A DNA stretch of 64,000 nt from Oscillospiraceae bacterium (GCA_015067925.1 SVLN01000003.1:36058-100057); one strand, 5' to 3'; shown: positions 1 through 64,000, counted from the stretch's first letter. The notes: generated by a model not told the origin, from the letters alone. A program made the numbers and translations.

Positions 1-34
1 TCAGTAATTTCAGTTCTGTCTGCTGATTTGCCAT
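1..34 (-). CDS. 5' end of an unidentified CDS running off the left edge (about 11 codons visible)
   Basis: ATG at 34 on the minus strand with GGAGGG 8 nt upstream. Frame MANQQTELKLL stays open to position 1. Too short to name. Confidence 0.4.
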   Translation of the reverse strand, partial: MANQQTELKLL

Positions 35-211
35 GATTTATCCCTCCACAAATTGGATGTGCCTATTATAACACAGTAGTGTAAGAAAAGAAAATAACGA
101 ATTGCACGAAACTTTCGTCAATTTTGCGTGAAATTCCTATACGACCGGCATATTTGACTCCGGACAAGGGAATACTCATCGCGACACCATTCTGAAACGG
201 AGGACTCGAAA

Positions 212-421
212 ATGGATACCACTGCTCTGATCCTTGCCATTGTTGGCTGTCTCAACTGGGGCCTGGTCGGCATTTTTAAATTTGACCTGGTTGCCTGGAT
301 CTTCGGCGGCCAGACTGCCGGTTTCAGCCGTGTGATCTACACATTGGTCGCCCTGGCCGGTCTGTGGTGCATCACGCTGCTGTTTCGCAGAAACGACCGC
401 ACGGAACACTCCGGCACCTGA
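212..421 (+). CDS. DUF378-family small membrane protein
   Basis: 69 aa with two hydrophobic helices. The LILAIVGCLNWGLVGIF-type N-terminus matches my recollection of DUF378. GGAGG lies 8 nt upstream of the ATG. Confidence 0.8.
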   Translation: MDTTALILAIVGCLNWGLVGIFKFDLVAWIFGGQTAGFSRVIYTLVALAGLWCITLLFRRNDRTEHSGT

Positions 422-423
422 GA

Positions 424-456
424 AAATGGGAATCGGCCACGCCGGTTCCCATTTTT
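424..456 (+). terminator. Rho-independent terminator after the DUF378 gene
   Basis: Hairpin AAAATGGGAATCGGC-cac-GCCGGTTCCCATTTT (one G.U pair) running into a T tract. Confidence 0.6.
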
Positions 457-480
457 ACTTTCAATCATAAAAATACAGGA

Positions 481-509
481 TTGTTTTCTCATAAAAGGCA
501 TGATATAAT
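481..509 (+). promoter_or_regulatory. Sigma-A type promoter for the aldo/keto reductase gene
   Basis: TTGTTT, 17 nt spacer, TATAAT, with TG (tgaTATAAT) giving an extended -10. Lies 40 nt upstream of the ATG at 550. Confidence 0.45.
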
Positions 510-549
510 AGTTGCAACTTTCAAAGAAATGAAGGGAGTTTCACTACTT

Positions 550-1668
550 ATGATTTATCGCGATTTTAAAGACGGCCTGAAGACCAGTCTTCTGGGCATG
601 GGCTGCATGCGTCTGGCCACCCTGCCCGGTCAGCAGAATGTTGTTGACTATGAACTGGCCGAAAAAATTATTGACAAGGCCTATGCTGCCGGCATCAACT
701 ACTATGACACCGCTTATGTTTACATCGGCGGCGAGTCCGAGCGCACCATCGGCAAGATCCTGAGCAAGTATCCCCGTGAGAGCTACTTCATCGCCGACAA
801 GATGCCCGGCATGATCAAAACCAAGGAAGATGTGGAGCGCATCTTCAACGAGCAGCTTGAGCGCTGCGGCGTTGATTACTTCGACTTCTATCTCTGTCAC
901 AATGTCTCCGAAGGCTCCATCGACACCTTCATCAACCTGGAAGTTCCCCAGTTTATGGAAAAAATGCGCGCCGAAGGTAAGATCCGCTACCTGGGCTTCT
1001 CCAGCCACGGTAAGCCTGAAACCCTGCGTCGTTTTGCCACCCTGCGCGATTGGGACTTTGCTCAGATTCAGCTGAACTACTTTGACTACGATCAGAAGAC
1101 CGCCAAGGCAGAGTATGAGGTTCTTAGAGAACTGGGTATCCCCATCGTTGTCATGGAGCCCGTCCGCGGCGGCCGTCTTGCCAGCCTGTCTGAGAGCGCC
1201 GATAAGCTGCTCAAGGACGCCGAACCCGACCGCAGCGTTCCCTCCTGGGCCTTCCGCTTCCTGCAGGGTCTGGACGGCATCCAGGTCATCCTCAGCGGCA
1301 TGAATGATATGGCCCAGATGGAAGATAACCTGGCCACCTTCTCCGAGATCGCTCCTCTGACCGAAGAGAATGAAGTCGTGCTGAAGCAGGCGGTCGATGC
1401 CCTGGTAAAGGAATTCACCGTTCCCTGCACCGCCTGCCGTTACTGCTCTGATTGCCCGGTTGAACTCGACATCCCCTCCATCATGAGCAGCTACAACAAC
1501 TACAAGCTGGCCCCCAGCCCCTGGAGCCTTGGCTTTATCAACGGCCTGCCCGAGGGAAAGAAGCCCATGGACTGCCTGTCCTGCGGCCTGTGCGCCGAGC
1601 GCTGCCCGCAGAACATCCAGATCCCCGAGATCATGAAGGAACTCTCCGACGCCTTCACCAAGAAGTAA
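550..1668 (+). CDS. Aldo/keto reductase with C-terminal 4Fe-4S ferredoxin-like domain
   Basis: AKR-like core (GINYYDTAYVY, LGFSSHG). C-terminal Cys motifs CTACRYCSDCP and CLSCGLCAERCP. Start moved from the ORF-track 364 to ATG 550, which has GGGAG 11 nt upstream. Confidence 0.85.
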   Translation: MIYRDFKDGLKTSLLGMGCMRLATLPGQQNVVDYELAEKIIDKAYAAGINYYDTAYVYIGGESERTIGKILSKYPRESYFIADKMPGMIKTKEDVERIFNEQLERCGVDYFDFYLCHNVSEGSIDTFINLEVPQFMEKMRAEGKIRYLGFSSHGKPETLRRFATLRDWDFAQIQLNYFDYDQKTAKAEYEVLRELGIPIVVMEPVRGGRLASLSESADKLLKDAEPDRSVPSWAFRFLQGLDGIQVILSGMNDMAQMEDNLATFSEIAPLTEENEVVLKQAVDALVKEFTVPCTACRYCSDCPVELDIPSIMSSYNNYKLAPSPWSLGFINGLPEGKKPMDCLSCGLCAERCPQNIQIPEIMKELSDAFTKK

Positions 1669-1680
1669 GATACATACGAA

Positions 1681-1705
1681 AAGAGCCGCCCAACGGGCGG
1701 CTCTT
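1681..1705. terminator. Bidirectional hairpin terminator between convergent genes
   Basis: AAGAGCCGCCC-aac-GGGCGGCTCTT, with A/T-rich flanks on both sides. Confidence 0.6.
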
Positions 1706-1706
1706 T

Positions 1707-2120
1707 CTATTTGAGAAGCAGTTCTTTCTTCAATTCAATATGCTCTAAAATGTGACCGATATTTCCCTCGCCGGCGTACTGTTTGGAATCGAAAAAGTTA
1801 TGGTTGAAGTCAGACCAGTATAGGTCATTTTCATCGCCGGCAACTTCCACCTTTTCTTGCAGCCTGCCGACGTAGACTTCCACCCAGCAGTCGTCCAGCG
1901 GATAGGAAAAATCCATCAGATGCCGGATGGTAATTTGCTCCCGGGTGATGCCCGTTTCTTCGTAAAGCTCCCGATAAGCGGCGTCAAAGCCGTCTTCGTT
2001 TTCCTCAATTTTTCCGCCCACCAGATTGGAAAGCCCCAGGTAGGGTTCTTTCCTCCTACGGCACATCAGCCAGCTTTGGCAATCCGGAGCAAACACAGCG
2101 ATCAGATTATACCCTTGCAT
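1707..2120 (-). CDS. NUDIX hydrolase
   Basis: Nudix box GGKIEENEDGFDAAYRELYEETGI (GX5EX7REUXEEXGU). GGAGG lies 5 nt upstream of the ATG. Confidence 0.9.
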   Translation of the reverse strand: MQGYNLIAVFAPDCQSWLMCRRRKEPYLGLSNLVGGKIEENEDGFDAAYRELYEETGITREQITIRHLMDFSYPLDDCWVEVYVGRLQEKVEVAGDENDLYWSDFNHNFFDSKQYAGEGNIGHILEHIELKKELLLK

Positions 2121-3153
2121 TGCCGCCTCCCTGCTGCGCTTTCGAGCCTCCGCTGCGGCGGCGACGGCGGCGGCGCTTGGGTCTTGGTTTCTCCTGCAGG
2201 TGACGGAAGGCTTCGCCGGTTTCCGACTCCGCAGTATAGACCATACGGGTCACCCGCAAAGTCTGTTCCTCCTCTTCGGGCGTGAGCTTTAGACGCAGCA
2301 CATGCTCGCCGTGCTCCGGACATTCACACATCGCGCTCAGGCGATGTCCCGGCTGGGTATACCATTTGCTCTTCATCTTCATCTGCTTCCCGCAGGTAGG
2401 GCAAAGGTTTTCATCATATTCCATTTTCTTCAAGGCCTCGCGCTTGTCCGCAATACCATGATACACTTTTCGCTCCAGGCAGCCGGGCAGCAATGCACCG
2501 TTCAGGCCGTCCTCATGCTCCCGCAGGGCATCGCGATAGCCATCCATACCGGCCTGCAGGTTCAGCTTGGCACAGACCAGCGCCGTATGGTATGCATCAC
2601 CCAACGCGTCATGGGCAGGTCGGGTGGCCTCAATTTCGAAGATCTCCATGGCCGTCTTCAGCGCCTTCTGGTTGCTGGAGCCGTCGGTCTGGGCGTTGAA
2701 CATCATCTGGGCGTTGTACCAACGCTCTGTCCATTCCTGGGTAAGGCCGTGAAGGGCCAGATTCTCTCTGAGAATCATAATATCGTCAAATCCCCAGGTC
2801 AGGAATACCGCTTCTTCACCGCACCAGGCTGCAAAACGCTCCACAGCCTCGGGAAAGCTCACACCCTCTTCTTTGAGTCTGGCTTCTTTGATGCCCGTCA
2901 GACTACTGACGCGACGGTTGAGCCTTCGATAATACTTTGGCATGACCAGCTGGGTAAATTCATCCAGGACTTTTTGTTCTGCGGAAAGGCGCACCGCACC
3001 GATCTGAATGATCTCACCGCGAATGGGACTCGGCAGAACTTTTTTTGCAGACGGAGACCCCGGCCAAGGCTGATTCCATTCCAGATCCAGGACAATATAC
3101 TGCACACTGACGCCTCTTTTCTCGTTCATTTCATCTAACAATGAATATATCAT
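2107..3153 (-). CDS. DEDD-type 3'-5' exonuclease (KapD/ERI-1-like) with zinc-ribbon-like region and poly-Arg tail
   Basis: Motifs YIVLDLEWN and HDALGDAYH. CPTCGK...CECPEHG Cys/His motifs. C-terminal KRRRRRRRS. Start is uncertain: ATG 3153 sits just after AGGAGG, and the ORF-track GTG is at 3183. The 3' end overlaps the Nudix gene by 14 nt. Confidence 0.75.
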   Translation of the reverse strand: MIYSLLDEMNEKRGVSVQYIVLDLEWNQPWPGSPSAKKVLPSPIRGEIIQIGAVRLSAEQKVLDEFTQLVMPKYYRRLNRRVSSLTGIKEARLKEEGVSFPEAVERFAAWCGEEAVFLTWGFDDIMILRENLALHGLTQEWTERWYNAQMMFNAQTDGSSNQKALKTAMEIFEIEATRPAHDALGDAYHTALVCAKLNLQAGMDGYRDALREHEDGLNGALLPGCLERKVYHGIADKREALKKMEYDENLCPTCGKQMKMKSKWYTQPGHRLSAMCECPEHGEHVLRLKLTPEEEEQTLRVTRMVYTAESETGEAFRHLQEKPRPKRRRRRRRSGGSKAQQGGGNARV

Positions 3154-3216
3154 ATCCCTCCTGAAATGGCAATTGCTTTCCACCGCGCATAGAATGACAA
3201 AAACAGGAGGGTTATT

Positions 3217-3954
3217 ATGCCTGAATTATTTTTAAGTCCATCCACTCAATCCTGGAACCCATATATCAATGTGGGCAATGAACAGTTCTGGATGAACCGC
3301 ATTGCAGACGCCATGGAGCCATATCTGCATGCAGCCGGCATCAACGTCACCCGGAACAATCCCCAGGGAACAGTGCAGACTTCCATCCGGCAGTCCAACA
3401 TGGGAAACTACGACTTCCACCTGGCGCTCCACTCCAATGCCGCTCCCGGCGAAAATGCAGGACAGGTTCGTTACAGCATTGTATTCTATTATCCCACCAG
3501 TGCCCAGGGCCTGCGCATGGCAAACATCCTTGTGGATAACTTCAAGGAGATCTACCCGCTCCCGGATGAAGTGCGGGCCGAGGCGTCCACAACCATTTCC
3601 GAGCTGCGGCGCACCCGGGCACCGGTGGCTTTCTTTGAGATTGCCTTCCACGACAACCAAGAAGATGCCGCCTGGATCACCGGCAATGTGGAAGAGATCG
3701 CAGCAAACATTTCCGAATCCGTCACAGAATACTTCGGTCTTCCTTTCCTGCAGCCGCAGCCGGAGCGCACAGGCATTGTTACTCTGGATTCCGGAACCCT
3801 CAATCTGCGCGAAGGACCTGAAGTGACGTTCCCCATTGTCCGCACCATTCCAAACCGGGCAAGAATTAACGTACTGGGGCAATTCGGAGATTGGTATTCC
3901 GCCGAGTACCGGAACCGTTACGGCTGGGTCAAATCGGATTATATCCGGTTCTAG
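3217..3954 (+). CDS. N-acetylmuramoyl-L-alanine amidase (Amidase_3-like) with C-terminal SH3b-like domain
   Basis: Motifs HLALHSNAAPG and FFEIAFHDN. C-terminus GTLNLREGP...GDWYSAEYRNRYGWVKSDYI is SH3b-like. AGGAGGG lies 5 nt upstream. Confidence 0.8.
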   Translation: MPELFLSPSTQSWNPYINVGNEQFWMNRIADAMEPYLHAAGINVTRNNPQGTVQTSIRQSNMGNYDFHLALHSNAAPGENAGQVRYSIVFYYPTSAQGLRMANILVDNFKEIYPLPDEVRAEASTTISELRRTRAPVAFFEIAFHDNQEDAAWITGNVEEIAANISESVTEYFGLPFLQPQPERTGIVTLDSGTLNLREGPEVTFPIVRTIPNRARINVLGQFGDWYSAEYRNRYGWVKSDYIRF

Positions 3955-3981
3955 ACGATCTGCAATTTACTCCGTTTGGTC

Positions 3982-4010
3982 TTGCATTTTAAAGCGAATC
4001 CTGCTATGAT
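3982..4010 (+). promoter_or_regulatory. Sigma-A type promoter for the aconitase gene
   Basis: TTGCAT, 17 nt spacer, TATGAT, 34 nt upstream of the ATG at 4044. Confidence 0.4.
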
Positions 4011-4043
4011 GGGTACAAATTTTTATCCAGGAGGCTTCGTTTT

Positions 4044-6284
4044 ATGATCCAAGTGAAAAACGACGGCGTTTTCTATAAAAACGGGCAGTTTCTCGCCCGT
4101 GAGGCCGGCATTTCCGCAGGTCTGAACCCTGAAACGGGCAAAGCAGGCACCATGGCCTATTCCATTCTCAAAGCCCATAACACAACCGACAATATGGACT
4201 TTCTGAAACTGCGTTTTGATGCCATGGCTTCCCATGACATCACATACGTCGGCATCATTCAGACGGCTCGTGCCTCTGGCCTGACCGAGTTCCCCCTGCC
4301 CTATGTTCTGACCAACTGCCACAATTCCCTGTGCGCCGTAGGCGGCACCATCAATGAAGACGACCATGTCTTCGGCCTATCCGCTGCCAAGAAATACGGC
4401 GGCGAGTTTGTTCCCGCCCATCAGAGTGTTATCCACAGCTACATGCGTGAGATGTACGCCGGTGGCGGCAAGATGATCCTGGGATCCGACTCCCACACCC
4501 GCTACGGCGCCTTCGGCACCATGGCCATCGGTGAGGGCGGCCCGGAGCTGGTCAAACAGCTTCTGAAGAAGACCTACGACATCGCCTACCCCAGAGTCAT
4601 CGCCATTTACCTCACCGGTGCGCCCCGTCCGGGCGTCGGCCCCCAGGACGTGGCCCTGGCCCTGATTGGCGAGACCTTTAAGAAGGGAACTGTCAAGAAT
4701 TCCGTTATGGAGTTCTTTGGCCCCGGTGTTGCCAACCTGTCCATCGATTACCGCTCCGGCATCGACGTGATGACCACCGAAACCAGCTGTCTGAGTTCCA
4801 TTTGGTCCACGGACGAGACCGTGAAGAAGGCCCTGACCATCCACGGCCGCGGCGAAGAATTCAAGCAGCTCGATCCCCTGGACGGCGCTTACTACGACGA
4901 TCTGATCGAAGTGGATCTATCCAAGGTCGAATGTATGATCGCCCTGCCTTTCCATCCCAGCAACGCCTACTCCATCCACACCTTCAACGAGAATATGGAA
5001 GATATTCTCCACGAAGTAGATCTCTCCACCCCCGGCGCTCTGGGCCTGACTTCTCAGCCCGAGAGCCTGACCAAGAAGATCAGAAACGGCCGCTTCTATG
5101 CCGACCAGGGTGTCATTGCCGGCTGCTCCGGCGGTACGTTCCAAAACATGATGCTCACCGCATCCATTCTGAACGGCGCCCCCATCGGCACCGATCACTT
5201 CTGGCTATCGGTATATCCCACCAGCCAGCCCGTTATGATGGAACTGGCCAAGAATGGTGCCCTGGGTAAGCTCATGGCTTCCGGCTGCAGCGTGCGCAGC
5301 GCCTTCTGCGGCCCGTGCTTCGGTGCAGGCGATGTGCCCGCCAACGGTGCTTTCTCCATCCGCCACTCCACCCGCAACTTCCCCAACCGCGAAGGCAGCA
5401 AGCCTTCCGGCGGTCAGGCGGCCTACGTTGCACTGATGGACGCCCGCTCCATCGCAGCCTCCGCTCTGAACGGCGGTGCCATTGTGGCGGCCTCCGATGT
5501 GGAAGGCATCCCGGCAGATCCCGCCTGGATGGATTACACCTTTGACCGCAGCGCCTACGACGCCAGAGTATACTTCGGCGTGGGCAAGGCCAAGACAGAT
5601 GAAGAACTGGTCTTTGGTCCGAACATCGCAGACTGGCCCGAGCAGATCCCTCTGCCGGAGAACCTGCTGCTGGATGTGGCCAGCGCCATCTATGATCCCG
5701 TTACCACCACCGATGAACTCATCCCCTCCGGCGAAACCTCTTCTTACCGCTCCAATCCTCTGAAGCTGGCTGAGTTCGCCCTGAGCCGCAAGGATCCGGA
5801 CTACGTCCCCCGTGCAAAGCAGGTTCTGGCTCTGGAGCAAAAGCGCCGCACCAATCCTGCTGATGCCGAGGTTGTCTCGGCCATGATGGGCTACGACCCC
5901 GTTACCACTGGTCTGGGCAGCGCCGTGATGGCGATCCGTCCCGGCGACGGCTCGGCTCGAGAGCAGGCCGCTTCCTGCCAGAGAGTGCTGGGCGGCTGCG
6001 CCAACCTGTGTGAGGACTTCGCCACCAAGCGCTATCGCAGCAATGTGATCAATTGGGGCATGCTCCCCTTCACCGTGGATCACATCACCAGTTACAATAT
6101 CGCCCCCGGCGATCGCGTGTATATCCCCGGTGTGCGCACTGCGCTGGAATCCGGCGCCGATCACGTGGATGCCAAGCTGATTCAGGACGGCAAGGAAACC
6201 GCAATTCGCCTGAAGCTGGAAAACCTGGTCAAGGAAGATCGCGACATCATCCTCAAGGGCTGTCTGATCAACTACTACGCATAA
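4044..6284 (+). CDS. Aconitate hydratase (aconitase family, about 750 aa clostridial type)
   Basis: 746 aa. Aconitase-family motifs GSDSHTRYG, AGCSGGTFQN and CGPCFGAGD. AGGAGG ribosome-binding site. Confidence 0.85.
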   Translation: MIQVKNDGVFYKNGQFLAREAGISAGLNPETGKAGTMAYSILKAHNTTDNMDFLKLRFDAMASHDITYVGIIQTARASGLTEFPLPYVLTNCHNSLCAVGGTINEDDHVFGLSAAKKYGGEFVPAHQSVIHSYMREMYAGGGKMILGSDSHTRYGAFGTMAIGEGGPELVKQLLKKTYDIAYPRVIAIYLTGAPRPGVGPQDVALALIGETFKKGTVKNSVMEFFGPGVANLSIDYRSGIDVMTTETSCLSSIWSTDETVKKALTIHGRGEEFKQLDPLDGAYYDDLIEVDLSKVECMIALPFHPSNAYSIHTFNENMEDILHEVDLSTPGALGLTSQPESLTKKIRNGRFYADQGVIAGCSGGTFQNMMLTASILNGAPIGTDHFWLSVYPTSQPVMMELAKNGALGKLMASGCSVRSAFCGPCFGAGDVPANGAFSIRHSTRNFPNREGSKPSGGQAAYVALMDARSIAASALNGGAIVAASDVEGIPADPAWMDYTFDRSAYDARVYFGVGKAKTDEELVFGPNIADWPEQIPLPENLLLDVASAIYDPVTTTDELIPSGETSSYRSNPLKLAEFALSRKDPDYVPRAKQVLALEQKRRTNPADAEVVSAMMGYDPVTTGLGSAVMAIRPGDGSAREQAASCQRVLGGCANLCEDFATKRYRSNVINWGMLPFTVDHITSYNIAPGDRVYIPGVRTALESGADHVDAKLIQDGKETAIRLKLENLVKEDRDIILKGCLINYYA

Positions 6285-6295
6285 GAAAAACAAGA

Positions 6296-6323
6296 ACCGC
6301 CGCCTGGGTCCAGGCGGCGGTTT
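6296..6323. terminator. Bidirectional hairpin terminator
   Basis: AACCGCCGCCTGG/CCAGGCGGCGGTT followed by TTTAT. Lies between convergent genes. Confidence 0.6.
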
Positions 6324-6331
6324 TATATGTT

Positions 6332-7762
6332 TTAGTCGATATCAGGTTTGACTTCCGGCTTTTCGTCGAGCTGTTCCGGGCGCAGCATAATATGGCGCAG
6401 GCGCTTGAGGGCTGCGGCATAATAGAAGCCGTCGCAGATGCGCTCGTCGGTAACATAACAGAAGTCCATGTACTTCTTGGGAACGATAGTGCCGTCGAGC
6501 TTGATCTCATTTTCACGGTACTTGGCGCCGAAGGCGATAAAGACCGGCAGGTTGCCGAAATCATACAGGTGATGGAAGATCGGCGGAATGCCGAGCGAGC
6601 CCATGGAGGTGATAATCATACTGCCATGGAACGGAGAGAGCTTCAGAAGCCATGCAGGCAGAAGGCCGAAATAATCCAGCGTCTTGAGCAGCCACACGAC
6701 GAACTTCAGAAGAAGGCCCGGAATCAGATTGATGGCCGCGGCCAGATTGTCAAAGCCGGAATCCAGGTCCGAGGTATCCTTGACCGCGTCAATCTCCTTC
6801 TGGAATTTGCGGTAAACATCCTCCGCGGTGTCGCCGGCATCCAGATAGACAGAGATCATGGTATCAGGGGCATCGGTAGACATTTCCTTTTTGACGGCCA
6901 TGATGACCTCAACGGTGCGGTCGCGGGAATAGACCTTCTGTCCGGAAAGGAACCGGTTCAGGGCGGGATACTCCGCCACGGTACGCACATAAGAAGCAAT
7001 GATGGCGTGCATGGGACCGAAGTCCTTCAGACCCTGCTTGCGCTTCTCCTTGACGTACTGTTCAATGGGCGTAATGTCAATAGTGTCATTTATTAAGTTG
7101 GAAGAGCCGTTGCGGTTGACCATGATATAAGGAGCAACCTTTGCCATGGGCGGCAGAGAGCGCACCAATCGGCCATCGGGACGATCGCCCCAGCGCTTGA
7201 CGTAAGCGCCCTCTTCCACAGGCAGCTTATGCATGGCACAGCACACCAGCAGCACAGAGAGCATCATGAACAGCTCCGAAGTGCTGGGCAGGGCGTCGGA
7301 AGCACTGCCGGCGGCGTAGTTGCCGCGCACGGATGCGATCTGCAGAACCACCAGAACCAGGCACAGAGGCACCAGCCACCAGCGGATTCGCTTGCCGCTC
7401 TTACCGGAAACGGTGGAGAAATAAGCGGTAGCAGCGGCAATGTAAACAAGCCAGGTGAGCAAATAATACCAGCCGGAAGGAGAACTGGCACCCAAGGCAC
7501 AGAACAACAGAATCAGCACCGCCGGGATCGCGGAACGATACAGCCGTTCCGGGCCGCTGAACACCACGCTTCCCGCGAACCAGAGGTTTGCAATGAGCGG
7601 GAAGATGACCATATACAGCATCGAAGTACCGGAGATTTCTGCACGATGCATCGCGCAGAAGTACACGACACGGATCACCGCCGCACAAACCAGAAGACCG
7701 CAGGCCAACCAGGTCAGCACATTTTTACGGGATACGAAATAATTGTTTTTTTGTCTATTCAT
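6332..7762 (-). CDS. Polytopic membrane protein fused to a 2-oxoacid dehydrogenase E2/CAT-like acyltransferase domain (non-canonical DERICDG motif)
   Basis: The N-terminal ~190 aa is hydrophobic, with about 6 predicted TM helices. The C-terminal ~280 aa follows the E2 catalytic-domain pattern (ITSMGSLGI, ...VTDERICDGFYYAAAL). No lipoyl or E1/E3-binding domain. The ribosome-binding site is weak. Confidence 0.7.
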   Translation of the reverse strand: MNRQKNNYFVSRKNVLTWLACGLLVCAAVIRVVYFCAMHRAEISGTSMLYMVIFPLIANLWFAGSVVFSGPERLYRSAIPAVLILLFCALGASSPSGWYYLLTWLVYIAAATAYFSTVSGKSGKRIRWWLVPLCLVLVVLQIASVRGNYAAGSASDALPSTSELFMMLSVLLVCCAMHKLPVEEGAYVKRWGDRPDGRLVRSLPPMAKVAPYIMVNRNGSSNLINDTIDITPIEQYVKEKRKQGLKDFGPMHAIIASYVRTVAEYPALNRFLSGQKVYSRDRTVEVIMAVKKEMSTDAPDTMISVYLDAGDTAEDVYRKFQKEIDAVKDTSDLDSGFDNLAAAINLIPGLLLKFVVWLLKTLDYFGLLPAWLLKLSPFHGSMIITSMGSLGIPPIFHHLYDFGNLPVFIAFGAKYRENEIKLDGTIVPKKYMDFCYVTDERICDGFYYAAALKRLRHIMLRPEQLDEKPEVKPDID

Positions 7763-8467
7763 GTCTCAATTCTATCACATTTTCTTCCTCCGTGCAAGTT
7801 CATTTCACACTTTGTTCATGATTCGAACAGCATGGCGTTTCCCACAGATTGGTGCCAATTTTACAGTCGTCTGTTCTTTTTTATCAGAAAGAATCCCTTA
7901 CTTTATGGACAATTTAAAAATTTTGTGTCTTATCCTTAAATGTGAATTTTAGTCGAATCGCGTTGTAAGGCAAGCCCAATGAGCTCGTCTCTGACCGGTT
8001 CAAGGGCTATTCCGAAGTCGTCAACGTGATTTCCAAGCTGGGCGCCAGCTGCGCCCACCGCCCTGCTGACAGCTTATGCTGTCCGCGGTCTTGATATCAA
8101 CTCTTCTTATACGATTTAAGATCAACCAGCAGAAGGCCAAGCGCGTCACTTTCATTTATGTCGGGCAAGGAAACAAATAAGAGGTCAGATGCAGTGCATC
8201 TGGCCTCATTTATGGACTAAATGATTCTTCTTTACCCAACAAATGATATCCTCTTCCATTTTCTTGATTAATCTGTTACAATAAAATTGAAAGAGGGTGC
8301 AAACGATACAACAAGAATAACGATAGAAAGTGGAACGGCTCTTTCCCTTTTGAAAAAGTTGTAAAACACCTTCCTCAGGAAAAAACGCAATCCAGATTCC
8401 AATTCATGCGATTGGTATCGATATCTGATTCACCATCCATCATTTCAAACGCTCGATCGTTCCTTAA

Positions 8468-8484
8468 CACGCCGGAAGGGACTC
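8468..8484 (-). repeat. Direct partial copy of the 3' end of tRNA-Arg (att-like scar)
   Basis: The 17 nt cacgccggaagggactc is identical to 8610-8626 inside the tRNA, in the same orientation. Similarity continues imperfectly to about 8490. Confidence 0.7.
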
Positions 8485-8546
8485 TGAATCAAGGTGTTGT
8501 TTCGTCAAGCCGAAACAACCAACAGCCCGCCGGGCTGTTGGGATTT

Positions 8547-8560
8547 TAGTTCGAGTCCCT
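8547..8560 (+). repeat. Inverted partial copy of the tRNA-Arg T-arm/acceptor segment
   Basis: GTTCGAGTCCCTTC equals tRNA-sense positions 53-66 but lies on the opposite strand. Its last 10 nt (8551-8560) pair with 8475-8484, enclosing two internal hairpins. Confidence 0.65.
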
Positions 8561-8567
8561 TCTAAAC

Positions 8568-8605
8568 AAAAAAAGATTCATTATCCCAGACGGGATAATG
8601 AATCT
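8568..8605 (-). terminator. Rho-independent terminator of tRNA-Arg
   Basis: On the minus strand, AGATTCATTATCCC-gtct-GGGATAATGAATCT is followed by TTTTTTTG, immediately after the CCA end. Confidence 0.75.
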
Positions 8606-8606
8606 T

Positions 8607-8682
8607 TGGCACGCCGGAAGGGACTCGAACCCCCAACCCTCAGAACCGGAATCTGATGCTCTATCCATTGAGCCACCGGCGC
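8607..8682 (-). tRNA. tRNA-Arg (anticodon CCG), CCA encoded
   Basis: A manual cloverleaf fold gives 76 nt. Acceptor GCGCCGG/CCGGCGT, D arm GCTC/GAGC, anticodon stem TCAGA/TCTGA, loop TTCCGGT, T arm GGGGG-TTCGAGT-CCCTT, discriminator G plus CCA. Contains G1.U72 and two G.U pairs in the T stem. Confidence 0.85.
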
Positions 8683-8697
8683 AAATCAGCGTGATTG

Positions 8698-8726
8698 ATT
8701 ATACCAAAATCCGCCGGTAATATCAA
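8698..8726 (-). promoter_or_regulatory. Consensus sigma-A promoter of tRNA-Arg
   Basis: On the minus strand, TTGATA, 17 nt spacer, TATAAT. The -10 ends 15 nt before tRNA position 1. Confidence 0.7.
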
Positions 8727-8829
8727 GACCAAATCCGCAAAAGCCCCCAACAAAGATACGCCTGCATTCGAGGAAAACTGACATTCCATGCATGCTAATA
8801 TAATCATAACAACACAAAGGAGAATTCCC

Positions 8830-9174
8830 ATGACTTATCAGAAGCGCTTTTCTCTGACCGAGAAGAGATTCACCACCGCACAGGCAAATCCCCCTGCCGA
8901 GCATTTTGCCGTGCAGATCACCCTCACCGGCGAAGAGGCCGGCATCTTCTACATTGCCAACACCCAGCGCGGCTTTGAGGTCGCTCCCTATGACTATCAC
9001 GATCACACCGCTCACCTCACCATCAGCGGCGATGACCTGGTGAAGTTCCTGGGCGGCAGACTGAATCTTGAGCGCGCCCTGGAATCTGGCAAGGTTTCCA
9101 TCTCCGGCAATCCCGACCACATCCGCCTGCTGGCGCAGATCGTGGACGCCCCCGCTTCCCGCAGCAAGAAGTAA
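8830..9174 (+). CDS. SCP2 (sterol-carrier-like) domain protein
   Basis: 114 aa. C-terminal ...LVKFLGGRLNLERALESGKVSISGNPDHIRLL matches the SCP2 pattern. ATG 8830 has AAGGAG upstream, so the ORF-track start at 8788 is rejected. Confidence 0.7.
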   Translation: MTYQKRFSLTEKRFTTAQANPPAEHFAVQITLTGEEAGIFYIANTQRGFEVAPYDYHDHTAHLTISGDDLVKFLGGRLNLERALESGKVSISGNPDHIRLLAQIVDAPASRSKK

Positions 9175-9180
9175 ACAGAA

Positions 9181-9208
9181 CGGACCACCTGATGGTGGTC
9201 CGTTTTTT
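9181..9208. terminator. Bidirectional terminator
   Basis: CGGACCACC-tgat-GGTGGTCCG followed by TTTTTT. Lies between convergent genes. Confidence 0.7.
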
Positions 9209-10586
9209 ATTCAATGAGGCCCTTTTGCATTGCCTGAGACAGAACCGATGCCAGTTCTGCACGACTCGCCGCCTGGGCAGGCCTGATATTCCGGTCCGTA
9301 CGGCGCAGCAGATAATTGTCCGTCATCCAGGCAAAAGCGGTCTTTGCATAGGTCGGAATCTCGGAAGCATCCGCGTAGATGCCCAGGTAGGCTGACGAAT
9401 TGGGCTCGCCGGCATACCGCCAGATGATGGTCGCCATTTCCTGCCGGCTCAGAATCGCATGCGGGGCAAAGAGCGTTTGCGACACACCGTAAACCAATCC
9501 CTCTGACGAGGCCCAGGCAACTGCCTCACTATACCAATCATCCGGCTTCACATCCTCAAACGCCGTTCCTGTTTTGACCGCAGGTCTGCCTGCCAGGTTA
9601 TAAAGCACCTGCACGATCATAGCACGGGAAACGGCGACTTCAGGTGAGAATTGACGCTCTGCCGTACCGGTGAAAAGCTTCTTTGATACCGCATAGCGCA
9701 CATGGGGATAATACCATGCCCCAGGAACCAAATCATCATAGGGCAGCAGTTCACCCGTCACCGACACAACACAGCTGGCGCTCTTGCCATGGATTCCCTT
9801 GGCAGTAATCAGTGCAGAGCCTTCGGAAAGCGCAGTGATATTGCCGGACTGGTCCACAACAGCGACCTCCTCGTTGTTGCTGTACCAGAACACCATCGCA
9901 TCGCTGGGCGAGCGGAAAGCAATCACTTTTGCAGTATCTCCCGCTGTAAGGGAAACAACACCCTTACCCAACCGCAGCGACTGAATCTCCGCCAGATTCC
10001 AGGGGTTCCCTTCCGCCGGATCCGTCGGATCCCAGCCGTTGTACATCTGCAACGTGATCTCGTCCACAACCTTGTCCGGTTTGCCCAGGGGACCGGGATC
10101 GTCCGGATCATCATAGATCGTCACAGGCGTTCCGGCGGGACAGTTGTCAAAGATCCATTTGGCGTCCATCGTCTGCAGACGCACACAGCCCATGGAGGCC
10201 GCGTTGCCCAGGTTATTGTAGGCCTCGCGGACCATGGCATCGTGGGAATCATCGGCATAACAGACGGAGTGAAACAGAAAGTTTCCGTAAAAACAGGTAG
10301 CGTATTGTCCGTATGTACCGTCCAGCATCAGCCGCCATTCCGAGCGGTAGTCAATCAGGTAGAAGGTACCCAACGGCGTTTCGCAGCCTTCTCTGCCTGT
10401 GGAGCAGATCATCGCTTTGATCGGCTTGGTATACTGTCCGTTCTCGTCCGATTCATAAATCGTAACGGTATTGCATGCGCGATTGACTTTAATGGCATAA
10501 GGCTGCCGGGTATTCTTGGCAGCGGAAACCATACCGGTCAGCATGGCAAGAATCAACAAGAAAGAGAACAGGCGTCGTTTTTTCAT
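9207..10586 (-). CDS. Secreted L,D-transpeptidase (YkuD) with Big_2-like and three SLH domains
   Basis: Signal peptide MKKRRLFSFLLILAMLTGMVSA. YkuD catalytic region FHSV...ASMGCVRL. An Ig-like Big_2 segment. Three SLH-like repeats at the C-terminus. GGAGG lies 7 nt upstream of ATG 10586. Confidence 0.85.
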   Translation of the reverse strand: MKKRRLFSFLLILAMLTGMVSAAKNTRQPYAIKVNRACNTVTIYESDENGQYTKPIKAMICSTGREGCETPLGTFYLIDYRSEWRLMLDGTYGQYATCFYGNFLFHSVCYADDSHDAMVREAYNNLGNAASMGCVRLQTMDAKWIFDNCPAGTPVTIYDDPDDPGPLGKPDKVVDEITLQMYNGWDPTDPAEGNPWNLAEIQSLRLGKGVVSLTAGDTAKVIAFRSPSDAMVFWYSNNEEVAVVDQSGNITALSEGSALITAKGIHGKSASCVVSVTGELLPYDDLVPGAWYYPHVRYAVSKKLFTGTAERQFSPEVAVSRAMIVQVLYNLAGRPAVKTGTAFEDVKPDDWYSEAVAWASSEGLVYGVSQTLFAPHAILSRQEMATIIWRYAGEPNSSAYLGIYADASEIPTYAKTAFAWMTDNYLLRRTDRNIRPAQAASRAELASVLSQAMQKGLIE

Positions 10587-10615
10587 GGCCCTTCCTCCAG
10601 AATAGTCATGCAATC

Positions 10616-10644
10616 ATTATACACCAGCACGCCGCATAGTGCAA
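10616..10644 (-). promoter_or_regulatory. Sigma-A type promoter for the L,D-transpeptidase gene
   Basis: On the minus strand, TTGCAC, 17 nt spacer, TATAAT, preceded by TGgTG. Confidence 0.5.
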
Positions 10645-10671
10645 GATACCAGGTTTTTCCATGATTTTGCA

Positions 10672-10707
10672 AAAAAAGCGCTGCAGAGTGATCTGCAGCG
10701 CTTTTTT
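10672..10707 (-). terminator. Rho-independent terminator of the lysis cassette
   Basis: On the minus strand, AAAAAAGCGCTGCAGA-tcac-TCTGCAGCGCTTTTTTT, directly after the endolysin stop codon. Confidence 0.75.
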
Positions 10708-10711
10708 CTTA

Positions 10712-11344
10712 TTATTTGTTTTCTTTGAACAGCGCGTGGAGAATCACAGCAACCGCTTCCCGGGTAATGGGTGCCTGCCACCCATAATTTCCCTGACCAT
10801 CGCCATTGAAGATTCCGTTCTTCTTCGCCCATTCTGTAGCTTCTTTTGCCCAGGACGAGGGCGAATCGCCGGTGCCTTCTACACGCATCAATTCTTCTTT
10901 GGTCATCTCCAACTCATCTCCCATTGGCGTCAGATACAGCTTTCGTTCCTCCATCCGTCTGCGCAGCAAACCTTCGCGGTAGGCTTCCGAGGATGAAGCG
11001 GTGTAGGCTGTGATGTGCTCCGGAATCTGTTCGGCCGTTCTTCCGGAAACTAGCTGCTGCAGGCTTCCCGGCCCGCAATTGTAGGTAAAGCATACCAGAG
11101 CATCGAATTGATTCTGGTTCAGAGAAAAAGGCGTATACTGCGTAACCCAGGCTTCAAACTGTGTTAAATCCTTTCGGAGCAGCTGCTCTGCCTCATCCCG
11201 GGAGATCCTCATATCCGGTGCGACATCCTGCCCGTAGTGGCCATATCCGATGGTGTAGAATGCCTCTGACGGCAGTCGATATGCCTGCAGCAGGAGCCCT
11301 TCAAACCGTTTGATCAGTGCAATACCCTTTTCACTGGTTTTCAT
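10712..11344 (-). CDS. Phage-type lysozyme (GH24-like endolysin) with C-terminal SLH-like wall-binding repeat
   Basis: N-terminus SEKGIALIKRFEGLLLQAYRLPSEAFYTIGYGHYG (T4/lambda lysozyme family pattern). C-terminus SSWAKEATEWAKKNGIFNGDG...ITREAVAVILHALF is SLH-like. AGGAGAAGGAGA precedes ATG 11344. Confidence 0.8.
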   Translation of the reverse strand: MKTSEKGIALIKRFEGLLLQAYRLPSEAFYTIGYGHYGQDVAPDMRISRDEAEQLLRKDLTQFEAWVTQYTPFSLNQNQFDALVCFTYNCGPGSLQQLVSGRTAEQIPEHITAYTASSSEAYREGLLRRRMEERKLYLTPMGDELEMTKEELMRVEGTGDSPSSWAKEATEWAKKNGIFNGDGQGNYGWQAPITREAVAVILHALFKENK

Positions 11345-11582
11345 TCTCCTTCTCCTTTTCCTGTTTGAGAAGAGCCTGCAGCTTCTCGTTGCGTGCACAG
11401 ATATCGATTTTTCCCTCTGTTACAATGTATGTAACAAGGCTCACCAAAGTCACAACCGCACCACAGGCTGTGTTTGCAGTTTCTTCGTCCAGCCCAAAAA
11501 TCAATGCCAGGCCTGTGATTGTTCCAAGGATTGCGGCCCAGAGCTTTCTGCTGGCCAGCTTATTGAGAATTCTTTTCATCAT
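11331..11582 (-). CDS. Putative phage holin (two TM segments)
   Basis: 83 aa with two hydrophobic segments and a charged KE-rich tail. It overlaps the endolysin start by 14 nt, the classic holin-endolysin arrangement. Confidence 0.6.
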   Translation of the reverse strand: MMKRILNKLASRKLWAAILGTITGLALIFGLDEETANTACGAVVTLVSLVTYIVTEGKIDICARNEKLQALLKQEKEKENENQ

Positions 11583-11592
11583 ACGTTTCCTT

Positions 11593-11904
11593 TCACGTTC
11601 CAAGCAAACCGGACAGCATCGCTGTCAGCACCGCCCCCAGGCCCGTTGCAGCCACGCCGAAGGCCACACGCTCAATCATCTTATCCCAGTTTTTTCCGGG
11701 ACGCGCCTTGAGTTCTGCAATGCTTGCTTCAATCTGATGGATGGTCTGCGTCTGCATCTGCTGCTCGTGGGCCATGACAGCCACCGCTTCTGTGAGCTTA
11801 TGCAGCAGCTGCATCGAGTCCTCCAGCTTATCGATTCGATGGCCGTTGGATTTGCTGCGGCTTTCCACCTCCGTCAGCTTGATTACCATTTCATCCGTTG
11901 TCAT
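11593..11904 (-). CDS. XhlA-like (haemolysin XhlA family) lysis accessory protein
   Basis: 103 aa. N-terminal coiled-coil-like region and a single C-terminal TM (VAFGVAATGLGAVLTAMLSGLL). It sits immediately upstream of the holin, as in B. subtilis PBSX xhlA-xhlB-xlyA. Confidence 0.6.
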   Translation of the reverse strand: MTTDEMVIKLTEVESRSKSNGHRIDKLEDSMQLLHKLTEAVAVMAHEQQMQTQTIHQIEASIAELKARPGKNWDKMIERVAFGVAATGLGAVLTAMLSGLLGT

Positions 11905-11943
11905 TTGCTTCTGCTTCCATCCGGGTCATCCCTTTGACTGCCA

Positions 11944-12516
11944 TTATTTCACGCCCCAGACAGTGACCTGCACACCGGCCGGAACATAGTTCACACAGTA
12001 CAGATCCAGGGTGTTGACCTGAGCCAAGGTGATATTGGAGTTCCAGCCATGGTAGCTGCGGCCGCCGATCTGCGAGCGGCACTCCACAGAAACGCAGCCG
12101 GTCTCATGGCAGTCAGAAAAGAACGTGACTCTGCCGCGGAATCCAAGGATATCGCCCAGGCCGTTGCAGTAGGTTGTCATTACCGTCGGGTTCGTGGGCG
12201 GAACCATGTGGCTTCCGTAGTTTTCATCCGGCATGGATCGATCCTGATTGATGTACACCGTGGCAGGACTCTGACTCAGGCTGTCGTACCAAAACTCTAC
12301 CACAACTTCGTGATAATCCTTCCAGGGAACATTGGACAAATCGATGCTGACCATCGCTGCCTGCTGGGAAGTGACGAAGGTGGAAAGAGGCTTGTACACC
12401 AGATTCTGGTGCAGATGTTCCTCCAAAACTGAGAAATTGTGATTCATTTCCTCTCGGCTGACGGGGTCTGTTCCTTCCCATTGATACAGACCGTAGTGGG
12501 GTGATCTGGTTGACAT
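11944..12516 (-). CDS. Hypothetical phage-associated protein (positional analogue of PBSX XepA; function unknown)
   Basis: 190 aa. Strong ribosome-binding site, AGGAGG 8 nt upstream. No family recognised by eye. The N-terminus YGLYQWEGTDPVSREEMNHNFSVLEEHL is reminiscent of phage fibre or baseplate N-termini. Confidence 0.5.
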   Translation of the reverse strand: MSTRSPHYGLYQWEGTDPVSREEMNHNFSVLEEHLHQNLVYKPLSTFVTSQQAAMVSIDLSNVPWKDYHEVVVEFWYDSLSQSPATVYINQDRSMPDENYGSHMVPPTNPTVMTTYCNGLGDILGFRGRVTFFSDCHETGCVSVECRSQIGGRSYHGWNSNITLAQVNTLDLYCVNYVPAGVQVTVWGVK

Positions 12517-12714
12517 GTTTTGTTCCTCCTAAACAATGATAACAAACAGAAGTTCGTTTCATAAATAGGCGTAAAACGGCCGATTGTTGCCTATAAAAAG
12601 GCAACAAGGTGCAATTATTTGATTATTTGAATCGAAGACTCCTGCTGCCTCTCCATAGTCGATTTGCACAATTCCCAGCATCTGTTTTTGTACATTATCA
12701 CCAGTTGCATTTGG

Positions 12715-12743
12715 TTGACATCATTAACAAGTCATAGTAAAAT
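12715..12743 (+). promoter_or_regulatory. Near-consensus sigma-A promoter of the duplicated alpha/beta operon
   Basis: TTGACA, 17 nt spacer, TAAAAT. A homologous promoter precedes the third paralogue at 18978-19007. Confidence 0.6.
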
Positions 12744-12790
12744 ATATATGCAAACTATTTGTGAGTTTTTTATTCAACGCACTTACAAGA

Positions 12791-13675
12791 ATGGAGGTCA
12801 TACAATTGGCTAAAACCCAGAAACCCGGTATCCATCGTGGTGTATCCACCTACTGCTGGTACCCGCTGTACAACGTAAACATGGACCTGGAAGACAGCTT
12901 CCAGATCATGCAGGACATGGGCGCCACCGGCCTGGAAATCCTGGCTGACGGCATCATCGACGGCTATCCGTACCCCTCCAACGAGTGGCTGAACAAGTGG
13001 TTCGCCCTTGTTGACAAGTACGATATCGTTCCCGTCGAGTACGGTCATTGGGTTGAGTCCCGTCTGTACAGAGGCCGCGAGTGCACGCTGGAAGAGTCCC
13101 TGGAGCAGCTGATCCACGACATCAAGCTGGCTTCCTTCCTGGGCTTCACCTGCATGCGCACCAAGCTCGGCGTTATCGACGAGACCCTGTCCCCCGTCAA
13201 GAACTGGCGTGAGATCATCAAGGCTGCTCTTCCCTATGCTGAAAAGTATAATGTTATCATGCAGCCCGAGATCCACTCTCCCACCAAGCTGAAGAGCCCG
13301 ATGATGGACGACTACTGCGAGTTCATCGACAAGGAGCAGACCAAGCACTTCGGCTTCAACATCGACTTCGGCGTCTTCCAGACCAAGGGTGTCGACGGCA
13401 TGCCCAGCTTCCGTAAGTTCGATCCTTCCGCTCCGGAAGACATCGTTCCCCTGCTGCCCTATGTGTACTGCTGCCATGCCAAGTACTACAACATGTCCGA
13501 GGACTTCGAGGAGACCACCATCCCCTATCGTGAAGTCATTCAGCTCATGAAGGACAACAACTGGAACGGCTATCTGCTCTCTGAGTACGAAGGCCCCCAC
13601 AAGGAAAACATCTATCACTGCATGACTCAGGTGCATCGTCACCATGTCATGCTCAAGAACATTCTTGGCGAATAA
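12791..13675 (+). CDS. Xylose-isomerase-like TIM-barrel protein; putative alpha subunit of a C-glycoside-deglycosidase-like lyase (copy 1)
   Basis: 294 aa. Candidate metal-ligand pattern MQPEIHSP, NIDFGVF, CCHAKYY, LLSEYEGP. The alternative TTG start at 12806 has the better SD (GGAGG-N8-TTG). The ORF-track start at 12761 has no SD. Confidence 0.6.
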   Translation: MEVIQLAKTQKPGIHRGVSTYCWYPLYNVNMDLEDSFQIMQDMGATGLEILADGIIDGYPYPSNEWLNKWFALVDKYDIVPVEYGHWVESRLYRGRECTLEESLEQLIHDIKLASFLGFTCMRTKLGVIDETLSPVKNWREIIKAALPYAEKYNVIMQPEIHSPTKLKSPMMDDYCEFIDKEQTKHFGFNIDFGVFQTKGVDGMPSFRKFDPSAPEDIVPLLPYVYCCHAKYYNMSEDFEETTIPYREVIQLMKDNNWNGYLLSEYEGPHKENIYHCMTQVHRHHVMLKNILGE

Positions 13676-13689
13676 GGAGGGTAACGAAC

Positions 13690-14124
13690 ATGTTGGAAAT
13701 GGAAGCCCTGCAGTACAAGGGATTTCGTAATCTGTATAATGACGCCGGCGAAGCCATCGGTTTCCAGGTTGGCATCCGTTTTGTTGCCTACCGCGGTCCC
13801 TGGCTGAGCCAGTTCCGCTTCGACAACGTCACCGTCGACGGTGAGCGTTTCGGCGCTGACAAGTGCACCTTCGTCATCTCCGGTGTTGAGTACACCTACG
13901 ATGAGATGCTGAAGCTCGGCCGCGTGAAGTGGCCCCTGAAGGAAGCCATCATGATCCGTGTGCAGAAGCCCGGCGGCCTGGCCCAGGGCAATCACACCGT
14001 TTCTGCCCTGTATAAGGAAGTCGCTTCCTACGTCCCCGCCCGTATGGACGAGATCGATCCCGACCGCCCTGCGTTCGGTCACTCCGAAGCCACTGGCTTT
14101 ACCCGCGATTTCATCATCGTCTGA
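13690..14124 (+). CDS. DUF6379-like small protein; putative beta subunit of the deglycosidase-like complex (copy 1)
   Basis: 144 aa. AAGGAGGG lies 8 nt upstream and the gene starts 14 nt after the alpha stop. Pattern GFQVGIRFVAYRGPWLSQFRFDNVTVDGERF...KPGGLAQGNHTV matches my recollection of DUF6379/CarC/DgpB. Confidence 0.55.
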   Translation: MLEMEALQYKGFRNLYNDAGEAIGFQVGIRFVAYRGPWLSQFRFDNVTVDGERFGADKCTFVISGVEYTYDEMLKLGRVKWPLKEAIMIRVQKPGGLAQGNHTVSALYKEVASYVPARMDEIDPDRPAFGHSEATGFTRDFIIV

Positions 14125-14141
14125 TTTTCATAAAAACAAAC

Positions 14142-14170
14142 GTGCGGCACTGAGTCTCTCAGTGCCGCAC
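14142..14170 (+). other. Perfect 13-bp stem/3-nt loop hairpin at the duplication junction (no T tract)
   Basis: GTGCGGCACTGAG-tct-CTCAGTGCCGCAC, ending 7 nt before the copy-2 ATG and followed by aataagaATGGAGG. Confidence 0.7.
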
Positions 14171-14177
14171 AATAAGA

Positions 14178-15062
14178 ATGGAGGTTATCCAATTGGCTAA
14201 AACCCAGAAACCCGGTATCCATCGTGGTGTATCCACCTACTGCTGGTACCCGCTGTACAACGTAAACATGGACCTGGAAGACAGCTTCCAGATCATGCAG
14301 GACATGGGCGCCACCGGCCTGGAAATCCTGGCTGACGGCATCATCGACGGCTATCCGTATCCCTCTAACGAGTGGCTGGACAAGTGGTTTGCTCTGATCG
14401 ATCGTTACGACATCGTCCCCGTCGAGTACGGTCATTGGGTTGAGTCCCGTCTGTACAGAGGCCGTGAGTGCACGCTGGAAGAGTCCCTGGAGCAGCTGAT
14501 TCACGACATCAAGCTGGCCGGCTACCTCGGCTTCACCTGCATGCGTACCAAGCTCGGCGTTATCGATGAGACCCTGTCTCCCGTCAAGAACTGGCGCGAG
14601 ATCATCAAGGCTGCCCTGCCTTATGCCGAGAAGTACAACGTCGTAATGCAGCCCGAGATTCACTCTCCCACCAAGCTGAAGAGCCCGATGATGGACGACT
14701 ACTGCGAGTTCATCGACAAGGAGCAGACCAAGCACTTCGGCTTCAACATCGACTTCGGCGTGTTCCAGAACAAGAGCCTGGACGGCACTCCTCGTACCGG
14801 CCTGTTTGGTCCCTCCGCTCCGGAAGACATCGTTCCCCTGCTGCCCTACGTGCACTGCTGCCATGCCAAGTACTACAACATGTCTGAAGACTTCGACGAG
14901 ACCACCATCCCCTACCGTGAAGTCATCAAGCTGATGCAGGACAACGGCTGGAACGGCTATCTGCTCTCTGAGTACGAAGGCCCCCACAAGGAAAACATCT
15001 ATCACTGCATGACTCAGGTGCATCGTCACCATGTTATGCTCAAGAACATTCTTGGCGAATAA
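14178..15062 (+). CDS. Xylose-isomerase-like TIM-barrel protein; putative alpha subunit (copy 2)
   Basis: 294 aa. By my count it differs from copy 1 at 20 of 294 residues, 9 of them in one 15-residue loop. Confidence 0.6.
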   Translation: MEVIQLAKTQKPGIHRGVSTYCWYPLYNVNMDLEDSFQIMQDMGATGLEILADGIIDGYPYPSNEWLDKWFALIDRYDIVPVEYGHWVESRLYRGRECTLEESLEQLIHDIKLAGYLGFTCMRTKLGVIDETLSPVKNWREIIKAALPYAEKYNVVMQPEIHSPTKLKSPMMDDYCEFIDKEQTKHFGFNIDFGVFQNKSLDGTPRTGLFGPSAPEDIVPLLPYVHCCHAKYYNMSEDFDETTIPYREVIKLMQDNGWNGYLLSEYEGPHKENIYHCMTQVHRHHVMLKNILGE

Positions 15063-15076
15063 GGAGGGTAACAAAC

Positions 15077-15511
15077 ATGTTGGAAATGGAAGCCCTGCAG
15101 TACAAGGGATTTCGTAATCTGTATAATGACGCCGGCGAAGCCATCGGTTTCCAGGTTGGCATCCGTTTTGTTGCCTACCGTGGTCCCTGGCTGAGCCAGT
15201 TCCGCTTCGACAACGTCACCGTCGACGGTGAGCGTTTCGGCGCTGACAAGTGCACCTTCGTCATCTCCGGTGTTGAGTACACCTATGATGAGATGCTGAA
15301 GCTCGGCCGCGTGAAGTGGCCCCTGAAGGAAGCCATCATGATCCGTGTGCAGAAGCCCGGCGGCCTGGCCCAGGGTAATCACACCGTTTCTGCCCTGTAT
15401 AAGGAAGTTGCTTCCTACGTCCCCGCCCGTATGGATGAGATCGATCCCGATCGTCCTCCCATGGGCCATTCCGAAGCCACCGGCTTCACTCGCGATTTCA
15501 TCATCGTCTGA
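15077..15511 (+). CDS. DUF6379-like small protein; putative beta subunit (copy 2)
   Basis: 144 aa. Differs from copy 1 at 2 residues (AF to PM near the C-terminus). Same ribosome-binding site. Confidence 0.55.
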   Translation: MLEMEALQYKGFRNLYNDAGEAIGFQVGIRFVAYRGPWLSQFRFDNVTVDGERFGADKCTFVISGVEYTYDEMLKLGRVKWPLKEAIMIRVQKPGGLAQGNHTVSALYKEVASYVPARMDEIDPDRPPMGHSEATGFTRDFIIV

Positions 15512-15519
15512 TATCTTAA

Positions 15520-15556
15520 AAGCGGTGCAGTCAAACGACTGCACCGCTTCTTTTTT
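15520..15556 (+). terminator. Rho-independent terminator of the duplicated operon
   Basis: AAGCGGTGCAGTC-aaac-GACTGCACCGCTT followed by CTTTTTT. Confidence 0.8.
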
Positions 15557-15560
15557 AGGC

Positions 15561-15588
15561 AAAAAGCGCCCCAATTGGGGCGCTTTTC
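15561..15588 (-). terminator. Rho-independent terminator of the flavodiiron gene
   Basis: On the minus strand, AAAGCGCCCC-aatt-GGGGCGCTTTTT. Confidence 0.7.
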
Positions 15589-15596
15589 ATATTGGA

Positions 15597-17384
15597 TCAG
15601 ATCTTTTCAAAATCCGCAACACCATGCTTGCACAGCGGGCACACATAGTCATCCGGCAGGGTCTCGCCTTCATAGACGTAGCCACAGATCTTGCAAACGT
15701 AGCCGGTCTTGCCCTCGGTCTCGGGCTTGGGCTTGACGTTCTCCTGATAGTAGGTGTAGGTCATGGACGGTCTCTCAGAAAGCACTCTGGCCTCCGTCAC
15801 CGTGCAGATGAACAGACCGTGGGTGTCCAGATCCACATAGCTCTCCACTTGCAGAGACAGCATCGCATTGATGTATCTCGGCAGAACCACAAGGCCGTTG
15901 TCAGAGCGCATGGGAGTGCAGTCTGCGAACTTGTCCACGTTGCGGCCGCTGACAAAGCCAAAAGCTTCAAAAACTTTAAACGGAGCATCCTCCGTCAGGC
16001 AGTTGATGTTCATCTTTCCGGTCTGCTTAATCACGTGGTGGGAGTAGTTCTCCTTGTTGATGGCCACAGCAACGCGATTGGGTGTATTGGTAACCTGCGT
16101 CACCGTGTTGACGATCAAGCCATTATCCTTCTTGCCGTCGTTGGAGGTGACCACATACAAACCATAGCCGATGTTGAACAGAGCGGACATATCGTTCTTG
16201 TTGGCGGTGGAATCCTGGCGGGCCAGATACTCCATGCAGAGCTCAGAAGCCAGGGCATCAAGCTGTGCCGCGCTCTGCTCGTTGAGAGAAGAAAGAATCT
16301 TGACAGTATTCTCTGCAAAGGTGAGGTTCTTGCTCTTTTCGAACATGCCCTTCATGATCTTTGCTGCCATAGGCGCCCAGCTGCCGTTCTCAATCAGACC
16401 GACCGTACGGTTGGAGAAGTTGCGCTCGGTCAGATGATCGATGAACTCCCGCATAAAGGGGAAAATATCGGCGTTGTAGGTGGTGGTTGCCAACACGAGC
16501 TTGCTGTAGCGGAACGCATCGGCAACAGCGGCAGCAACGTCGCATCTGGCCAGATCATAAACAACAACCTTCGGGCAGCCGTTGGCCTTGAGCTTCTCTT
16601 CCAGCATCACAACTGCCTTCTTGGTGTTTCCATAGATGGAGGTGTAGGCAATCACAATACCCTCTTCCTCCGGCTGATAGCCGGACCAGGTGTTGTACAG
16701 GCCCAGATAGTAACCCAGATTCTCCTTCAGCACAGGACCGTGCAGCGGGCAGATCATGGAGATATCGAGGGTGGAGGCCTTCTTCAGAAGGTTCTGCACC
16801 TGCACGCCGTACTTGCCGACAATACCGATATAGTAGCGTCTTGCCTCATCAGCCCAGGGCTCATCCACATCCAGGGCGCCAAACTTGCCGAAGCCATCAG
16901 CGGAGAAGAGCACCTTATCCGTGGCATCATAGGTCACAATAACCTCCGGCCAGTGCACCATGGGAGCGGTAACAAAAACCAGATTGTGTTTACCCAGCGA
17001 CAGCGTGTCACCTTCACCAACCACGACTTGCTTCTCGGGGAAATCGGTACCAAAGAAGTTCTTCATCATGGCAAAGGCCTTGGCGGACGAGACGATCTGA
17101 GCCTCGGGATAAGCCTTGATGAAATTCACAATGTTGGCAGAATGGTCAGGCTCCATGTGCTGCACCACCAGGTAATCCGGCTTGCGGCCATTGAGGGTGT
17201 TCTGGATGTTATCCAGCCACTCGTGGGTGAAGCCGGCATCTACCGTATCCATAATGGCAATCTTTTCATCCATGATTGCATAGGAATTATAGCTCATGCC
17301 GTTGGGCACCACATACTGTCCCTCAAACAGGTCCACCTTATGGTCATTGACGCCAATGTAGCGAATATCGTTAGTAATGGTCAT
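15597..17384 (-). CDS. Multidomain flavodiiron protein: FDP core + flavin-reductase-like domain + rubredoxin
   Basis: Di-iron motif HMEPDH. Flavodoxin-like IVIAYTSIYGNTKKA. Flavin-reductase-like split-barrel segment (GLYVVTSNDGKKDNGLIVNTV). C-terminal rubredoxin CKICGYVY...CPLCKHG. ATG 17384 has AGAGGTG 6 nt upstream. Confidence 0.85.
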   Translation of the reverse strand: MTITNDIRYIGVNDHKVDLFEGQYVVPNGMSYNSYAIMDEKIAIMDTVDAGFTHEWLDNIQNTLNGRKPDYLVVQHMEPDHSANIVNFIKAYPEAQIVSSAKAFAMMKNFFGTDFPEKQVVVGEGDTLSLGKHNLVFVTAPMVHWPEVIVTYDATDKVLFSADGFGKFGALDVDEPWADEARRYYIGIVGKYGVQVQNLLKKASTLDISMICPLHGPVLKENLGYYLGLYNTWSGYQPEEEGIVIAYTSIYGNTKKAVVMLEEKLKANGCPKVVVYDLARCDVAAAVADAFRYSKLVLATTTYNADIFPFMREFIDHLTERNFSNRTVGLIENGSWAPMAAKIMKGMFEKSKNLTFAENTVKILSSLNEQSAAQLDALASELCMEYLARQDSTANKNDMSALFNIGYGLYVVTSNDGKKDNGLIVNTVTQVTNTPNRVAVAINKENYSHHVIKQTGKMNINCLTEDAPFKVFEAFGFVSGRNVDKFADCTPMRSDNGLVVLPRYINAMLSLQVESYVDLDTHGLFICTVTEARVLSERPSMTYTYYQENVKPKPETEGKTGYVCKICGYVYEGETLPDDYVCPLCKHGVADFEKI

Positions 17385-17458
17385 TTCATGCACCTCTTAT
17401 TTGCAAGTTGGATTGATTTTAACATGTTGAAAATTGAAAAGCAATGTGTCAATTGGAA

Positions 17459-18145
17459 TTATTCTAAAATTCTTCCGTCAGTGGAAATGGTAACCACCTG
17501 CCAGGGAATGAACTTGCCGCTGGCCTGAATGGCACGCTTGACGGCATTTTCCAGACCACCGCAGCAGGGCACTTCCATGCGCACAATCTTAACGCTTTTA
17601 ATGTTGTTGCCCGCAATGATACGGGTCAGTTTCTCAGCATAATCGCCTTCATCCAGCTTCGGGCAGCCAATCAGCGTGATATGATTGCGAATAAAATCGT
17701 TGTGGAAGTTTCCATACGCAAAAGCCGTGCAATCTGCGGCGATCAACAGATTGGCATTCTCAAAATACGGTGCGTTCACCGGAACCAATTTGATCTGGCA
17801 GGGCCACTGGGCCAGCTGGCTGGGCATCACACCAGGCATCTGCGCTGCGGGAGCTTCCGGCTTGATCTGCCGGGCCCGGGTTCCGGGACAGCTGAAAACC
17901 TGCTTTGCCGCTTGCTTGGCCTTCAGAACTGCCTTCTCATCGTAGGCGGGAGCCTCACGCTCCACAAAGGTGATGGCATCGGTGGGGCATGCAGGCAGGC
18001 AGTCGCCCAGACCGTCGCAGTAATCCTCGCGGGTCAATTTCGCTTTGCCATTGACCATCTCAATGGCACCTTCATGGCAGGCCGCTGCGCAAGCGCCGCA
18101 CCCGTTACACTTATCTTCATCAATCTGAATGATCTTTCTAACCAT
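17459..18145 (-). CDS. 4Fe-4S dicluster (ferredoxin) domain protein with conserved Cys-rich C-terminal domain
   Basis: N-terminus CNGCGACAAACHEGAI...CDGLGDCLPACPTDAI. C-terminus ...EVPCCGGLENA. Start moved to ATG 18145 (GGAGA 6 nt upstream). The ORF-track start at 18349 would run through the divergent promoter. Confidence 0.8.
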   Translation of the reverse strand: MVRKIIQIDEDKCNGCGACAAACHEGAIEMVNGKAKLTREDYCDGLGDCLPACPTDAITFVEREAPAYDEKAVLKAKQAAKQVFSCPGTRARQIKPEAPAAQMPGVMPSQLAQWPCQIKLVPVNAPYFENANLLIAADCTAFAYGNFHNDFIRNHITLIGCPKLDEGDYAEKLTRIIAGNNIKSVKIVRMEVPCCGGLENAVKRAIQASGKFIPWQVVTISTDGRILE

Positions 18146-18184
18146 TTTGATTCTCCGTTTCTTCTTCATTTGCCGTTGAGCGGC

Positions 18185-18213
18185 TTGTCTTTGTGGCATC
18201 ATTATAGTATAAT
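18185..18213 (+). promoter_or_regulatory. Sigma-A type promoter of the Crp/Fnr-family gene
   Basis: TTGTCT, 17 nt spacer, TATAAT, 43 nt upstream of the ATG at 18256. Confidence 0.5.
18201..18206 (-). promoter_or_regulatory. Candidate -10 box (TATAAT) of an activator-dependent promoter for the ferredoxin/FDP genes
   Basis: On the minus strand, a TATAAT with no good -35. It is back-to-back with the plus-strand TATAAT (ATTATAgTATAAT). The palindrome at 18228-18243 would be centred near -41.5. Confidence 0.35.
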
Positions 18214-18227
18214 GACCGCAGCAAGTC

Positions 18228-18243
18228 TGTTGAATTTTCAACA
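18228..18243. promoter_or_regulatory. Perfect 16-bp palindrome, candidate Crp/Fnr-family operator
   Basis: TGTTGAA-tt-TTCAACA, two 7-bp arms. It lies between the divergent ferredoxin/FDP genes and the regulator gene. Confidence 0.45.
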
Positions 18244-18255
18244 AAGGAGAAAGAA

Positions 18256-18915
18256 ATGGAGAAATTTTTTTCTGTTTTGCAGCACTGTCCCCTCTTTGAA
18301 AAAATCGGCGCTGATGACCTGAAGCTTCTACTTCCGTGTCTTGGCGCAAATATCATTGCCTTTGACAAAAAATACACGATCTTTGCCGAGGGCTCACCTG
18401 CCAAATATATCGGCATTCTGCTCTCAGGTTCTGCGCAGATTATCCAGGTCGATTATTATGGCAACCGAAGTATTGTCACCGAGGTGGTCCCCTCCGAGAT
18501 GTTCGGTGAATCCTTTGCCTGTGCGGACCTGGAAGTTTACCCCGTTTCTGTGATCGCCAATGAGCCTTGCGAAGTGATGTTGATTGATTGCAGCCGGATC
18601 ATGCACGCCTGTTCCTGCGCCTGTGGCTTCCATCAGCAAATGATTTTCAATTTGATGAAAAACATGGCACAGAAAAACATACATTTTCACCAGAAAGTAG
18701 ATATCCTTTCCCGCCACTCCACGCGGGAAAAGCTTCTGGCCTATCTGAATCTCTGTGCAAAGAGATTTAGCAGCAATCGTTTCGAAATTCCTTTTGATCG
18801 TCAGGAGCTGGCAGATTATCTGAAAGTGGATCGCAGCGGTTTGTCTGCCGAAATCGGCAAACTACGCAAAGAAGGAGTTCTTCAAAGCAACCGGAAACAG
18901 TTTGAACTCCTTTAG
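18256..18915 (+). CDS. Crp/Fnr-family transcriptional regulator with internal Cys cluster
   Basis: cNMP-binding-like beta-roll (FAEGSPAKYIGILLSGSAQI) and C-terminal HTH (RQELADYLKVDRSGLSAEIGKLRKEGVL). Cys cluster DCSRIMHACSCAC (C-x6-C-x-C-x-C). AAAGGAGA ribosome-binding site. Confidence 0.85.
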   Translation: MEKFFSVLQHCPLFEKIGADDLKLLLPCLGANIIAFDKKYTIFAEGSPAKYIGILLSGSAQIIQVDYYGNRSIVTEVVPSEMFGESFACADLEVYPVSVIANEPCEVMLIDCSRIMHACSCACGFHQQMIFNLMKNMAQKNIHFHQKVDILSRHSTREKLLAYLNLCAKRFSSNRFEIPFDRQELADYLKVDRSGLSAEIGKLRKEGVLQSNRKQFELL

Positions 18916-18977
18916 TTTTCGTCTTTTTGCACAGTTTTGATCCCATCTTTTTGTGAACTATGCCCATTTGATTTTTG

Positions 18978-19007
18978 TTGACATAGATAACAATCAGTCT
19001 GTAAAAT
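18978..19007 (+). promoter_or_regulatory. Near-consensus sigma-A promoter of the third alpha/beta pair
   Basis: TTGACA, 18 nt spacer, TAAAAT. The upstream 52 nt aligns without gaps to the copy-1 upstream region. Confidence 0.55.
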
Positions 19008-19042
19008 AAATACATCATTCATACAAACACAGCAAAAAACGA

Positions 19043-19945
19043 ATGGAGGTTTTTCAATTGGATAAGTCTAAAGCTCGTAAACCTGGCATTCACCGCGGCG
19101 TATCCACTTACTGCTGGTACCCCGAACTGAACTGGACCATGGACATGGAAGACATGTTCATGCATATGCAGGACATCGGTGCCAACGGTATTGAGATTCT
19201 GGCCGACGGTACCATTCAGGGTTATCCCAACCCCTCGAACGAGTGGCTCGACAAGTGGTTCGGCCTGACCGAAAAGTATGACATCGTTCCGGTGGAATAC
19301 GGTCACTGGGTTGAATCCCGCATGTATCGTGACCGCGACTACACCTCTGAAGAAGCGCTGGAGATGCTCATCCACGACATCAAGCTGGCCTCTTTCATGG
19401 GCTTCACCTGCATGCGCACCAAGCTGGGCGTCTGCACCGAGACTCTGGATCCCGTTCCCAACTGGAGAGAATTCATCAAGGCCGCTCTGCCTTATGCCGA
19501 GAAGTATGACATCGTCATGCAGCCCGAGGTTCACTCCCCCACCAAGCTCAAGGATCAGATGATCATGGATTACTGTGAATTCATCGATAAGGAGCAGACC
19601 AAGCACTTCGGCTTCAACATCGACTTCGGTGTGTTCCAGACCAAGCCCTTTGAGGATCCTTCCCGCGTCGGCGGCCGCCGTCGTCCCATGGATCCCAGCG
19701 CTCCGGAAGATATCATTCCGCTGCTGCCCTACATCTACGCCTGCCATGCCAAGTACTACAACATGGACGAGAACTTCGACGAGACCACCATCCCCTACGC
19801 CGAGGTTGTCAACATCATGAAGGAGCACGGCTGGAACGGCTGGCTGCTGTCTGAGTACGAAGGCCCGTACAAGAACGTTCCCGGCTACTCCACCACTCAG
19901 GTCAGACGCCATCATGTAATGCTCAAGAACCTGTTGGGCGAATAA
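19043..19945 (+). CDS. Xylose-isomerase-like TIM-barrel protein; putative alpha subunit (diverged copy 3)
   Basis: 300 aa, collinear with copies 1 and 2 and roughly two-thirds identical by eye. Same motifs (MQPEVHSP, NIDFGVF, ACHAKYY, LLSEYEGP). A longer Arg-rich insert sits in the variable loop (KPFEDPSRVGGRRRPMD). Confidence 0.6.
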   Translation: MEVFQLDKSKARKPGIHRGVSTYCWYPELNWTMDMEDMFMHMQDIGANGIEILADGTIQGYPNPSNEWLDKWFGLTEKYDIVPVEYGHWVESRMYRDRDYTSEEALEMLIHDIKLASFMGFTCMRTKLGVCTETLDPVPNWREFIKAALPYAEKYDIVMQPEVHSPTKLKDQMIMDYCEFIDKEQTKHFGFNIDFGVFQTKPFEDPSRVGGRRRPMDPSAPEDIIPLLPYIYACHAKYYNMDENFDETTIPYAEVVNIMKEHGWNGWLLSEYEGPYKNVPGYSTTQVRRHHVMLKNLLGE

Positions 19946-19964
19946 GACAAGGAGGTAATCGATC

Positions 19965-20387
19965 ATGCGTTTAGAAAGAGATGTTATTCAGCACAAAGGC
20001 TTCCGCAACCTGGTCGAGAACGGCGAGATTGTCGGCTTCCAGGTCTGCATCCGTCAGAAGGTCTATCGTGGCACCTGGCTGAGCCAGTTCCGTTTTGACC
20101 ATCTGGCCGTTGACGATGTGAAGTACGGTCCCGAGGACTGCACCTTCACCATCAGCGGCATTGAGTACACCTATGACGAAATGGCCAAGTATGACCGCGT
20201 GATGTGGCCCATCGAAGAGATGTGCTTCATCAAGGTCAAGAAGCCCGGCGGCCTGGCCACCGGCGCTCACAAGGTCCATGTCAATTGCTGGGAGATCCGC
20301 TCTTACCTGCCCGAGCGTATGGATACTGCCAACAAGGACACCAATGAAATCAACCCCGCTATGACCGCGGAACTGATTATTGTCTGA
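19965..20387 (+). CDS. DUF6379-like small protein; putative beta subunit (diverged copy 3)
   Basis: 140 aa. AAGGAGG lies 9 nt upstream. Conserved core GFQVCIRQKVYRGTWLSQFRFDHLAVDD...KPGGLATGAHKV. Confidence 0.55.
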   Translation: MRLERDVIQHKGFRNLVENGEIVGFQVCIRQKVYRGTWLSQFRFDHLAVDDVKYGPEDCTFTISGIEYTYDEMAKYDRVMWPIEEMCFIKVKKPGGLATGAHKVHVNCWEIRSYLPERMDTANKDTNEINPAMTAELIIV

Positions 20388-20402
20388 TTCTCATTGCACA
20401 TT

Positions 20403-20436
20403 GCAGCCCGTTCCCCCAGGGAAACGGGCTGCTTTT
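20403..20436 (+). terminator. Rho-independent terminator
   Basis: GCAGCCCGTT...AACGGGCTGC followed by TTTTGTTG. Confidence 0.7.
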
Positions 20437-20589
20437 GTTGTCCCGTACATCTATTTCAGAAACTCGGCCTTGTAATATTACACAAATTATAAGATTTTGT
20501 GTTTTTTCTTGTGATTTAAGCTTTGCTTTTTCGGAACAATATTGTATACTAGTCTTACAGTAAGCGTTTTATGCGCTGGAGGAGGCACC

Positions 20590-21417
20590 TTGCTCCGGAA
20601 GTTGTTTTTTTGTCTTCCTGCTCCCTTTCGCTTGTGCATTCAATTGTTTTATGACGCGTCAAAACAACACATCAGCGCCCACGCTGCAGGCATCTGTTTC
20701 TTTCTGCTGCTGGCGCTGTTTCCCATGGCAATTTTGACCTGCACGGTCCTGCGTGCTGTTGGGTTGACAGCGGCAGATCTTCTTTGCGCTCTGCGGCCTT
20801 TGCTCCCCTCTGCCCTGTATCCTTTGATAAAGCAGTTGACCGAAGGTTTTTTCGCAGCCCGTTCCGTCGGCGCGCTTTCCATGGCCGCCCTCCTGGCTTT
20901 GTGGTCCGCCTCTCGCGGAATCTACGGAATTATGCGAGCCTTAAATGCTGTGTGCAGGTTTGAAGACCGGCGCGGCTTTCTACGGCGCAGGCTGATTTGC
21001 CTTTTCTATCTGATTCTGACGCTTCTGGCCTTACCGGCTGCGCTTCTGGCTCATATGATGGGATATACACTCCTGTTGCGTGCAGGAAGGCTTTTTCCTT
21101 TGCTGCAGCATTTGGGAACGTTTCTTGTATTGGTACTGATCCATACGGGAATTTACTATGCGTTTCCCGCCAGAAAGCTTCGTCTTCGCTCGTGCCTTAT
21201 CGGCAGCACATTCTCCGCCCTCCTCTGGCAATTGTTCACTGCAGTTTTTTCCCTGTACGCCCAAGGCGCACAATCCTACTCTACTTTTTACGGAAGTCTC
21301 CGCTTCTGCGCACTGGGACTTCTCTGGCTATATTTCTGCACGATGATCCTCTTGTTTGGAGGCTGTCTTTCCGCAGAGATACACCATCGGCTCAAGAAGC
21401 CAAATACAAATATGTAA
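20590..21417 (+). CDS. YihY/BrkB-family membrane protein
   Basis: Multi-TM protein with HISAHAAGICFFLLLALFPMAIL-type N-terminus. The TTG at 20590 is preceded by GGAGGAGG, so it is preferred over the ORF-track TTG at 20542. Confidence 0.75.
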   Translation: MLRKLFFCLPAPFRLCIQLFYDASKQHISAHAAGICFFLLLALFPMAILTCTVLRAVGLTAADLLCALRPLLPSALYPLIKQLTEGFFAARSVGALSMAALLALWSASRGIYGIMRALNAVCRFEDRRGFLRRRLICLFYLILTLLALPAALLAHMMGYTLLLRAGRLFPLLQHLGTFLVLVLIHTGIYYAFPARKLRLRSCLIGSTFSALLWQLFTAVFSLYAQGAQSYSTFYGSLRFCALGLLWLYFCTMILLFGGCLSAEIHHRLKKPNTNM

Positions 21418-21437
21418 TTCCGAACTGGAGGTTCTTT

Positions 21438-23861
21438 ATGTTTTCCACATCCGCAGAATTTGTCGCAGAGTATAACCGCGCGTTCTCTGAGATGCTCTCC
21501 AAGCAGCTCAAGACCAGCTCCAAAGCTGAACAGTATGAGGTGCTTGTCCGCCTGATCAGTGAACGCGCCGGCGTGATCCACGCCTCCTCCGCCGAGCGTC
21601 AGAAGGCCGGCGAGCAGAAGCAGGTTTTCTACTTCTCCATGGAGTTCCTGGTGGGTCGTCTGCTTGAAAACTATCTGATTAATCTGGGCGTCCGCGATAT
21701 CGTCGACGAGGGCCTGCGTTCCTGCGGCATCGAGCTCGATGATCTTCTGGAGCTTGAGCCGGATCCCGGTCTGGGCAACGGCGGCCTTGGCCGTCTGGCT
21801 GCCTGCTTCCTGGATTCCATGGCCGCTCTGGACATCGCCGGCGTCGGCATGGGCGTGCGTTACCGCTACGGCCTGTTCCGCCAGAAGATCCACAATGGTT
21901 TCCAGTACGAGGTCCCCGATGCCTGGCTGGAAAACGGCTATCCCTGGGAATGCGCCAAAACCGATGAAATGGTCGAGGTCCGTTTCGGCGGCCAGGTGGA
22001 GCGCCACCTGGTGAACGGCGAAATGACCTTCACCCACAAGAATTACCACTCCATCGGCGCTGTTCCCTATGACGTTCCTGTGCTGGGCTACGGCGGTGAG
22101 ACTTCCAACCTGCTGCGTCTGTGGAATGCCCAGACCATCGATGAGCGTTTTGACATGAACGCCTTCAACAACGGCGACTATGCCGCCGCCTTCCGTGACA
22201 AGGCCGAAACTGAGGCCATCACCTGCATTCTCTACCCCGATGACAGCACCTACGCCGGCAAACAGCTGCGCCTGAAGCAGGAGTATTTCCTGGTAGCTGC
22301 CGGTATCGGCTCCATCGTATACAACTACAAGAAGCGTTTTGGCACCGATTGGGTCCACTTTGCAGACCGCATCAGCATCCACACCAACGATACGCATCCC
22401 GCCCTGTGTGCGCCGGAACTCATGCGCGTACTCATGGACGAGGAGAAGCTCTCCTGGGATGAGGCCTGGGCCGTCACCTGCAAGACCTGCTCCTACACCA
22501 ACCACACCATTCTTCCCGAAGCGCTGGAGCGTTGGCCCATCGATCTGATGCAGAATCTGCTGCCTCGCGTCTACATGATCGTCGAGGAGATCGACCGCCG
22601 CTACCGCGACGGCTTTGACCGTACCCTTCCCTACTGGCAGGATATGCTCGCCCGTACCGCCATTCTGCGCGACGGCCAGGTGCATATGGCCAACCTCTCC
22701 GTGATCTGCAGCCACAAGGTCAACGGCGTTGCCGCGCTGCACACCGAGATCCTCAAGTCCTCCGTGCTCAACGATTTCTATCTCATGCGTCCGGAGATTT
22801 TCAACAACAAAACAAACGGCGTAAGCCATCGCCGTTTCATGATCCAGTCCAACCTGCCCCTGGCCGACCTGATCTGCGAGGCCATTGGCGATAACTGGGT
22901 CATCCATCCCGAGGAGCTGGAAAAGCTTACTGCTTTTGAGCACGATTCTGAGTTCCTGAAGCGTCTTGCCGCGATCAAGCGCGTCAACAAGGTTCGCCTG
23001 TCCAACTACATTGGCCGTACCATGGAGATCCCCGTGGATCCCGACTCCGTGTTCGATGTTCAGGTCAAGCGCATTCACGCCTACAAGCGCCAGCTTTTGG
23101 CAGCATTCAAAGTTCTGAACCTTTACAATGAGCTTAAGGCCAACCCGAACATGAATGTGGTTCCCCACACCTTCCTGTTTGCCGGCAAGGCAGCCCAGGG
23201 CTACGCGCTGGCCAAGGAGTTCATCAAGTTCATCTGCTCCATTGCAGACCTGGTCAACTCCGATCCCGACGTCAACGACAAGATCAAGGTTCTCTTTGTG
23301 GAGAACTTCCGCGTTTCCAACGCCCAGCTGATCTACCCCGCTGCCGACATTTCCGAGCAGATCTCCACCGCAGGCAAGGAAGCCAGTGGTACCGGCTGCA
23401 TGAAGTTTATGTTCAACGGCGCTCTGACTCTGGGCACTCTGGACGGCGCCAACGTGGAGATCCGCGATCTGGTGGGTGATGATAACATCTTTATCTTCGG
23501 TCTGAAGGCAGAAGAGGCCATGTCCATGGCTGCCAACCATACCTACCGTCCCGCCGAAGTCGCTTCCGCCGATGAGCGTCTGAGCCTGATGCTCAACCAG
23601 CTGGTTAACGGCTTCTTCTCCGGCAGCAACTATGACTTCTGGCGTATTTATGATTCCCTGCTGCGTGACGGCGACGAGTTCTTCGTTCTCAAGGACTTTG
23701 ACTCCTACGTCAGCACCTGGCAGAACATGGTGAAGGTCTACGGTACCGAGCAGTGGAACCGTATGAGCCTGCATAACATCGCCAAGGCCGGTTATTTCTC
23801 TTCCGACCGTACCATTCGCGAGTATTGTGATGATATCTGGCATACCCCGTACAAGGCCTGA
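21438..23861 (+). CDS. glgP: Glycogen/maltodextrin phosphorylase (GT35)
   Basis: 807 aa. Motifs EPDPGLGNGGLGRLAACFLDS and the PLP-Lys region STAGKEASGTGCMKFMFNG. Start ATG 21438 follows GGAGG. The upstream part of the ORF-track ORF (20997-) overlaps the YihY gene. Confidence 0.95.
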   Translation: MFSTSAEFVAEYNRAFSEMLSKQLKTSSKAEQYEVLVRLISERAGVIHASSAERQKAGEQKQVFYFSMEFLVGRLLENYLINLGVRDIVDEGLRSCGIELDDLLELEPDPGLGNGGLGRLAACFLDSMAALDIAGVGMGVRYRYGLFRQKIHNGFQYEVPDAWLENGYPWECAKTDEMVEVRFGGQVERHLVNGEMTFTHKNYHSIGAVPYDVPVLGYGGETSNLLRLWNAQTIDERFDMNAFNNGDYAAAFRDKAETEAITCILYPDDSTYAGKQLRLKQEYFLVAAGIGSIVYNYKKRFGTDWVHFADRISIHTNDTHPALCAPELMRVLMDEEKLSWDEAWAVTCKTCSYTNHTILPEALERWPIDLMQNLLPRVYMIVEEIDRRYRDGFDRTLPYWQDMLARTAILRDGQVHMANLSVICSHKVNGVAALHTEILKSSVLNDFYLMRPEIFNNKTNGVSHRRFMIQSNLPLADLICEAIGDNWVIHPEELEKLTAFEHDSEFLKRLAAIKRVNKVRLSNYIGRTMEIPVDPDSVFDVQVKRIHAYKRQLLAAFKVLNLYNELKANPNMNVVPHTFLFAGKAAQGYALAKEFIKFICSIADLVNSDPDVNDKIKVLFVENFRVSNAQLIYPAADISEQISTAGKEASGTGCMKFMFNGALTLGTLDGANVEIRDLVGDDNIFIFGLKAEEAMSMAANHTYRPAEVASADERLSLMLNQLVNGFFSGSNYDFWRIYDSLLRDGDEFFVLKDFDSYVSTWQNMVKVYGTEQWNRMSLHNIAKAGYFSSDRTIREYCDDIWHTPYKA

Positions 23862-23916
23862 TTTCATATAAATCCCAGCATTACACGTAGTTCATTAATT
23901 TTCGGAGGTGCTCTTT

Positions 23917-25032
23917 ATGAAACCCAAGGAATGCATCGCGATGCTGCTCGCCGGTGGCCAGGGCAGCCGTCTGTATGCACTGACGCAAAACAATGCAAAA
24001 CCCGCCGTTTCGTTTGGCGGCAAGTACCGCATCATCGACTTCAGCCTTTCCAACTGCACCAACTCCGGCATTGATACTGTTGGCGTTCTGACCCAGTATC
24101 GTCCCATGATCCTCAACGCCTATATCGGCACCGGTGAGGCCTGGGATCTGAACAATTCCGACGGCGGCGTTCACGTTCTTCCGCCTTACGCCACCCAGAA
24201 GGGCGGCGCCTGGTACGAAGGCACTGCCGACGCTATCTACCGCAACATCGATTTTATCGATGCCCACAATCCGGAATATGTTCTGATTCTGTCAGCTGAC
24301 CATCTGTATAAAATGGACTACAACAAAATGCTGCAGTTCCATAAGGAAAATAACGCGGACCTGACCGTTTCCGTCATCGAAGTTCCGATGGAGGAAGCCA
24401 GCCGCTTCGGCATCATGAGCGTGGATGAGAACATGTGCATCACACGCTTTGCCGAAAAGCCCAAGAATCCGGAAAGCAACCTAGCTTCCATGGGTATTTA
24501 CATCTTCACCTGGAGCGTGCTGCGCGATGCGCTGATGCGCGACCACACCACCCCCGGCTCCGAACATGACTTCGGCGGCAACATCATTCCCACCATGCTT
24601 GCCGAGCAGAAGCGTCTGTTCGCTTACACCTTCTCCGGCTACTGGAAGGACGTCGGTACCATCGACAGCTACTACGACTCCCAGTTCGAACTGCTGGAAG
24701 AGGACCCCGCGTTCAACATCTTCGAGGACGACATGCGCATCTACTCCAACTCCAACATGTCTCCTCCCCATTATGTCGGTCCTAACGCCCGCGTGGACGG
24801 CAGCCTGATCTGCAACGGCTGCACCATCTACGGCCGTGCCATTCACTCCATCCTCGCCTCTGACGTGCACATCAGTGCAGGCGCGGAAGTACGTGACTGC
24901 ATCATTCTGCCCGGTGCCCGCATTGAAGCCGGTGCCCGTCTGGTGCGCACCATCGTCAACGAAGGCGTCACCGTTCCCGAAAACACCATCGCCGGCACTG
25001 TCGACGGTGAAATCACCCTCATCGGCGAGTAA
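23917..25032 (+). CDS. glgC: Glucose-1-phosphate adenylyltransferase
   Basis: N-terminus [16 protein letters not shown], then [11 protein letters not shown]-terminal left-handed beta-helix repeats. GGAGGTG lies 6 nt upstream of ATG 23917. Confidence 0.95.
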
Positions 25033-25050
25033 GGAAAGGAGTTGTCATAA

Positions 25051-26154
25051 ATGGATTCTGTCATTGGTTTGATTTCTGCGAACTATACCAACAGCACCTT
25101 CGGTTCCCTTCTGGAGGAGCGCTGCTTCGCCTCCCTCCCCTTCGGCGGCAGATACCGTCTGATCGACTTTGCCCTGTCCAACATGGTCAACTCCGGCATC
25201 CGTACCGTCGGTATCGTCACTCCCAGCCACTACCGCAGCCTGCTTGACCACGTGGGCATCGGTATGGAATGGGGCCTGAGCCGCAAGGTTGGCGGTCTGT
25301 TCATCCTGCCTGGCTCCGCTTACGGCTTTACCGATCTGAACTCCAAGTTCCATCTGCGCGATATCATCAGCAACCGCGATTACATCGATCGCGACAGCGC
25401 CGACTATGTGCTCTTCAGCGCTACGAATAAGATCTACAACATGGACTATTCCCCGCTGATTAAGCAGCATGTCTCCTCCGGCGCCGACTGCACCTTCGTT
25501 TACAAGCCCATCATGGACGCCGACCGTACCGTTGGTCCCTTCCTGCAGCTGGGCGAAGGCGGCAAGGTCACCGGTTATACCCGCAATGCCTTCGGCGGCG
25601 GCAACCAGTTCATGGACTGCTTCATCATCAACAAGAGCCTTCTGTACCGCGTGATGGATGGCTTCGAGGAAGTCGGTTATCTGGATCTGCCCACTCTGCT
25701 GCTGGATCACTGTGGTCAGCTCAACCTGGCCAGCTTTGCCTTCCAGGGCTACCTGGGCTGCGTGGATACCATCAACGACTACGTTGCCTGCAACCGCGAT
25801 CTGTTCGACCGCAGCCTCAACCGTGAGCTGTTCTGGGGTCAGAACCGCATCCATACCAAGGTTCAGGACAGCGCGCCCACCAAGTATCTGCCCGGCGGCC
25901 GCGCCACCAACTCCTACATCTCCTCCGGCTGCATCATCGAAGGCACCGTGGAAAACAGCATCCTGTTCCGTAATGTCCACGTCAAGAAGGGTGCCGTTGT
26001 ACGCAACTGCATCATCATGCAGCGCGGCATCATCGGCGAACACGCTTACATGGAAAACGTGATTTGCGACAAGTTTGCCACCATCAGCAGCCACGTCACC
26101 CTGACCGGTACGCCTGAGAATTCCTTCCTGGTGGAAAAGAGACAGAAATTCTGA
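25051..26154 (+). CDS. glgD: Glucose-1-phosphate adenylyltransferase regulatory-like subunit GlgD
   Basis: A GlgC paralogue lacking the GGxGxRL motif (LPFGGRYRLIDF retained). It occupies the position between glgC and glgA typical of Firmicutes. Confidence 0.9.
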   Translation: MDSVIGLISANYTNSTFGSLLEERCFASLPFGGRYRLIDFALSNMVNSGIRTVGIVTPSHYRSLLDHVGIGMEWGLSRKVGGLFILPGSAYGFTDLNSKFHLRDIISNRDYIDRDSADYVLFSATNKIYNMDYSPLIKQHVSSGADCTFVYKPIMDADRTVGPFLQLGEGGKVTGYTRNAFGGGNQFMDCFIINKSLLYRVMDGFEEVGYLDLPTLLLDHCGQLNLASFAFQGYLGCVDTINDYVACNRDLFDRSLNRELFWGQNRIHTKVQDSAPTKYLPGGRATNSYISSGCIIEGTVENSILFRNVHVKKGAVVRNCIIMQRGIIGEHAYMENVICDKFATISSHVTLTGTPENSFLVEKRQKF

Positions 26155-26167
26155 AAAGGAGTCAGCC

Positions 26168-27625
26168 ATGCCGAAGAAAAAGAAAACCAGCGTTCTCTTT
26201 GCAGCCTTTGAAGCCGTTCCGTTCATCAAAACCGGCGGTCTGGGCGACGTAGCCGGCGCTCTGCCCGGTATGCTCAACAGCAAAGACATGGACGTTCGTG
26301 TCATTCTGCCCAAGCTTTCTTCCATCCCCCGTCAGTACACGGATAAAATGGAATATGTCGCCTCTCTGACCGTCCCTCTGGGCTGGCGCAGACAGTACTG
26401 CGGCATTGAAACGCTCAAGCACGATGGCGTGACTTACTACTTCCTGGACAATGAATACTACTTCAAGCGCGACGGCGCTTACGGCTTTGGCGACGACTCA
26501 GAGCGTATCGCCTTCTTCTCCAAGGCTATTCTGGAGTGTCTGCAGTATCTGCCCGATTTCTTCCCGGAACTGATCCACTGCAATGACTGGCACACCGCCC
26601 TGGTTCCTGTGTTCCTGCATGAACATTACGGCCATCTGGCCCACTATCGGGATATCAAGGTTCTGTATACCATCCATAACCTGAAGTTCCAGGGAATCTT
26701 CCCCCGTTGGGATTGCGGTGATGTGCTGGGCCTGACCAACACCCCCGCCGAAACCCAGCTGCTTTGGGGCGACGCCATCAACTTCATGAAGGGCGCGGTC
26801 TGCTATTCTGATTGGCTCTCCACCGTCAGCCCCACCTACGCCGATGAGATCTGCACCAGCTACTACGGTGAAGGTCTGGATTCCATCTTCCGCAGCCGCA
26901 GAAGCCGTCTGAGCGGCATCCTGAACGGCATCGACATCAAGGAATACGATCCCGAGCACGATAAGCTGCTCAAGACGCCGTTCAACGTCGATGACCTGAC
27001 CGGCAAAGCAGAAGAAAAGGCCCGCATCCAGAAAGAGCTGGGCCTGCCCGTGCGCGAAGACGTGCCCATGATCACCATGATCAGCCGTCTGACCGAGCAG
27101 AAGGGCATGGATCTTCTGGTCTTTATTCTGGACGAGCTGCTGCAGGAGGATGTGCAGGTCGTGGTTCTCGGCATCGGCGATGCCAAGTATGAGCACGATA
27201 TGCGTCATTTCGGTTCTCAGTATCCCGAAAAGTGCGCCCCCGTCCTCAAGTTTGACACGGATCTGTCCCATAGACTCTACGCTGCTGCCGATCTTCTGCT
27301 GATGCCCTCGCTCTTTGAGCCCTGCGGCCTGTCCCAGATGATCGCCATGCGCTACGGTACCCTGCCCGTGGTTCGTGAGACCGGCGGTCTAAAGGACTCC
27401 GTAACCCCCTACAACCAGTACACCGGCGAAGGCACCGGTTTCAGCTTCAGCAACTACAACGCCCATGAGCTGCTGTTCACGCTCCAGTCGGCCGTTAAGC
27501 TGTATGCTGAGAATCCCGAGGCCTTCCATCAACTGCGCCGCAACGCCATGACAGCCGACTTCAGCTGGGTGGCCTCTGCAAAGCAGTATCGTGAACTGTA
27601 TCTGAATCTTCTCGGCAAAGGATAA
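26168..27625 (+). CDS. glgA: Glycogen synthase (GT5)
   Basis: N-terminus VLFAAFEAVPFIKTGGLGDV, and C-terminal PSLFEPCGLSQMIAMRYGT. Confidence 0.95.
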   Translation: MPKKKKTSVLFAAFEAVPFIKTGGLGDVAGALPGMLNSKDMDVRVILPKLSSIPRQYTDKMEYVASLTVPLGWRRQYCGIETLKHDGVTYYFLDNEYYFKRDGAYGFGDDSERIAFFSKAILECLQYLPDFFPELIHCNDWHTALVPVFLHEHYGHLAHYRDIKVLYTIHNLKFQGIFPRWDCGDVLGLTNTPAETQLLWGDAINFMKGAVCYSDWLSTVSPTYADEICTSYYGEGLDSIFRSRRSRLSGILNGIDIKEYDPEHDKLLKTPFNVDDLTGKAEEKARIQKELGLPVREDVPMITMISRLTEQKGMDLLVFILDELLQEDVQVVVLGIGDAKYEHDMRHFGSQYPEKCAPVLKFDTDLSHRLYAAADLLLMPSLFEPCGLSQMIAMRYGTLPVVRETGGLKDSVTPYNQYTGEGTGFSFSNYNAHELLFTLQSAVKLYAENPEAFHQLRRNAMTADFSWVASAKQYRELYLNLLGKG

Positions 27626-27631
27626 TCCCGC

Positions 27632-29548
27632 ATGCTCGCCTTTCATAATTCCCACGATTTAACCTATCGCGCGCCCTTTGGCGCAGCACCCACCAATACC
27701 GAAATCACCCTGGCGCTGGATCTTACCGATCCGGTGCCAGGGTATTCGTGTTCTACTCGTCTATGGCAGGAAGAATGCGGAGAAACTCTGATTCCCATGC
27801 AGAGCACGATTCTGCCTGACGGCACTGTTCGTTTTTCCTGTACCTTCACCACGGATTCTGAACCCGGTCTTCTATGGTACGCCTTCCGCATCATCTCCCC
27901 TGACGGAAGCACTTGCTATTACTGCAACCGTCCGGATGGTCTGGGCGGTGAAGGAACTCTAGAGCAGGAGCTGCGAAACTCCTACCAGATTACTGTTTAC
28001 CAACCCGCACCTGTGCCGCAGTGGTACAAACAGGCCGTGGTCTATCAGATCTTCCCGGAGCGTTTTGCCCGGGGCAGCGACTGGCTGCAACGGTTTGACG
28101 ACGCCCGCCATCCCGACGACTGGAAAGGTCCCCGCAGGTTCCTGCATGCAGATTGGGACGATCAGCCCTTCTACCTGCGCGCGGAGGACCAGTCCGTCAC
28201 CCATTGGGGCTTCTTCGGCGGTACTCTGGAAGGCATTCGCGAAAAGCTCCCGTACCTGCAGGAGTTGGGCATCACAGCCATCTACCTCAACCCTATTTTC
28301 GAAGCCGCCAGTAACCACAAGTACGATACCGCAAACTACCTGCGCATCGATCCCGGCTTCGGCGATGAAGAGAGTTTCCGCCGTCTGGCGGAAGACGCCA
28401 AACAGCGTGGCATCCGTCTGATCCTGGACGGTGTGTTCAGCCATACCGGTGCAGACAGCATTTATTTCAACCGATTCAGCAACTACAAGGCCGTCGGCGC
28501 CTGTCAGAGCGAAGAATCGCCGTACTATGATTGGTATCGCTTCAAGCGCTATCCCGGCGAATACGAAGCCTGGTGGGGCGTCAAAGATCTTCCCAACGTG
28601 GAAGAGCTGAACGAAAGCTATCAGGACTTTATTTTCCGCGGTGATGACAGCGTCATTCGCCATTGGCTGCGCTGCGGTGCCAGTGGCTGGCGTCTGGATG
28701 TGGCGGATGAACTGCCTGACAGCTTCATCGAAGGCATCCGCACCGCCATCAAGGAAGAAAACCCCGACGCCCTTTTGATGGGCGAGGTGTGGGAGGACGC
28801 CAGCAACAAGCGCAGCTACGATGAGCTGCGGCGCTACCTGCTGGGCAGCGAGCTGGACTGCACCATGCACTACCCCTTCCGCACAGCCATGCTTGATTTC
28901 TTCCTGGGCAAAACCGGAGCCGAGACTGTTGCTGCTCAGATGATGAGCCTGAAGGAAAATTATCCGCCGGAGAATTACTATGGCGCTCTGAATCTGGTGG
29001 GCAGCCATGACCGCGTGCGCGTTCTGAGCATGCTGGGCGAGGCCCCAGAGCATTTGAGCGAGAAGGATCAGCAGCTGTATCGACTAAGTGATGAACAGCT
29101 TCATCTGGCCAAACGCCGCCTGAAAGCATTGAGCGTGCTTCAGTTTACTGCTGCAGGTGTCCCCTGCATCTACTACGGTGACGAGGCCGGTATGCAGGGT
29201 CTGAGCGATCCTTATAACCGCGCCCCCTTCCCCTGGGGCAAGGAGGACAAGGATCTTACCGATCACTACCGCGCGCTGATCACTCTGCGCAAGACAAATG
29301 AAGTGCTGGTTTCCGGTGACTTTCTCCCTCTGAACTGGGGAGACGATGTCTACGGCTGCCTGCGCCAAAATGACAAGGAGCAGATCCTCTGTCTTGTCAA
29401 CCGCAGCAGCACCGATACCGCCTCATGCAGTCTTCCCAAGATTATCAAACGCGTCAAGAGCCTGTTCGGCGCTTGTCGTATTGCGGAGGATTGCAGCAGC
29501 ATTACCCTCACTCCTCTGGGTTACACCGTTTTGCAAATTGAGCTATAA
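27632..29548 (+). CDS. GH13 alpha-glycosidase (neopullulanase/cyclomaltodextrinase-like), not a branching enzyme
   Basis: GH13 regions I-IV: LDGVFSHTG, GASGWRLDVADEL, MGEVWED, LVGSHDRVR. An N-terminal Ig-like domain. Confidence 0.85.
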   Translation: MLAFHNSHDLTYRAPFGAAPTNTEITLALDLTDPVPGYSCSTRLWQEECGETLIPMQSTILPDGTVRFSCTFTTDSEPGLLWYAFRIISPDGSTCYYCNRPDGLGGEGTLEQELRNSYQITVYQPAPVPQWYKQAVVYQIFPERFARGSDWLQRFDDARHPDDWKGPRRFLHADWDDQPFYLRAEDQSVTHWGFFGGTLEGIREKLPYLQELGITAIYLNPIFEAASNHKYDTANYLRIDPGFGDEESFRRLAEDAKQRGIRLILDGVFSHTGADSIYFNRFSNYKAVGACQSEESPYYDWYRFKRYPGEYEAWWGVKDLPNVEELNESYQDFIFRGDDSVIRHWLRCGASGWRLDVADELPDSFIEGIRTAIKEENPDALLMGEVWEDASNKRSYDELRRYLLGSELDCTMHYPFRTAMLDFFLGKTGAETVAAQMMSLKENYPPENYYGALNLVGSHDRVRVLSMLGEAPEHLSEKDQQLYRLSDEQLHLAKRRLKALSVLQFTAAGVPCIYYGDEAGMQGLSDPYNRAPFPWGKEDKDLTDHYRALITLRKTNEVLVSGDFLPLNWGDDVYGCLRQNDKEQILCLVNRSSTDTASCSLPKIIKRVKSLFGACRIAEDCSSITLTPLGYTVLQIEL

Positions 29549-29551
29549 GAA

Positions 29552-29579
29552 AAGGGCTCTGCCGTATGGCAGAGCCCTT
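29552..29579. terminator. Bidirectional terminator
   Basis: AAGGGCTCTGCC-gtat-GGCAGAGCCCTT, between convergent genes. Confidence 0.7.
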
Positions 29580-29588
29580 CATTTGTTT

Positions 29589-30128
29589 TCAATCGTTTTC
29601 CGTGTCCTCAATCAGACCATAGCCGCCGTCATTTCTGCGATAAACTACCGCGAAGGCGTTGTCATTGTCCTCGTTGCGGAAGGCAAAGAAGCTGTGATCC
29701 AGAAGGTTCATCTGCAGAATCGCCTCATCCACACTCATGGGCTTGATGGCAAAGTTTTTGGTGCGGATCACATCGAAACCTTCTTCCACCTCTTCCACAA
29801 AGGAAGTCGGTTCTTCTTTCACATTGAAGGCATCCGGCCGTAATCTGCGGGACAGACGGGTTTTGTACTTGCGGATCTGCCGTTCAATGGAGGTTACCGC
29901 CGCGTCGATGGAAGCAAACATATCGCTGGTTGCCTCACTGGCGCGGAAGTAGGTCGATGCAACATGTAAGGTGAGTTCCACCTTGTTCATATTCTTTTCC
30001 ACACTGAAGGCGATCACCGCGTCTGTCTCTGCATTGAAGTAACGTTCCAACTTGGTTACTTTCTTCTCCGCATAGGCGTGTACGGATTGGGGTAGCTTAA
30101 CCTTTTTCTCTGTGTACCGGAATTTCAT
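29589..30128 (-). CDS. hpf: Ribosome hibernation-promoting factor (long HPF)
   Basis: N-terminus MKFRYTEKKVKLPQSVHAYAEKKVTKLERYF. C-terminal dimerisation domain (KTKNFAIKPMSVDEAILQM...). AAAGGAG lies 8 nt upstream of ATG 30128. Confidence 0.9.
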   Translation of the reverse strand: MKFRYTEKKVKLPQSVHAYAEKKVTKLERYFNAETDAVIAFSVEKNMNKVELTLHVASTYFRASEATSDMFASIDAAVTSIERQIRKYKTRLSRRLRPDAFNVKEEPTSFVEEVEEGFDVIRTKNFAIKPMSVDEAILQMNLLDHSFFAFRNEDNDNAFAVVYRRNDGGYGLIEDTEND

Positions 30129-30172
30129 GTGCGTCGCTCCTTTCAAGTAACTGCTTGGGGAATCCTATCTTT

Positions 30173-30200
30173 ATTATACCACATGTTTTGGATGATTCAA
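30173..30200 (-). promoter_or_regulatory. Sigma-A promoter of hpf (extended -10)
   Basis: On the minus strand, TTGAAT, 16 nt spacer, TGgTATAAT. Confidence 0.5.
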
Positions 30201-30259
30201 TACAGCGACTCGAACAAAGATTGACGCAAATTATTGTGCATCCTGCACAACTAACATTC

Positions 30260-30799
30260 TTATTTCCCGCCCTGTGTTTGTTCAATCAAGAAAGTCATGA
30301 TCTTCTGATACAGGGTTTCCGCATTACTCTGGTAGGCTTTTGCCAGGCGTCTTGCCTGGGGCAGGGACGGCGCAAGCACCTCCAGCGTCATCAGGCTCCC
30401 CTGCTCGTCATCCAGGCTCATCACAACGGCGTATTCCTCATTGCCCCGGGGCAGGATGTCCGTGCGCACCAGGTCCGTGCGGCGCTTGGCTCTGTTGAAC
30501 TTCTCCACCGCCAACAGCGCGCGCTGCAGCACAGGAGCCGCAACGGTATCCTCGGTGAGGCTTCCGTCCTCTCTTCCCTTTTCGGTAATGGAATAAAGGC
30601 CATTTTCATCCACGCTCAAATGGCCGCTTCCAACCAACTGAGGAAGGGCCTCGCAAACATCAAAATAACTGAGCTTATCGTCCTGATAGCACAATTCAAA
30701 GGTCTTCTGCGCATCCATGGGATAGTCCGCATGGGCCATTACATACAGAATCAGTACCTTGACATCCATCATATCTCGAATAAAACCATGCACCTGCAT
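30260..30799 (-). CDS. DUF4364-like protein
   Basis: 179 aa. MQVHGFIRDMMDVKVLILYVMAHADYPMD... matches my recollection of DUF4364. AAGGAGG lies 7 nt upstream of ATG 30799. The ORF-track upstream extension is rejected. Confidence 0.6.
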   Translation of the reverse strand: MQVHGFIRDMMDVKVLILYVMAHADYPMDAQKTFELCYQDDKLSYFDVCEALPQLVGSGHLSVDENGLYSITEKGREDGSLTEDTVAAPVLQRALLAVEKFNRAKRRTDLVRTDILPRGNEEYAVVMSLDDEQGSLMTLEVLAPSLPQARRLAKAYQSNAETLYQKIMTFLIEQTQGGK

Positions 30800-30910
30800 A
30801 CTCGTGCCTCCTTTTTCTCCATTATATCCGACCCACTCTTGAATTACAAGCAAGATTCGGTCAAATCTCACCCCAGCTGCATATACTGCTGATGAGGAAG
30901 GAGGCGAAAT

Positions 30911-31714
30911 ATGAAAACTTCTGTCGTATTTATGGTTTTGGGCGGCGATCGGCGCATGCGCGCCTGTGCCGACGGGCTGCGCTCTTTGGGCTATCCTGTC
31001 TGTGATCTGCCGAGTCCAAACTTCGATACATTCACATCCCAGATAAAAGGAACCAATGTGCTCATCCTGCCGATTCCGGCCCTCTCCGGTGAATGCATCA
31101 ACGGAACCAGTCTTCAAGTCCAGCAAGTTCTATCTGCTGTCCCGCCTGCCACAGCGGTCTTTGCGGGTGTCATACCTACGGATCTGAAAATGCGCATCGT
31201 CGACTATAATCTCGATGAGGCTTTTCAGCAAGCAGGTGCCATCGCCACCGCGGAAGGTGCAATTTCCATTTTGATTCAGGAACTTCCCATCACATTGCAT
31301 GGCGCTACGGCTCTGATCATCGGAAACGGACGTATCGGAAAAGCGCTCAGCGAGCGGCTCACAGCTTTGGGGATGAAGGTCACGGTCAGCGCCCGAAAGG
31401 AGCAGGATTGGCAGGATATCGCAGAAAAGAATCTGCGAACAGATCACACAGGGGTCTACAACCACGGGCTGGACTATCATTGCATCATCAATACCGTTCC
31501 TGCCCCGGTTCTTTCGAAGGTGCAGTTGGCTCTTGTGCCAAAATCGTGTCTTCTTCTGGATCTGGCATCCAGGCCCGGCGGATTGGATTGGCAGGCCTGC
31601 GAGGAACTGGAGCTGCGTGCCATCCACGCTCTTGCCCTACCTGGCAAAACTTCGCCCAACTCCTCCGGCCTCGCCATCCGGGATACCGTTCTGGATCTCT
31701 TGAATCTTCGTTAA
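30911..31714 (+). CDS. dpaA: Dipicolinate synthase subunit A
   Basis: Motifs VLGGDRRM, AIATAEGAI, Rossmann IIGNGRIGKAL, and LASRPGGLDW...LPGKTSP. Confidence 0.9.
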   Translation: MKTSVVFMVLGGDRRMRACADGLRSLGYPVCDLPSPNFDTFTSQIKGTNVLILPIPALSGECINGTSLQVQQVLSAVPPATAVFAGVIPTDLKMRIVDYNLDEAFQQAGAIATAEGAISILIQELPITLHGATALIIGNGRIGKALSERLTALGMKVTVSARKEQDWQDIAEKNLRTDHTGVYNHGLDYHCIINTVPAPVLSKVQLALVPKSCLLLDLASRPGGLDWQACEELELRAIHALALPGKTSPNSSGLAIRDTVLDLLNLR

Positions 31715-31726
31715 GTGGGTGCTTCC

Positions 31727-32308
31727 ATGGAAAACACAACCATCGGTGTGGCGCTGTGCGGATCCTTCTGTACATTTTCCGCAGTTTTTTCCGCATTGCG
31801 AGCACTCAAAGAAACCTATCCGAATCTGATTCCCATTGCCTCCCCAGCCGTTTGCACCGTTGACAGCCGTTTTGGCAGTGCTGAGGAGAATCTGAATACC
31901 ATTGAGGAAATCTGCAGTCACCGCGTCCTTACCAGCCTGTCCGAAGTGGAACCCATTGGGCCCAAAAAGCTTCTGGATCTTTTGTTGATTGCTCCGTGTA
32001 CCGGCAACACGCTGGCAAAGCTGGCCAACGGCATTGCCGACACACCGGTGACTTTGGCCGCAAAGTCCCATCTGCGCAACAACCGCCCGATCGTTCTGGC
32101 CGTTTCCACCAACGATGCCTTGGGCGCCGGTGCGCAAAACATCGGAAAACTCCTGGCCAGGAAGAATATCTATTTTGTCCCCTTCGGACAGGACGACCCG
32201 CACGGCAAGCCCTGTTCCATGGTGGCGGATCTTTCTTATCTATTGCCGACGATTCAGCAGGCGCTTCTTGGGCAGCAGCTTCAGCCAATCCTGTTGCGGG
32301 GAGAATAA
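31727..32308 (+). CDS. dpaB: Dipicolinate synthase subunit B (flavoprotein)
   Basis: Motifs IGVALCGSFCTF, IAPCTGNTLAKLANGIADTPV, STNDALG. Start uncertain between ATG 31727 and GTG 31715. Confidence 0.9.
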   Translation: MENTTIGVALCGSFCTFSAVFSALRALKETYPNLIPIASPAVCTVDSRFGSAEENLNTIEEICSHRVLTSLSEVEPIGPKKLLDLLLIAPCTGNTLAKLANGIADTPVTLAAKSHLRNNRPIVLAVSTNDALGAGAQNIGKLLARKNIYFVPFGQDDPHGKPCSMVADLSYLLPTIQQALLGQQLQPILLRGE

Positions 32309-32313
32309 ACGAA

Positions 32314-32335
32314 AGCCCCCACGTTTGTGGGGGCT
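32314..32335. terminator. Bidirectional terminator
   Basis: AGCCCCCAC-gttt-GTGGGGGCT, between convergent genes. Confidence 0.65.
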
Positions 32336-32339
32336 CATT

Positions 32340-33596
32340 TTAAAACACCATATGGGAAAAGTAATCTTCTTCCGTTTCCGAGCGGCGCAGGCAGCGCAGG
32401 ATTCCGTCTTCATACAGATATACAGCACTCTTGAGGGTTGATGCATAGTTTGCATCCAGCGAAGCACAGTACGCACCGGCTCCATGCAAAGCAACCAGAT
32501 CGCCGGGATGTAGCTCAGGCAGCATATACTTGTTCGCCATTTTGTCTAAATGGTCCGACAACGGACCTGCCAGAGAATAGAATCTCCGACCTGCGGTTTC
32601 ACGACGGCCTACCACCGAAACATGGAACTGCATGTGGTTACCCACATGTCTCATGATTTTATTGATACCTGCATCCAGGATTACCAGCGGTCTAATCTCT
32701 TCATAGAAGGGCTTGATCAAACGAACGCCGCTGATCAAAATGCCGTGAGGGCCAACTGCATAACGGCCGAACTCTGTTTGAACCGGCACCAGCGCCAGGT
32801 CCAATTGCTGCGCACAAGTATGTACATATTCCGCAACAGTTTCGATCTGCAGAGGTCGTGTATCCGTGCAGCTGGGCGAAATCAAACCGCCGCCCAGATT
32901 ATAATACGCGATTTCGACCTTTGCTTTCTCCCGGATCCTCTGCGCAGCTACATGCAGCAGCTGCAGCAGCTTTCCCCAATAACGTGCATTGTCAACACCG
33001 CCCTTCAGGTGGCAGTGAAGCCCTACTGCACAGACGCCACGGGCCTTCAGCAGACGGGCAACCTTCACCAGTTCCAGCGTATCCATTCCGAACTTGCGGC
33101 CTTCCGTGCGCACCACGATACGCGCGCCAACCTCCACATTTTTCTCCGGATGATATCGCAGGCCCAGCTGCGTTGGCAGCTTTTCCAGTTTGAGAAGGTC
33201 TTTGGCCATTTGTTCGGAATCGATCACGGTAGGAATGTCCTCTTCCGCTGCGCGCATCAGGTCCTGTTCGGTCGGACAGATCGGCGCAAACAGAATCTGC
33301 TGCGTGCAGGCACCAGTGCGTCGAGCCAGCTCCAGTTCCAGGCCGCTTGTGCACAAAAGGCCCTGCCCGGATTCCAGCATCAGTTTCAGAACGCCCGGCA
33401 CATTCGCCGCTTTCACGGGAAAATACTGGCGAAACCCAGGGTTCCACGAGAAAGCCTCGAAGATCTTCCCTGACGTATCCCGGATTCCCTGCGCGTCATA
33501 AAGATAAAAGGGCGTCCGCTCCCGGGCTGCCAGATCGTCGATCAGCGGGTCCGGCAGGAACAGATTATCCGCTTCATAGTACGGATCCCTTCCCAT
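32340..33596 (-). CDS. Fold-III PLP-dependent decarboxylase family protein (diaminopimelate-decarboxylase-like, divergent active-site motifs)
   Basis: PLP-Lys context YFPVKAAN, then NLGGGL and EFGRYAVGP. The usual HxHxGSQ reads HCHLKGG, and GPxCESGD reads GPLSDHLD. ATG 33596 follows GAAAGGTG. Confidence 0.7.
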   Translation of the reverse strand: MGRDPYYEADNLFLPDPLIDDLAARERTPFYLYDAQGIRDTSGKIFEAFSWNPGFRQYFPVKAANVPGVLKLMLESGQGLLCTSGLELELARRTGACTQQILFAPICPTEQDLMRAAEEDIPTVIDSEQMAKDLLKLEKLPTQLGLRYHPEKNVEVGARIVVRTEGRKFGMDTLELVKVARLLKARGVCAVGLHCHLKGGVDNARYWGKLLQLLHVAAQRIREKAKVEIAYYNLGGGLISPSCTDTRPLQIETVAEYVHTCAQQLDLALVPVQTEFGRYAVGPHGILISGVRLIKPFYEEIRPLVILDAGINKIMRHVGNHMQFHVSVVGRRETAGRRFYSLAGPLSDHLDKMANKYMLPELHPGDLVALHGAGAYCASLDANYASTLKSAVYLYEDGILRCLRRSETEEDYFSHMVF

Positions 33597-33613
33597 GGCT
33601 CTCACCTTTCAAA

Positions 33614-34393
33614 TCAATTCTCGCGGCGCTTCACATTGTTCTTGTAGAGAATCGCCAGGCCCTTCAAAAGAAGATCGCGCTCATAGATGACCTCTCTGCG
33701 GCACATGGGGATCACAAAGCGGGCAATACCGCCGGTGGCAATAACCGTCAAAGGCTGGCCGAGTTCTTCCTCCATGCGGTCAACCAGACCGTCCAGCATG
33801 GCAGCCGTACCCACCATCAGGCCGGACTGCATGCACTCCACGGTATTGCGGCCAATGACACGCTTGGGTTGCTCCAGGCTGATGGCCGGCAGCTGCGCGG
33901 TACGACTGGTTAGGGCCTCCATAGAGATCTTGACACCCGTGCAAATACTGCCACCCAGGAACGCACCGTTTTCGTCAATCACCGTGATGGTCGTTGCCGT
34001 ACCCATATCCACAATGGCCATGGGAGGCTTGGCAACGCGAAGTGCCGCCACAGCGGCAACGATCAGGTCGCTGCCCACCTGGGCAGGATTGTCTACCAAG
34101 ATGTTCAGGCCCGTCTTGATGCCTGGGCCGACGATCATCGGCTGAATCCCCAGTACCTTGCGGATGGCAGTATAGAAAGAGTTGGAGACCGGCGGCACCA
34201 CAGAGGCCACGATGCAGCCATCAATGTTGTTCAGATCTGCCTTAAACAACTCGATCAGGTTTTTCAGTTCCACAGAATACTGATCCGAGGTTTTGATCCG
34301 ATCTGTAGCCATGCGGGCCTCGAAGATGATCTTTTCATCCTCTACGCCGCCGATGGTAATGTTAGAATTTCCAATGTCAATTGCCAGGATCAT
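33614..34393 (-). CDS. coaX: Type III pantothenate kinase
   Basis: Motifs MILAIDIGNSN, VDMGTATT, and GGIARF. Confidence 0.9.
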   Translation of the reverse strand: MILAIDIGNSNITIGGVEDEKIIFEARMATDRIKTSDQYSVELKNLIELFKADLNNIDGCIVASVVPPVSNSFYTAIRKVLGIQPMIVGPGIKTGLNILVDNPAQVGSDLIVAAVAALRVAKPPMAIVDMGTATTITVIDENGAFLGGSICTGVKISMEALTSRTAQLPAISLEQPKRVIGRNTVECMQSGLMVGTAAMLDGLVDRMEEELGQPLTVIATGGIARFVIPMCRREVIYERDLLLKGLAILYKNNVKRREN

Positions 34394-34865
34394 GGTTATC
34401 GCCTCCTAATTCATGTAGCGCGCAGCATACTGCGCCGTTGTCTATCGTAATGAGTGCACATTTCGGGTTCACGCCACTGCATGCACCCGGGTTGAGCACA
34501 TGCAAACCGCCATGCATTTCATACATCTGGCGGTGGGTATGACCGAAGCACAGGATTTTCGCTTCTGCCTCCTGAGCCGCAAGCACAGCCCGCAAAGGAG
34601 TAAACTTCACTCCATGGCGATGGCCATGGGTAATGAAAAAACGAACGCCGTCCATGGAAAACTGCACAACTTCCGGTGCATCAGAACCGAAATCGCAATT
34701 TCCGGGCACGCAATAAAGCGGGCGGTTTCCCAGGCTTTTTTGCAGCTGCTCAGCATCCCGAATATGGTCACCCAAATGGATCACGCTGTCCGGCGAAAAG
34801 CGCGCAACCGCACGAAGCATGGCCTTCACATCACCATGGGAATCCGACAGAACTAAAATTTTCAT
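34377..34865 (-). CDS. YfcE/MJ0936-family metallophosphoesterase
   Basis: Motifs MKILVLSDSHGD, HLGDH, PGNCD, GHTH. Confidence 0.85.
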   Translation of the reverse strand: MKILVLSDSHGDVKAMLRAVARFSPDSVIHLGDHIRDAEQLQKSLGNRPLYCVPGNCDFGSDAPEVVQFSMDGVRFFITHGHRHGVKFTPLRAVLAAQEAEAKILCFGHTHRQMYEMHGGLHVLNPGACSGVNPKCALITIDNGAVCCALHELGGDNHDPGN

Positions 34866-34921
34866 AACACACCACTTACTTTCTGCATAGACTGGTGCAC
34901 AAGGAAAAGGGGGAAACGCTT

Positions 34922-35155
34922 ATGTCTGAGAATATAAACTTCGCCGCTTATGAATCCGAGATCCGCCGCGTTCTGGGCAGCAAGGAAGGCCTGGCCCTAT
35001 TGAAGCTGCTCAACCAGGACGGAGGTGCCACGCTGCGGAAAGCCGCCGCCGCGTTTCAGTCCGGCGATACCTCTGCCGCGCAGGCGCTGATCGCGCCCTT
35101 GATGGAACAAGAACAGGCCCAGGCATTGGTGAAAGAGCTGAACAAGCATGGATGA
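34922..35155 (+). CDS. Small hypothetical protein (77 aa, helical, Ala/Gln-rich)
   Basis: GGGGGA lies 7 nt upstream of ATG 34922. The stop overlaps the next start (ATGGATGA). No family recognised. Confidence 0.55.
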   Translation: MSENINFAAYESEIRRVLGSKEGLALLKLLNQDGGATLRKAAAAFQSGDTSAAQALIAPLMEQEQAQALVKELNKHG

Positions 35156-35495
35156 TCTTGAGAGCAAAATTAATCAGGTCCTGTCCGATCCGCAGAGCAT
35201 GCAGAAAATTTTCTCCATCGCTCAGTCTCTGGGCGTAAGCCCACCGACTGACGCACCAAAAGAGGAAACTCCGGCAGTGGATTCATCCCTCCTGCCGGAT
35301 CTTTCAATGCTCAGTACGCTAGGGCAACTCATGCAGTCGCAAGGCGCCTCAGACTCTCGTCACACGGAACTGCTCAATGCGCTGCGGCCCTTTCTCAGGC
35401 CGGAACGGCAGCAAAGCCTGGACCGCGCTTTGCGCGTGGCAAAGCTGTCGCATCTGGCACGTTTTGCCTTGAACAACCTTTCCGAATCACAGTAA
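35148..35495 (+). CDS. Small hypothetical protein (115 aa)
   Basis: Translationally coupled to the previous ORF. C-terminal LLNALRPFLRPERQQSLDRALRVAKLSHL segment. No family recognised. Confidence 0.6.
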   Translation: MDDLESKINQVLSDPQSMQKIFSIAQSLGVSPPTDAPKEETPAVDSSLLPDLSMLSTLGQLMQSQGASDSRHTELLNALRPFLRPERQQSLDRALRVAKLSHLARFALNNLSESQ

Positions 35496-35509
35496 GGAGG
35501 TGACGCGAT

Positions 35510-35866
35510 TTGTACAATCGGTATGTTCCAAACGCCCATGGGAGTTTCGATCGTCATCGTGCCGGGACGCCCCATGCCGCGCAAAAACCGGCAGAGTCGC
35601 CTCACGCAGCTGCACCGGTGAAGAGCACCGCACCTGCCCATTCCGCACCGCAGGCGAAATCCCCGGCAAGTCCACAGCAGGCTGCCATCAAGCCGCAATC
35701 TTGCAGCAAGCAACCCAGCAAGGGATTTCCCGTTTTCCGTCTGCCCGATCGGTTGGATACGGGCGATCTTCTGGTGCTTCTGATTCTTCTGCTGCTTTTG
35801 CAGGAAAACGACGAGGATCCCTTAACGCTGATCATCACCCTCGCCGCATTTTTCCTGTTTCAGTGA
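35510..35866 (+). CDS. Small hypothetical membrane-anchored protein (118 aa, Pro/Ala/Gln-rich linker, C-terminal TM)
   Basis: TTG start with AAGGAGGTG 7 nt upstream. N-terminus MYNRYVPN. C-terminus DTGDLLVLLILLLLLQENDEDPLTLIITLAAFFLF. Confidence 0.55.
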   Translation: MYNRYVPNAHGSFDRHRAGTPHAAQKPAESPHAAAPVKSTAPAHSAPQAKSPASPQQAAIKPQSCSKQPSKGFPVFRLPDRLDTGDLLVLLILLLLLQENDEDPLTLIITLAAFFLFQ

Positions 35867-36627
35867 GCAAAGGGATCCGTGCCATCCGGCAACAGGAAAA
35901 CGTAGGCAAGCGACATATCTCCGGGCATCAGAATTTCCATCTCGCGCTGCTCTACCATATGGATGAGCGTATCACCCTGCAGGATCTCCACCCGTGTAGA
36001 GAGAGCCGTTTCAATATCAATCCAGAAGTTGTAGGTAATCTCGCCATCCGTCCTGCTGCGGGCAAAGATGCGATCGTTGCTCTGCGCATCCGCAGGCAGG
36101 AAGGTCGCTTCTTCCACATGCGTGCGCTGCAGCGCTTCCAGATAATTGGGAACACCAATCAGGTCCTCCAGGGTCAGATCCTGGCTCAGCGGGATCCTGA
36201 CCGCTTCTTCATCCCCCTGGTACCAGATGTAAACGACCTTGCCATCCGTCAGGTAGCATTGAGTTTTCTTTGCAGCCTGCACCTTCACACAAGTCACACC
36301 ATTGCGGTGATAAATCTCTGCAATGTGCGTCGCACTGCCGTCTTGCCAATACTCCGTCAGATTCAAAACCTCACGATAGGTATTGGTTTTTTCCAGCGTC
36401 TTGAGCACCTGCAGCACATTCTCGGCATCGAGCACCGCAAAATCCCCCGGCTGCTCTTCTCCCGGGCGGCTCTGCTCGGGACCCACTACCTGGGTAGAGG
36501 GTAGAATAATTTCATTCGGTGTGCTCTGATCCGCAAAATAAAGATAAGCCAGCACAATCAGACTCACCAGGAGCAGAACAGACGCAAGCACAATTACAAC
36601 AGTTCTGAAGCTGGATTTTTCCTGCAT
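35860..36627 (-). CDS. Membrane-anchored hypothetical protein (N-terminal TM + extracytoplasmic domain)
   Basis: 255 aa. TM segment VVIVLASVLLLVSLIVLAYLYF. GGAAGGAGAG ribosome-binding site. No family recognised. Confidence 0.65.
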   Translation of the reverse strand: MQEKSSFRTVVIVLASVLLLVSLIVLAYLYFADQSTPNEIILPSTQVVGPEQSRPGEEQPGDFAVLDAENVLQVLKTLEKTNTYREVLNLTEYWQDGSATHIAEIYHRNGVTCVKVQAAKKTQCYLTDGKVVYIWYQGDEEAVRIPLSQDLTLEDLIGVPNYLEALQRTHVEEATFLPADAQSNDRIFARSRTDGEITYNFWIDIETALSTRVEILQGDTLIHMVEQREMEILMPGDMSLAYVFLLPDGTDPFAH

Positions 36628-36651
36628 CTGTCCTCTCTCCTTCCCAATTTA

Positions 36652-37800
36652 TCAGGCGTTAAAATCCTCTGGGCGCTCGGCCTTCAGGCCGAAATACCAG
36701 GCAATGGCATCGCAGATACGTTCGCAGGCATTGCCGTCGCCGTAGGGATTGACGGCCTTGGCCATTTGTTCATAGGCCGCAGGATCGTCCAGCAGGCGCT
36801 GGGTTTCAGTAACAATCGTTTCCTCGTCCACACCCAGCAGTTTGGCTGTACCAGCGGCAATGGCCTCCGGACGCTCGGTTTCCTTGCGCATCACGAGGAC
36901 AGGCTTGCCCAGAGAAGGTGCCTCTTCCTGCAGACCGCCGGAATCGGTAAGCACCAGATAGCTGCGGGCCATCAGGTTGTGCATCTGCTCCACGTCCACA
37001 GGCTCGGTCAGAAGCACATTGGCAATGCCATCCAGTTCGCCGTGGGCAGCGTTCTGCACCACAGGGCTCAGGTGGACGGGGTAAACAATCTGCACATCAG
37101 GGTTGGCCTCCGCCAGGCGACGCACCGCACGCATGATGGCAGCCATGGGCTCACCATAGTTTTCTCTGCGGTGGCAGGTCATGACAATGACCTTCTTGCC
37201 TTCAAAATCCAGCTCATTGAGCTTGGGATCTGTAAACTTGAATTCATCGCTGACAGTGTACTTCATCGCATCGATGACGGTGTTGCCGGTAATAAAAATC
37301 TCACCTGCCAGCTGTTCTCTGCGCAGATTCTCCGCATTGGCCAGGGTGGGAGAAAAATGCAGGTCCGCAATTTTGCCAACCAGGTTGCGGTTCATCTCCT
37401 CCGGGAACGGAGAGAGCTTGTCAAAGGTGCGCAGACCCGCTTCCACATGGCCAACGGGCACCTGGTGATAGAACGCAGACAGGGCGCCGGCGAAGGTAGT
37501 GGTGGTATCGCCGTGTACCAGGATCAGATCCGGCTTTGCCTCGGCAATCACCTGCTCCATGCCCAAAAGGGTCTTGGTGGTGATTTTACTCAAGGTCTGG
37601 CTTTTCTCCATAATGTCGAGGTCGTAGTCTGCCTCAAGCTTAAAAATCTGCATCACGGAATCAAGCATCTCACGATGCTGACCGGTCAGGCAGCAGATGC
37701 TTTCGAATCCTTCACGCTCCGCCAGGGCCTTGACCAGCGGGGCCATTTTGATGGCCTCCGGGCGAGTGCCAAAGACGGACATGATTCTCTTCTTCGTCAT
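36652..37800 (-). CDS. mnaA: UDP-N-acetylglucosamine 2-epimerase (non-hydrolysing)
   Basis: Motifs FGTRPEAIKMAPL, HVEAGLRTF, TDSGGLQEEAPSLGKPVLVMR. Confidence 0.9.
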   Translation of the reverse strand: MTKKRIMSVFGTRPEAIKMAPLVKALAEREGFESICCLTGQHREMLDSVMQIFKLEADYDLDIMEKSQTLSKITTKTLLGMEQVIAEAKPDLILVHGDTTTTFAGALSAFYHQVPVGHVEAGLRTFDKLSPFPEEMNRNLVGKIADLHFSPTLANAENLRREQLAGEIFITGNTVIDAMKYTVSDEFKFTDPKLNELDFEGKKVIVMTCHRRENYGEPMAAIMRAVRRLAEANPDVQIVYPVHLSPVVQNAAHGELDGIANVLLTEPVDVEQMHNLMARSYLVLTDSGGLQEEAPSLGKPVLVMRKETERPEAIAAGTAKLLGVDEETIVTETQRLLDDPAAYEQMAKAVNPYGDGNACERICDAIAWYFGLKAERPEDFNA

Positions 37801-38897
37801 GTTGCATCCTCCTCATTGTTTTTCTCATCGGAAGATTCCTGCCCGGGTGCTTCCTTGGGCAGCGGATGGGTAAAGATAAAGCGGAATCCGATGGCGCCGA
37901 CCACAACGATCGCGCCGATGAGGATCATCGCCTTAATTTCACCGGACGAAGTCAGCACCACAGCTGCCAGGCCCAGAATCGCAGTAATCAGATATGCAAT
38001 GGCCACAGACTGCTTCTGGGAGAAACCCATGTCAATCAATCTGTGATGGACATGGCCGCGGTCTGCCTTCATGGGGTTCTGTCCCTTGGCAATGCGACGC
38101 AGGAACGCAAAGCAAATGTCAAAGATCGGAACGCCCAGGATCAAAAATGGCACCGCAAAAGAGATAATCGCGTACATTTTAAACAAGCCCTGGACAGAAA
38201 TCGTCGCCAGGATGTAGCCCAAAAACGTCGCGCCGGTGTCGCCCATAAAAATCTTCGCCGGATTCAGATTGTAAGGGATGAAGCCCAGGCAGGCACCCAG
38301 CAACGCAGCAAGAATAATGGCCACGTTGCCTTCGGAAACCAGCAGAGCGATCACAAACAGGCTGCCCGCAGAAATGGCAGACACGCCGCAAGCCAGGCCG
38401 TCCAGACCGTCAATGAAATTGACGGCATTGGTGATGGCCACAATCCAGATGATGGTCACAGGAATGGACCATACGCCCAGATTAATATACGGCACAGCAG
38501 AGAACAGATTCGGGTTCGAAACGGTTTCGATTGCGCAGCCGTGATACACCGCCACACCGGCGGCAGCAATCTGCACAATGAACTTGGGCAGCGCCTTCAG
38601 GGTCATAATATCATCCATCACGCCCAGAACTACGATCATAACAGAACCCAGAAGAATGCCCTGCATCTGCCGATCAATCTCCGCAAACAGCAGAACGCCC
38701 AGCAAAAATGCCAGGAAGATCGCCAGACCGCCCAATCGGGGGATCGGTACTTTGTGCATTCTGCGGTTGTCCTTTGGCACATCAATGGCGCCAACCTTAT
38801 AGGCCAGGATCTTCACCAGTGGCGTCGCGGCAAAGGAAATGCCAACAGTCACCGCCAGGGTCAGGACCAGACGAAGGACATACTGATAATCAGTCAT
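37797..38897 (-). CDS. tagO: Undecaprenyl-phosphate GlcNAc-1-phosphate transferase (TagO/WecA, MraY-like)
   Basis: Polytopic membrane protein with DVPKDNRRMHKVPIPRLGG, NAVNFIDGLDGLA, GDTGATFLGY. ATG 38897 follows GAGGGTG. Confidence 0.85.
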   Translation of the reverse strand: MTDYQYVLRLVLTLAVTVGISFAATPLVKILAYKVGAIDVPKDNRRMHKVPIPRLGGLAIFLAFLLGVLLFAEIDRQMQGILLGSVMIVVLGVMDDIMTLKALPKFIVQIAAAGVAVYHGCAIETVSNPNLFSAVPYINLGVWSIPVTIIWIVAITNAVNFIDGLDGLACGVSAISAGSLFVIALLVSEGNVAIILAALLGACLGFIPYNLNPAKIFMGDTGATFLGYILATISVQGLFKMYAIISFAVPFLILGVPIFDICFAFLRRIAKGQNPMKADRGHVHHRLIDMGFSQKQSVAIAYLITAILGLAAVVLTSSGEIKAMILIGAIVVVGAIGFRFIFTHPLPKEAPGQESSDEKNNEEDAT

Positions 38898-38910
38898 GTT
38901 TTCACCCTCA

Positions 38911-39921
38911 TTAACGGGCAACAAAGCCCACTTTCTTGTAAACCTTGCGCAGGGTCTTTTCAGCCACATAGCTGGCCTTTTCCGCGCCGGCGCGGTAGAC
39001 GCTCTCCAGATAGCCCTTATCCTTCATGATGCGGGTGGCTTCCTCGCGGATGGGGCGCAGCATTTCCACAACGGCCTCGCCCACCTGGGGCTTGAAGGCG
39101 CCGTAGCCAAGACCGGAGAATTCCTGCTCGATCTGCTCGAAGGTCTTGCCGGTCACCGCGGAGTAAATGCTCATCAGGTTGGCAACGCCCGGCTTGTTCA
39201 CGGGGTCGAAGCGCACGCAGTTTTCGGTGTCGGAGTCGGTCACAGCACGCTTGAACTTGCGCTGGATATCCTCCGGCTTCTCCATCATGAACACGCAGCC
39301 CTCGGGAATGGACTTGCTCATCTTGGTCTCGGGGGTGGTCAGGCACATGACGCGGGCGCCGGTCTTGGGAATGTAGGGCTCGGGGATCTTGAACACATCA
39401 CCGTAGAAGTGGTTGAAACGCTGGGCCACGTCACGGGTCAGCTCGCAGTGCTGCTTCTGGTCCTCGCCCACGGGGATGAGATCCGGCTGATAGAGCAGGA
39501 TATCAGCAGCCATCAGGCTGGGATAGGCAAACAGACCTGCATTGATGTTGTCCTGATGCTTGGAGGACTTGTCCTTGAACTGGGTCATGCGGCTGAGCTC
39601 ACCGAACATGGTGTAGCACTGCAGAACCCAACCCAGCTCGGCATGCTGATGCACGTGGGACTGGATGAACAGGGTGTTCTTCTCAGGATCCAGGCCGCTG
39701 GCAATGTACAGAGCCAACTGCTCCAGCGTGCGGCGGCGCAGGTCCGCCGGGGTCTGGCGCACCGTGATGGTGTGCATATCGGCCATGAAATAGAAATTAT
39801 CAAACTCATCCGTTCTCTCAACCCAGTTCTTGATGGCGCCCAGGTAGTTGCCCAGGTGCAGATCGCCGCTGGGCTGGATGCCGGACAGCATTACTTTTTT
39901 CTCGACTTTTTTCTCATCCAT
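38911..39921 (-). CDS. trpS: Tryptophan--tRNA ligase
   Basis: Motifs SGIQPSGDLHLGNYLG and KMSKS. ATG 39921 has AAAGGAG 9 nt upstream. Confidence 0.9.
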   Translation of the reverse strand: MDEKKVEKKVMLSGIQPSGDLHLGNYLGAIKNWVERTDEFDNFYFMADMHTITVRQTPADLRRRTLEQLALYIASGLDPEKNTLFIQSHVHQHAELGWVLQCYTMFGELSRMTQFKDKSSKHQDNINAGLFAYPSLMAADILLYQPDLIPVGEDQKQHCELTRDVAQRFNHFYGDVFKIPEPYIPKTGARVMCLTTPETKMSKSIPEGCVFMMEKPEDIQRKFKRAVTDSDTENCVRFDPVNKPGVANLMSIYSAVTGKTFEQIEQEFSGLGYGAFKPQVGEAVVEMLRPIREEATRIMKDKGYLESVYRAGAEKASYVAEKTLRKVYKKVGFVAR

Positions 39922-39989
39922 TTTGTCGTGCTCCTTTATCTTCTGATGACGCAGCATGCAATATGCGTCGTGACATACGAAATCAATTT

Positions 39990-40018
39990 ATTGTATCACA
40001 TCCGCCACAACTTGACAA
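39990..40018 (-). promoter_or_regulatory. Sigma-A promoter of trpS
   Basis: On the minus strand, TTGTCA, 17 nt spacer, TACAAT. The leader is about 65 nt with one hairpin and no T-box sequence. Confidence 0.5.
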
Positions 40019-40068
40019 CCGAATTGGAAAACTTACGGAATATTATCTTCCTTTTCCGGCAATCGCCC

Positions 40069-40097
40069 TTGACCGCATCTTGGGTTTTCTGTATAAT
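40069..40097 (+). promoter_or_regulatory. Sigma-A promoter of gltX
   Basis: TTGACC, 17 nt spacer, TATAAT, 70 nt upstream of ATG 40168. Confidence 0.6.
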
Positions 40098-40167
40098 ACA
40101 TTAGATTCCCATCGGATTTGTATACTACGTTTCGGCCCTGCCGAAATTGAGAAACGGAGGCCATTTT

Positions 40168-41658
40168 ATGGCACTTGATATGAAATTCTTTGAAGAGATG
40201 GAGCAGCGCATCCCCCATGGCAAAGTGCGTACCCGCTTCGCTCCCAGCCCCACCGGCTACATGCATGTGGGCAACCTGCGTACCGCCCTTTACACTTACC
40301 TGATCGCCAAGCATCAGGACGGCACCTTTATCCTGCGCATTGAGGATACCGACCAGGGCCGTCTGGTGGAAGGTGCTGTGGACGTGATCTACAAAACCAT
40401 GGCCGAATGCGGCCTGTTTCACGACGAAGGCCCCGATGTGGGTGGCCCTGTTGGTCCCTATATCCAGACCGAACGCCGCGGCCTGTACGGCAAGTACGCG
40501 GAACTGCTGATTGAAAAGGGCGGCGCTTACCGCTGCTTCTGCAATAAGGACGATCAGGAAGAGACCGAAGTCGCTGAGGGAGTGGCCATCCATAAGTACG
40601 ACGGCCGCTGCTCCCGTCTGAGCGCAGAAGAGATCCAGGCGAAGCTGGATGCCGGCCTGCCCTATGTTGTCCGCCAGAAGATCCCCAGAGAGGGCACCAC
40701 CACCTTCTCCGACGCCATCTTTGGCGACATCACCGTCCCCAACGAAGATCTGGATGATCAGGTCCTCATCAAGTCCGACGGTCTTCCCACCTACAACTTC
40801 GCCAACGTCATTGACGACCACCTGATGGGCATCACCCATGTGGTCCGCGGCAGTGAGTACCTCTCCTCTGCCCCGAAGTACAACCTTCTCTACCAGAGCT
40901 TTGGCTGGGAAGTTCCCACCTACATCCACTGCTCCCCCGTTATGCGCGACGCCCAGCACAAGATGTCCAAGCGTCATGGCGACCCCTCTTATGAGGATCT
41001 GATCGCCCAGGGTTACCTGACGGACGCTGTGGTCAACTACGTTGCCCTGCTGGGTTGGAGCCCCGGCGGCGAGCAGGAGATCTTTACCATGGACGAGCTG
41101 GTAAAGGCCTTCGATCTGAAGGGCGTTTCCAAGTCCCCCGCAGTGTTTGATATCGTCAAGCTGCGCTGGATGAACGCCGAGTATATCAAGGCGATGGCGC
41201 CTGAGGCCTTCTACGCCGTGGCTGAGCCCTTCCTGAAGCAGGCAATCACAAATCCGGACGTAGATCTGAAGGCCATTGCCGCCCTGCTGCAGCCCCGCTG
41301 CGAGGTGCTCACCGATATTCCCGAGCGTGTGGACTTCTTTGACGCTGTTCCGGAGTATGACAATGAGCTGTACACCCACAAGAAGATGAAGACCAATCCC
41401 GAAAACTCCCTGACTTCCCTGCAGACCATGCTGCCTGCTCTGGAAGCCCTGCAGACCTGGGATAATGATTCCCTGTACGCCTGTCTGATTGCTCTGTGTG
41501 AGCAGCTGGGTGTGAAGAACGGCCTTCTGCTGTGGCCGCTGCGCGTTGCCGTTTCCGGCAAGGCTTCCACCCCCGGCGGCGCCACCGAACTGTGTGCCCT
41601 GTTGGGAAAGGAAGAATCCCTCAAGCGCATCCGCGCCGCCATCGAAAAGCTTTCCTAA
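40168..41658 (+). CDS. gltX: Glutamate--tRNA ligase
   Basis: Motifs RFAPSPTGYMHVGNLRTA and KMSKRHG. GGAGG lies 7 nt upstream of ATG 40168. Confidence 0.95.
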   Translation: MALDMKFFEEMEQRIPHGKVRTRFAPSPTGYMHVGNLRTALYTYLIAKHQDGTFILRIEDTDQGRLVEGAVDVIYKTMAECGLFHDEGPDVGGPVGPYIQTERRGLYGKYAELLIEKGGAYRCFCNKDDQEETEVAEGVAIHKYDGRCSRLSAEEIQAKLDAGLPYVVRQKIPREGTTTFSDAIFGDITVPNEDLDDQVLIKSDGLPTYNFANVIDDHLMGITHVVRGSEYLSSAPKYNLLYQSFGWEVPTYIHCSPVMRDAQHKMSKRHGDPSYEDLIAQGYLTDAVVNYVALLGWSPGGEQEIFTMDELVKAFDLKGVSKSPAVFDIVKLRWMNAEYIKAMAPEAFYAVAEPFLKQAITNPDVDLKAIAALLQPRCEVLTDIPERVDFFDAVPEYDNELYTHKKMKTNPENSLTSLQTMLPALEALQTWDNDSLYACLIALCEQLGVKNGLLLWPLRVAVSGKASTPGGATELCALLGKEESLKRIRAAIEKLS

Positions 41659-41664
41659 AATACA

Positions 41665-41698
41665 AAAACACCCTGCCGGTCGGCAGGGTGTTTTTTTT
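41665..41698. terminator. Bidirectional terminator
   Basis: AAAAACACCCTGCC-ggtc-GGCAGGGTGTTTTTTTT. Confidence 0.8.
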
Positions 41699-42188
41699 AA
41701 TCATCAAAGTTCGTGGAGTTCAGTTCCTTCATATTCTCCAGCATGATTTCAAGGGCCGCAACCGTCTGAGCACGCTGCTCTTCCGGGATTCCGCGCATCA
41801 GGTACTCCTCAATGCGCCCCTTGTTGTTGCCACTGCGGCGATGGACCGTTTCCGCGCTCTTGGTGGCACAGATCCACTTATACCGCTTGTCCTTTTTGCT
41901 CTCGCGCTTTTCAATGAAGCCCTTGGCTTCCAGGCGTTTGAGAATACCTGTTACCGTGGGGTTCGACAGATGAAACTCTTTTTCAATATCAACTTGATTG
42001 ATTTCAACACCAAGGGAATGGGCAATTGTAACGTACTGCAGCACATCCGACTGTGCCGCAGTCAGATCGTATTCCGCCAGATAGCGGTTACGTTCTTTTT
42101 CGATGGCATTGTTAATGCTTTTGGTCAGAAGACCAATTTTTTCAGCCTGGGTAAAGTTCTGATAATCTGAGTACATGCCCATAGTCAT
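41697..42188 (-). CDS. MarR-family transcriptional regulator
   Basis: Winged-helix region LSNPTVTGILKRLEAKGFIEKRESKKDKR. The start is ATG 42188 or 42182, downstream of its own promoter. The ORF-track start at 42221 lies inside that promoter. Confidence 0.85.
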   Translation of the reverse strand: MTMGMYSDYQNFTQAEKIGLLTKSINNAIEKERNRYLAEYDLTAAQSDVLQYVTIAHSLGVEINQVDIEKEFHLSNPTVTGILKRLEAKGFIEKRESKKDKRYKWICATKSAETVHRRSGNNKGRIEEYLMRGIPEEQRAQTVAALEIMLENMKELNSTNFDD

Positions 42189-42212
42189 AACCCCCAACTT
42201 GTTCTTAATATC

Positions 42213-42240
42213 ATTATACAAGAATCGTCGGAAAATGCAA
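42213..42240 (-). promoter_or_regulatory. Sigma-A promoter of the MarR gene
   Basis: On the minus strand, TTGCAT, 16 nt spacer, TATAAT. Confidence 0.5.
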
Positions 42241-42259
42241 GAACCGTTTCTCTATTCAA

Positions 42260-43609
42260 TCATTGCGTCAATTTTTTGACCCACTTGTAGCTGTTGGTCC
42301 GAATGGCCGCAGCGCCACACTTGAACACCTGGTCAGCGTTGAGGCAGGCCACTACCACCACCGGCGGCAAATGAAGCACAAACGCCGCAATGGCAGAACA
42401 CGGCAGAACAATGCCCCAGATGCTGATCAGATCGTTGATGAGCACAAAACGCGTATCTCCGCCGCCGCGGATAATTCCCGTCAGGCAGGGCATCTGATAG
42501 CTCATGCCAAAACCTGTCACGCACAGCACCAACAGGAAGCTGTTGGCCAGTGCTCTGGTCTCTTCCGAGAGATTATAAAGATCCAGCACCGGTCCGCGCA
42601 GGAAGAACAGGCCCACGGAAATGCATGCGCCGATGGAAAGGAACAGCGCCTGCAGCGTTCTGGTGTACTGCTTGATGGTCTTCATGCCGGAATCGGCACC
42701 GATTGCTTTGCCGATGATGATGGAGGCCGCGGACGCCGCACCCACGGAACCAACCTTCAACGTCAGATACAAGGTCGACGCCATGGAGTTTGCCGCAATG
42801 GCATTGGCGGTCATGTGGCCCAGAATCACCGTCTGCAGCGCATTGGATGCACCCCAAAGGCCGGCTGTGATGATCGCCGGCGTGCCTACACGAACGTAAT
42901 CCTTTGCCAGCGAGCGGTCGAATACCAGATAGTGCTTCCACTTGAGCTGAAGCTTGCGATCCTTGAAGGCAATATAACTCACAACGATCACCAGTTCCAT
43001 GCAGCGGGCCACCAGCGTACCGATGGCTGCACCCATAACGCCCAGCTCCGGTGCTCCAAAATGGCCATAGATCAGCACATAGTTGATGCCGCAGTTGAGC
43101 AGCAGCGTCGAGATGGAAACAAGCAGCGCAACCTTTACCGTTTCCACGCTGCGCAGCGTCGCCAGAAGCACCGTTGTCATGGCAAAGACAGGGTATGTAA
43201 AGCGGATCAGCTTTAAGTATCTTACGCCCTCGGCAGCAATGGCAGCATCGTTGGTAAACAGTTTGAGGGTTCCGTTTGGGAAAACACTCACCAGCACAAA
43301 GAGCGTCAGGGCGATCCCCAGGCCAATGCGCACGCCGATGGATGAGATCCTGCGAATGGGGTCCATCCGTTTCTGGCCCCAGTACTGGCTGGCCAGCACC
43401 ACAACCACATCGCCCACGGCATTGACAATCTGCTGCAGAATAAACTGGATCTGGTTCACCGCTGCCACACCGGAGAGAGAAATCTCAGAGTAGCCGCCGA
43501 TCATCACATTGTCAGCCAGATTGACGCCCAGCACAATAATGTTCTGCAGAACCAGCGTTCCGCAGAGGGTGAAGAAAGTTTTATAGAACGATCGATCTCT
43601 TGTAAACAT
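42260..43609 (-). CDS. MATE-family efflux transporter
   Basis: About 12 TM segments. N-terminus FYKTFFTLCGTLVLQNIIVLGVNLADNVMIG is typical of MATE. Confidence 0.85.
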   Translation of the reverse strand: MFTRDRSFYKTFFTLCGTLVLQNIIVLGVNLADNVMIGGYSEISLSGVAAVNQIQFILQQIVNAVGDVVVVLASQYWGQKRMDPIRRISSIGVRIGLGIALTLFVLVSVFPNGTLKLFTNDAAIAAEGVRYLKLIRFTYPVFAMTTVLLATLRSVETVKVALLVSISTLLLNCGINYVLIYGHFGAPELGVMGAAIGTLVARCMELVIVVSYIAFKDRKLQLKWKHYLVFDRSLAKDYVRVGTPAIITAGLWGASNALQTVILGHMTANAIAANSMASTLYLTLKVGSVGAASAASIIIGKAIGADSGMKTIKQYTRTLQALFLSIGACISVGLFFLRGPVLDLYNLSEETRALANSFLLVLCVTGFGMSYQMPCLTGIIRGGGDTRFVLINDLISIWGIVLPCSAIAAFVLHLPPVVVVACLNADQVFKCGAAAIRTNSYKWVKKLTQ

Positions 43610-43622
43610 CTTTTTTCCATCC

Positions 43623-43657
43623 AAAAAGAAAATCTGCACCACTTTGGGTGCAGATTT
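43623..43657 (-). terminator. Rho-independent terminator after spoIVA
   Basis: On the minus strand, AAATCTGCACC-caaagt-GGTGCAGATTT followed by TCTTTTT. Confidence 0.7.
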
Positions 43658-43686
43658 ACTATAAGTACTTTTTGGAAAAATGTCAA

Positions 43687-45174
43687 TCAGAAGATGATGC
43701 AGATCAACCCGCCTGAGCCCTCGTTTACCATACGCGACAGAGCCGTCTGCAATTTTGTTCTTGTGTTGTCCGGAAGGCGCTTGAGTTTACCGGACAGGCC
43801 TTCGCTCACCAGTTCGTACAAGGACTTTCCGAACAGATTCGACTCCCAAAGCTTCTGGGTATCCCCCTCATACTCGGAAAGCAGGTAATGTACCAGTTCC
43901 TCTGACTGCTTCTCATCCCCCACGATGGGGCAGATCTCCGTCTGCACATCGGCGCGCATCATATGAATGGACGGCGCGCTGGCCCGCAGCCGAATGGCAT
44001 AGTTGCCGCTGCGCTTGACAATTTCCGGCACCTGCAGCTGAAGCTGATCCTGCCGGGGCAGCACCACGCCGTAGCCGGTTTGTTTTACCTGCTCCAACGC
44101 CTCGGCCACGCCGTCGTACTCCTGCTTGATGACCGCCATCTCCCCCAACAGGTTCAGAAGATCCGCATCATCCGAAATGGAGAATCCAGATCGTTCGCTC
44201 AGCACTTCGTAAAAAAGCTCCTCCGGCATTCCCAGGGCGCAGCAGAGCATGCCGCTGCCCAGATCGACTTCCCGAATCATCACATTCTCCACGGTATCAA
44301 GCTGGCGCAGTACCGAAAGGGCCGGTTCCGCCTGCGCAATTTTCTCGATCCCTTCCGCCTGACGACGGATGGCATCGTAGAGAGCCACTTTCATGGGGTG
44401 CTGGGGCTCAATGGCCCCAAACCATCGGGGCATGAAGATCCGCAGTTGTTTTAAGGGAAATTCATAGAGCACCGCGGTCAGCAGACCGATGACCTCCTGT
44501 TCCTGCAAGGTCAGGCAGTTGACCACCGCACAGTTGACTCCGTAGCGCTCCTCCAACTGCTGCCAGAGCGTCTGCGCCACTTCTCCGTCAGGATCGGCGG
44601 AGTTGATCACCACCAAAAACGGTTTGCCCGTGGCCTTCATATCCTCAATGGCCCGGGCCTCGGCGTTCACATAGTCCTGCCTGGGGATGTCGGTGATGGT
44701 GCCGTCCGTGGTCATCACAATGCCTATGGTGCAATGCTCTTTCATCACCTTCTTCGTTCCCAACTCTGCAGCCTCAGTCATGGGGATTGCCTCCTCCGCC
44801 CACGGCGTGGTGACCATGCGTTCTACCCCGTTTTCATCCGCCGCGCCCACCGCGCCGGGGATCATATATCCCACAGAGTCGATCAGCCGCACACAGAGCT
44901 TTGATATGCCGTCCGGGCAGATCTCCACCGCTTCCTCCGGCACAAATTTTGGCTCCGAGGTCATAATCATCTTTCCGGATCCACTCTGGGGAAGCTCATC
45001 CCGAGCGCGTTCCCGACGGTAGGTGTTCTCAATGTTCGGGATCACCAGCTGCTCCATAAACCGCTTGATAAAGGTGGATTTTCCCGTCCGGACCGGCCCC
45101 ACCACACCGATATAGACGTTGCCGTCTGTCCGAAGCGCGATCTGCTCGTAGATCGTCCGTTCCGCCACGTCCAT
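43687..45174 (-). CDS. spoIVA: Stage IV sporulation protein A (coat morphogenetic ATPase)
   Basis: Motifs IYEQIALRTDGNVYIGVVGPVRTGKSTFIKRFM (Walker A) and ELPQSGSGKMIMTSEPKFVP. ATG 45174 lies only 1 nt after GGAGGA, so the GTG at 45168 may be the true start. Confidence 0.95.
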   Translation of the reverse strand: MDVAERTIYEQIALRTDGNVYIGVVGPVRTGKSTFIKRFMEQLVIPNIENTYRRERARDELPQSGSGKMIMTSEPKFVPEEAVEICPDGISKLCVRLIDSVGYMIPGAVGAADENGVERMVTTPWAEEAIPMTEAAELGTKKVMKEHCTIGIVMTTDGTITDIPRQDYVNAEARAIEDMKATGKPFLVVINSADPDGEVAQTLWQQLEERYGVNCAVVNCLTLQEQEVIGLLTAVLYEFPLKQLRIFMPRWFGAIEPQHPMKVALYDAIRRQAEGIEKIAQAEPALSVLRQLDTVENVMIREVDLGSGMLCCALGMPEELFYEVLSERSGFSISDDADLLNLLGEMAVIKQEYDGVAEALEQVKQTGYGVVLPRQDQLQLQVPEIVKRSGNYAIRLRASAPSIHMMRADVQTEICPIVGDEKQSEELVHYLLSEYEGDTQKLWESNLFGKSLYELVSEGLSGKLKRLPDNTRTKLQTALSRMVNEGSGGLICIIF

Positions 45175-45235
45175 TCCTCCTTATTGATTACATGTCCTAT
45201 ACTTATGGCAGCACAGGACAAAGTATTCCTATGCA

Positions 45236-45271
45236 AAAAGCCGTGGACGCAACAATGCATCCACGGCTTTT
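45236..45271 (-). terminator. Hairpin terminator between the SipL-like gene and spoIVA
   Basis: On the minus strand, AAAAGCCGTGGATGC-attgtt-GCGTCCACGGCTTTTT (one G.U pair). Confidence 0.65.
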
Positions 45272-45272
45272 C

Positions 45273-46772
45273 TCAGTGCAGCGGAATCAAAAGTAGTGTA
45301 CCCGAGAGGACCTCCTCTTCCTGCAAATGGTTTACCTCCATCAGTTCTGCCACCGATGCACTGCAGCCCTTGGCCACGCTCCAAAGGCTTTGGCCTTCTT
45401 CCATTCTGCAAACAATCATGGTCGGACGTTCCTTCTCCTTCTCCTGCACCACCCGTTGGGCCGCGCTGACACAATCCAGGCTCTGTTCCCGCAGAGTATC
45501 CACCGAGAGCATTGCGTTGCAGCGCACCTCCACGCCCCCGGATACTGGTGCAGCATACACATCACTCACGGCAGCCGTTGTGTAATAACTGCAATTCTCC
45601 GAACCGTTCAGGCTGAATTCCACGTTAAGGCGTTCGTTCGCTTCCTGGAGCGCGTCGGATGCGTCTCGAATCAGAAGCTGCACCCGCAGCGGCAGCGTGA
45701 AAACAACTTCCTCCCCTTTTCTCGTCTGCTGCGGTGCCTCGCAAAACACCTGCACCCGCTCTACCTGCTCCGCGGGCGCGGATACGGTCTTGCGAAGCTG
45801 CTGCTGCAAGACCCGCTGATCCAGATACGCCTTCACAGGGATCTGCACCCAATTCGGCACGATATGATCCTTTGTGCTGTAGAGATCTTCCAGAAGCTCC
45901 ATCTGCTCATAGTTGTCTGCCCTGGTTTGGCACAGCAGCGCCAGATTGATATAGAGCCTTCTTCCGCCCTCTCCGATCTGCAGATCCCGTCCCGTGGTGC
46001 ACAGGCGTACGGAAGGAATCATGCCTTCCACATCCCGGTTCATCTCCACATACTGCGTCACCGGAATGCTCAGGCTGCACTGATTCAGGCTGCCGTCCTC
46101 CGCCTGGTAGAGCACCTGTACATTCAATTCGCCCCGGAACGCCACCCGGGATCCGATGGCCTTACATTCATGTACCCGCATGGAGGCTGTCCAATCCAGA
46201 GCGGTGTGCAGATTGGGCAGTCCCTGGGGGACTTCTGCCTCTTCTTTGATCGTGATGCTCCGCTCCACCAGATCCATGGTGCGCAAAACATTGTAACGAT
46301 TGGTTCTTAACTGAAGATCCTGCGTCTGTTCCTTGAGCATGGGGATCTGCATCGTCGTTTTCTCCCACGCGCTCAAGTCGGAGCAAAGCTCCACCCGCAT
46401 CATCGCCTTGCGGCTGTTGAGCATGCGTGCATTGACGCTTTTGATCCAACCCGAATACTCGGCAAAACTGTTCTGCGTCAGCGCATCATCTTCCAGCTTC
46501 ATAGAGAACGGGATGCTGCACTCCATTCTGCGCGGCTGCTGCTCTCCTTCTGCCACAAACAACAGGCCCGCCTGCACCGAGCCGGAAACGTGGATGCTGC
46601 CGGCTCGGCATTCCTTGCTGCGCAGCAGAATCTGAGCCCAGCTGTCCACGATTCGTTCCATGTCCGGAAAGCTGTCCGGAACGATCAGTTCTGCCGTTTC
46701 CTCCTGTGTCAATAACTTGCGCGAGATCAATTCCCAGAACGCGAGAGACTTTGTATCAAACATCAGCTCCAT
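45273..46772 (-). CDS. SipL/SpoVID-like coat morphogenetic protein (DUF3794/SPOCS-type repeats + C-terminal LysM)
   Basis: N-terminus ...AELIVPDSFPDMERIVDSWAQILLRSKECRAGSIHVSGSVQAGLLF (DUF3794 pattern). C-terminus ...MEEGQSLWSVAKGCSASVAELMEVNHL...GTLLLIP (LysM). Adjacent to spoIVA. Confidence 0.75.
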   Translation of the reverse strand: MELMFDTKSLAFWELISRKLLTQEETAELIVPDSFPDMERIVDSWAQILLRSKECRAGSIHVSGSVQAGLLFVAEGEQQPRRMECSIPFSMKLEDDALTQNSFAEYSGWIKSVNARMLNSRKAMMRVELCSDLSAWEKTTMQIPMLKEQTQDLQLRTNRYNVLRTMDLVERSITIKEEAEVPQGLPNLHTALDWTASMRVHECKAIGSRVAFRGELNVQVLYQAEDGSLNQCSLSIPVTQYVEMNRDVEGMIPSVRLCTTGRDLQIGEGGRRLYINLALLCQTRADNYEQMELLEDLYSTKDHIVPNWVQIPVKAYLDQRVLQQQLRKTVSAPAEQVERVQVFCEAPQQTRKGEEVVFTLPLRVQLLIRDASDALQEANERLNVEFSLNGSENCSYYTTAAVSDVYAAPVSGGVEVRCNAMLSVDTLREQSLDCVSAAQRVVQEKEKERPTMIVCRMEEGQSLWSVAKGCSASVAELMEVNHLQEEEVLSGTLLLIPLH

Positions 46773-46829
46773 TGCACTGCCTCCTTCATGGTTCTGAGAA
46801 TATATACGCAGCTCTGGACAAGGATATGC

Positions 46830-46898
46830 TTATGCCTTGAAAAATCGTTTCAGAATTTTCCCCAGAAACTTTGGGGAACGCAGGACAATGATCCGCAT
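46830..46898 (-). CDS. spoVM: Stage V sporulation protein M (22-aa amphipathic peptide), absent from the ORF track
   Basis: MRIIVLRSPKFLGKILKRFFKA compared with B. subtilis SpoVM MKFYTIKLPKFLGGIVRAMLGSFRKD. They share M, a basic residue at position 2, the PKFLG core and Pro9. AAGGAGGAGG lies 6 nt upstream of the ATG. Confidence 0.8.
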   Translation of the reverse strand: MRIIVLRSPKFLGKILKRFFKA

Positions 46899-46911
46899 GA
46901 AAGCCTCCTCC

Positions 46912-47061
46912 TTATCGCAATCTTCCCACCATAATGCCACAGAGGATCAGGCCGATCCCCAACAGCACACTTAAACCTCCGGTTCCCAGCAGAACAGCAA
47001 GGATCATCCCCACGCCTGCGGTAACCAACGCTGCTCCACATAACACAGAGCGTCTGCACAT
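46912..47061 (-). CDS. Putative small membrane protein (49 aa, two hydrophobic segments)
   Basis: MCRRSVLCGAALVTAGVGMILAVLLGTGGLSVLLGIGLILCGIMVGRLR. The stop overlaps the spoVM SD. The upstream part of the ORF-track ORF is occupied by a hairpin. The ribosome-binding site is weak. Confidence 0.4.
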   Translation of the reverse strand: MCRRSVLCGAALVTAGVGMILAVLLGTGGLSVLLGIGLILCGIMVGRLR

Positions 47062-47070
47062 AAATGAACC

Positions 47071-47100
47071 GCCCCCTTGCCACAGTATACGCAAGGGGGC
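47071..47100 (-). other. 10-bp GC-rich hairpin after rsgA (possible terminator or attenuator, no clean T tract)
   Basis: GCCCCCTTGC-10 nt-GCAAGGGGGC. Confidence 0.5.
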
Positions 47101-47111
47101 GGTAAAGTGTG

Positions 47112-47996
47112 TTATTTGGTTTCCTTTTTTCTCATCCAATCCGGGATCTGGCTGGCTTTTTCATAGAGCCTGCGGTAGCTTTCGTGGCGGGTGGGCTGGA
47201 TCAATCCGTCCTCCAGGGCCTGCAGCACCGCGCAGCCGGGCTCTTTCAAATGGGCACAGTCGCGGAACTGACACTGTCCCAGGTAGGGCGCAAAGTCCGA
47301 GAATGCATACTGCAGATTCTCCCGCAGAATCGCTTCCATCTGGTCGGTATCAAAGGCTGAAAAGCCCGGGGTATCCGCACACAGCGTGCCGTTTCCCAAG
47401 TCGAGCAGCTCCACATGGCGAGTGGTATGCCGGCCGCGGCCCAACTTTTCGGAAACGTCGCCCACGGGCAGCTGCAAGTTCGGCTGCAGCGCATTGAGCA
47501 CGCTGCTCTTGCCCACACCGGAGTTACCGGTAAAAGCGCAGAGCTTGCCGGCAATGGCCTGCCGCAATGCATCAATGCCCTCGCCTGTGCTGGCGCTGGT
47601 GCGAATTACGGCGAAGCCGGCCTTTTCATAGATTTCAGACAGAGGATCTTCCGTCTGCAGGTCCTGCTTATTCACGCAGATCAGCACCGGAACACCCTGG
47701 TCACCGGCAATGGCAGCCACGCGGTCGATCAGATACGGCTCCGTCACCGGGATCACATTGGCAGCAAAGATTACCAGCAGATCGAGATTCGCCACCGGCG
47801 GGCGGACAAAGCTGTTTCTGCGGCTCAGGATCTGCTCCACCATCTTCTCTTGTTCCGAAATCTGCACACTATCGCCCACCAGAGGGGTCATCCCCTCTTT
47901 TCTCAGGCGGCCGCGGATTTTACAGGTGATCACGCCCGCATCGGTCTGCACATCACAAAAACCGCTGAGCGCTTTGATGATTCTTCCTTCCGTCAT
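47112..47996 (-). CDS. rsgA: Ribosome small-subunit-dependent GTPase A
   Basis: N-terminal OB fold, circularly permuted GTPase motifs (VNKQDL, GNSGVGKSS), and a C-terminal zinc motif CQFRDCAHLKEPGC. Confidence 0.95.
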   Translation of the reverse strand: MTEGRIIKALSGFCDVQTDAGVITCKIRGRLRKEGMTPLVGDSVQISEQEKMVEQILSRRNSFVRPPVANLDLLVIFAANVIPVTEPYLIDRVAAIAGDQGVPVLICVNKQDLQTEDPLSEIYEKAGFAVIRTSASTGEGIDALRQAIAGKLCAFTGNSGVGKSSVLNALQPNLQLPVGDVSEKLGRGRHTTRHVELLDLGNGTLCADTPGFSAFDTDQMEAILRENLQYAFSDFAPYLGQCQFRDCAHLKEPGCAVLQALEDGLIQPTRHESYRRLYEKASQIPDWMRKKETK

Positions 47997-50017
47997 TGCT
48001 GCCCCGCTTCAAAGTCCACAGTAGTAAAGTAGATTCTCGCGCCGTTCACAAACACATCAAACTCCATGGAGCCGGTGCCGTACACGGCAATCTGAATGGT
48101 GCGATTCTCCAGATCGACCACGAAGGCATTTCCGTAACTCTTTCCGTTGCATTGCAGGGTCACGGAAACCGTACCGACGCCCACCGGCATCGTCACATCA
48201 ATGGTCTGGCGTTTGTATTCCTCCGGATTTGGATTACCCTGGTCAAACAGCGGCAGTGCATCCGGCACCTCCGGATCCTGTCCGGGCTGCTGGGTATTGT
48301 TGTCCGGTTCCTGTGGCTTCTCATCACCGGAGCCAGGCTTCCCGCCCGCGGAAGGCGTATCGTTCTGCACCGAATCCATGCCCAGAGAGACCCGCAGATT
48401 AATCATGGTGGTTTTCTTCACCAGAACGCCGGATTCCGTGCTCTGATAAATGACACAATTGCGATCAGCTTCGCTGGTCTCATAGGTTACTGCACCACGA
48501 ACCAAGCCCGCTTCTTCAATCATGCGCAGCGCATCATCAATAGGGCGTCCAACAAGATCAGGAACTTCCACCAGTTCCACTTCCACACCCATACTGACGA
48601 TCAGCGTAACAGTATCGCCATACTCGAGGGGTTCGCCGTATTTGGGCTCAGAGTCAATGATCTGGTTGCTGACATAGACATCACTGTATTTCTGTTCAAT
48701 CTGCACCTTCAGACCCAGCTGCATATCCCGCAGCAGTTTCTCGGCTGCCGATTGATTCATGTTCACAACCTGAGGCATGATGTTCTGCATCTGGCCCTGG
48801 CTGACTGTCACCTCAATGGTAGCGCCTTGTTTGACTTTCTTGCCCTTCGCAGGATCCTGACGGATCACATAGCCGTATTCGACCGTGTCGGAATCCGTCC
48901 ACTTCTCTATCACGATGTTAAAATCAGCGTACTTTTCATCTGTCAGGCTCGTATAATACGCGCCGCTCAGGTCGGGTACTGTCAGTTCCGCAGACGAGGT
49001 AAACAGATCCTTGAGAATATAGCTGTAAAGGAAATAGCCGATCCCCACAAAGGCCAGCAGCATAAAAATCGCAATCATGATTGTCGTGGTATGGGAATTT
49101 TTGGCAGGTACTTCTTCCTCTGTCTTCGGAATCGGGGCCGTTTCCTCCGTCTTGGCAGCAGGATTCACCAACCGATAGCCGAAAGAGACCTTCTGATCCT
49201 GTCGGAACGCCTCGAGATCGGCAAGCATCTGATCGGCAGATGCATATCTGGCATCCAGATCACCGCTCATGGCCCGCAGAACAATCTGTTCCAGGCCGAT
49301 CGGGATCTCCGGATTGAGTTCCGTGGGTCGCTTGAGATTTCCGCTGATGTGCTGAATCGCGACGCTGACCGCAGAGTCGCCCTCATAAGGCAGCTTGCCG
49401 GTAAGCATCTCATAGAGCACCACACCCAGAGAGTACAAATCGGTTCTCTGATCCACTCTGCCACCCTTGGCCTGCTCCGGAGAGATGTAGTGTACCGAGC
49501 CCAGGGTCTCTCTGGTCAGCGTATTCTGGGCAGAGAGCACACGGGCAATACCAAAATCGGCAACCTTAATGCTTCCGTCCTTAAGCACCATCACGTTGTG
49601 GGGTTTGATGTCCCTGTGGACGATTCCACGGCTGTGGGCGTGGGAAAGGGCGCTGGCGATCTGCATGGTAAAGTGCAGCGCCTCACGCCAGGATAGAACG
49701 CCCTTCTTCTGCATGTATTGCTTCAGGGTAATTCCATCGATCAGCTCCATGACAATATAGTCCGTATCGTCAGAGCTGGAAACATCGTAAACGCTTACAA
49801 TATTCGGGTGCGAGAGCATGGCAACCGCCTGAGATTCCACCTGGAATCTGCGGTGCAGCTCCGCATCCTGACCAAAATCGTGCTTCAAGATCTTGATGGC
49901 GACCGGTCGATTCAAGCGGTGACAAAGGGCCTTGTAAACAACAGCCATGCCGCCGGAACCGATCATTTCCAGGATCTCGTAGCGATGATCGAGCATCTTT
50001 CCTATGTAATTATCCAT
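47993..50017 (-). CDS. prkC: Ser/Thr protein kinase with PASTA repeats
   Basis: Hanks kinase motifs (GSGGMAVVYKA, HRDIKPHN, DFGIA), a TM segment, and PASTA-like repeats in the extracellular part. Confidence 0.95.
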   Translation of the reverse strand: MDNYIGKMLDHRYEILEMIGSGGMAVVYKALCHRLNRPVAIKILKHDFGQDAELHRRFQVESQAVAMLSHPNIVSVYDVSSSDDTDYIVMELIDGITLKQYMQKKGVLSWREALHFTMQIASALSHAHSRGIVHRDIKPHNVMVLKDGSIKVADFGIARVLSAQNTLTRETLGSVHYISPEQAKGGRVDQRTDLYSLGVVLYEMLTGKLPYEGDSAVSVAIQHISGNLKRPTELNPEIPIGLEQIVLRAMSGDLDARYASADQMLADLEAFRQDQKVSFGYRLVNPAAKTEETAPIPKTEEEVPAKNSHTTTIMIAIFMLLAFVGIGYFLYSYILKDLFTSSAELTVPDLSGAYYTSLTDEKYADFNIVIEKWTDSDTVEYGYVIRQDPAKGKKVKQGATIEVTVSQGQMQNIMPQVVNMNQSAAEKLLRDMQLGLKVQIEQKYSDVYVSNQIIDSEPKYGEPLEYGDTVTLIVSMGVEVELVEVPDLVGRPIDDALRMIEEAGLVRGAVTYETSEADRNCVIYQSTESGVLVKKTTMINLRVSLGMDSVQNDTPSAGGKPGSGDEKPQEPDNNTQQPGQDPEVPDALPLFDQGNPNPEEYKRQTIDVTMPVGVGTVSVTLQCNGKSYGNAFVVDLENRTIQIAVYGTGSMEFDVFVNGARIYFTTVDFEAGQQ

Positions 50018-50061
50018 ATTCAGTGCCCTCCTTTTCTCTTCTTCGAAACTCCTGTAGGTCG

Positions 50062-50790
50062 TTAAGTTTCATCGTATGCCAGAATCATGGTAACATTATC
50101 CGGCGCGCCGCGGCTCAGGGCGATCTGCAGAAGGCGTTCGCCGCAGTCTTCATAGCTGGTTCCGTGGGCCACTTCAAACAGCAACTCCTGATCGGCCAGC
50201 TGGTTGGAAAGACCATCAGAACATAGTACATACGCATCGCCCTGCGTATGCTGGCGGGTAAACACATCGCTCTGCACAGAAGCATCGGTGCCCACCGCCC
50301 GGGTAATCATATTCTTTCCCGGGTAATGTTTTGCCTGCTCGCTGGTGATCTCCCCACGCTGGACCATCAGTTCCACCACGGAGTGATCCACCGTCAGGCA
50401 CTCAATTCCCGCTTCACCCACGGCGTACACGCGGCTGTCACCCACATTGACCACACACACATCCTTATCCCAGATGCCAATAGCGGTCAGGGTCGTGCCC
50501 ATACCACGGTAGGAAGGATCCGTCGCCGCCTTTTCATAAACCGCGCGGTTGGCTTCTTCCACGGCCTTGAGCATCAGTTTCTTCATTTGCGACGCACTTT
50601 TTAGGTGCACTTTCAGGTACTGGACAAAGGTATTGCACGCCAGGCTGCCGGCCAATGCACCGGCGTTGGCGCCGCCCATGCCGTCACAAACCACGCAGAT
50701 GAGCGCCTTATCCGAAAGCTCCAGAATCTCAAAGGAATCCTGATTTTCCTTTCGCACCATACCGCAGTGCGTCAGGCCGTATGCCTTCAT
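50062..50790 (-). CDS. stp: PP2C-family Ser/Thr phosphatase
   Basis: Motifs RKENQDSF, VCDGMGG, LCSDGL, DNVT. Confidence 0.95.
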   Translation of the reverse strand: MKAYGLTHCGMVRKENQDSFEILELSDKALICVVCDGMGGANAGALAGSLACNTFVQYLKVHLKSASQMKKLMLKAVEEANRAVYEKAATDPSYRGMGTTLTAIGIWDKDVCVVNVGDSRVYAVGEAGIECLTVDHSVVELMVQRGEITSEQAKHYPGKNMITRAVGTDASVQSDVFTRQHTQGDAYVLCSDGLSNQLADQELLFEVAHGTSYEDCGERLLQIALSRGAPDNVTMILAYDET

Positions 50791-50793
50791 GCT

Positions 50794-51840
50794 TTATCCC
50801 TCCTTGGAAGCGTCTTCCAAAACTTGTTTTCTGCGCAGCTGGCCACAGGAAGCGTCAATATCGCCGCCCAGGCTTCTGCGTACGGTTGCTGTAACACCCT
50901 TGCTCTGCAGCGTCTTCTGGAACTGCTCCACCTGCTTGCGCGTGCTCGGCTTCAGAGGGCTTTCCTCCACGTTGTTCAAGGGAATCAGATTCACATGCGC
51001 CGCCATGCCGCGCAGCTTATGCGCCAGTTCCAGCGCATCGCGTTCTGAGTCATTTACATCCCGGATCATGGCATATTCAAAGCTGATGCGCCTGCCTGTA
51101 GATGCAAAATAATGGCGACAGGCTTCCAGCAAGGTATCAACATTGTAGCTGCGGTTGACCGGCATGATGCTGGAACGCACCTCGTCATTGGGTGCGTGCA
51201 GAGACACAGACAAGGTCAGCTGCAGATTGTGCTGTTCCAGCTCCGCGATTTTCGGCACCAGGCCGCAGGTGGACAGGCTGATGTGGCGCATACCGATGTT
51301 CATGCCGTCCGGGCTGTTGACCAGTTCCAGAAACCGCAGCACCGTATCAAAATTATCCAGTGGTTCGCCAATTCCCATCAAAACGATGTTGGATATGGGT
51401 TCACCGGAATCCAGGCTGGTAAAGAGCACCTGATCGAGCATCTCTGACGGCCTCAGAGAGCGCACCAGGCCGCCCAGGGTGGATGCGCAGAACGCGCAGC
51501 CCATTCTGCAGCCTACCTGGGACGAGATGCATACGGAGTTACCATGGTGATAGCGCATCAGAACGCTTTCCACGCAGTTTCCGTCCGACAGGCGCCAGAG
51601 GTATTTGATGGTACCGTCTTTCTGAGAGACCTGCTTGCGTTCCACCTGGGGAACGGTAATCTCACAGGTCTCAGTGAGCTTCTCCCGCAGAGACTTGGAG
51701 AGATTGGTCATCTCATCAAAGCTCTTTGCGCCGCGATGCAGCCAGGTAAACACCTGCTTGGCGCGGAACGCGGGCTCGCCCATATCTTTGAACAACTGCT
51801 GCATTTCCTGCAGCGTCAGGGATTTGATATCTGTTTTCAT
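50794..51840 (-). CDS. rlmN: 23S rRNA/tRNA (adenine-C2)-methyltransferase, radical SAM
   Basis: Motifs FRAKQVFTWLH, the radical-SAM CRMGCAFCAS, and MGIGEPLDN. Confidence 0.95.
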   Translation of the reverse strand: MKTDIKSLTLQEMQQLFKDMGEPAFRAKQVFTWLHRGAKSFDEMTNLSKSLREKLTETCEITVPQVERKQVSQKDGTIKYLWRLSDGNCVESVLMRYHHGNSVCISSQVGCRMGCAFCASTLGGLVRSLRPSEMLDQVLFTSLDSGEPISNIVLMGIGEPLDNFDTVLRFLELVNSPDGMNIGMRHISLSTCGLVPKIAELEQHNLQLTLSVSLHAPNDEVRSSIMPVNRSYNVDTLLEACRHYFASTGRRISFEYAMIRDVNDSERDALELAHKLRGMAAHVNLIPLNNVEESPLKPSTRKQVEQFQKTLQSKGVTATVRRSLGGDIDASCGQLRRKQVLEDASKEG

Positions 51841-53141
51841 CCGTTTCTCCTCATCCTGCTGATGAAGAATCCGTCCGTATCATGTAAATGCGGATACAGA
51901 GTCAGCATGCCATCGTTTTCTCCATCCATGCCTGCAGGCACCGGGACGGGTTCCAACGTAAAATCGTTCCGTTCTTCCAGAAAACGCCGGACGATCCGCT
52001 CATTCTCCCGGGGTAGAATTGTACAGGTAGAGTAAACCAGCACGCCGCCGGGACGCACATAGTCCGCCTGGTTGCGCAGAATTGCCATCTGCACCTCGGG
52101 AAGCCGCTGCAGAGGCTTTAAATCCTTGTAGCGAATATCCGGCTTTTTGCGGATCACGCCCAGGCCGGAACACGGCACGTCGGCAATCACCGCATCCATC
52201 TTCCCCAGCCACTCTTCCCTTCGATTGGATGCATCCTGTACTTCGGGTGCAATACAGGTAAGTCCCAGACGATCAGCGCCCGCCTGGATGAGTTTGATCT
52301 TGTGGGGATGGATATCGCAGCTGATGATGCTGCCTTCATTCTTCATCTGCATGGCAGCGGCAAAGCTCTTTCCGCCGGGAGCGGAGCAGCAATCGAGCAC
52401 CTGCATACCGGGCTTGAGATCCGCAGCAAGAGCCGCCAGCTTGGCGGCAGCGTCCTGGACATATACTGCACCGGCCTGGAACAGTTCCAGCTTTTCCAAA
52501 TTGCCCGCACCGGAAAGATAGAAGCAGTCATCCAGCCACGGATGCTCTTCCGTCTGCGCTCCAAGGGCGTTCAGGGAAGCCATGGCATCGGGCAGAGTCG
52601 TTTTCAGAGGATTGATCTGCACGCTGGTGCGCGGTGCTTCGTTATCCGCCGCCAGCAAGGCAGGCAGCTGCTCTTCCGGTACAGCCGTCGCCAACAGCTT
52701 CACCAGCTCTTCCGGGTGGCTGTAGCGCACGCTAAGGCTCTCGGGCTCAGGCAACTTTTCCGCGCGAGTGATGGCGCGCAGCACACCGTTGACCAGCTTT
52801 GCGGCGCCGGGATTGGCGTGCTTCTTGGTCAGTTCCACGGACTCATTCACTGCAGCGGATGCCGGGATCTTGTCCATCATGGTGAGCTGATACACACCCA
52901 GGCGCAGAATATCCAGCACGATGGGGTGCAGCTTTTTGATCGGAGAATTCAGAAAAGATGCCACATAATGGTCCAGCAGCATCTGATTCTGCAATACGCC
53001 GTAGCAAAGGCGGCTGGCCAGCGCAGCCTCTCTGGAATCGAGACTGTCCCGCGCGATATATTGTTTCAGTACACCGTCGGACCAGGCACCCTGCTTTCTG
53101 CAGGCGATCAGGGCCGTGAGGGCAGTCTCTCTGGCAGCCAT
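51837..53141 (-). CDS. rsmB: 16S rRNA (cytosine967-C5)-methyltransferase
   Basis: NusB-like N-terminus. Methyltransferase motifs DCCSAPGGKS, DVPCSGLGV, YSTCT. Confidence 0.9.
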   Translation of the reverse strand: MAARETALTALIACRKQGAWSDGVLKQYIARDSLDSREAALASRLCYGVLQNQMLLDHYVASFLNSPIKKLHPIVLDILRLGVYQLTMMDKIPASAAVNESVELTKKHANPGAAKLVNGVLRAITRAEKLPEPESLSVRYSHPEELVKLLATAVPEEQLPALLAADNEAPRTSVQINPLKTTLPDAMASLNALGAQTEEHPWLDDCFYLSGAGNLEKLELFQAGAVYVQDAAAKLAALAADLKPGMQVLDCCSAPGGKSFAAAMQMKNEGSIISCDIHPHKIKLIQAGADRLGLTCIAPEVQDASNRREEWLGKMDAVIADVPCSGLGVIRKKPDIRYKDLKPLQRLPEVQMAILRNQADYVRPGGVLVYSTCTILPRENERIVRRFLEERNDFTLEPVPVPAGMDGENDGMLTLYPHLHDTDGFFISRMRRNG

Positions 53142-53150
53142 AAAAACTCC

Positions 53151-54071
53151 TTAATCCAGGTCGATGGGATGACCGCGGAAGTAATCCACCGCGCGCATAC
53201 GTTTGCCGCCCTCGGCCTGAAGTTCTGTAATCATCATCTTTTTGCCCGCGCCGCAGGCGACGATCAGGCCTTTTTTGTTCAGTTCCAGCAGTTTGCCGGG
53301 CTCTTTTTCCGTTTCGCCCTCCACGGGCTCCACACGGTAGATCTTAAAGCGCTTGCCACCCAGCTCGGTGGTTGCCACCGGCCATGGAATCAGGCCGCGC
53401 ACCTGATCGACGATCTGGCGCTGGGTTTTCGTCCAGTCGATGGGGCACAGTTCCTTGGTGAGCATGGGCGCATAAGTAGCCTTTTCATGCTCCTGGGGCG
53501 TGCGGCGGATGTTGCCCTTTTCAATCTCAGCAATGGTCTTGACCAGCAGCTCCGCGCCCAGATCAGCCAGGCGCAGGGTCAGTTCTTCGCCGGTCTCAAA
53601 GGGCTCAATGGGCGTACGGGCAATCTCGATGATATCGCCGGCATCCATTTCCTTCGCCATGTACATGGCGGTCACACCAGTCTCGTCACAGCCGTTCAGG
53701 ATGGACCACTGAATGGGGCCCGCGCCGCGCAGGGACGGCAGGATGCTGGCGTGGATGTTCACGCAGCCCAGTCGGGGAATGTCCAGAACCCGCTGGGGCA
53801 GGATTTTGCCGTAAGCCACGCAGGCGATCAGATCCGGCTCCAGGGCCTTGAGTTCTTCGTACACCGCATCGTCGCGGAAGGTCTCCGGCTGGTAAACCGT
53901 CAGGCCGTGGACCAGGGCAGTCTGCTTCACTTCAGACTGCTGCAGCTTCATGCCGCGCTTGCTGGGAGTGTCGATTTTTGTATAAACGCCCACAATCTCG
54001 TGATTCTCCTGGCACAGGCGCTCCAGGCAGGTGGCGGCGATGCCGGGCGTTCCCATATAAACGATTCTCAT
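53151..54071 (-). CDS. fmt: Methionyl-tRNA formyltransferase
   Basis: Motifs MRIVYMGTP and NIHASILPSLRGAGPIQW. ATG 54071 overlaps the def stop (ATGA). The ORF-track N-terminal extension is rejected. Confidence 0.95.
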   Translation of the reverse strand: MRIVYMGTPGIAATCLERLCQENHEIVGVYTKIDTPSKRGMKLQQSEVKQTALVHGLTVYQPETFRDDAVYEELKALEPDLIACVAYGKILPQRVLDIPRLGCVNIHASILPSLRGAGPIQWSILNGCDETGVTAMYMAKEMDAGDIIEIARTPIEPFETGEELTLRLADLGAELLVKTIAEIEKGNIRRTPQEHEKATYAPMLTKELCPIDWTKTQRQIVDQVRGLIPWPVATTELGGKRFKIYRVEPVEGETEKEPGKLLELNKKGLIVACGAGKKMMITELQAEGGKRMRAVDYFRGHPIDLD

Positions 54072-54556
54072 TCGTCTTCTTCCTCGTAGTATTCTTCCAG
54101 TTCCTGCTGGGTGAGCATCTTGTAGGCTCTCTTGTTGTAGAGGATGCCGTCCAGATGCTCGATCTCGTGGCAGAATGCCCGGGCGATTAGGCCCTCGCCT
54201 TCCGCTTCGTACCATTCACCGTTGCGGTCCTGGGCGCGGATCTTGACCTTCATGGGGCGCTTGACCAGGCCGTAGCGACCGGGGATGCTCAGGCAGCCCT
54301 CCAGACCATCCTGCTCGCCGGAGGTCTCCAGGATCTCGGGATTGATGATCTCCAGCACCTCTTCGCCAGTGTGCACCACCACAACGCGGCGCAGAATCCC
54401 CACCTGGGGTGCAGCCAGGCCGACGCCGTTGGCCTGATTCATGGTCTCAGCCATATCATCGAGCAGTTCATGCAGACGGTCATCAAACTTGACCACTTCA
54501 CGGGACTTTCTGTACAGGGTGTCCTCCCCTTCGGTTAAAATCGTTCTGAGGGCCAT
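54068..54556 (-). CDS. def: Peptide deformylase
   Basis: Motifs GVGLAAPQVG, EGCLSIPG, HEIEHLDG. AGGAGGAG precedes ATG 54556. Confidence 0.95.
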   Translation of the reverse strand: MALRTILTEGEDTLYRKSREVVKFDDRLHELLDDMAETMNQANGVGLAAPQVGILRRVVVVHTGEEVLEIINPEILETSGEQDGLEGCLSIPGRYGLVKRPMKVKIRAQDRNGEWYEAEGEGLIARAFCHEIEHLDGILYNKRAYKMLTQQELEEYYEEEDE

Positions 54557-54572
54557 AACGCTCTCCTCCTGT

Positions 54573-57026
54573 TCAGTCAAAGGCGTTGAGGTCTGCAAAG
54601 ACCGTCACACCTCGGTTTTGTTTGTCGCTTGCCGCCTCACGGATAAGGGCACTGATGAGTCTGCGCACCTGTCTGTCAGCTTTGACATTCAGCGTCAGGC
54701 GGTACCTGTAGACGTTGTTCACCCGCACGATCTGTGCAGGCGCCGGACCCAGAATCTGCATCCGGATGGTATCGTACGGAGCCTGGGAGAGAACCGCTGC
54801 CAGCCGTGCGCGGAACCTGCCCGCTGCGGAAAGCACCTGTTCCTCCAGTCCTCCGGAGAAATTCAATGTAATCAGATCGGAAAACGGCGGGCAATTGCGC
54901 AGCGACCGCATCTCGATCTCCTCATTGTAAAAATTATCGTAATCCTGCACGGCGGCCAGACGAATCACCCGATTCTCCGGCGTCAGGGTCTGGACGATGG
55001 CTTCGCCCTCGGACGCTCCGCGACCGGCTCTGCCTACCACTTGGGTCAACATGGAGAAGGTAGTCTCCGACGCGCGGAAGGAGTCCACATATAAAGACAA
55101 ATCCGCATCCAGCACGCCCACGAGCGTAACATTCTCAAAATCCAGGCCCTTAGTGACCATCTGCGTTCCGATCAGAACCGGGATCTTCTCCCGGCGGAAC
55201 TTGCTCAGGATCGCCTCATGGGTGTTCACGGCAGTAACCGTGTCGGCATCCATGCGGATGGTCTTCATATCCGGGAATCGTTCCAAAAGCTCCTGCTGCA
55301 CCCGCTGAGTGCCGGTGCCAACCATCTTCATGGGGCTGCCGCATTCCGGGCAGCGATCATTCACAGGCTCCGAGTGCCCGCAGTAGTGGCACATCATGCG
55401 GCGGTTGGCCGCGTGATAGGTCATGTGGACGCTGCAGCGCGGGCACTCCGGCACAAAGCCGCAGTCCACACACATCATCAGGCGGCTGCTGCCACGGCGG
55501 TTCAAGAATAGAATCGCCTGCCGGCCCTCTGCGACAGTACGCTCCAAGGCATTGCACAAATCCCAGCTCAGCGCGCCGGGATTGCCGTCTTTGAGTTCCT
55601 GCTTCAAATCCGCGATGCGAACCTTAGGCAGGGGCCTGCCGTTGTAGCGATTGGGCAGCGTATACAGGGTAAATGCTCCTGTTTTTGCGTGGTACATGCT
55701 CTCCACCGAGGGCGTAGCCGAACCCAAAAGTACCAGCGCGCCATTCTGGCGGCCACGGTACTGGGCAACCTCCCGGGCGTGATAGCGAGGTGCATTCTCC
55801 GATTTGTAAGAGTGCTCCTGCTCTTCATCTACGATAATCAGGCCAAGATTCTGCACCGGTGCAAACACCGCAGAACGGGTTCCAATCACCAGTCTCGCCT
55901 TGCCGGAGCGGATGCGCTTATACTCATCATAGCGCTCCGTCACCCGCAGAGACGAGTGCAGCACAGCCACCAAATCGCCAAAATGGGCGGTAAACAGGCT
56001 CAAAAGCTGGGGGGTCAGGGCAATTTCCGGCACCATCAATAAGGCACCCTTCCCCTGTTCCAGCATGGTCTCAATCAGGCGCAGATACACAGCCGTCTTG
56101 CCGCTGCCGGTCACACCGTACAGCAGTGCACAGCCTGGCTCTGGCTGACCGGACTGCTGCAGCAATCCGTCATAAACGGCCTGCTGCTCAGGGTTTAATT
56201 CAATGGGCCGCGCTTCGGTGTGTACATGGATTTCAGGACGGCGGAACACTTCTTCATCCTGGAACTTCACAAAGCCCAGCTTTTCCAAACGGTTCAGCGT
56301 CGCATTCGTTGCGCCGGTGAAGTAGCAGATTTCCTTGGCACATGCCTCGGGCATACCCGACAGGAGCTGCAAAACCGCCGCCTGCATGGCAGCCGAGCGC
56401 TGCTTGCGCGCGGCATAATCCAGCGCCTCTTCTGCAGAAACCGCCAGGGATACGATGCGCTCCGTTTTGTCGCCGGTGCGGCGCTGCAGCTCGGTGAGCT
56501 GCTTGAGATAGCCTCGTTTGGTCAGCTCTGTGAGCGCAGCCTTTAAAGACTCCTGTTCAAACACGCGCCGCAGCTCCTCTTCCGTGGCGCTGCCGCCCAG
56601 CTCAACAATGGTACGCAAAACGGCCGAGGCCTCCGGCTTTTTACCGAGCTTTTCCCACACATCCTCAGGAAGCTCTGAGAGTTGATAGCTCTCATGGCGG
56701 GCATACCAAAGTCCGGCAGGAAGCATGGCTTTGATGGCGTCGTAAAAGGTGCAGAAGTAACGCTCGCGCACAAAGGCCGCCAGACGCAGCATCTGCTCGT
56801 CCAGAATAGACTCTTCATCCAGCACACGATCAATGGGCTTGAGCTTGTCCTCGCTGCCCTCTTCCACCGAGAGAACAATGCCCTCGGTGCGGCGGTTGCT
56901 GCGGCCAAAGGGCACCATGACCCGTTTTCCGCTGCAAACATCCCCAAGCAGCGCATCAGGGATGCGGTAGCTGTAAGGCTTATCGATGGCATAAACCGCC
57001 GACGAAACGGCAATTTTTGCAATCAT
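54573..57026 (-). CDS. priA: Primosomal protein N' (replication restart helicase)
   Basis: Motifs GVTGSGKT and IIVDEEQEHSYK, with Cys-rich zinc motifs CVDCGFVPECPRCS...CHYCG...CPECGS. Confidence 0.95.
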   Translation of the reverse strand: MIAKIAVSSAVYAIDKPYSYRIPDALLGDVCSGKRVMVPFGRSNRRTEGIVLSVEEGSEDKLKPIDRVLDEESILDEQMLRLAAFVRERYFCTFYDAIKAMLPAGLWYARHESYQLSELPEDVWEKLGKKPEASAVLRTIVELGGSATEEELRRVFEQESLKAALTELTKRGYLKQLTELQRRTGDKTERIVSLAVSAEEALDYAARKQRSAAMQAAVLQLLSGMPEACAKEICYFTGATNATLNRLEKLGFVKFQDEEVFRRPEIHVHTEARPIELNPEQQAVYDGLLQQSGQPEPGCALLYGVTGSGKTAVYLRLIETMLEQGKGALLMVPEIALTPQLLSLFTAHFGDLVAVLHSSLRVTERYDEYKRIRSGKARLVIGTRSAVFAPVQNLGLIIVDEEQEHSYKSENAPRYHAREVAQYRGRQNGALVLLGSATPSVESMYHAKTGAFTLYTLPNRYNGRPLPKVRIADLKQELKDGNPGALSWDLCNALERTVAEGRQAILFLNRRGSSRLMMCVDCGFVPECPRCSVHMTYHAANRRMMCHYCGHSEPVNDRCPECGSPMKMVGTGTQRVQQELLERFPDMKTIRMDADTVTAVNTHEAILSKFRREKIPVLIGTQMVTKGLDFENVTLVGVLDADLSLYVDSFRASETTFSMLTQVVGRAGRGASEGEAIVQTLTPENRVIRLAAVQDYDNFYNEEIEMRSLRNCPPFSDLITLNFSGGLEEQVLSAAGRFRARLAAVLSQAPYDTIRMQILGPAPAQIVRVNNVYRYRLTLNVKADRQVRRLISALIREAASDKQNRGVTVFADLNAFD

Positions 57027-57048
57027 TCCGCATCCCTCCAAAAAATGT

Positions 57049-57255
57049 TTAGCGCAGGTAGTCTTCCTTCACACTGGCAGTCAGTTCGCCGTTGGCCGCT
57101 TCCTTGATGGCCATGGTGACGGGCTTTTCGGTCAGGCTCTCGCCATTGGCCTCGGCCTCGATGGAAATCTGACGGGCGCGGCGGGCAATGACATTGACCA
57201 GAAGATAACGGCTTTCAATGTTCTTCAGAAGCTGAGATACGGGCGGGTAAAGCAT
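57049..57255 (-). CDS. rpoZ: DNA-directed RNA polymerase subunit omega
   Basis: 68 aa, with ESRYLLVNVIARRARQI. Confidence 0.9.
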   Translation of the reverse strand: MLYPPVSQLLKNIESRYLLVNVIARRARQISIEAEANGESLTEKPVTMAIKEAANGELTASVKEDYLR

Positions 57256-57258
57256 GAT

Positions 57259-57855
57259 TTATTCCTCCTCAAGTAGATGGCGTCGATCGGACGCTTTGCA
57301 TTTTTCTGCGGTAATAATGGATAAGATTTCGCCTGCGGTGGTCTGCACCTTGTCAGACAGGACGATGTAATCATATTGCGGGGCTTGGGTATATTCCCAT
57401 CTCGCCTTCTCCAGGCGCTTGGCGATTTTGTCCGGGGCAGTATCACCACGGCCCACCAGGCGGCGTTCCAGCTCGGCAAAGGACGGCGCCGCCATGAAAA
57501 CCAGCACAGCGTCCGGCCTTCTGGCCTTGACCTGCATGGCCCCCACCGGTTCGATGTCCAGCAGGATATCGATTCCCTCTTCCAGGGCGGCATTGACGGG
57601 AGCCTCAGGGGTTCCGTAGTAGTTGCCCACATATTCGGCATGCTCTAAGAGCTCACCGTTATCGCGCTTTTTCTCAAATTCTTCCCGGGACAGGAAGAAA
57701 TAACTCACGCCGTCCACTTCGCCGGGGCGCTTTTCCCGGGTCGTTGCGGAGACAGAGAAGCGCAGATTCGGATACTGGCGCATCACTTCGGCAATGGCGG
57801 TGGATTTGCCCACGCCGGAAGGGCCGGAGATTACGAAAAGTTTTCCTTTGCTCAT
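57259..57855 (-). CDS. gmk: Guanylate kinase
   Basis: Motifs [26 protein letters not shown]. Confidence 0.95.
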
Positions 57856-58118
57856 GCTTCCTCCTCTTCCTGTTCGGGTGCAGGCTTGTCCTGCATGCGG
57901 TTCGCCACGGTCTCCGGCTGGATTGCAGAAAGAATCACGTGGTCGGTGTCCATGATAATCACCGCTCTGGAGCGGCGGCCGTAGGTTGCATCAATGAGCA
58001 TGCCGCGGTCGCGGGCTTCCTGGATGATACGCTTAATGGGGGCGGAATCGGGGCTGACAACAGCCAGCACACGACCTGCGGATACCATATTGCCAAAACC
58101 AATATTGATCAGCTTCAT
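57852..58118 (-). CDS. remA: RemA/DUF370-family regulator
   Basis: Sequence [49 protein letters not shown]. Confidence 0.9.
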
Positions 58119-58129
58119 TCTGCACCGCC

Positions 58130-59008
58130 TTACTCAATGTTCTGGGTCTGCTCGCGGATCTTCTCCAGTTCAGACTTGATTTCCACCACGGTGCGGGCCT
58201 GTTCGATGTCATTGCCCTTGGAACCGATGGTGTTGGCCTCACGGTTGAGCTCCTGCAGCAGGAAGTCCAGCTTGCGGCCGATGGCGCCGCCGTTTGTGAG
58301 CATCTGATCGAGTTGAGAAAGATGGCTGCGCAGGCGCACCGTTTCTTCATCCACTGCGATTTTATCGGCATAGATGGCCGCCTCGGTCAGGATACGGGAC
58401 TCATCGATCTGGGTGTTTTCCAGAACCTCGCGCATGCGCTTTTCCAGGCGGGCACGATACTCGGCCAGGGTGACCGGGCTGCGCTGCTCTACCTTTTCGG
58501 TCAGCGCCAGGATCGTTGCGGCACGGGCGCGCAGATCGTTCTCCAGAGCCTGGCCCTCCACCTGACGCATAGCGTCGTAGTTGGCCATGGCCTCGTCGGC
58601 AACGGTGAGCAAGTCCTTCAGGAACTGCTCCTCATCCTCCTCGGCCTTCGTGACCTGAAAGACCTCCGGCAGGCGGGAAACCGCCATCACGGAAACGTCA
58701 TCACGCAGATCGTAATCATCGGCAATGGTCTTCAGGGCATTCAGATACCCCTCCAGCACCGGGCGATTCAGGGATATCTGCATGGCCTCTGCTTCCTGAG
58801 CGGTGACGGACACATACACATCCACCTTACCGCGGGAGATATGTTCTTTCACCTTCTGCTTGAGCGCTTCTTCGGCATAACCGTACTGGCGCGGAAGACG
58901 CACACTGCAGTCCAGATACCGGTTGTTGACGCTCTTCAGCTCCACCGTGATCTCACGGCCGGAGAGGGTCTGAACGGCACGTCCATAGCCGGTCATACTT
59001 TTGATCAA
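58130..59008 (-). CDS. yicC: YicC-family stress-induced protein
   Basis: [10 protein letters not shown]-terminus and a conserved C-terminal [17 protein letters not shown]. The TTG at 59008 has GGAGGG 6 nt upstream, so the ORF-track start at 59068 is rejected. Confidence 0.85.
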
Positions 59009-59027
59009 GGAAAACCCTCCAAACTGG

Positions 59028-61043
<2,016 letters not shown>

Positions 61044-61044
<1 letters not shown>

Positions 61045-62375
61045 CAGGTAGACTCCGCAGTGTCGGAGTTGTCAACACTGCCTACGTTTTCCGCGCCCTC
61101 GGCGCCTTCATTTCCCGGTTGGGGTTCCGGGACAACAATTCCGCCGGTATCGTTTTCCGCGGTCAGACTCACGGTGATCGTACGGGTCTCCAGAACACCG
61201 ACGTTGGAATAGCCATCGATATAAATCGTCACAGGCACTTCATAGGTGCCAGGTTTGGTGTAGTTGCTCAAATCCGCCACAGCGCGGATATTGTTGGGAC
61301 TAACCTTGCTGACCTGATCCATGGGGCCACGCAGAGATACAATCAACTGAGTCGTCAGCGACTGCGGCTCCAGATCGGAAGCCACATTGATGAAATCGAT
61401 AGAACCGGCCCGCAGCTTTCTGGTGGACAGGCCCTTCAGCGTCACTTCGACGATGGCGGTCTCTTCACCACTGATATTCTTCGCAGAATTTGGAATCAGA
61501 ATCCGGAACTCAAAGGTCTCACTGCTCTCCACTTCCGTCAGGTCAATGTTACCCAGATTGATCTGATTGACACCGTCAATCACCGTGGAATCGCCGGAAA
61601 GCAGCACGCTGGGCGGATCAATTTCCACAAAGGCGTTCTGCTCCGTGGCACCGCCACCCTCCAGCAGATTGACCGTCAGCTGCACCTCCTTGAGCTTGCT
61701 GATGGGAAGCGTCACTTCTACCTCGGTCACATCCGTCAGCACATCGTCCAGGCTGGTCTTGGAACCATCATTGTTGATGAGCTCAATGGTCAGGCTCTCG
61801 GTGATGGTCTCACTCAGATTGGTACGCTGCAGCAACACCTGTGCATACTTGATGGGCGCGATTTCTTCTTCGGTGCCGCTGACTTCAATGGTGGCGCGAT
61901 CAAACTTCATGGTGCCGATCTCATAGCCTTCGGCTGCGTCACCTTCAAAAACGCCAATCACTTCCACCGTTTTCTTTGCCAGACGCTCAACGGTGTAACG
62001 CACAGTACCGGAACTACGTTCTGTAATGTTGAATTCGCTGGGGTCCACATTGGCGGGAAATGTAATATCATATGCAGAACTCACCGTTCTGGGCGTACGG
62101 ACTTTGCTGACGTCCACCGTAAGCGTAATATTATTGGCGCTGAGGTCTTTGATTTCGGAACGTTTGCCGGAGATCTTCAAATCAATGGTAGCATCCTCGC
62201 CGTCAGAAATGATCAGGCCATAATCCTCGCGCAGAACTTCCTGGCCCGAGAAGGTCACAGGAATCCCCGAGATGGTAACGGTGTCCTCCGGGTTAACAAC
62301 GGTCATAACATAGATCCACAGGAAAACCGAAACGGCAATTGCCGCAGCGATGGAAAGGATTTTACTTTTTTGCAT
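61044..62375 (-). CDS. cdaR: CdaA regulatory protein CdaR (YbbR-domain repeats)
   Basis: An N-terminal TM segment, then repeated YbbR-like beta modules (ISGIPVTF..., VEVIGVFEG..., EVEVTLPIS...). The start at ATG 62375 overlaps the cdaA 3' end by 14 nt. Confidence 0.85.
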
Positions 62376-63252
62376 TCTTGTCATCCTTTTTCGTCCAGTA
62401 CTTTTGAAGCAGCTCTCTGCCGCGCTCAATCAGATTCACCTTAAGCTGCTGACCCTCGTCGGAGGCAAGTTCGCTGCTCAGCAGGCGGCTGAGCGTCTGA
62501 CCGCTCAGGTGTCGTTTGAGCATGCCGCCTTCGGCCACAGAAATGGTGCCGGTTTCCTCAGAAACAATCACCACCACAGCATCGCTGGCTTCACTGATGC
62601 CGATACCCGCGCGATGGCGCGTTCCAAGGTCACGGCTCAGATGGGTCTTTTCCGTCAGCGGCAGCACGCAGCTGGCGGCGGCAACTCTGCCGTTCCGCAC
62701 AAACACAGCGCCGTCATGCAGGGCGGCCTTGGGAAAGAAGATGCTGCGCAGCAGCGTGTCGGACACTTCCGCATCCAGTACAGTACCGGTGTTGTAATAG
62801 TCACTCAAAGCATTGTTGCGCTCAAAGACGATCAGGGCGCCGATGCGCTCTCTGCTCATCCATTCACAGGCAGAGGCTGTCTGCTTGATGACGTTGGCCA
62901 TTTCCGTTTCATTGGGCTTGCCGGCCAGCATGTCTTTCAGAGAGCTGCCGCCCAAGCGGTCAAGAGCCTTACGCAGCTCCGGCTGGAACATAACAACCAG
63001 AGCGATCAGACCGACTTCCAGAACTCCCTTGAGCAAGAAGTTCAGTGCGTTCATCTCCAGGATACCGGTCACACCGGTTGCCACCAGAAAAATCACAATA
63101 GCCTTTGCAATTCGGAACGCACTGGTGGTGCGGATCAGATTCAGAATAAAATAGAACAGATACGCAACGACCGCCATGTCGATGATATCCATAAGACTGG
63201 GGACAGGAATGGAACTCAGGCTCTCCACAAAAAAGCTTTTGATCTGTTCCAA
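62362..63252 (-). CDS. cdaA: Diadenylate cyclase (membrane-anchored c-di-AMP synthase)
   Basis: Three N-terminal TM helices. DAC domain motifs GALIVFER, LHDGAVFV, GTRHRAGIGISE. TTG start with AGGTG 7 nt upstream. Confidence 0.9.
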   Translation of the reverse strand: MEQIKSFFVESLSSIPVPSLMDIIDMAVVAYLFYFILNLIRTTSAFRIAKAIVIFLVATGVTGILEMNALNFLLKGVLEVGLIALVVMFQPELRKALDRLGGSSLKDMLAGKPNETEMANVIKQTASACEWMSRERIGALIVFERNNALSDYYNTGTVLDAEVSDTLLRSIFFPKAALHDGAVFVRNGRVAAASCVLPLTEKTHLSRDLGTRHRAGIGISEASDAVVVIVSEETGTISVAEGGMLKRHLSGQTLSRLLSSELASDEGQQLKVNLIERGRELLQKYWTKKDDKNAKK

Positions 63253-63306
63253 GCAAATTCACCTACTTCTGCCATTTTATCAGTATTGTATCAATTTATT
63301 ATAACG

Positions 63307-64000
63307 CTAAAATCCTTTCATGGCAAGCCGTTTTCCCTCATCCGTATTCCTTTTTGCAAGAACTTTTACAATTTGTACAAATCTTTCCGCATCCTCGTTT
63401 GTGTTCAGCGCGCCGACACTGGCGCGGATGGTTCCCTCCCGCAAAGTCCCGGCGCTTTCATGGGCCAGCGGCGCACAGTGAAGTCCTGCACGAACAGCCA
63501 CATTCTGCGCCGCGAGCGCTGCGGCAAAGTGTTCGCAATCCCAGCCTTCCACGGAAAACGAGACAACTCCGCTCTGGGCGCCCTCCGGTCCGTCCCAGCA
63601 CCTCACCCCCGGTATCCTGCTCAAGTTCCGAGTCAGGATGCTGCGCAGATGCGTTTCGTGTGCGCAAATGCGCTGCACGGAACGGTTCATCACAAACTCC
63701 AGCCCGGCGCCAAGTCCTGCAATTCCCGCAACGTTCTGGGTTCCGGCCTCCAATCGATCCGGCAAGAACTCCGGCATCTCAAACGATTCTGACAGGCTGC
63801 CCGTTCCCCCGTACAGCAGCGGCTTTGCTTCCTCTGACGTCAACAGGATCCCCGTTCCTTGAGGCCCGTAGAGCCCCTTATGCCCGGGCATCGCCACGAA
63901 TGCTGCTCTCCAATGATTCAGATAAACCTGCTGACACCCCGCGGACTGAGATGCATCCACAATCAGCGGCACGCCATGGGACAGGCACAACTCCGCAATT
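63307..64000 (-). CDS. Class V aminotransferase / cysteine-desulfurase-family protein (5'-truncated by the window edge)
   Basis: Motifs ...GVPLIVDASQSAG... and ...MPGHKGLYGPQGTGIL... (PLP-Lys region). The frame stays open to position 64000. Confidence 0.8.
   Translation of the reverse strand, partial: IAELCLSHGVPLIVDASQSAGCQQVYLNHWRAAFVAMPGHKGLYGPQGTGILLTSEEAKPLLYGGTGSLSESFEMPEFLPDRLEAGTQNVAGIAGLGAGLEFVMNRSVQRICAHETHLRSILTRNLSRIPGVRCWDGPEGAQSGVVSFSVEGWDCEHFAAALAAQNVAVRAGLHCAPLAHESAGTLREGTIRASVGALNTNEDAERFVQIVKVLAKRNTDEGKRLAMKGF

Follow-up and report, generated by a model that had tools for sequence, protein, structure and literature searches.

Three gene pairs of the C-glycoside deglycosidase family, of the short DfgA/DfgB type, in an Oscillospiraceae genome

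Three pairs of genes were found within the window, a 64-kb stretch of DNA from an Oscillospiraceae bacterium of the gut Clostridia, each consisting of adjacent and co-oriented genes for a large (alpha) and a small (beta) protein. The encoded proteins belong to the C-glycoside deglycosidases (CGD or CGE), two-subunit enzymes that split the C-C bond in C-glycosides of plants and whose members include DgpBC, DfgAB, and CarBC. The genes and the associated features are as follows:

12715-12743, + strand: promoter-like site P1 (TTGACA-17-TAAAAT, 11/12), 48 nt upstream of alpha1
12791-13675, + strand: alpha1, CGD alpha subunit, short-form lid-less TIM barrel, 294 aa (NCBI MBE6954552)
13690-14124, + strand: beta1, 144-aa CGD beta subunit carrying Tyr34 and Pro116 (PF19906, E 4.3e-26)
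14142-14170, + strand: 13-bp stem-loop in the beta1-alpha2 spacer (dG -25.9 kcal/mol, z = -8.4)
14178-15062, + strand: alpha2, 294-aa CGD alpha subunit sharing 93.2% identity with alpha1, without its own promoter
15077-15511, + strand: beta2, CGD beta subunit, 144 aa (7bvs_B match, E 1.3e-23)
15520-15549, + strand: intrinsic terminator behind the beta2 gene, a 13-bp stem and then CTTTTTT (dG -24.9, z = -7.5)
18978-19007, + strand: promoter-like site P3 (TTGACA-18-TAAAAT, 11/12), 36 nt upstream of alpha3
19043-19945, + strand: alpha3, CGD alpha subunit, 300 aa (sequence match and conserved residues)
19965-20387, + strand: beta3, 140-aa CGD beta subunit carrying Tyr34 and Pro116 (PF19906, E 1.5e-29; 7bvs_B, E 8e-21)
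20403-20432, + strand: intrinsic terminator behind the beta3 gene, a GC-rich stem and then CUUUUGUUG (dG -24.7, z = -4.7)

All six ORFs, which the first-pass annotation had arranged in three alpha/beta pairs, were found at these positions. The alpha-beta spacers are 14, 14, and 19 nt in pairs 1, 2, and 3, respectively, and the small ORF has its own AAGGAGG in each, as had been described; in pairs 1 and 2 this sequence overlaps the alpha stop codon. A Shine-Dalgarno sequence is present before every beta gene; inspection of the regions upstream of the alpha cistrons showed none there. About 100 nt around P1 can be aligned with the region upstream of alpha3, which indicates homologous promoters, and also with the region upstream of an 85%-identical orthologue (L005). 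Strong consensus promoters had been proposed earlier, and high expression had been suggested from them; two strong promoter-like sites were found for the three pairs, so that high expression may be predicted from two such sites only, and the 53-nt beta1-alpha2 spacer contains a hairpin and no promoter for alpha2. This stem-loop has no U-tract on the + strand, and in the terminator scan it was listed solely for the minus strand, as a terminator-like site; it is better described as a structure between cistrons than as a clean terminator. Pairs 1 and 2 look like one operon (P1-alpha1-beta1-hairpin-alpha2-beta2-terminator), and pair 3 is a predicted second operon (P3-alpha3-beta3-terminator), with a promoter and a terminator present for each unit.

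The Pfam search showed that beta1-3 all match PF19906 (E 4e-26 to 1.5e-29, 91-103 bits, against a cut-off of 27.6 bits). PF19906 is the former DUF6379, the family to which the small proteins had been assigned in the first pass, and is now named CGDB, "C-glycoside deglycosidase beta subunit". The CGD beta subunits are recognized by a length of about 125-160 aa together with PF19906, and beta1-3 (140-144 aa) have both. The alpha1-3 proteins match PF01261 (AP_endonuc_2; E 1e-11 to 1e-12) and are xylose-isomerase-like TIM barrels, as had also been suggested. In the PDB sequence search, eight sequences were matched by alpha at E <= 0.01 and seven by beta; all of them are CGD subunits or a fused form. 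Among solved structures, DfgA/DfgB of Eubacterium cellulosolvens (7BVS) is the nearest, with 52% identity for alpha and 37-39% for beta. The alpha proteins matched 7bvs_A at E 4e-101 and 2e-96; the beta proteins matched DfgB, DgpB, and further solved CGD beta chains, with beta1 being judged through beta2 (98.6% identical). A single-chain AF2 model of alpha2 (pLDDT 84) superposed on 7bvs_A with a TM of 0.91-0.92 and an rmsd of 2.0 Å, and the best 16 structures in the fold search with this model were all CGD alpha subunits (TM 0.79-0.91). The HMM searches had been recommended by the first-pass annotation, and its reading of the genes as deglycosidase-like lyases in three copies is supported by PF19906, the 7BVS matches, and the conserved catalytic residues. 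The three pairs are new members of an already described enzyme family, not a novel kind of system.

In the alignment, residues 183-251 of PuCGD have no counterpart in the alpha proteins, which lack the lid domain. Together with the alpha length of 294-300 aa (about 290 aa is typical) and the alpha-then-beta order, the proteins have all the features of the short form (EuCGD/DfgAB type). The three pairs in the window are probably isoforms of one kind of enzyme, a Mn2+-dependent 3-keto-C-glycoside lyase (CGD) with two subunits, of this lid-less DfgA/DfgB type.

Alignment showed that the metal ligands are E160, D192, H229, K231, and E265 in alpha1 and alpha2, and E162, D194, H235, K237, and E271 in alpha3. 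The catalytic His/Glu are H162/E267 (alpha1, alpha2) and H164/E273 (alpha3); the numbering was cross-checked against PuCGD (catalytic H143/E301). Mutagenesis has shown the importance of E147, D179, H269, K271, E305, H149, and E307 (AgCGD2 numbering; PMC8563793), and all these residues are kept in alpha1-3. The metal and catalytic residues are also invariant among 18 aligned sequences of the window's clade (defined by an alpha identity of at least 63%), and the alpha motifs quoted in the first pass match them. Tyr34 of beta1-3, in an invariant Y-R-G motif, aligns with PuCGE/DgpB Tyr39, which is needed to cleave C-glycosides and dispensable for O-glycosides (PMC10628242). Two residues of the EuCGD pocket, L128(alpha) and P115(beta), are likewise retained. 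It had been suggested that the chemistry may differ from that of the described enzymes; this found no support, because the published catalytic machinery is fully conserved in the three copies.

EuCGD (DfgA/DfgB; PDB 7BVS, 7DRE, 7EXB; PMC8563793) is closest to the window pairs in both sequence and structure. They share the lid-less alpha of about 290 aa, the alpha-then-beta order, and all metal and catalytic residues, and the EuCGD host is likewise an anaerobic Clostridia bacterium in a plant-feeding gut setting. However, the EuCGD beta has 160 aa; the C-terminal region of the window proteins is about 16-20 residues shorter overall, and the DfgB alignment reaches residue 132. In EuCGD, this region helps to form the aglycone cavity (PMC8563793). 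EuCGD L127(alpha) is replaced by Thr in the window proteins. Moreover, dfgAB are part of a dfgABCDE cluster that also encodes the oxidoreductase DfgE, whereas the window has three copies and no linked oxidoreductase. The PuCGD/PuCGE enzyme (DgpB/DgpC, strain PUE; PDB 7BVR, 7EXZ, 7XRF) belongs to the same two-subunit family, with equivalents of the Mn2+ site, His143/Glu301, and beta Tyr39, although the alpha subunits are only about 25-29% identical. In PuCGD, about 70 residues form a lid of four helices; a hypervariable loop of about 20 residues takes its place in the window proteins. The PuCGD gene order is beta then alpha, next to dgpA. PuCGD is specific for C8-glucosides, and its Tyr303(alpha), which excludes C6-glycosides, is Pro in the window proteins.

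The partner of CGD is an enzyme that oxidizes the glycoside at C3, either DgpA/DfgE (Gfo/Idh/MocA) or CarA (GMC oxidase). Neither the 64-kb window nor the adjoining stretches of about 10 kb past either end, taken from same-species contigs, contain a Gfo/Idh/MocA or GMC oxidoreductase or a sugar transporter. The first-pass annotation, which had called for such a scan, was correct on the oxidoreductase and the transporter; read as "no regulator visible", its statement is not literally true, because a Crp/Fnr-type regulator gene (18256-18915) adjoins pair 3 directly upstream. This is not a sugar regulator, and it is not conserved beside the pairs of relatives. Related loci (79 in total) were surveyed, and beta follows alpha in 78 of them. 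In the window's clade, several copies per genome are frequent and an oxidoreductase next to the pair is rare: one lies within 3 kb in 3/13 loci of the clade, versus 41/66 of the more distant relatives. An unlinked oxidoreductase is therefore not unusual, with precedent also in the literature (PMC11170127). That report describes three to six dgpBC/dfgAB pairs per genome in Catenibacillus species, with dgpA-type genes elsewhere, and the window follows the same logic. Catenibacillus belongs to Lachnospiraceae and its pairs are mostly of the Dgp type, whereas the window is from Oscillospiraceae/Ruminococcaceae; a direct alpha-beta-alpha-beta tandem does not appear to be described in PMC11170127.

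A mechanism can be proposed by homology. The alpha TIM barrel would hold the metal via Glu/Asp/His/Lys/Glu, and the 3-keto sugar would be placed on this metal. The conserved His (H162 or H164), helped by Glu (E267 or E273), might take the C2'' proton; the beta subunit would shut the aglycone pocket and contribute the Tyr stabilising the phenolate. The C-C bond would be broken in a beta-elimination-like step, releasing the aglycone and 2-hydroxy-3-keto-glucal. The prior oxidation at sugar C3 would require a DgpA/DfgE-type Gfo/Idh/MocA enzyme, which would have to be encoded elsewhere in the genome. Judging from sequence, the alpha and beta proteins are predicted to form active heteromers, in which, as in other CGDs, the active site would lie where the subunits meet, and units of the alpha1-beta1-alpha2-beta2 type may be co-transcribed. 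The most likely substrates would be C-glucosides of flavones or xanthones that come with plant feed. The specificity of the nearest characterised enzyme cannot simply be carried over, because the identity is only 52% (alpha) and 37-39% (beta). The differences between the isoforms cluster in the alpha loop that stands in for the lid and in the C-terminal tail of beta, and aglycone preference probably varies among the three.

The pairs might instead encode generalist 3-keto-glycoside beta-eliminases acting mainly on 3-keto-O-glycosides or other 3-keto sugars, which may be oxidized by other community members; this is rather unlikely. The mechanism would be the same, and only the substrate range differs. 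PuCGE cleaves both 3-keto-O- and 3-keto-C-glucosides, and a generalist role was proposed by its authors (PMC10628242); the scarcity of linked oxidoreductases and the limited identity to characterised enzymes (52%/38%) also fit. However, the dedicated O-glycoside eliminases, AtOGE (A. tumefaciens; PMC10628242) and the AL1/BT1 3-keto-beta-glucopyranoside-1,2-lyases (PDB 8TCD/8TCT), are single-subunit enzymes without need of beta and ranked far lower in the fold search. They share the lid-less TIM barrel, the Mn2+ site, the catalytic His, and beta-elimination on 3-keto sugars with the window alpha proteins, but act on O-glycosides only and show next to no similarity in sequence (11-15% identity, with a TM of about 0.63-0.66). 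The beta subunit and its Tyr, specific to C-C cleavage, are kept under strong purifying selection. In addition, a clade member from a Lachnoclostridium isolate (L024, alpha 71% identical) has its pair clustered with three Gfo/Idh/MocA genes, one of which is a true DgpA orthologue (E 4.5e-195).

The paralogy of the three pairs is far above chance. The DNA of pairs 1 and 2 forms a repeat with a period of 1387 nt and 93-98% identity; pair 3 has 70-82% DNA identity to them. At the protein level, alpha1/alpha2 and beta1/beta2 are 93.2% and 98.6% identical, and alpha3 and beta3 share 73% and 53% with their counterparts. Residues 128-129 (AF in beta1, PM in beta2) are the only difference between beta1 and beta2. 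Such near-identity could suggest that a single pair is functional and that the extra copies are redundant, are decaying, or arose as an artefact of assembly; metagenome assemblers do split contigs at the pair 1/2 repeat, and one strain has an alpha1-type/beta2-tail chimera. This explanation is very improbable. An independent metagenome contig (L014) matches window positions 12846-15228 at 100%, spanning alpha1-beta1-spacer-alpha2-beta2, and therefore the tandem duplication is real. Every ORF is intact with every catalytic residue kept, and both tandem copies are under purifying selection (omega 0.13 for alpha, 0.06 for beta). With a dS of 0.30 and omega of 0.13, the copies have long coexisted under constraint. 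Separate tandem or multi-copy arrays also recur in other genomes (L016, L017, L018, L020, L028, L077, L078).

The pairs are under-annotated in public records. That the NCBI names for MBE6954552-60 are correct, making the large proteins sugar phosphate isomerases/epimerases (the name given to alpha1) and the small ORFs unrelated ("hypothetical protein", or "D-mannonate dehydratase" for beta3, a wrong annotation), is scarcely credible: the broad PF01261 superfamily does include epimerases, but epimerases/isomerases appear in the fold search from rank 17 on (TM 0.56-0.70, 10-17% identity), the Lys ligand that is specific to CGDs is retained along with the Tyr of beta, and nothing dehydratase-like was matched by the small proteins in the Pfam and solved-structure searches.

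Beyond the identity of these lyases, a speculative possibility is that the window's clade forms a distinct CGD subfamily of "nomadic lyase cassettes": an oxidoreductase-uncoupled promoter-alpha-beta-terminator module, repeatedly amplified in tandem or scattered, with copies diverging mainly in the alpha loop and beta tail. If so, one organism would cover a range of aglycones with its set of lyases, supplied by a single broad dehydrogenase encoded elsewhere or by 3-keto-glycosides that neighbouring bacteria release.

All six ORFs of the first-pass annotation were recovered at the same coordinates. They form three gene pairs, each with a large (alpha) and a small (beta) gene, and their products were deposited as MBE6954552-60 (uncultured Oscillospiraceae/Ruminococcaceae MAG).

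Genes of the three pairs (coordinates, strand, description)
12791-13675, +, alpha1, NCBI name 'sugar phosphate isomerase/epimerase'
13690-14124, +, beta1, MBE6954553, NCBI name 'hypothetical protein'
14178-15062, +, alpha2, NCBI name 'sugar phosphate isomerase/epimerase'
15077-15511, +, beta2, MBE6954555, NCBI name 'hypothetical protein'
19043-19945, +, alpha3, NCBI name 'sugar phosphate isomerase/epimerase'
19965-20387, +, beta3, MBE6954560, NCBI name 'D-mannonate dehydratase'

The first-pass annotation had taken the small ORFs for DUF6379 proteins and the large ones for xylose-isomerase-like TIM barrels, and had proposed HMM searches. Both assignments were borne out by Pfam: beta1-3 matched PF19906 ('C-glycoside deglycosidase beta subunit', E 4e-26 to 1.5e-29), and alpha1-3 matched PF01261 (xylose-isomerase-like TIM barrel). 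NCBIfam contains no model for the alpha or the beta subunit. All matches in a PDB sequence search were subunits of C-glycoside deglycosidases (CGDs). By far the best was 7BVS, the short-form DfgA/DfgB (EuCGD) of Eubacterium cellulosolvens (alpha, E 4e-101 and 2e-96; beta, E 1e-23 and 8e-21), with moderate identity to DfgA (52%) and DfgB (37-39%). The AlphaFold2 model of alpha2 (pLDDT 84, pTM 0.85) superposed on 7bvs_A with TM 0.91-0.92 and an rmsd of 2.0 Å. In the fold search with this model, ranks 1-16 were CGD alpha subunits only: DfgA, the Microbacterium testaceum and Deinococcus aerius CGDs (8QRZ and 8QVC in the search descriptions), DgpC, and AgCarB2. They were followed, at TM only 0.56-0.70, by sugar epimerases and single-subunit 3-keto-glucoside lyases. 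A literature search on the PDB codes 8QRZ, 8QVC, 8UN2, 8UMC, and 9M3A found nothing relevant.

In AgCGD2, Mn2+ is bound by Glu147, Asp179, His269, Lys271, and Glu305, and the catalytic residues are His149 and Glu307, equivalent to His143 and Glu301 of PuCGD; all of the AgCGD2 residues are backed by mutagenesis (Mori et al., PMC8563793). They were mapped by HMMER alignment to PuCGD, the long-form enzyme of strain PUE (H143 and E301 are recovered in the numbering printed with the alignment), and by MAFFT alignment with DfgA. All seven are kept in alpha1 and alpha2 (E160, H162, D192, H229, K231, E265, and E267) and in alpha3 (E162, H164, D194, H235, K237, E271, and E273), and they are invariant across an 18-sequence alignment of the clade, that is, the relatives with an alpha at least 63% identical. 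The spaced acidic/His motifs noticed earlier are real; PE-I-H, NID, CHAK, and SEYE contain these catalytic and metal-binding residues. C-C cleavage by PuCGE requires Tyr39 of its beta subunit, on which C-O cleavage hardly depends (Bitter et al., PMC10628242). This residue aligns to Tyr34 of beta1-3, inside an invariant Y-R-G motif. From the EuCGD pocket, Leu128 (alpha) and Pro115 (beta) are also kept. The lid of PuCGD (residues 183-251) has no counterpart in the alpha proteins of the window; the four-helix lid is likewise missing in DfgA. The earlier suggestion that the chemistry may differ from the described enzymes finds no support here, as the catalytic residues of the CGDs are fully conserved. 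Because the family matches and the catalytic residues are conserved, the deglycosidase reading stands. The three pairs are predicted CGD isoforms of the DfgAB short form, which the first-pass annotation had recognized correctly.

Pairs 1 and 2 form a direct tandem repeat with a period of 1387 nt and a DNA identity of 93-98%; pair 3 matches them at 70-82%. At the protein level, alpha1 and alpha2 share 93.2% identity, and beta1 and beta2 98.6%; compared with these, alpha3 reaches 73% and beta3 53%. The tandem duplication is real, since an independently assembled metagenome contig (L014) equals window 12846-15228 at 100%, junction included. In other assemblies of the same species, the contig breaks at the repeat. 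By Nei-Gojobori estimates on tandem copies 1 and 2, alpha1/alpha2 have dS 0.30, dN 0.038, and omega 0.13, and beta1/beta2 have omega 0.06. Purifying selection thus acts on each copy of the tandem; by dS and omega, the duplication is not a recent one, and the two copies have been maintained.

The differences between alpha1 and alpha2 are concentrated: 9 of the 20 amino-acid changes fall within residues 198-211, just past the Asp ligand (Fisher p = 7e-9). Positive selection on this loop (197-212) was rejected, as dS is also very high there (1.69 vs 0.26 elsewhere; omega 0.24). The loop is therefore a mosaic patch, of greater age or imported, rather than a signature of positive selection. Across the clade it is strongly hypervariable (entropy about 2.3 vs a mean of 0.75), as is no other internal segment; comparable variability was found only at N-terminal residues 5-11. 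Another genome has an independent tandem, whose two copies also diverge most in this loop, and the loop sits where the long-form enzymes carry the lid domain. The beta subunit varies mostly in its C-terminal tail, and it is there that beta1 and beta2 are different. The isoforms probably differ in aglycone preference. In another strain (L002, JGI sample 3300018495), the pair beside the flavodiiron gene joins an alpha1-type alpha to a beta with the beta2 tail: when L002 1-1285 was compared with window 12850-14135 and 14237-15521, its alpha was identical to alpha1 and the 3' end of its beta to beta2. This chimera points to unequal crossing-over or gene conversion, and such a recombinant or gene-converted copy implies that the tandem is polymorphic in copy number or sequence.

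The signals around the pairs were located as follows.

Transcription signals (coordinates, strand, description)
12715-12743, +, promoter-like site TTGACA-17-TAAAAT, 48 nt before alpha1
14142-14170, +, hairpin between beta1 and alpha2 (dG -25.9 kcal/mol, z = -8.4)
18978-19007, +, promoter-like site TTGACA-18-TAAAAT, 36 nt before alpha3

The sites before alpha1 and alpha3 are the two best promoter-like sites in the scanned region (12400-20700). About 100 nt around each site can be aligned between the two, and also to the sequence upstream of the 85%-identical orthologue; the promoter was therefore inherited along with the genes. In the same scan no promoter was found for alpha2, which is preceded by just a 53-nt spacer. 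On the coding strand the hairpin is very stable and carries no U-tract; it is terminator-like if read on the opposite strand, and may act in RNA processing or stabilization or be a relic terminator. Clean intrinsic terminators lie directly after beta2 and after beta3. From this arrangement, we infer two putative transcription units, alpha1-beta1-alpha2-beta2 and alpha3-beta3. No Shine-Dalgarno sequence was found before any of the three alpha cistrons, whose upstream regions end in …ACAAGAATG (12744-12790), …AATAAGAATG (14125-14177), and …AAACGAATG (19008-19042). Each beta follows its alpha by 14-19 nt with its own AAGGAGG, as first described, and the motif is perfect in all three. The 85%-identical orthologue (L005) likewise has an alpha without and a beta with a Shine-Dalgarno sequence; two other related loci (L008 and L017) differ, with GGAGG before their alpha genes. 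The single Rfam match over the window was a tRNA, which leaves the CGD operons without any known upstream riboswitch or leader.

No glycoside-oxidizing enzyme or sugar transporter was found in the 64 kb by Pfam annotation and a custom Gfo/Idh/MocA HMM on six-frame ORFs, in agreement with the first impression of the window; none was found within ~10 kb past each end either, on contigs of the same species. The neighbours include BrkB, the glycogen genes glgP, glgC, glgD, and glgA, and housekeeping genes. At 364-1668, an aldo/keto reductase carries a fused 4Fe-4S dicluster domain at its C terminus; it is unlinked to the CGD genes.

Features flanking the pairs (coordinates, strand where noted, description)
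8607-8682, -, tRNA-Arg(CCG), noted alongside the lysis remnant
10712-12516, -, phage lysis-cassette remnant (phrog matches), abutting pair 1
15597-18915, flavodiiron-flavin reductase-rubredoxin fusion (598 aa) and 4Fe-4S protein, divergent from a Crp/Fnr regulator

The region at 15597-18915, which lies between the two CGD operons, is probably a module against oxygen or nitrosative stress. A role of the Crp/Fnr gene as CGD pathway regulator was rejected; because it is divergent from the flavodiiron and ferredoxin genes and absent beside the pairs of relatives, it probably serves the oxidative-stress genes. The lysis remnant encodes an SLH-domain endolysin (phrog_7, E 3.5e-39), an XhlA-like 'hemolysin' (phrog_937), and proteins of 90 and 190 aa, neither with an assigned function. 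The CGD tandem occupies the place where phage structural genes would be expected. A phage origin of the cassette was rejected, as no further prophage genes were found after the remnant and the relatives lack that context.

Members of the CGD family occur widely among the gut Clostridia of sheep, goat, deer, rabbit, chicken, and human, and the best match of the window among GTDB species representatives is 85%. The survey covered 79 loci in species-representative genomes, 66 with 50-59% identity and 13 in the clade; alpha precedes beta in 78 of them. A Gfo/Idh/MocA gene lies at most 3 kb away in 41/66 of the distant relatives, 3/13 clade loci, and 0/4 at 74% identity or more. At least two beta genes occur in 8/13 clade loci vs 10/66 distant ones. 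The closest orthologues are also isolated cassettes or alpha-beta-alpha-beta tandems. One 71%-identical pair, in the cultured isolate Lachnoclostridium sp. Marseille-P6806 (L024, 8539-17205), lies in a cluster: GFO (Gfo/Idh/MocA), alpha, beta, acetyltransferase, beta, long-form alpha, GFO, GFO, and TIM barrel. The acetyltransferase is maltose-acetyltransferase-like. The cluster combines a short-form clade pair with a Dgp-type beta-alpha pair, and one of its three GFO genes is a near-orthologue of DgpA (E 4.5e-195). Judged from this gene content, the clade is still tied to the C-glycoside pathway. The isolate would suit experimental work. The extreme case of the multi-copy pattern is L017 (8578-16483; Oscillospiraceae RGIG5648, sheep duodenum), an ~8-kb array of four beta genes and three or four alpha-like ones; no oxidoreductase was found in this array, and a separate pair on another contig of the same MAG (L025) adjoins a Gfo/Idh/MocA gene. 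For Catenibacillus, three to six dgpBC clusters per genome have been described, with dgpA elsewhere (PMC11170127), and scattered DfgA homologues were detected in silico in human gut MAGs (PMC8398226).

The locus holds an already known kind of enzyme, and both its multi-copy state and the lack of a linked oxidoreductase have precedent; the understanding of the CGD family is unchanged by it. The family is systematically under-annotated, as public names do not recognize the three pairs and hide CGD genes as 'sugar phosphate isomerase', 'hypothetical protein', or 'D-mannonate dehydratase'. Grasses, cereals, and medicinal plants are rich in C-glycosyl flavones and xanthones, which withstand ordinary glycosidases; gut bacteria that cleave C-glycosides control the aglycone supply to the host. 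Through this locus, an uncultured Oscillospiraceae/Ruminococcaceae lineage with three isoforms joins the likely C-deglycosylating bacteria. The near-identical tandem, differing mostly in one pocket loop, is a convenient natural experiment for aglycone specificity in lid-less enzymes.
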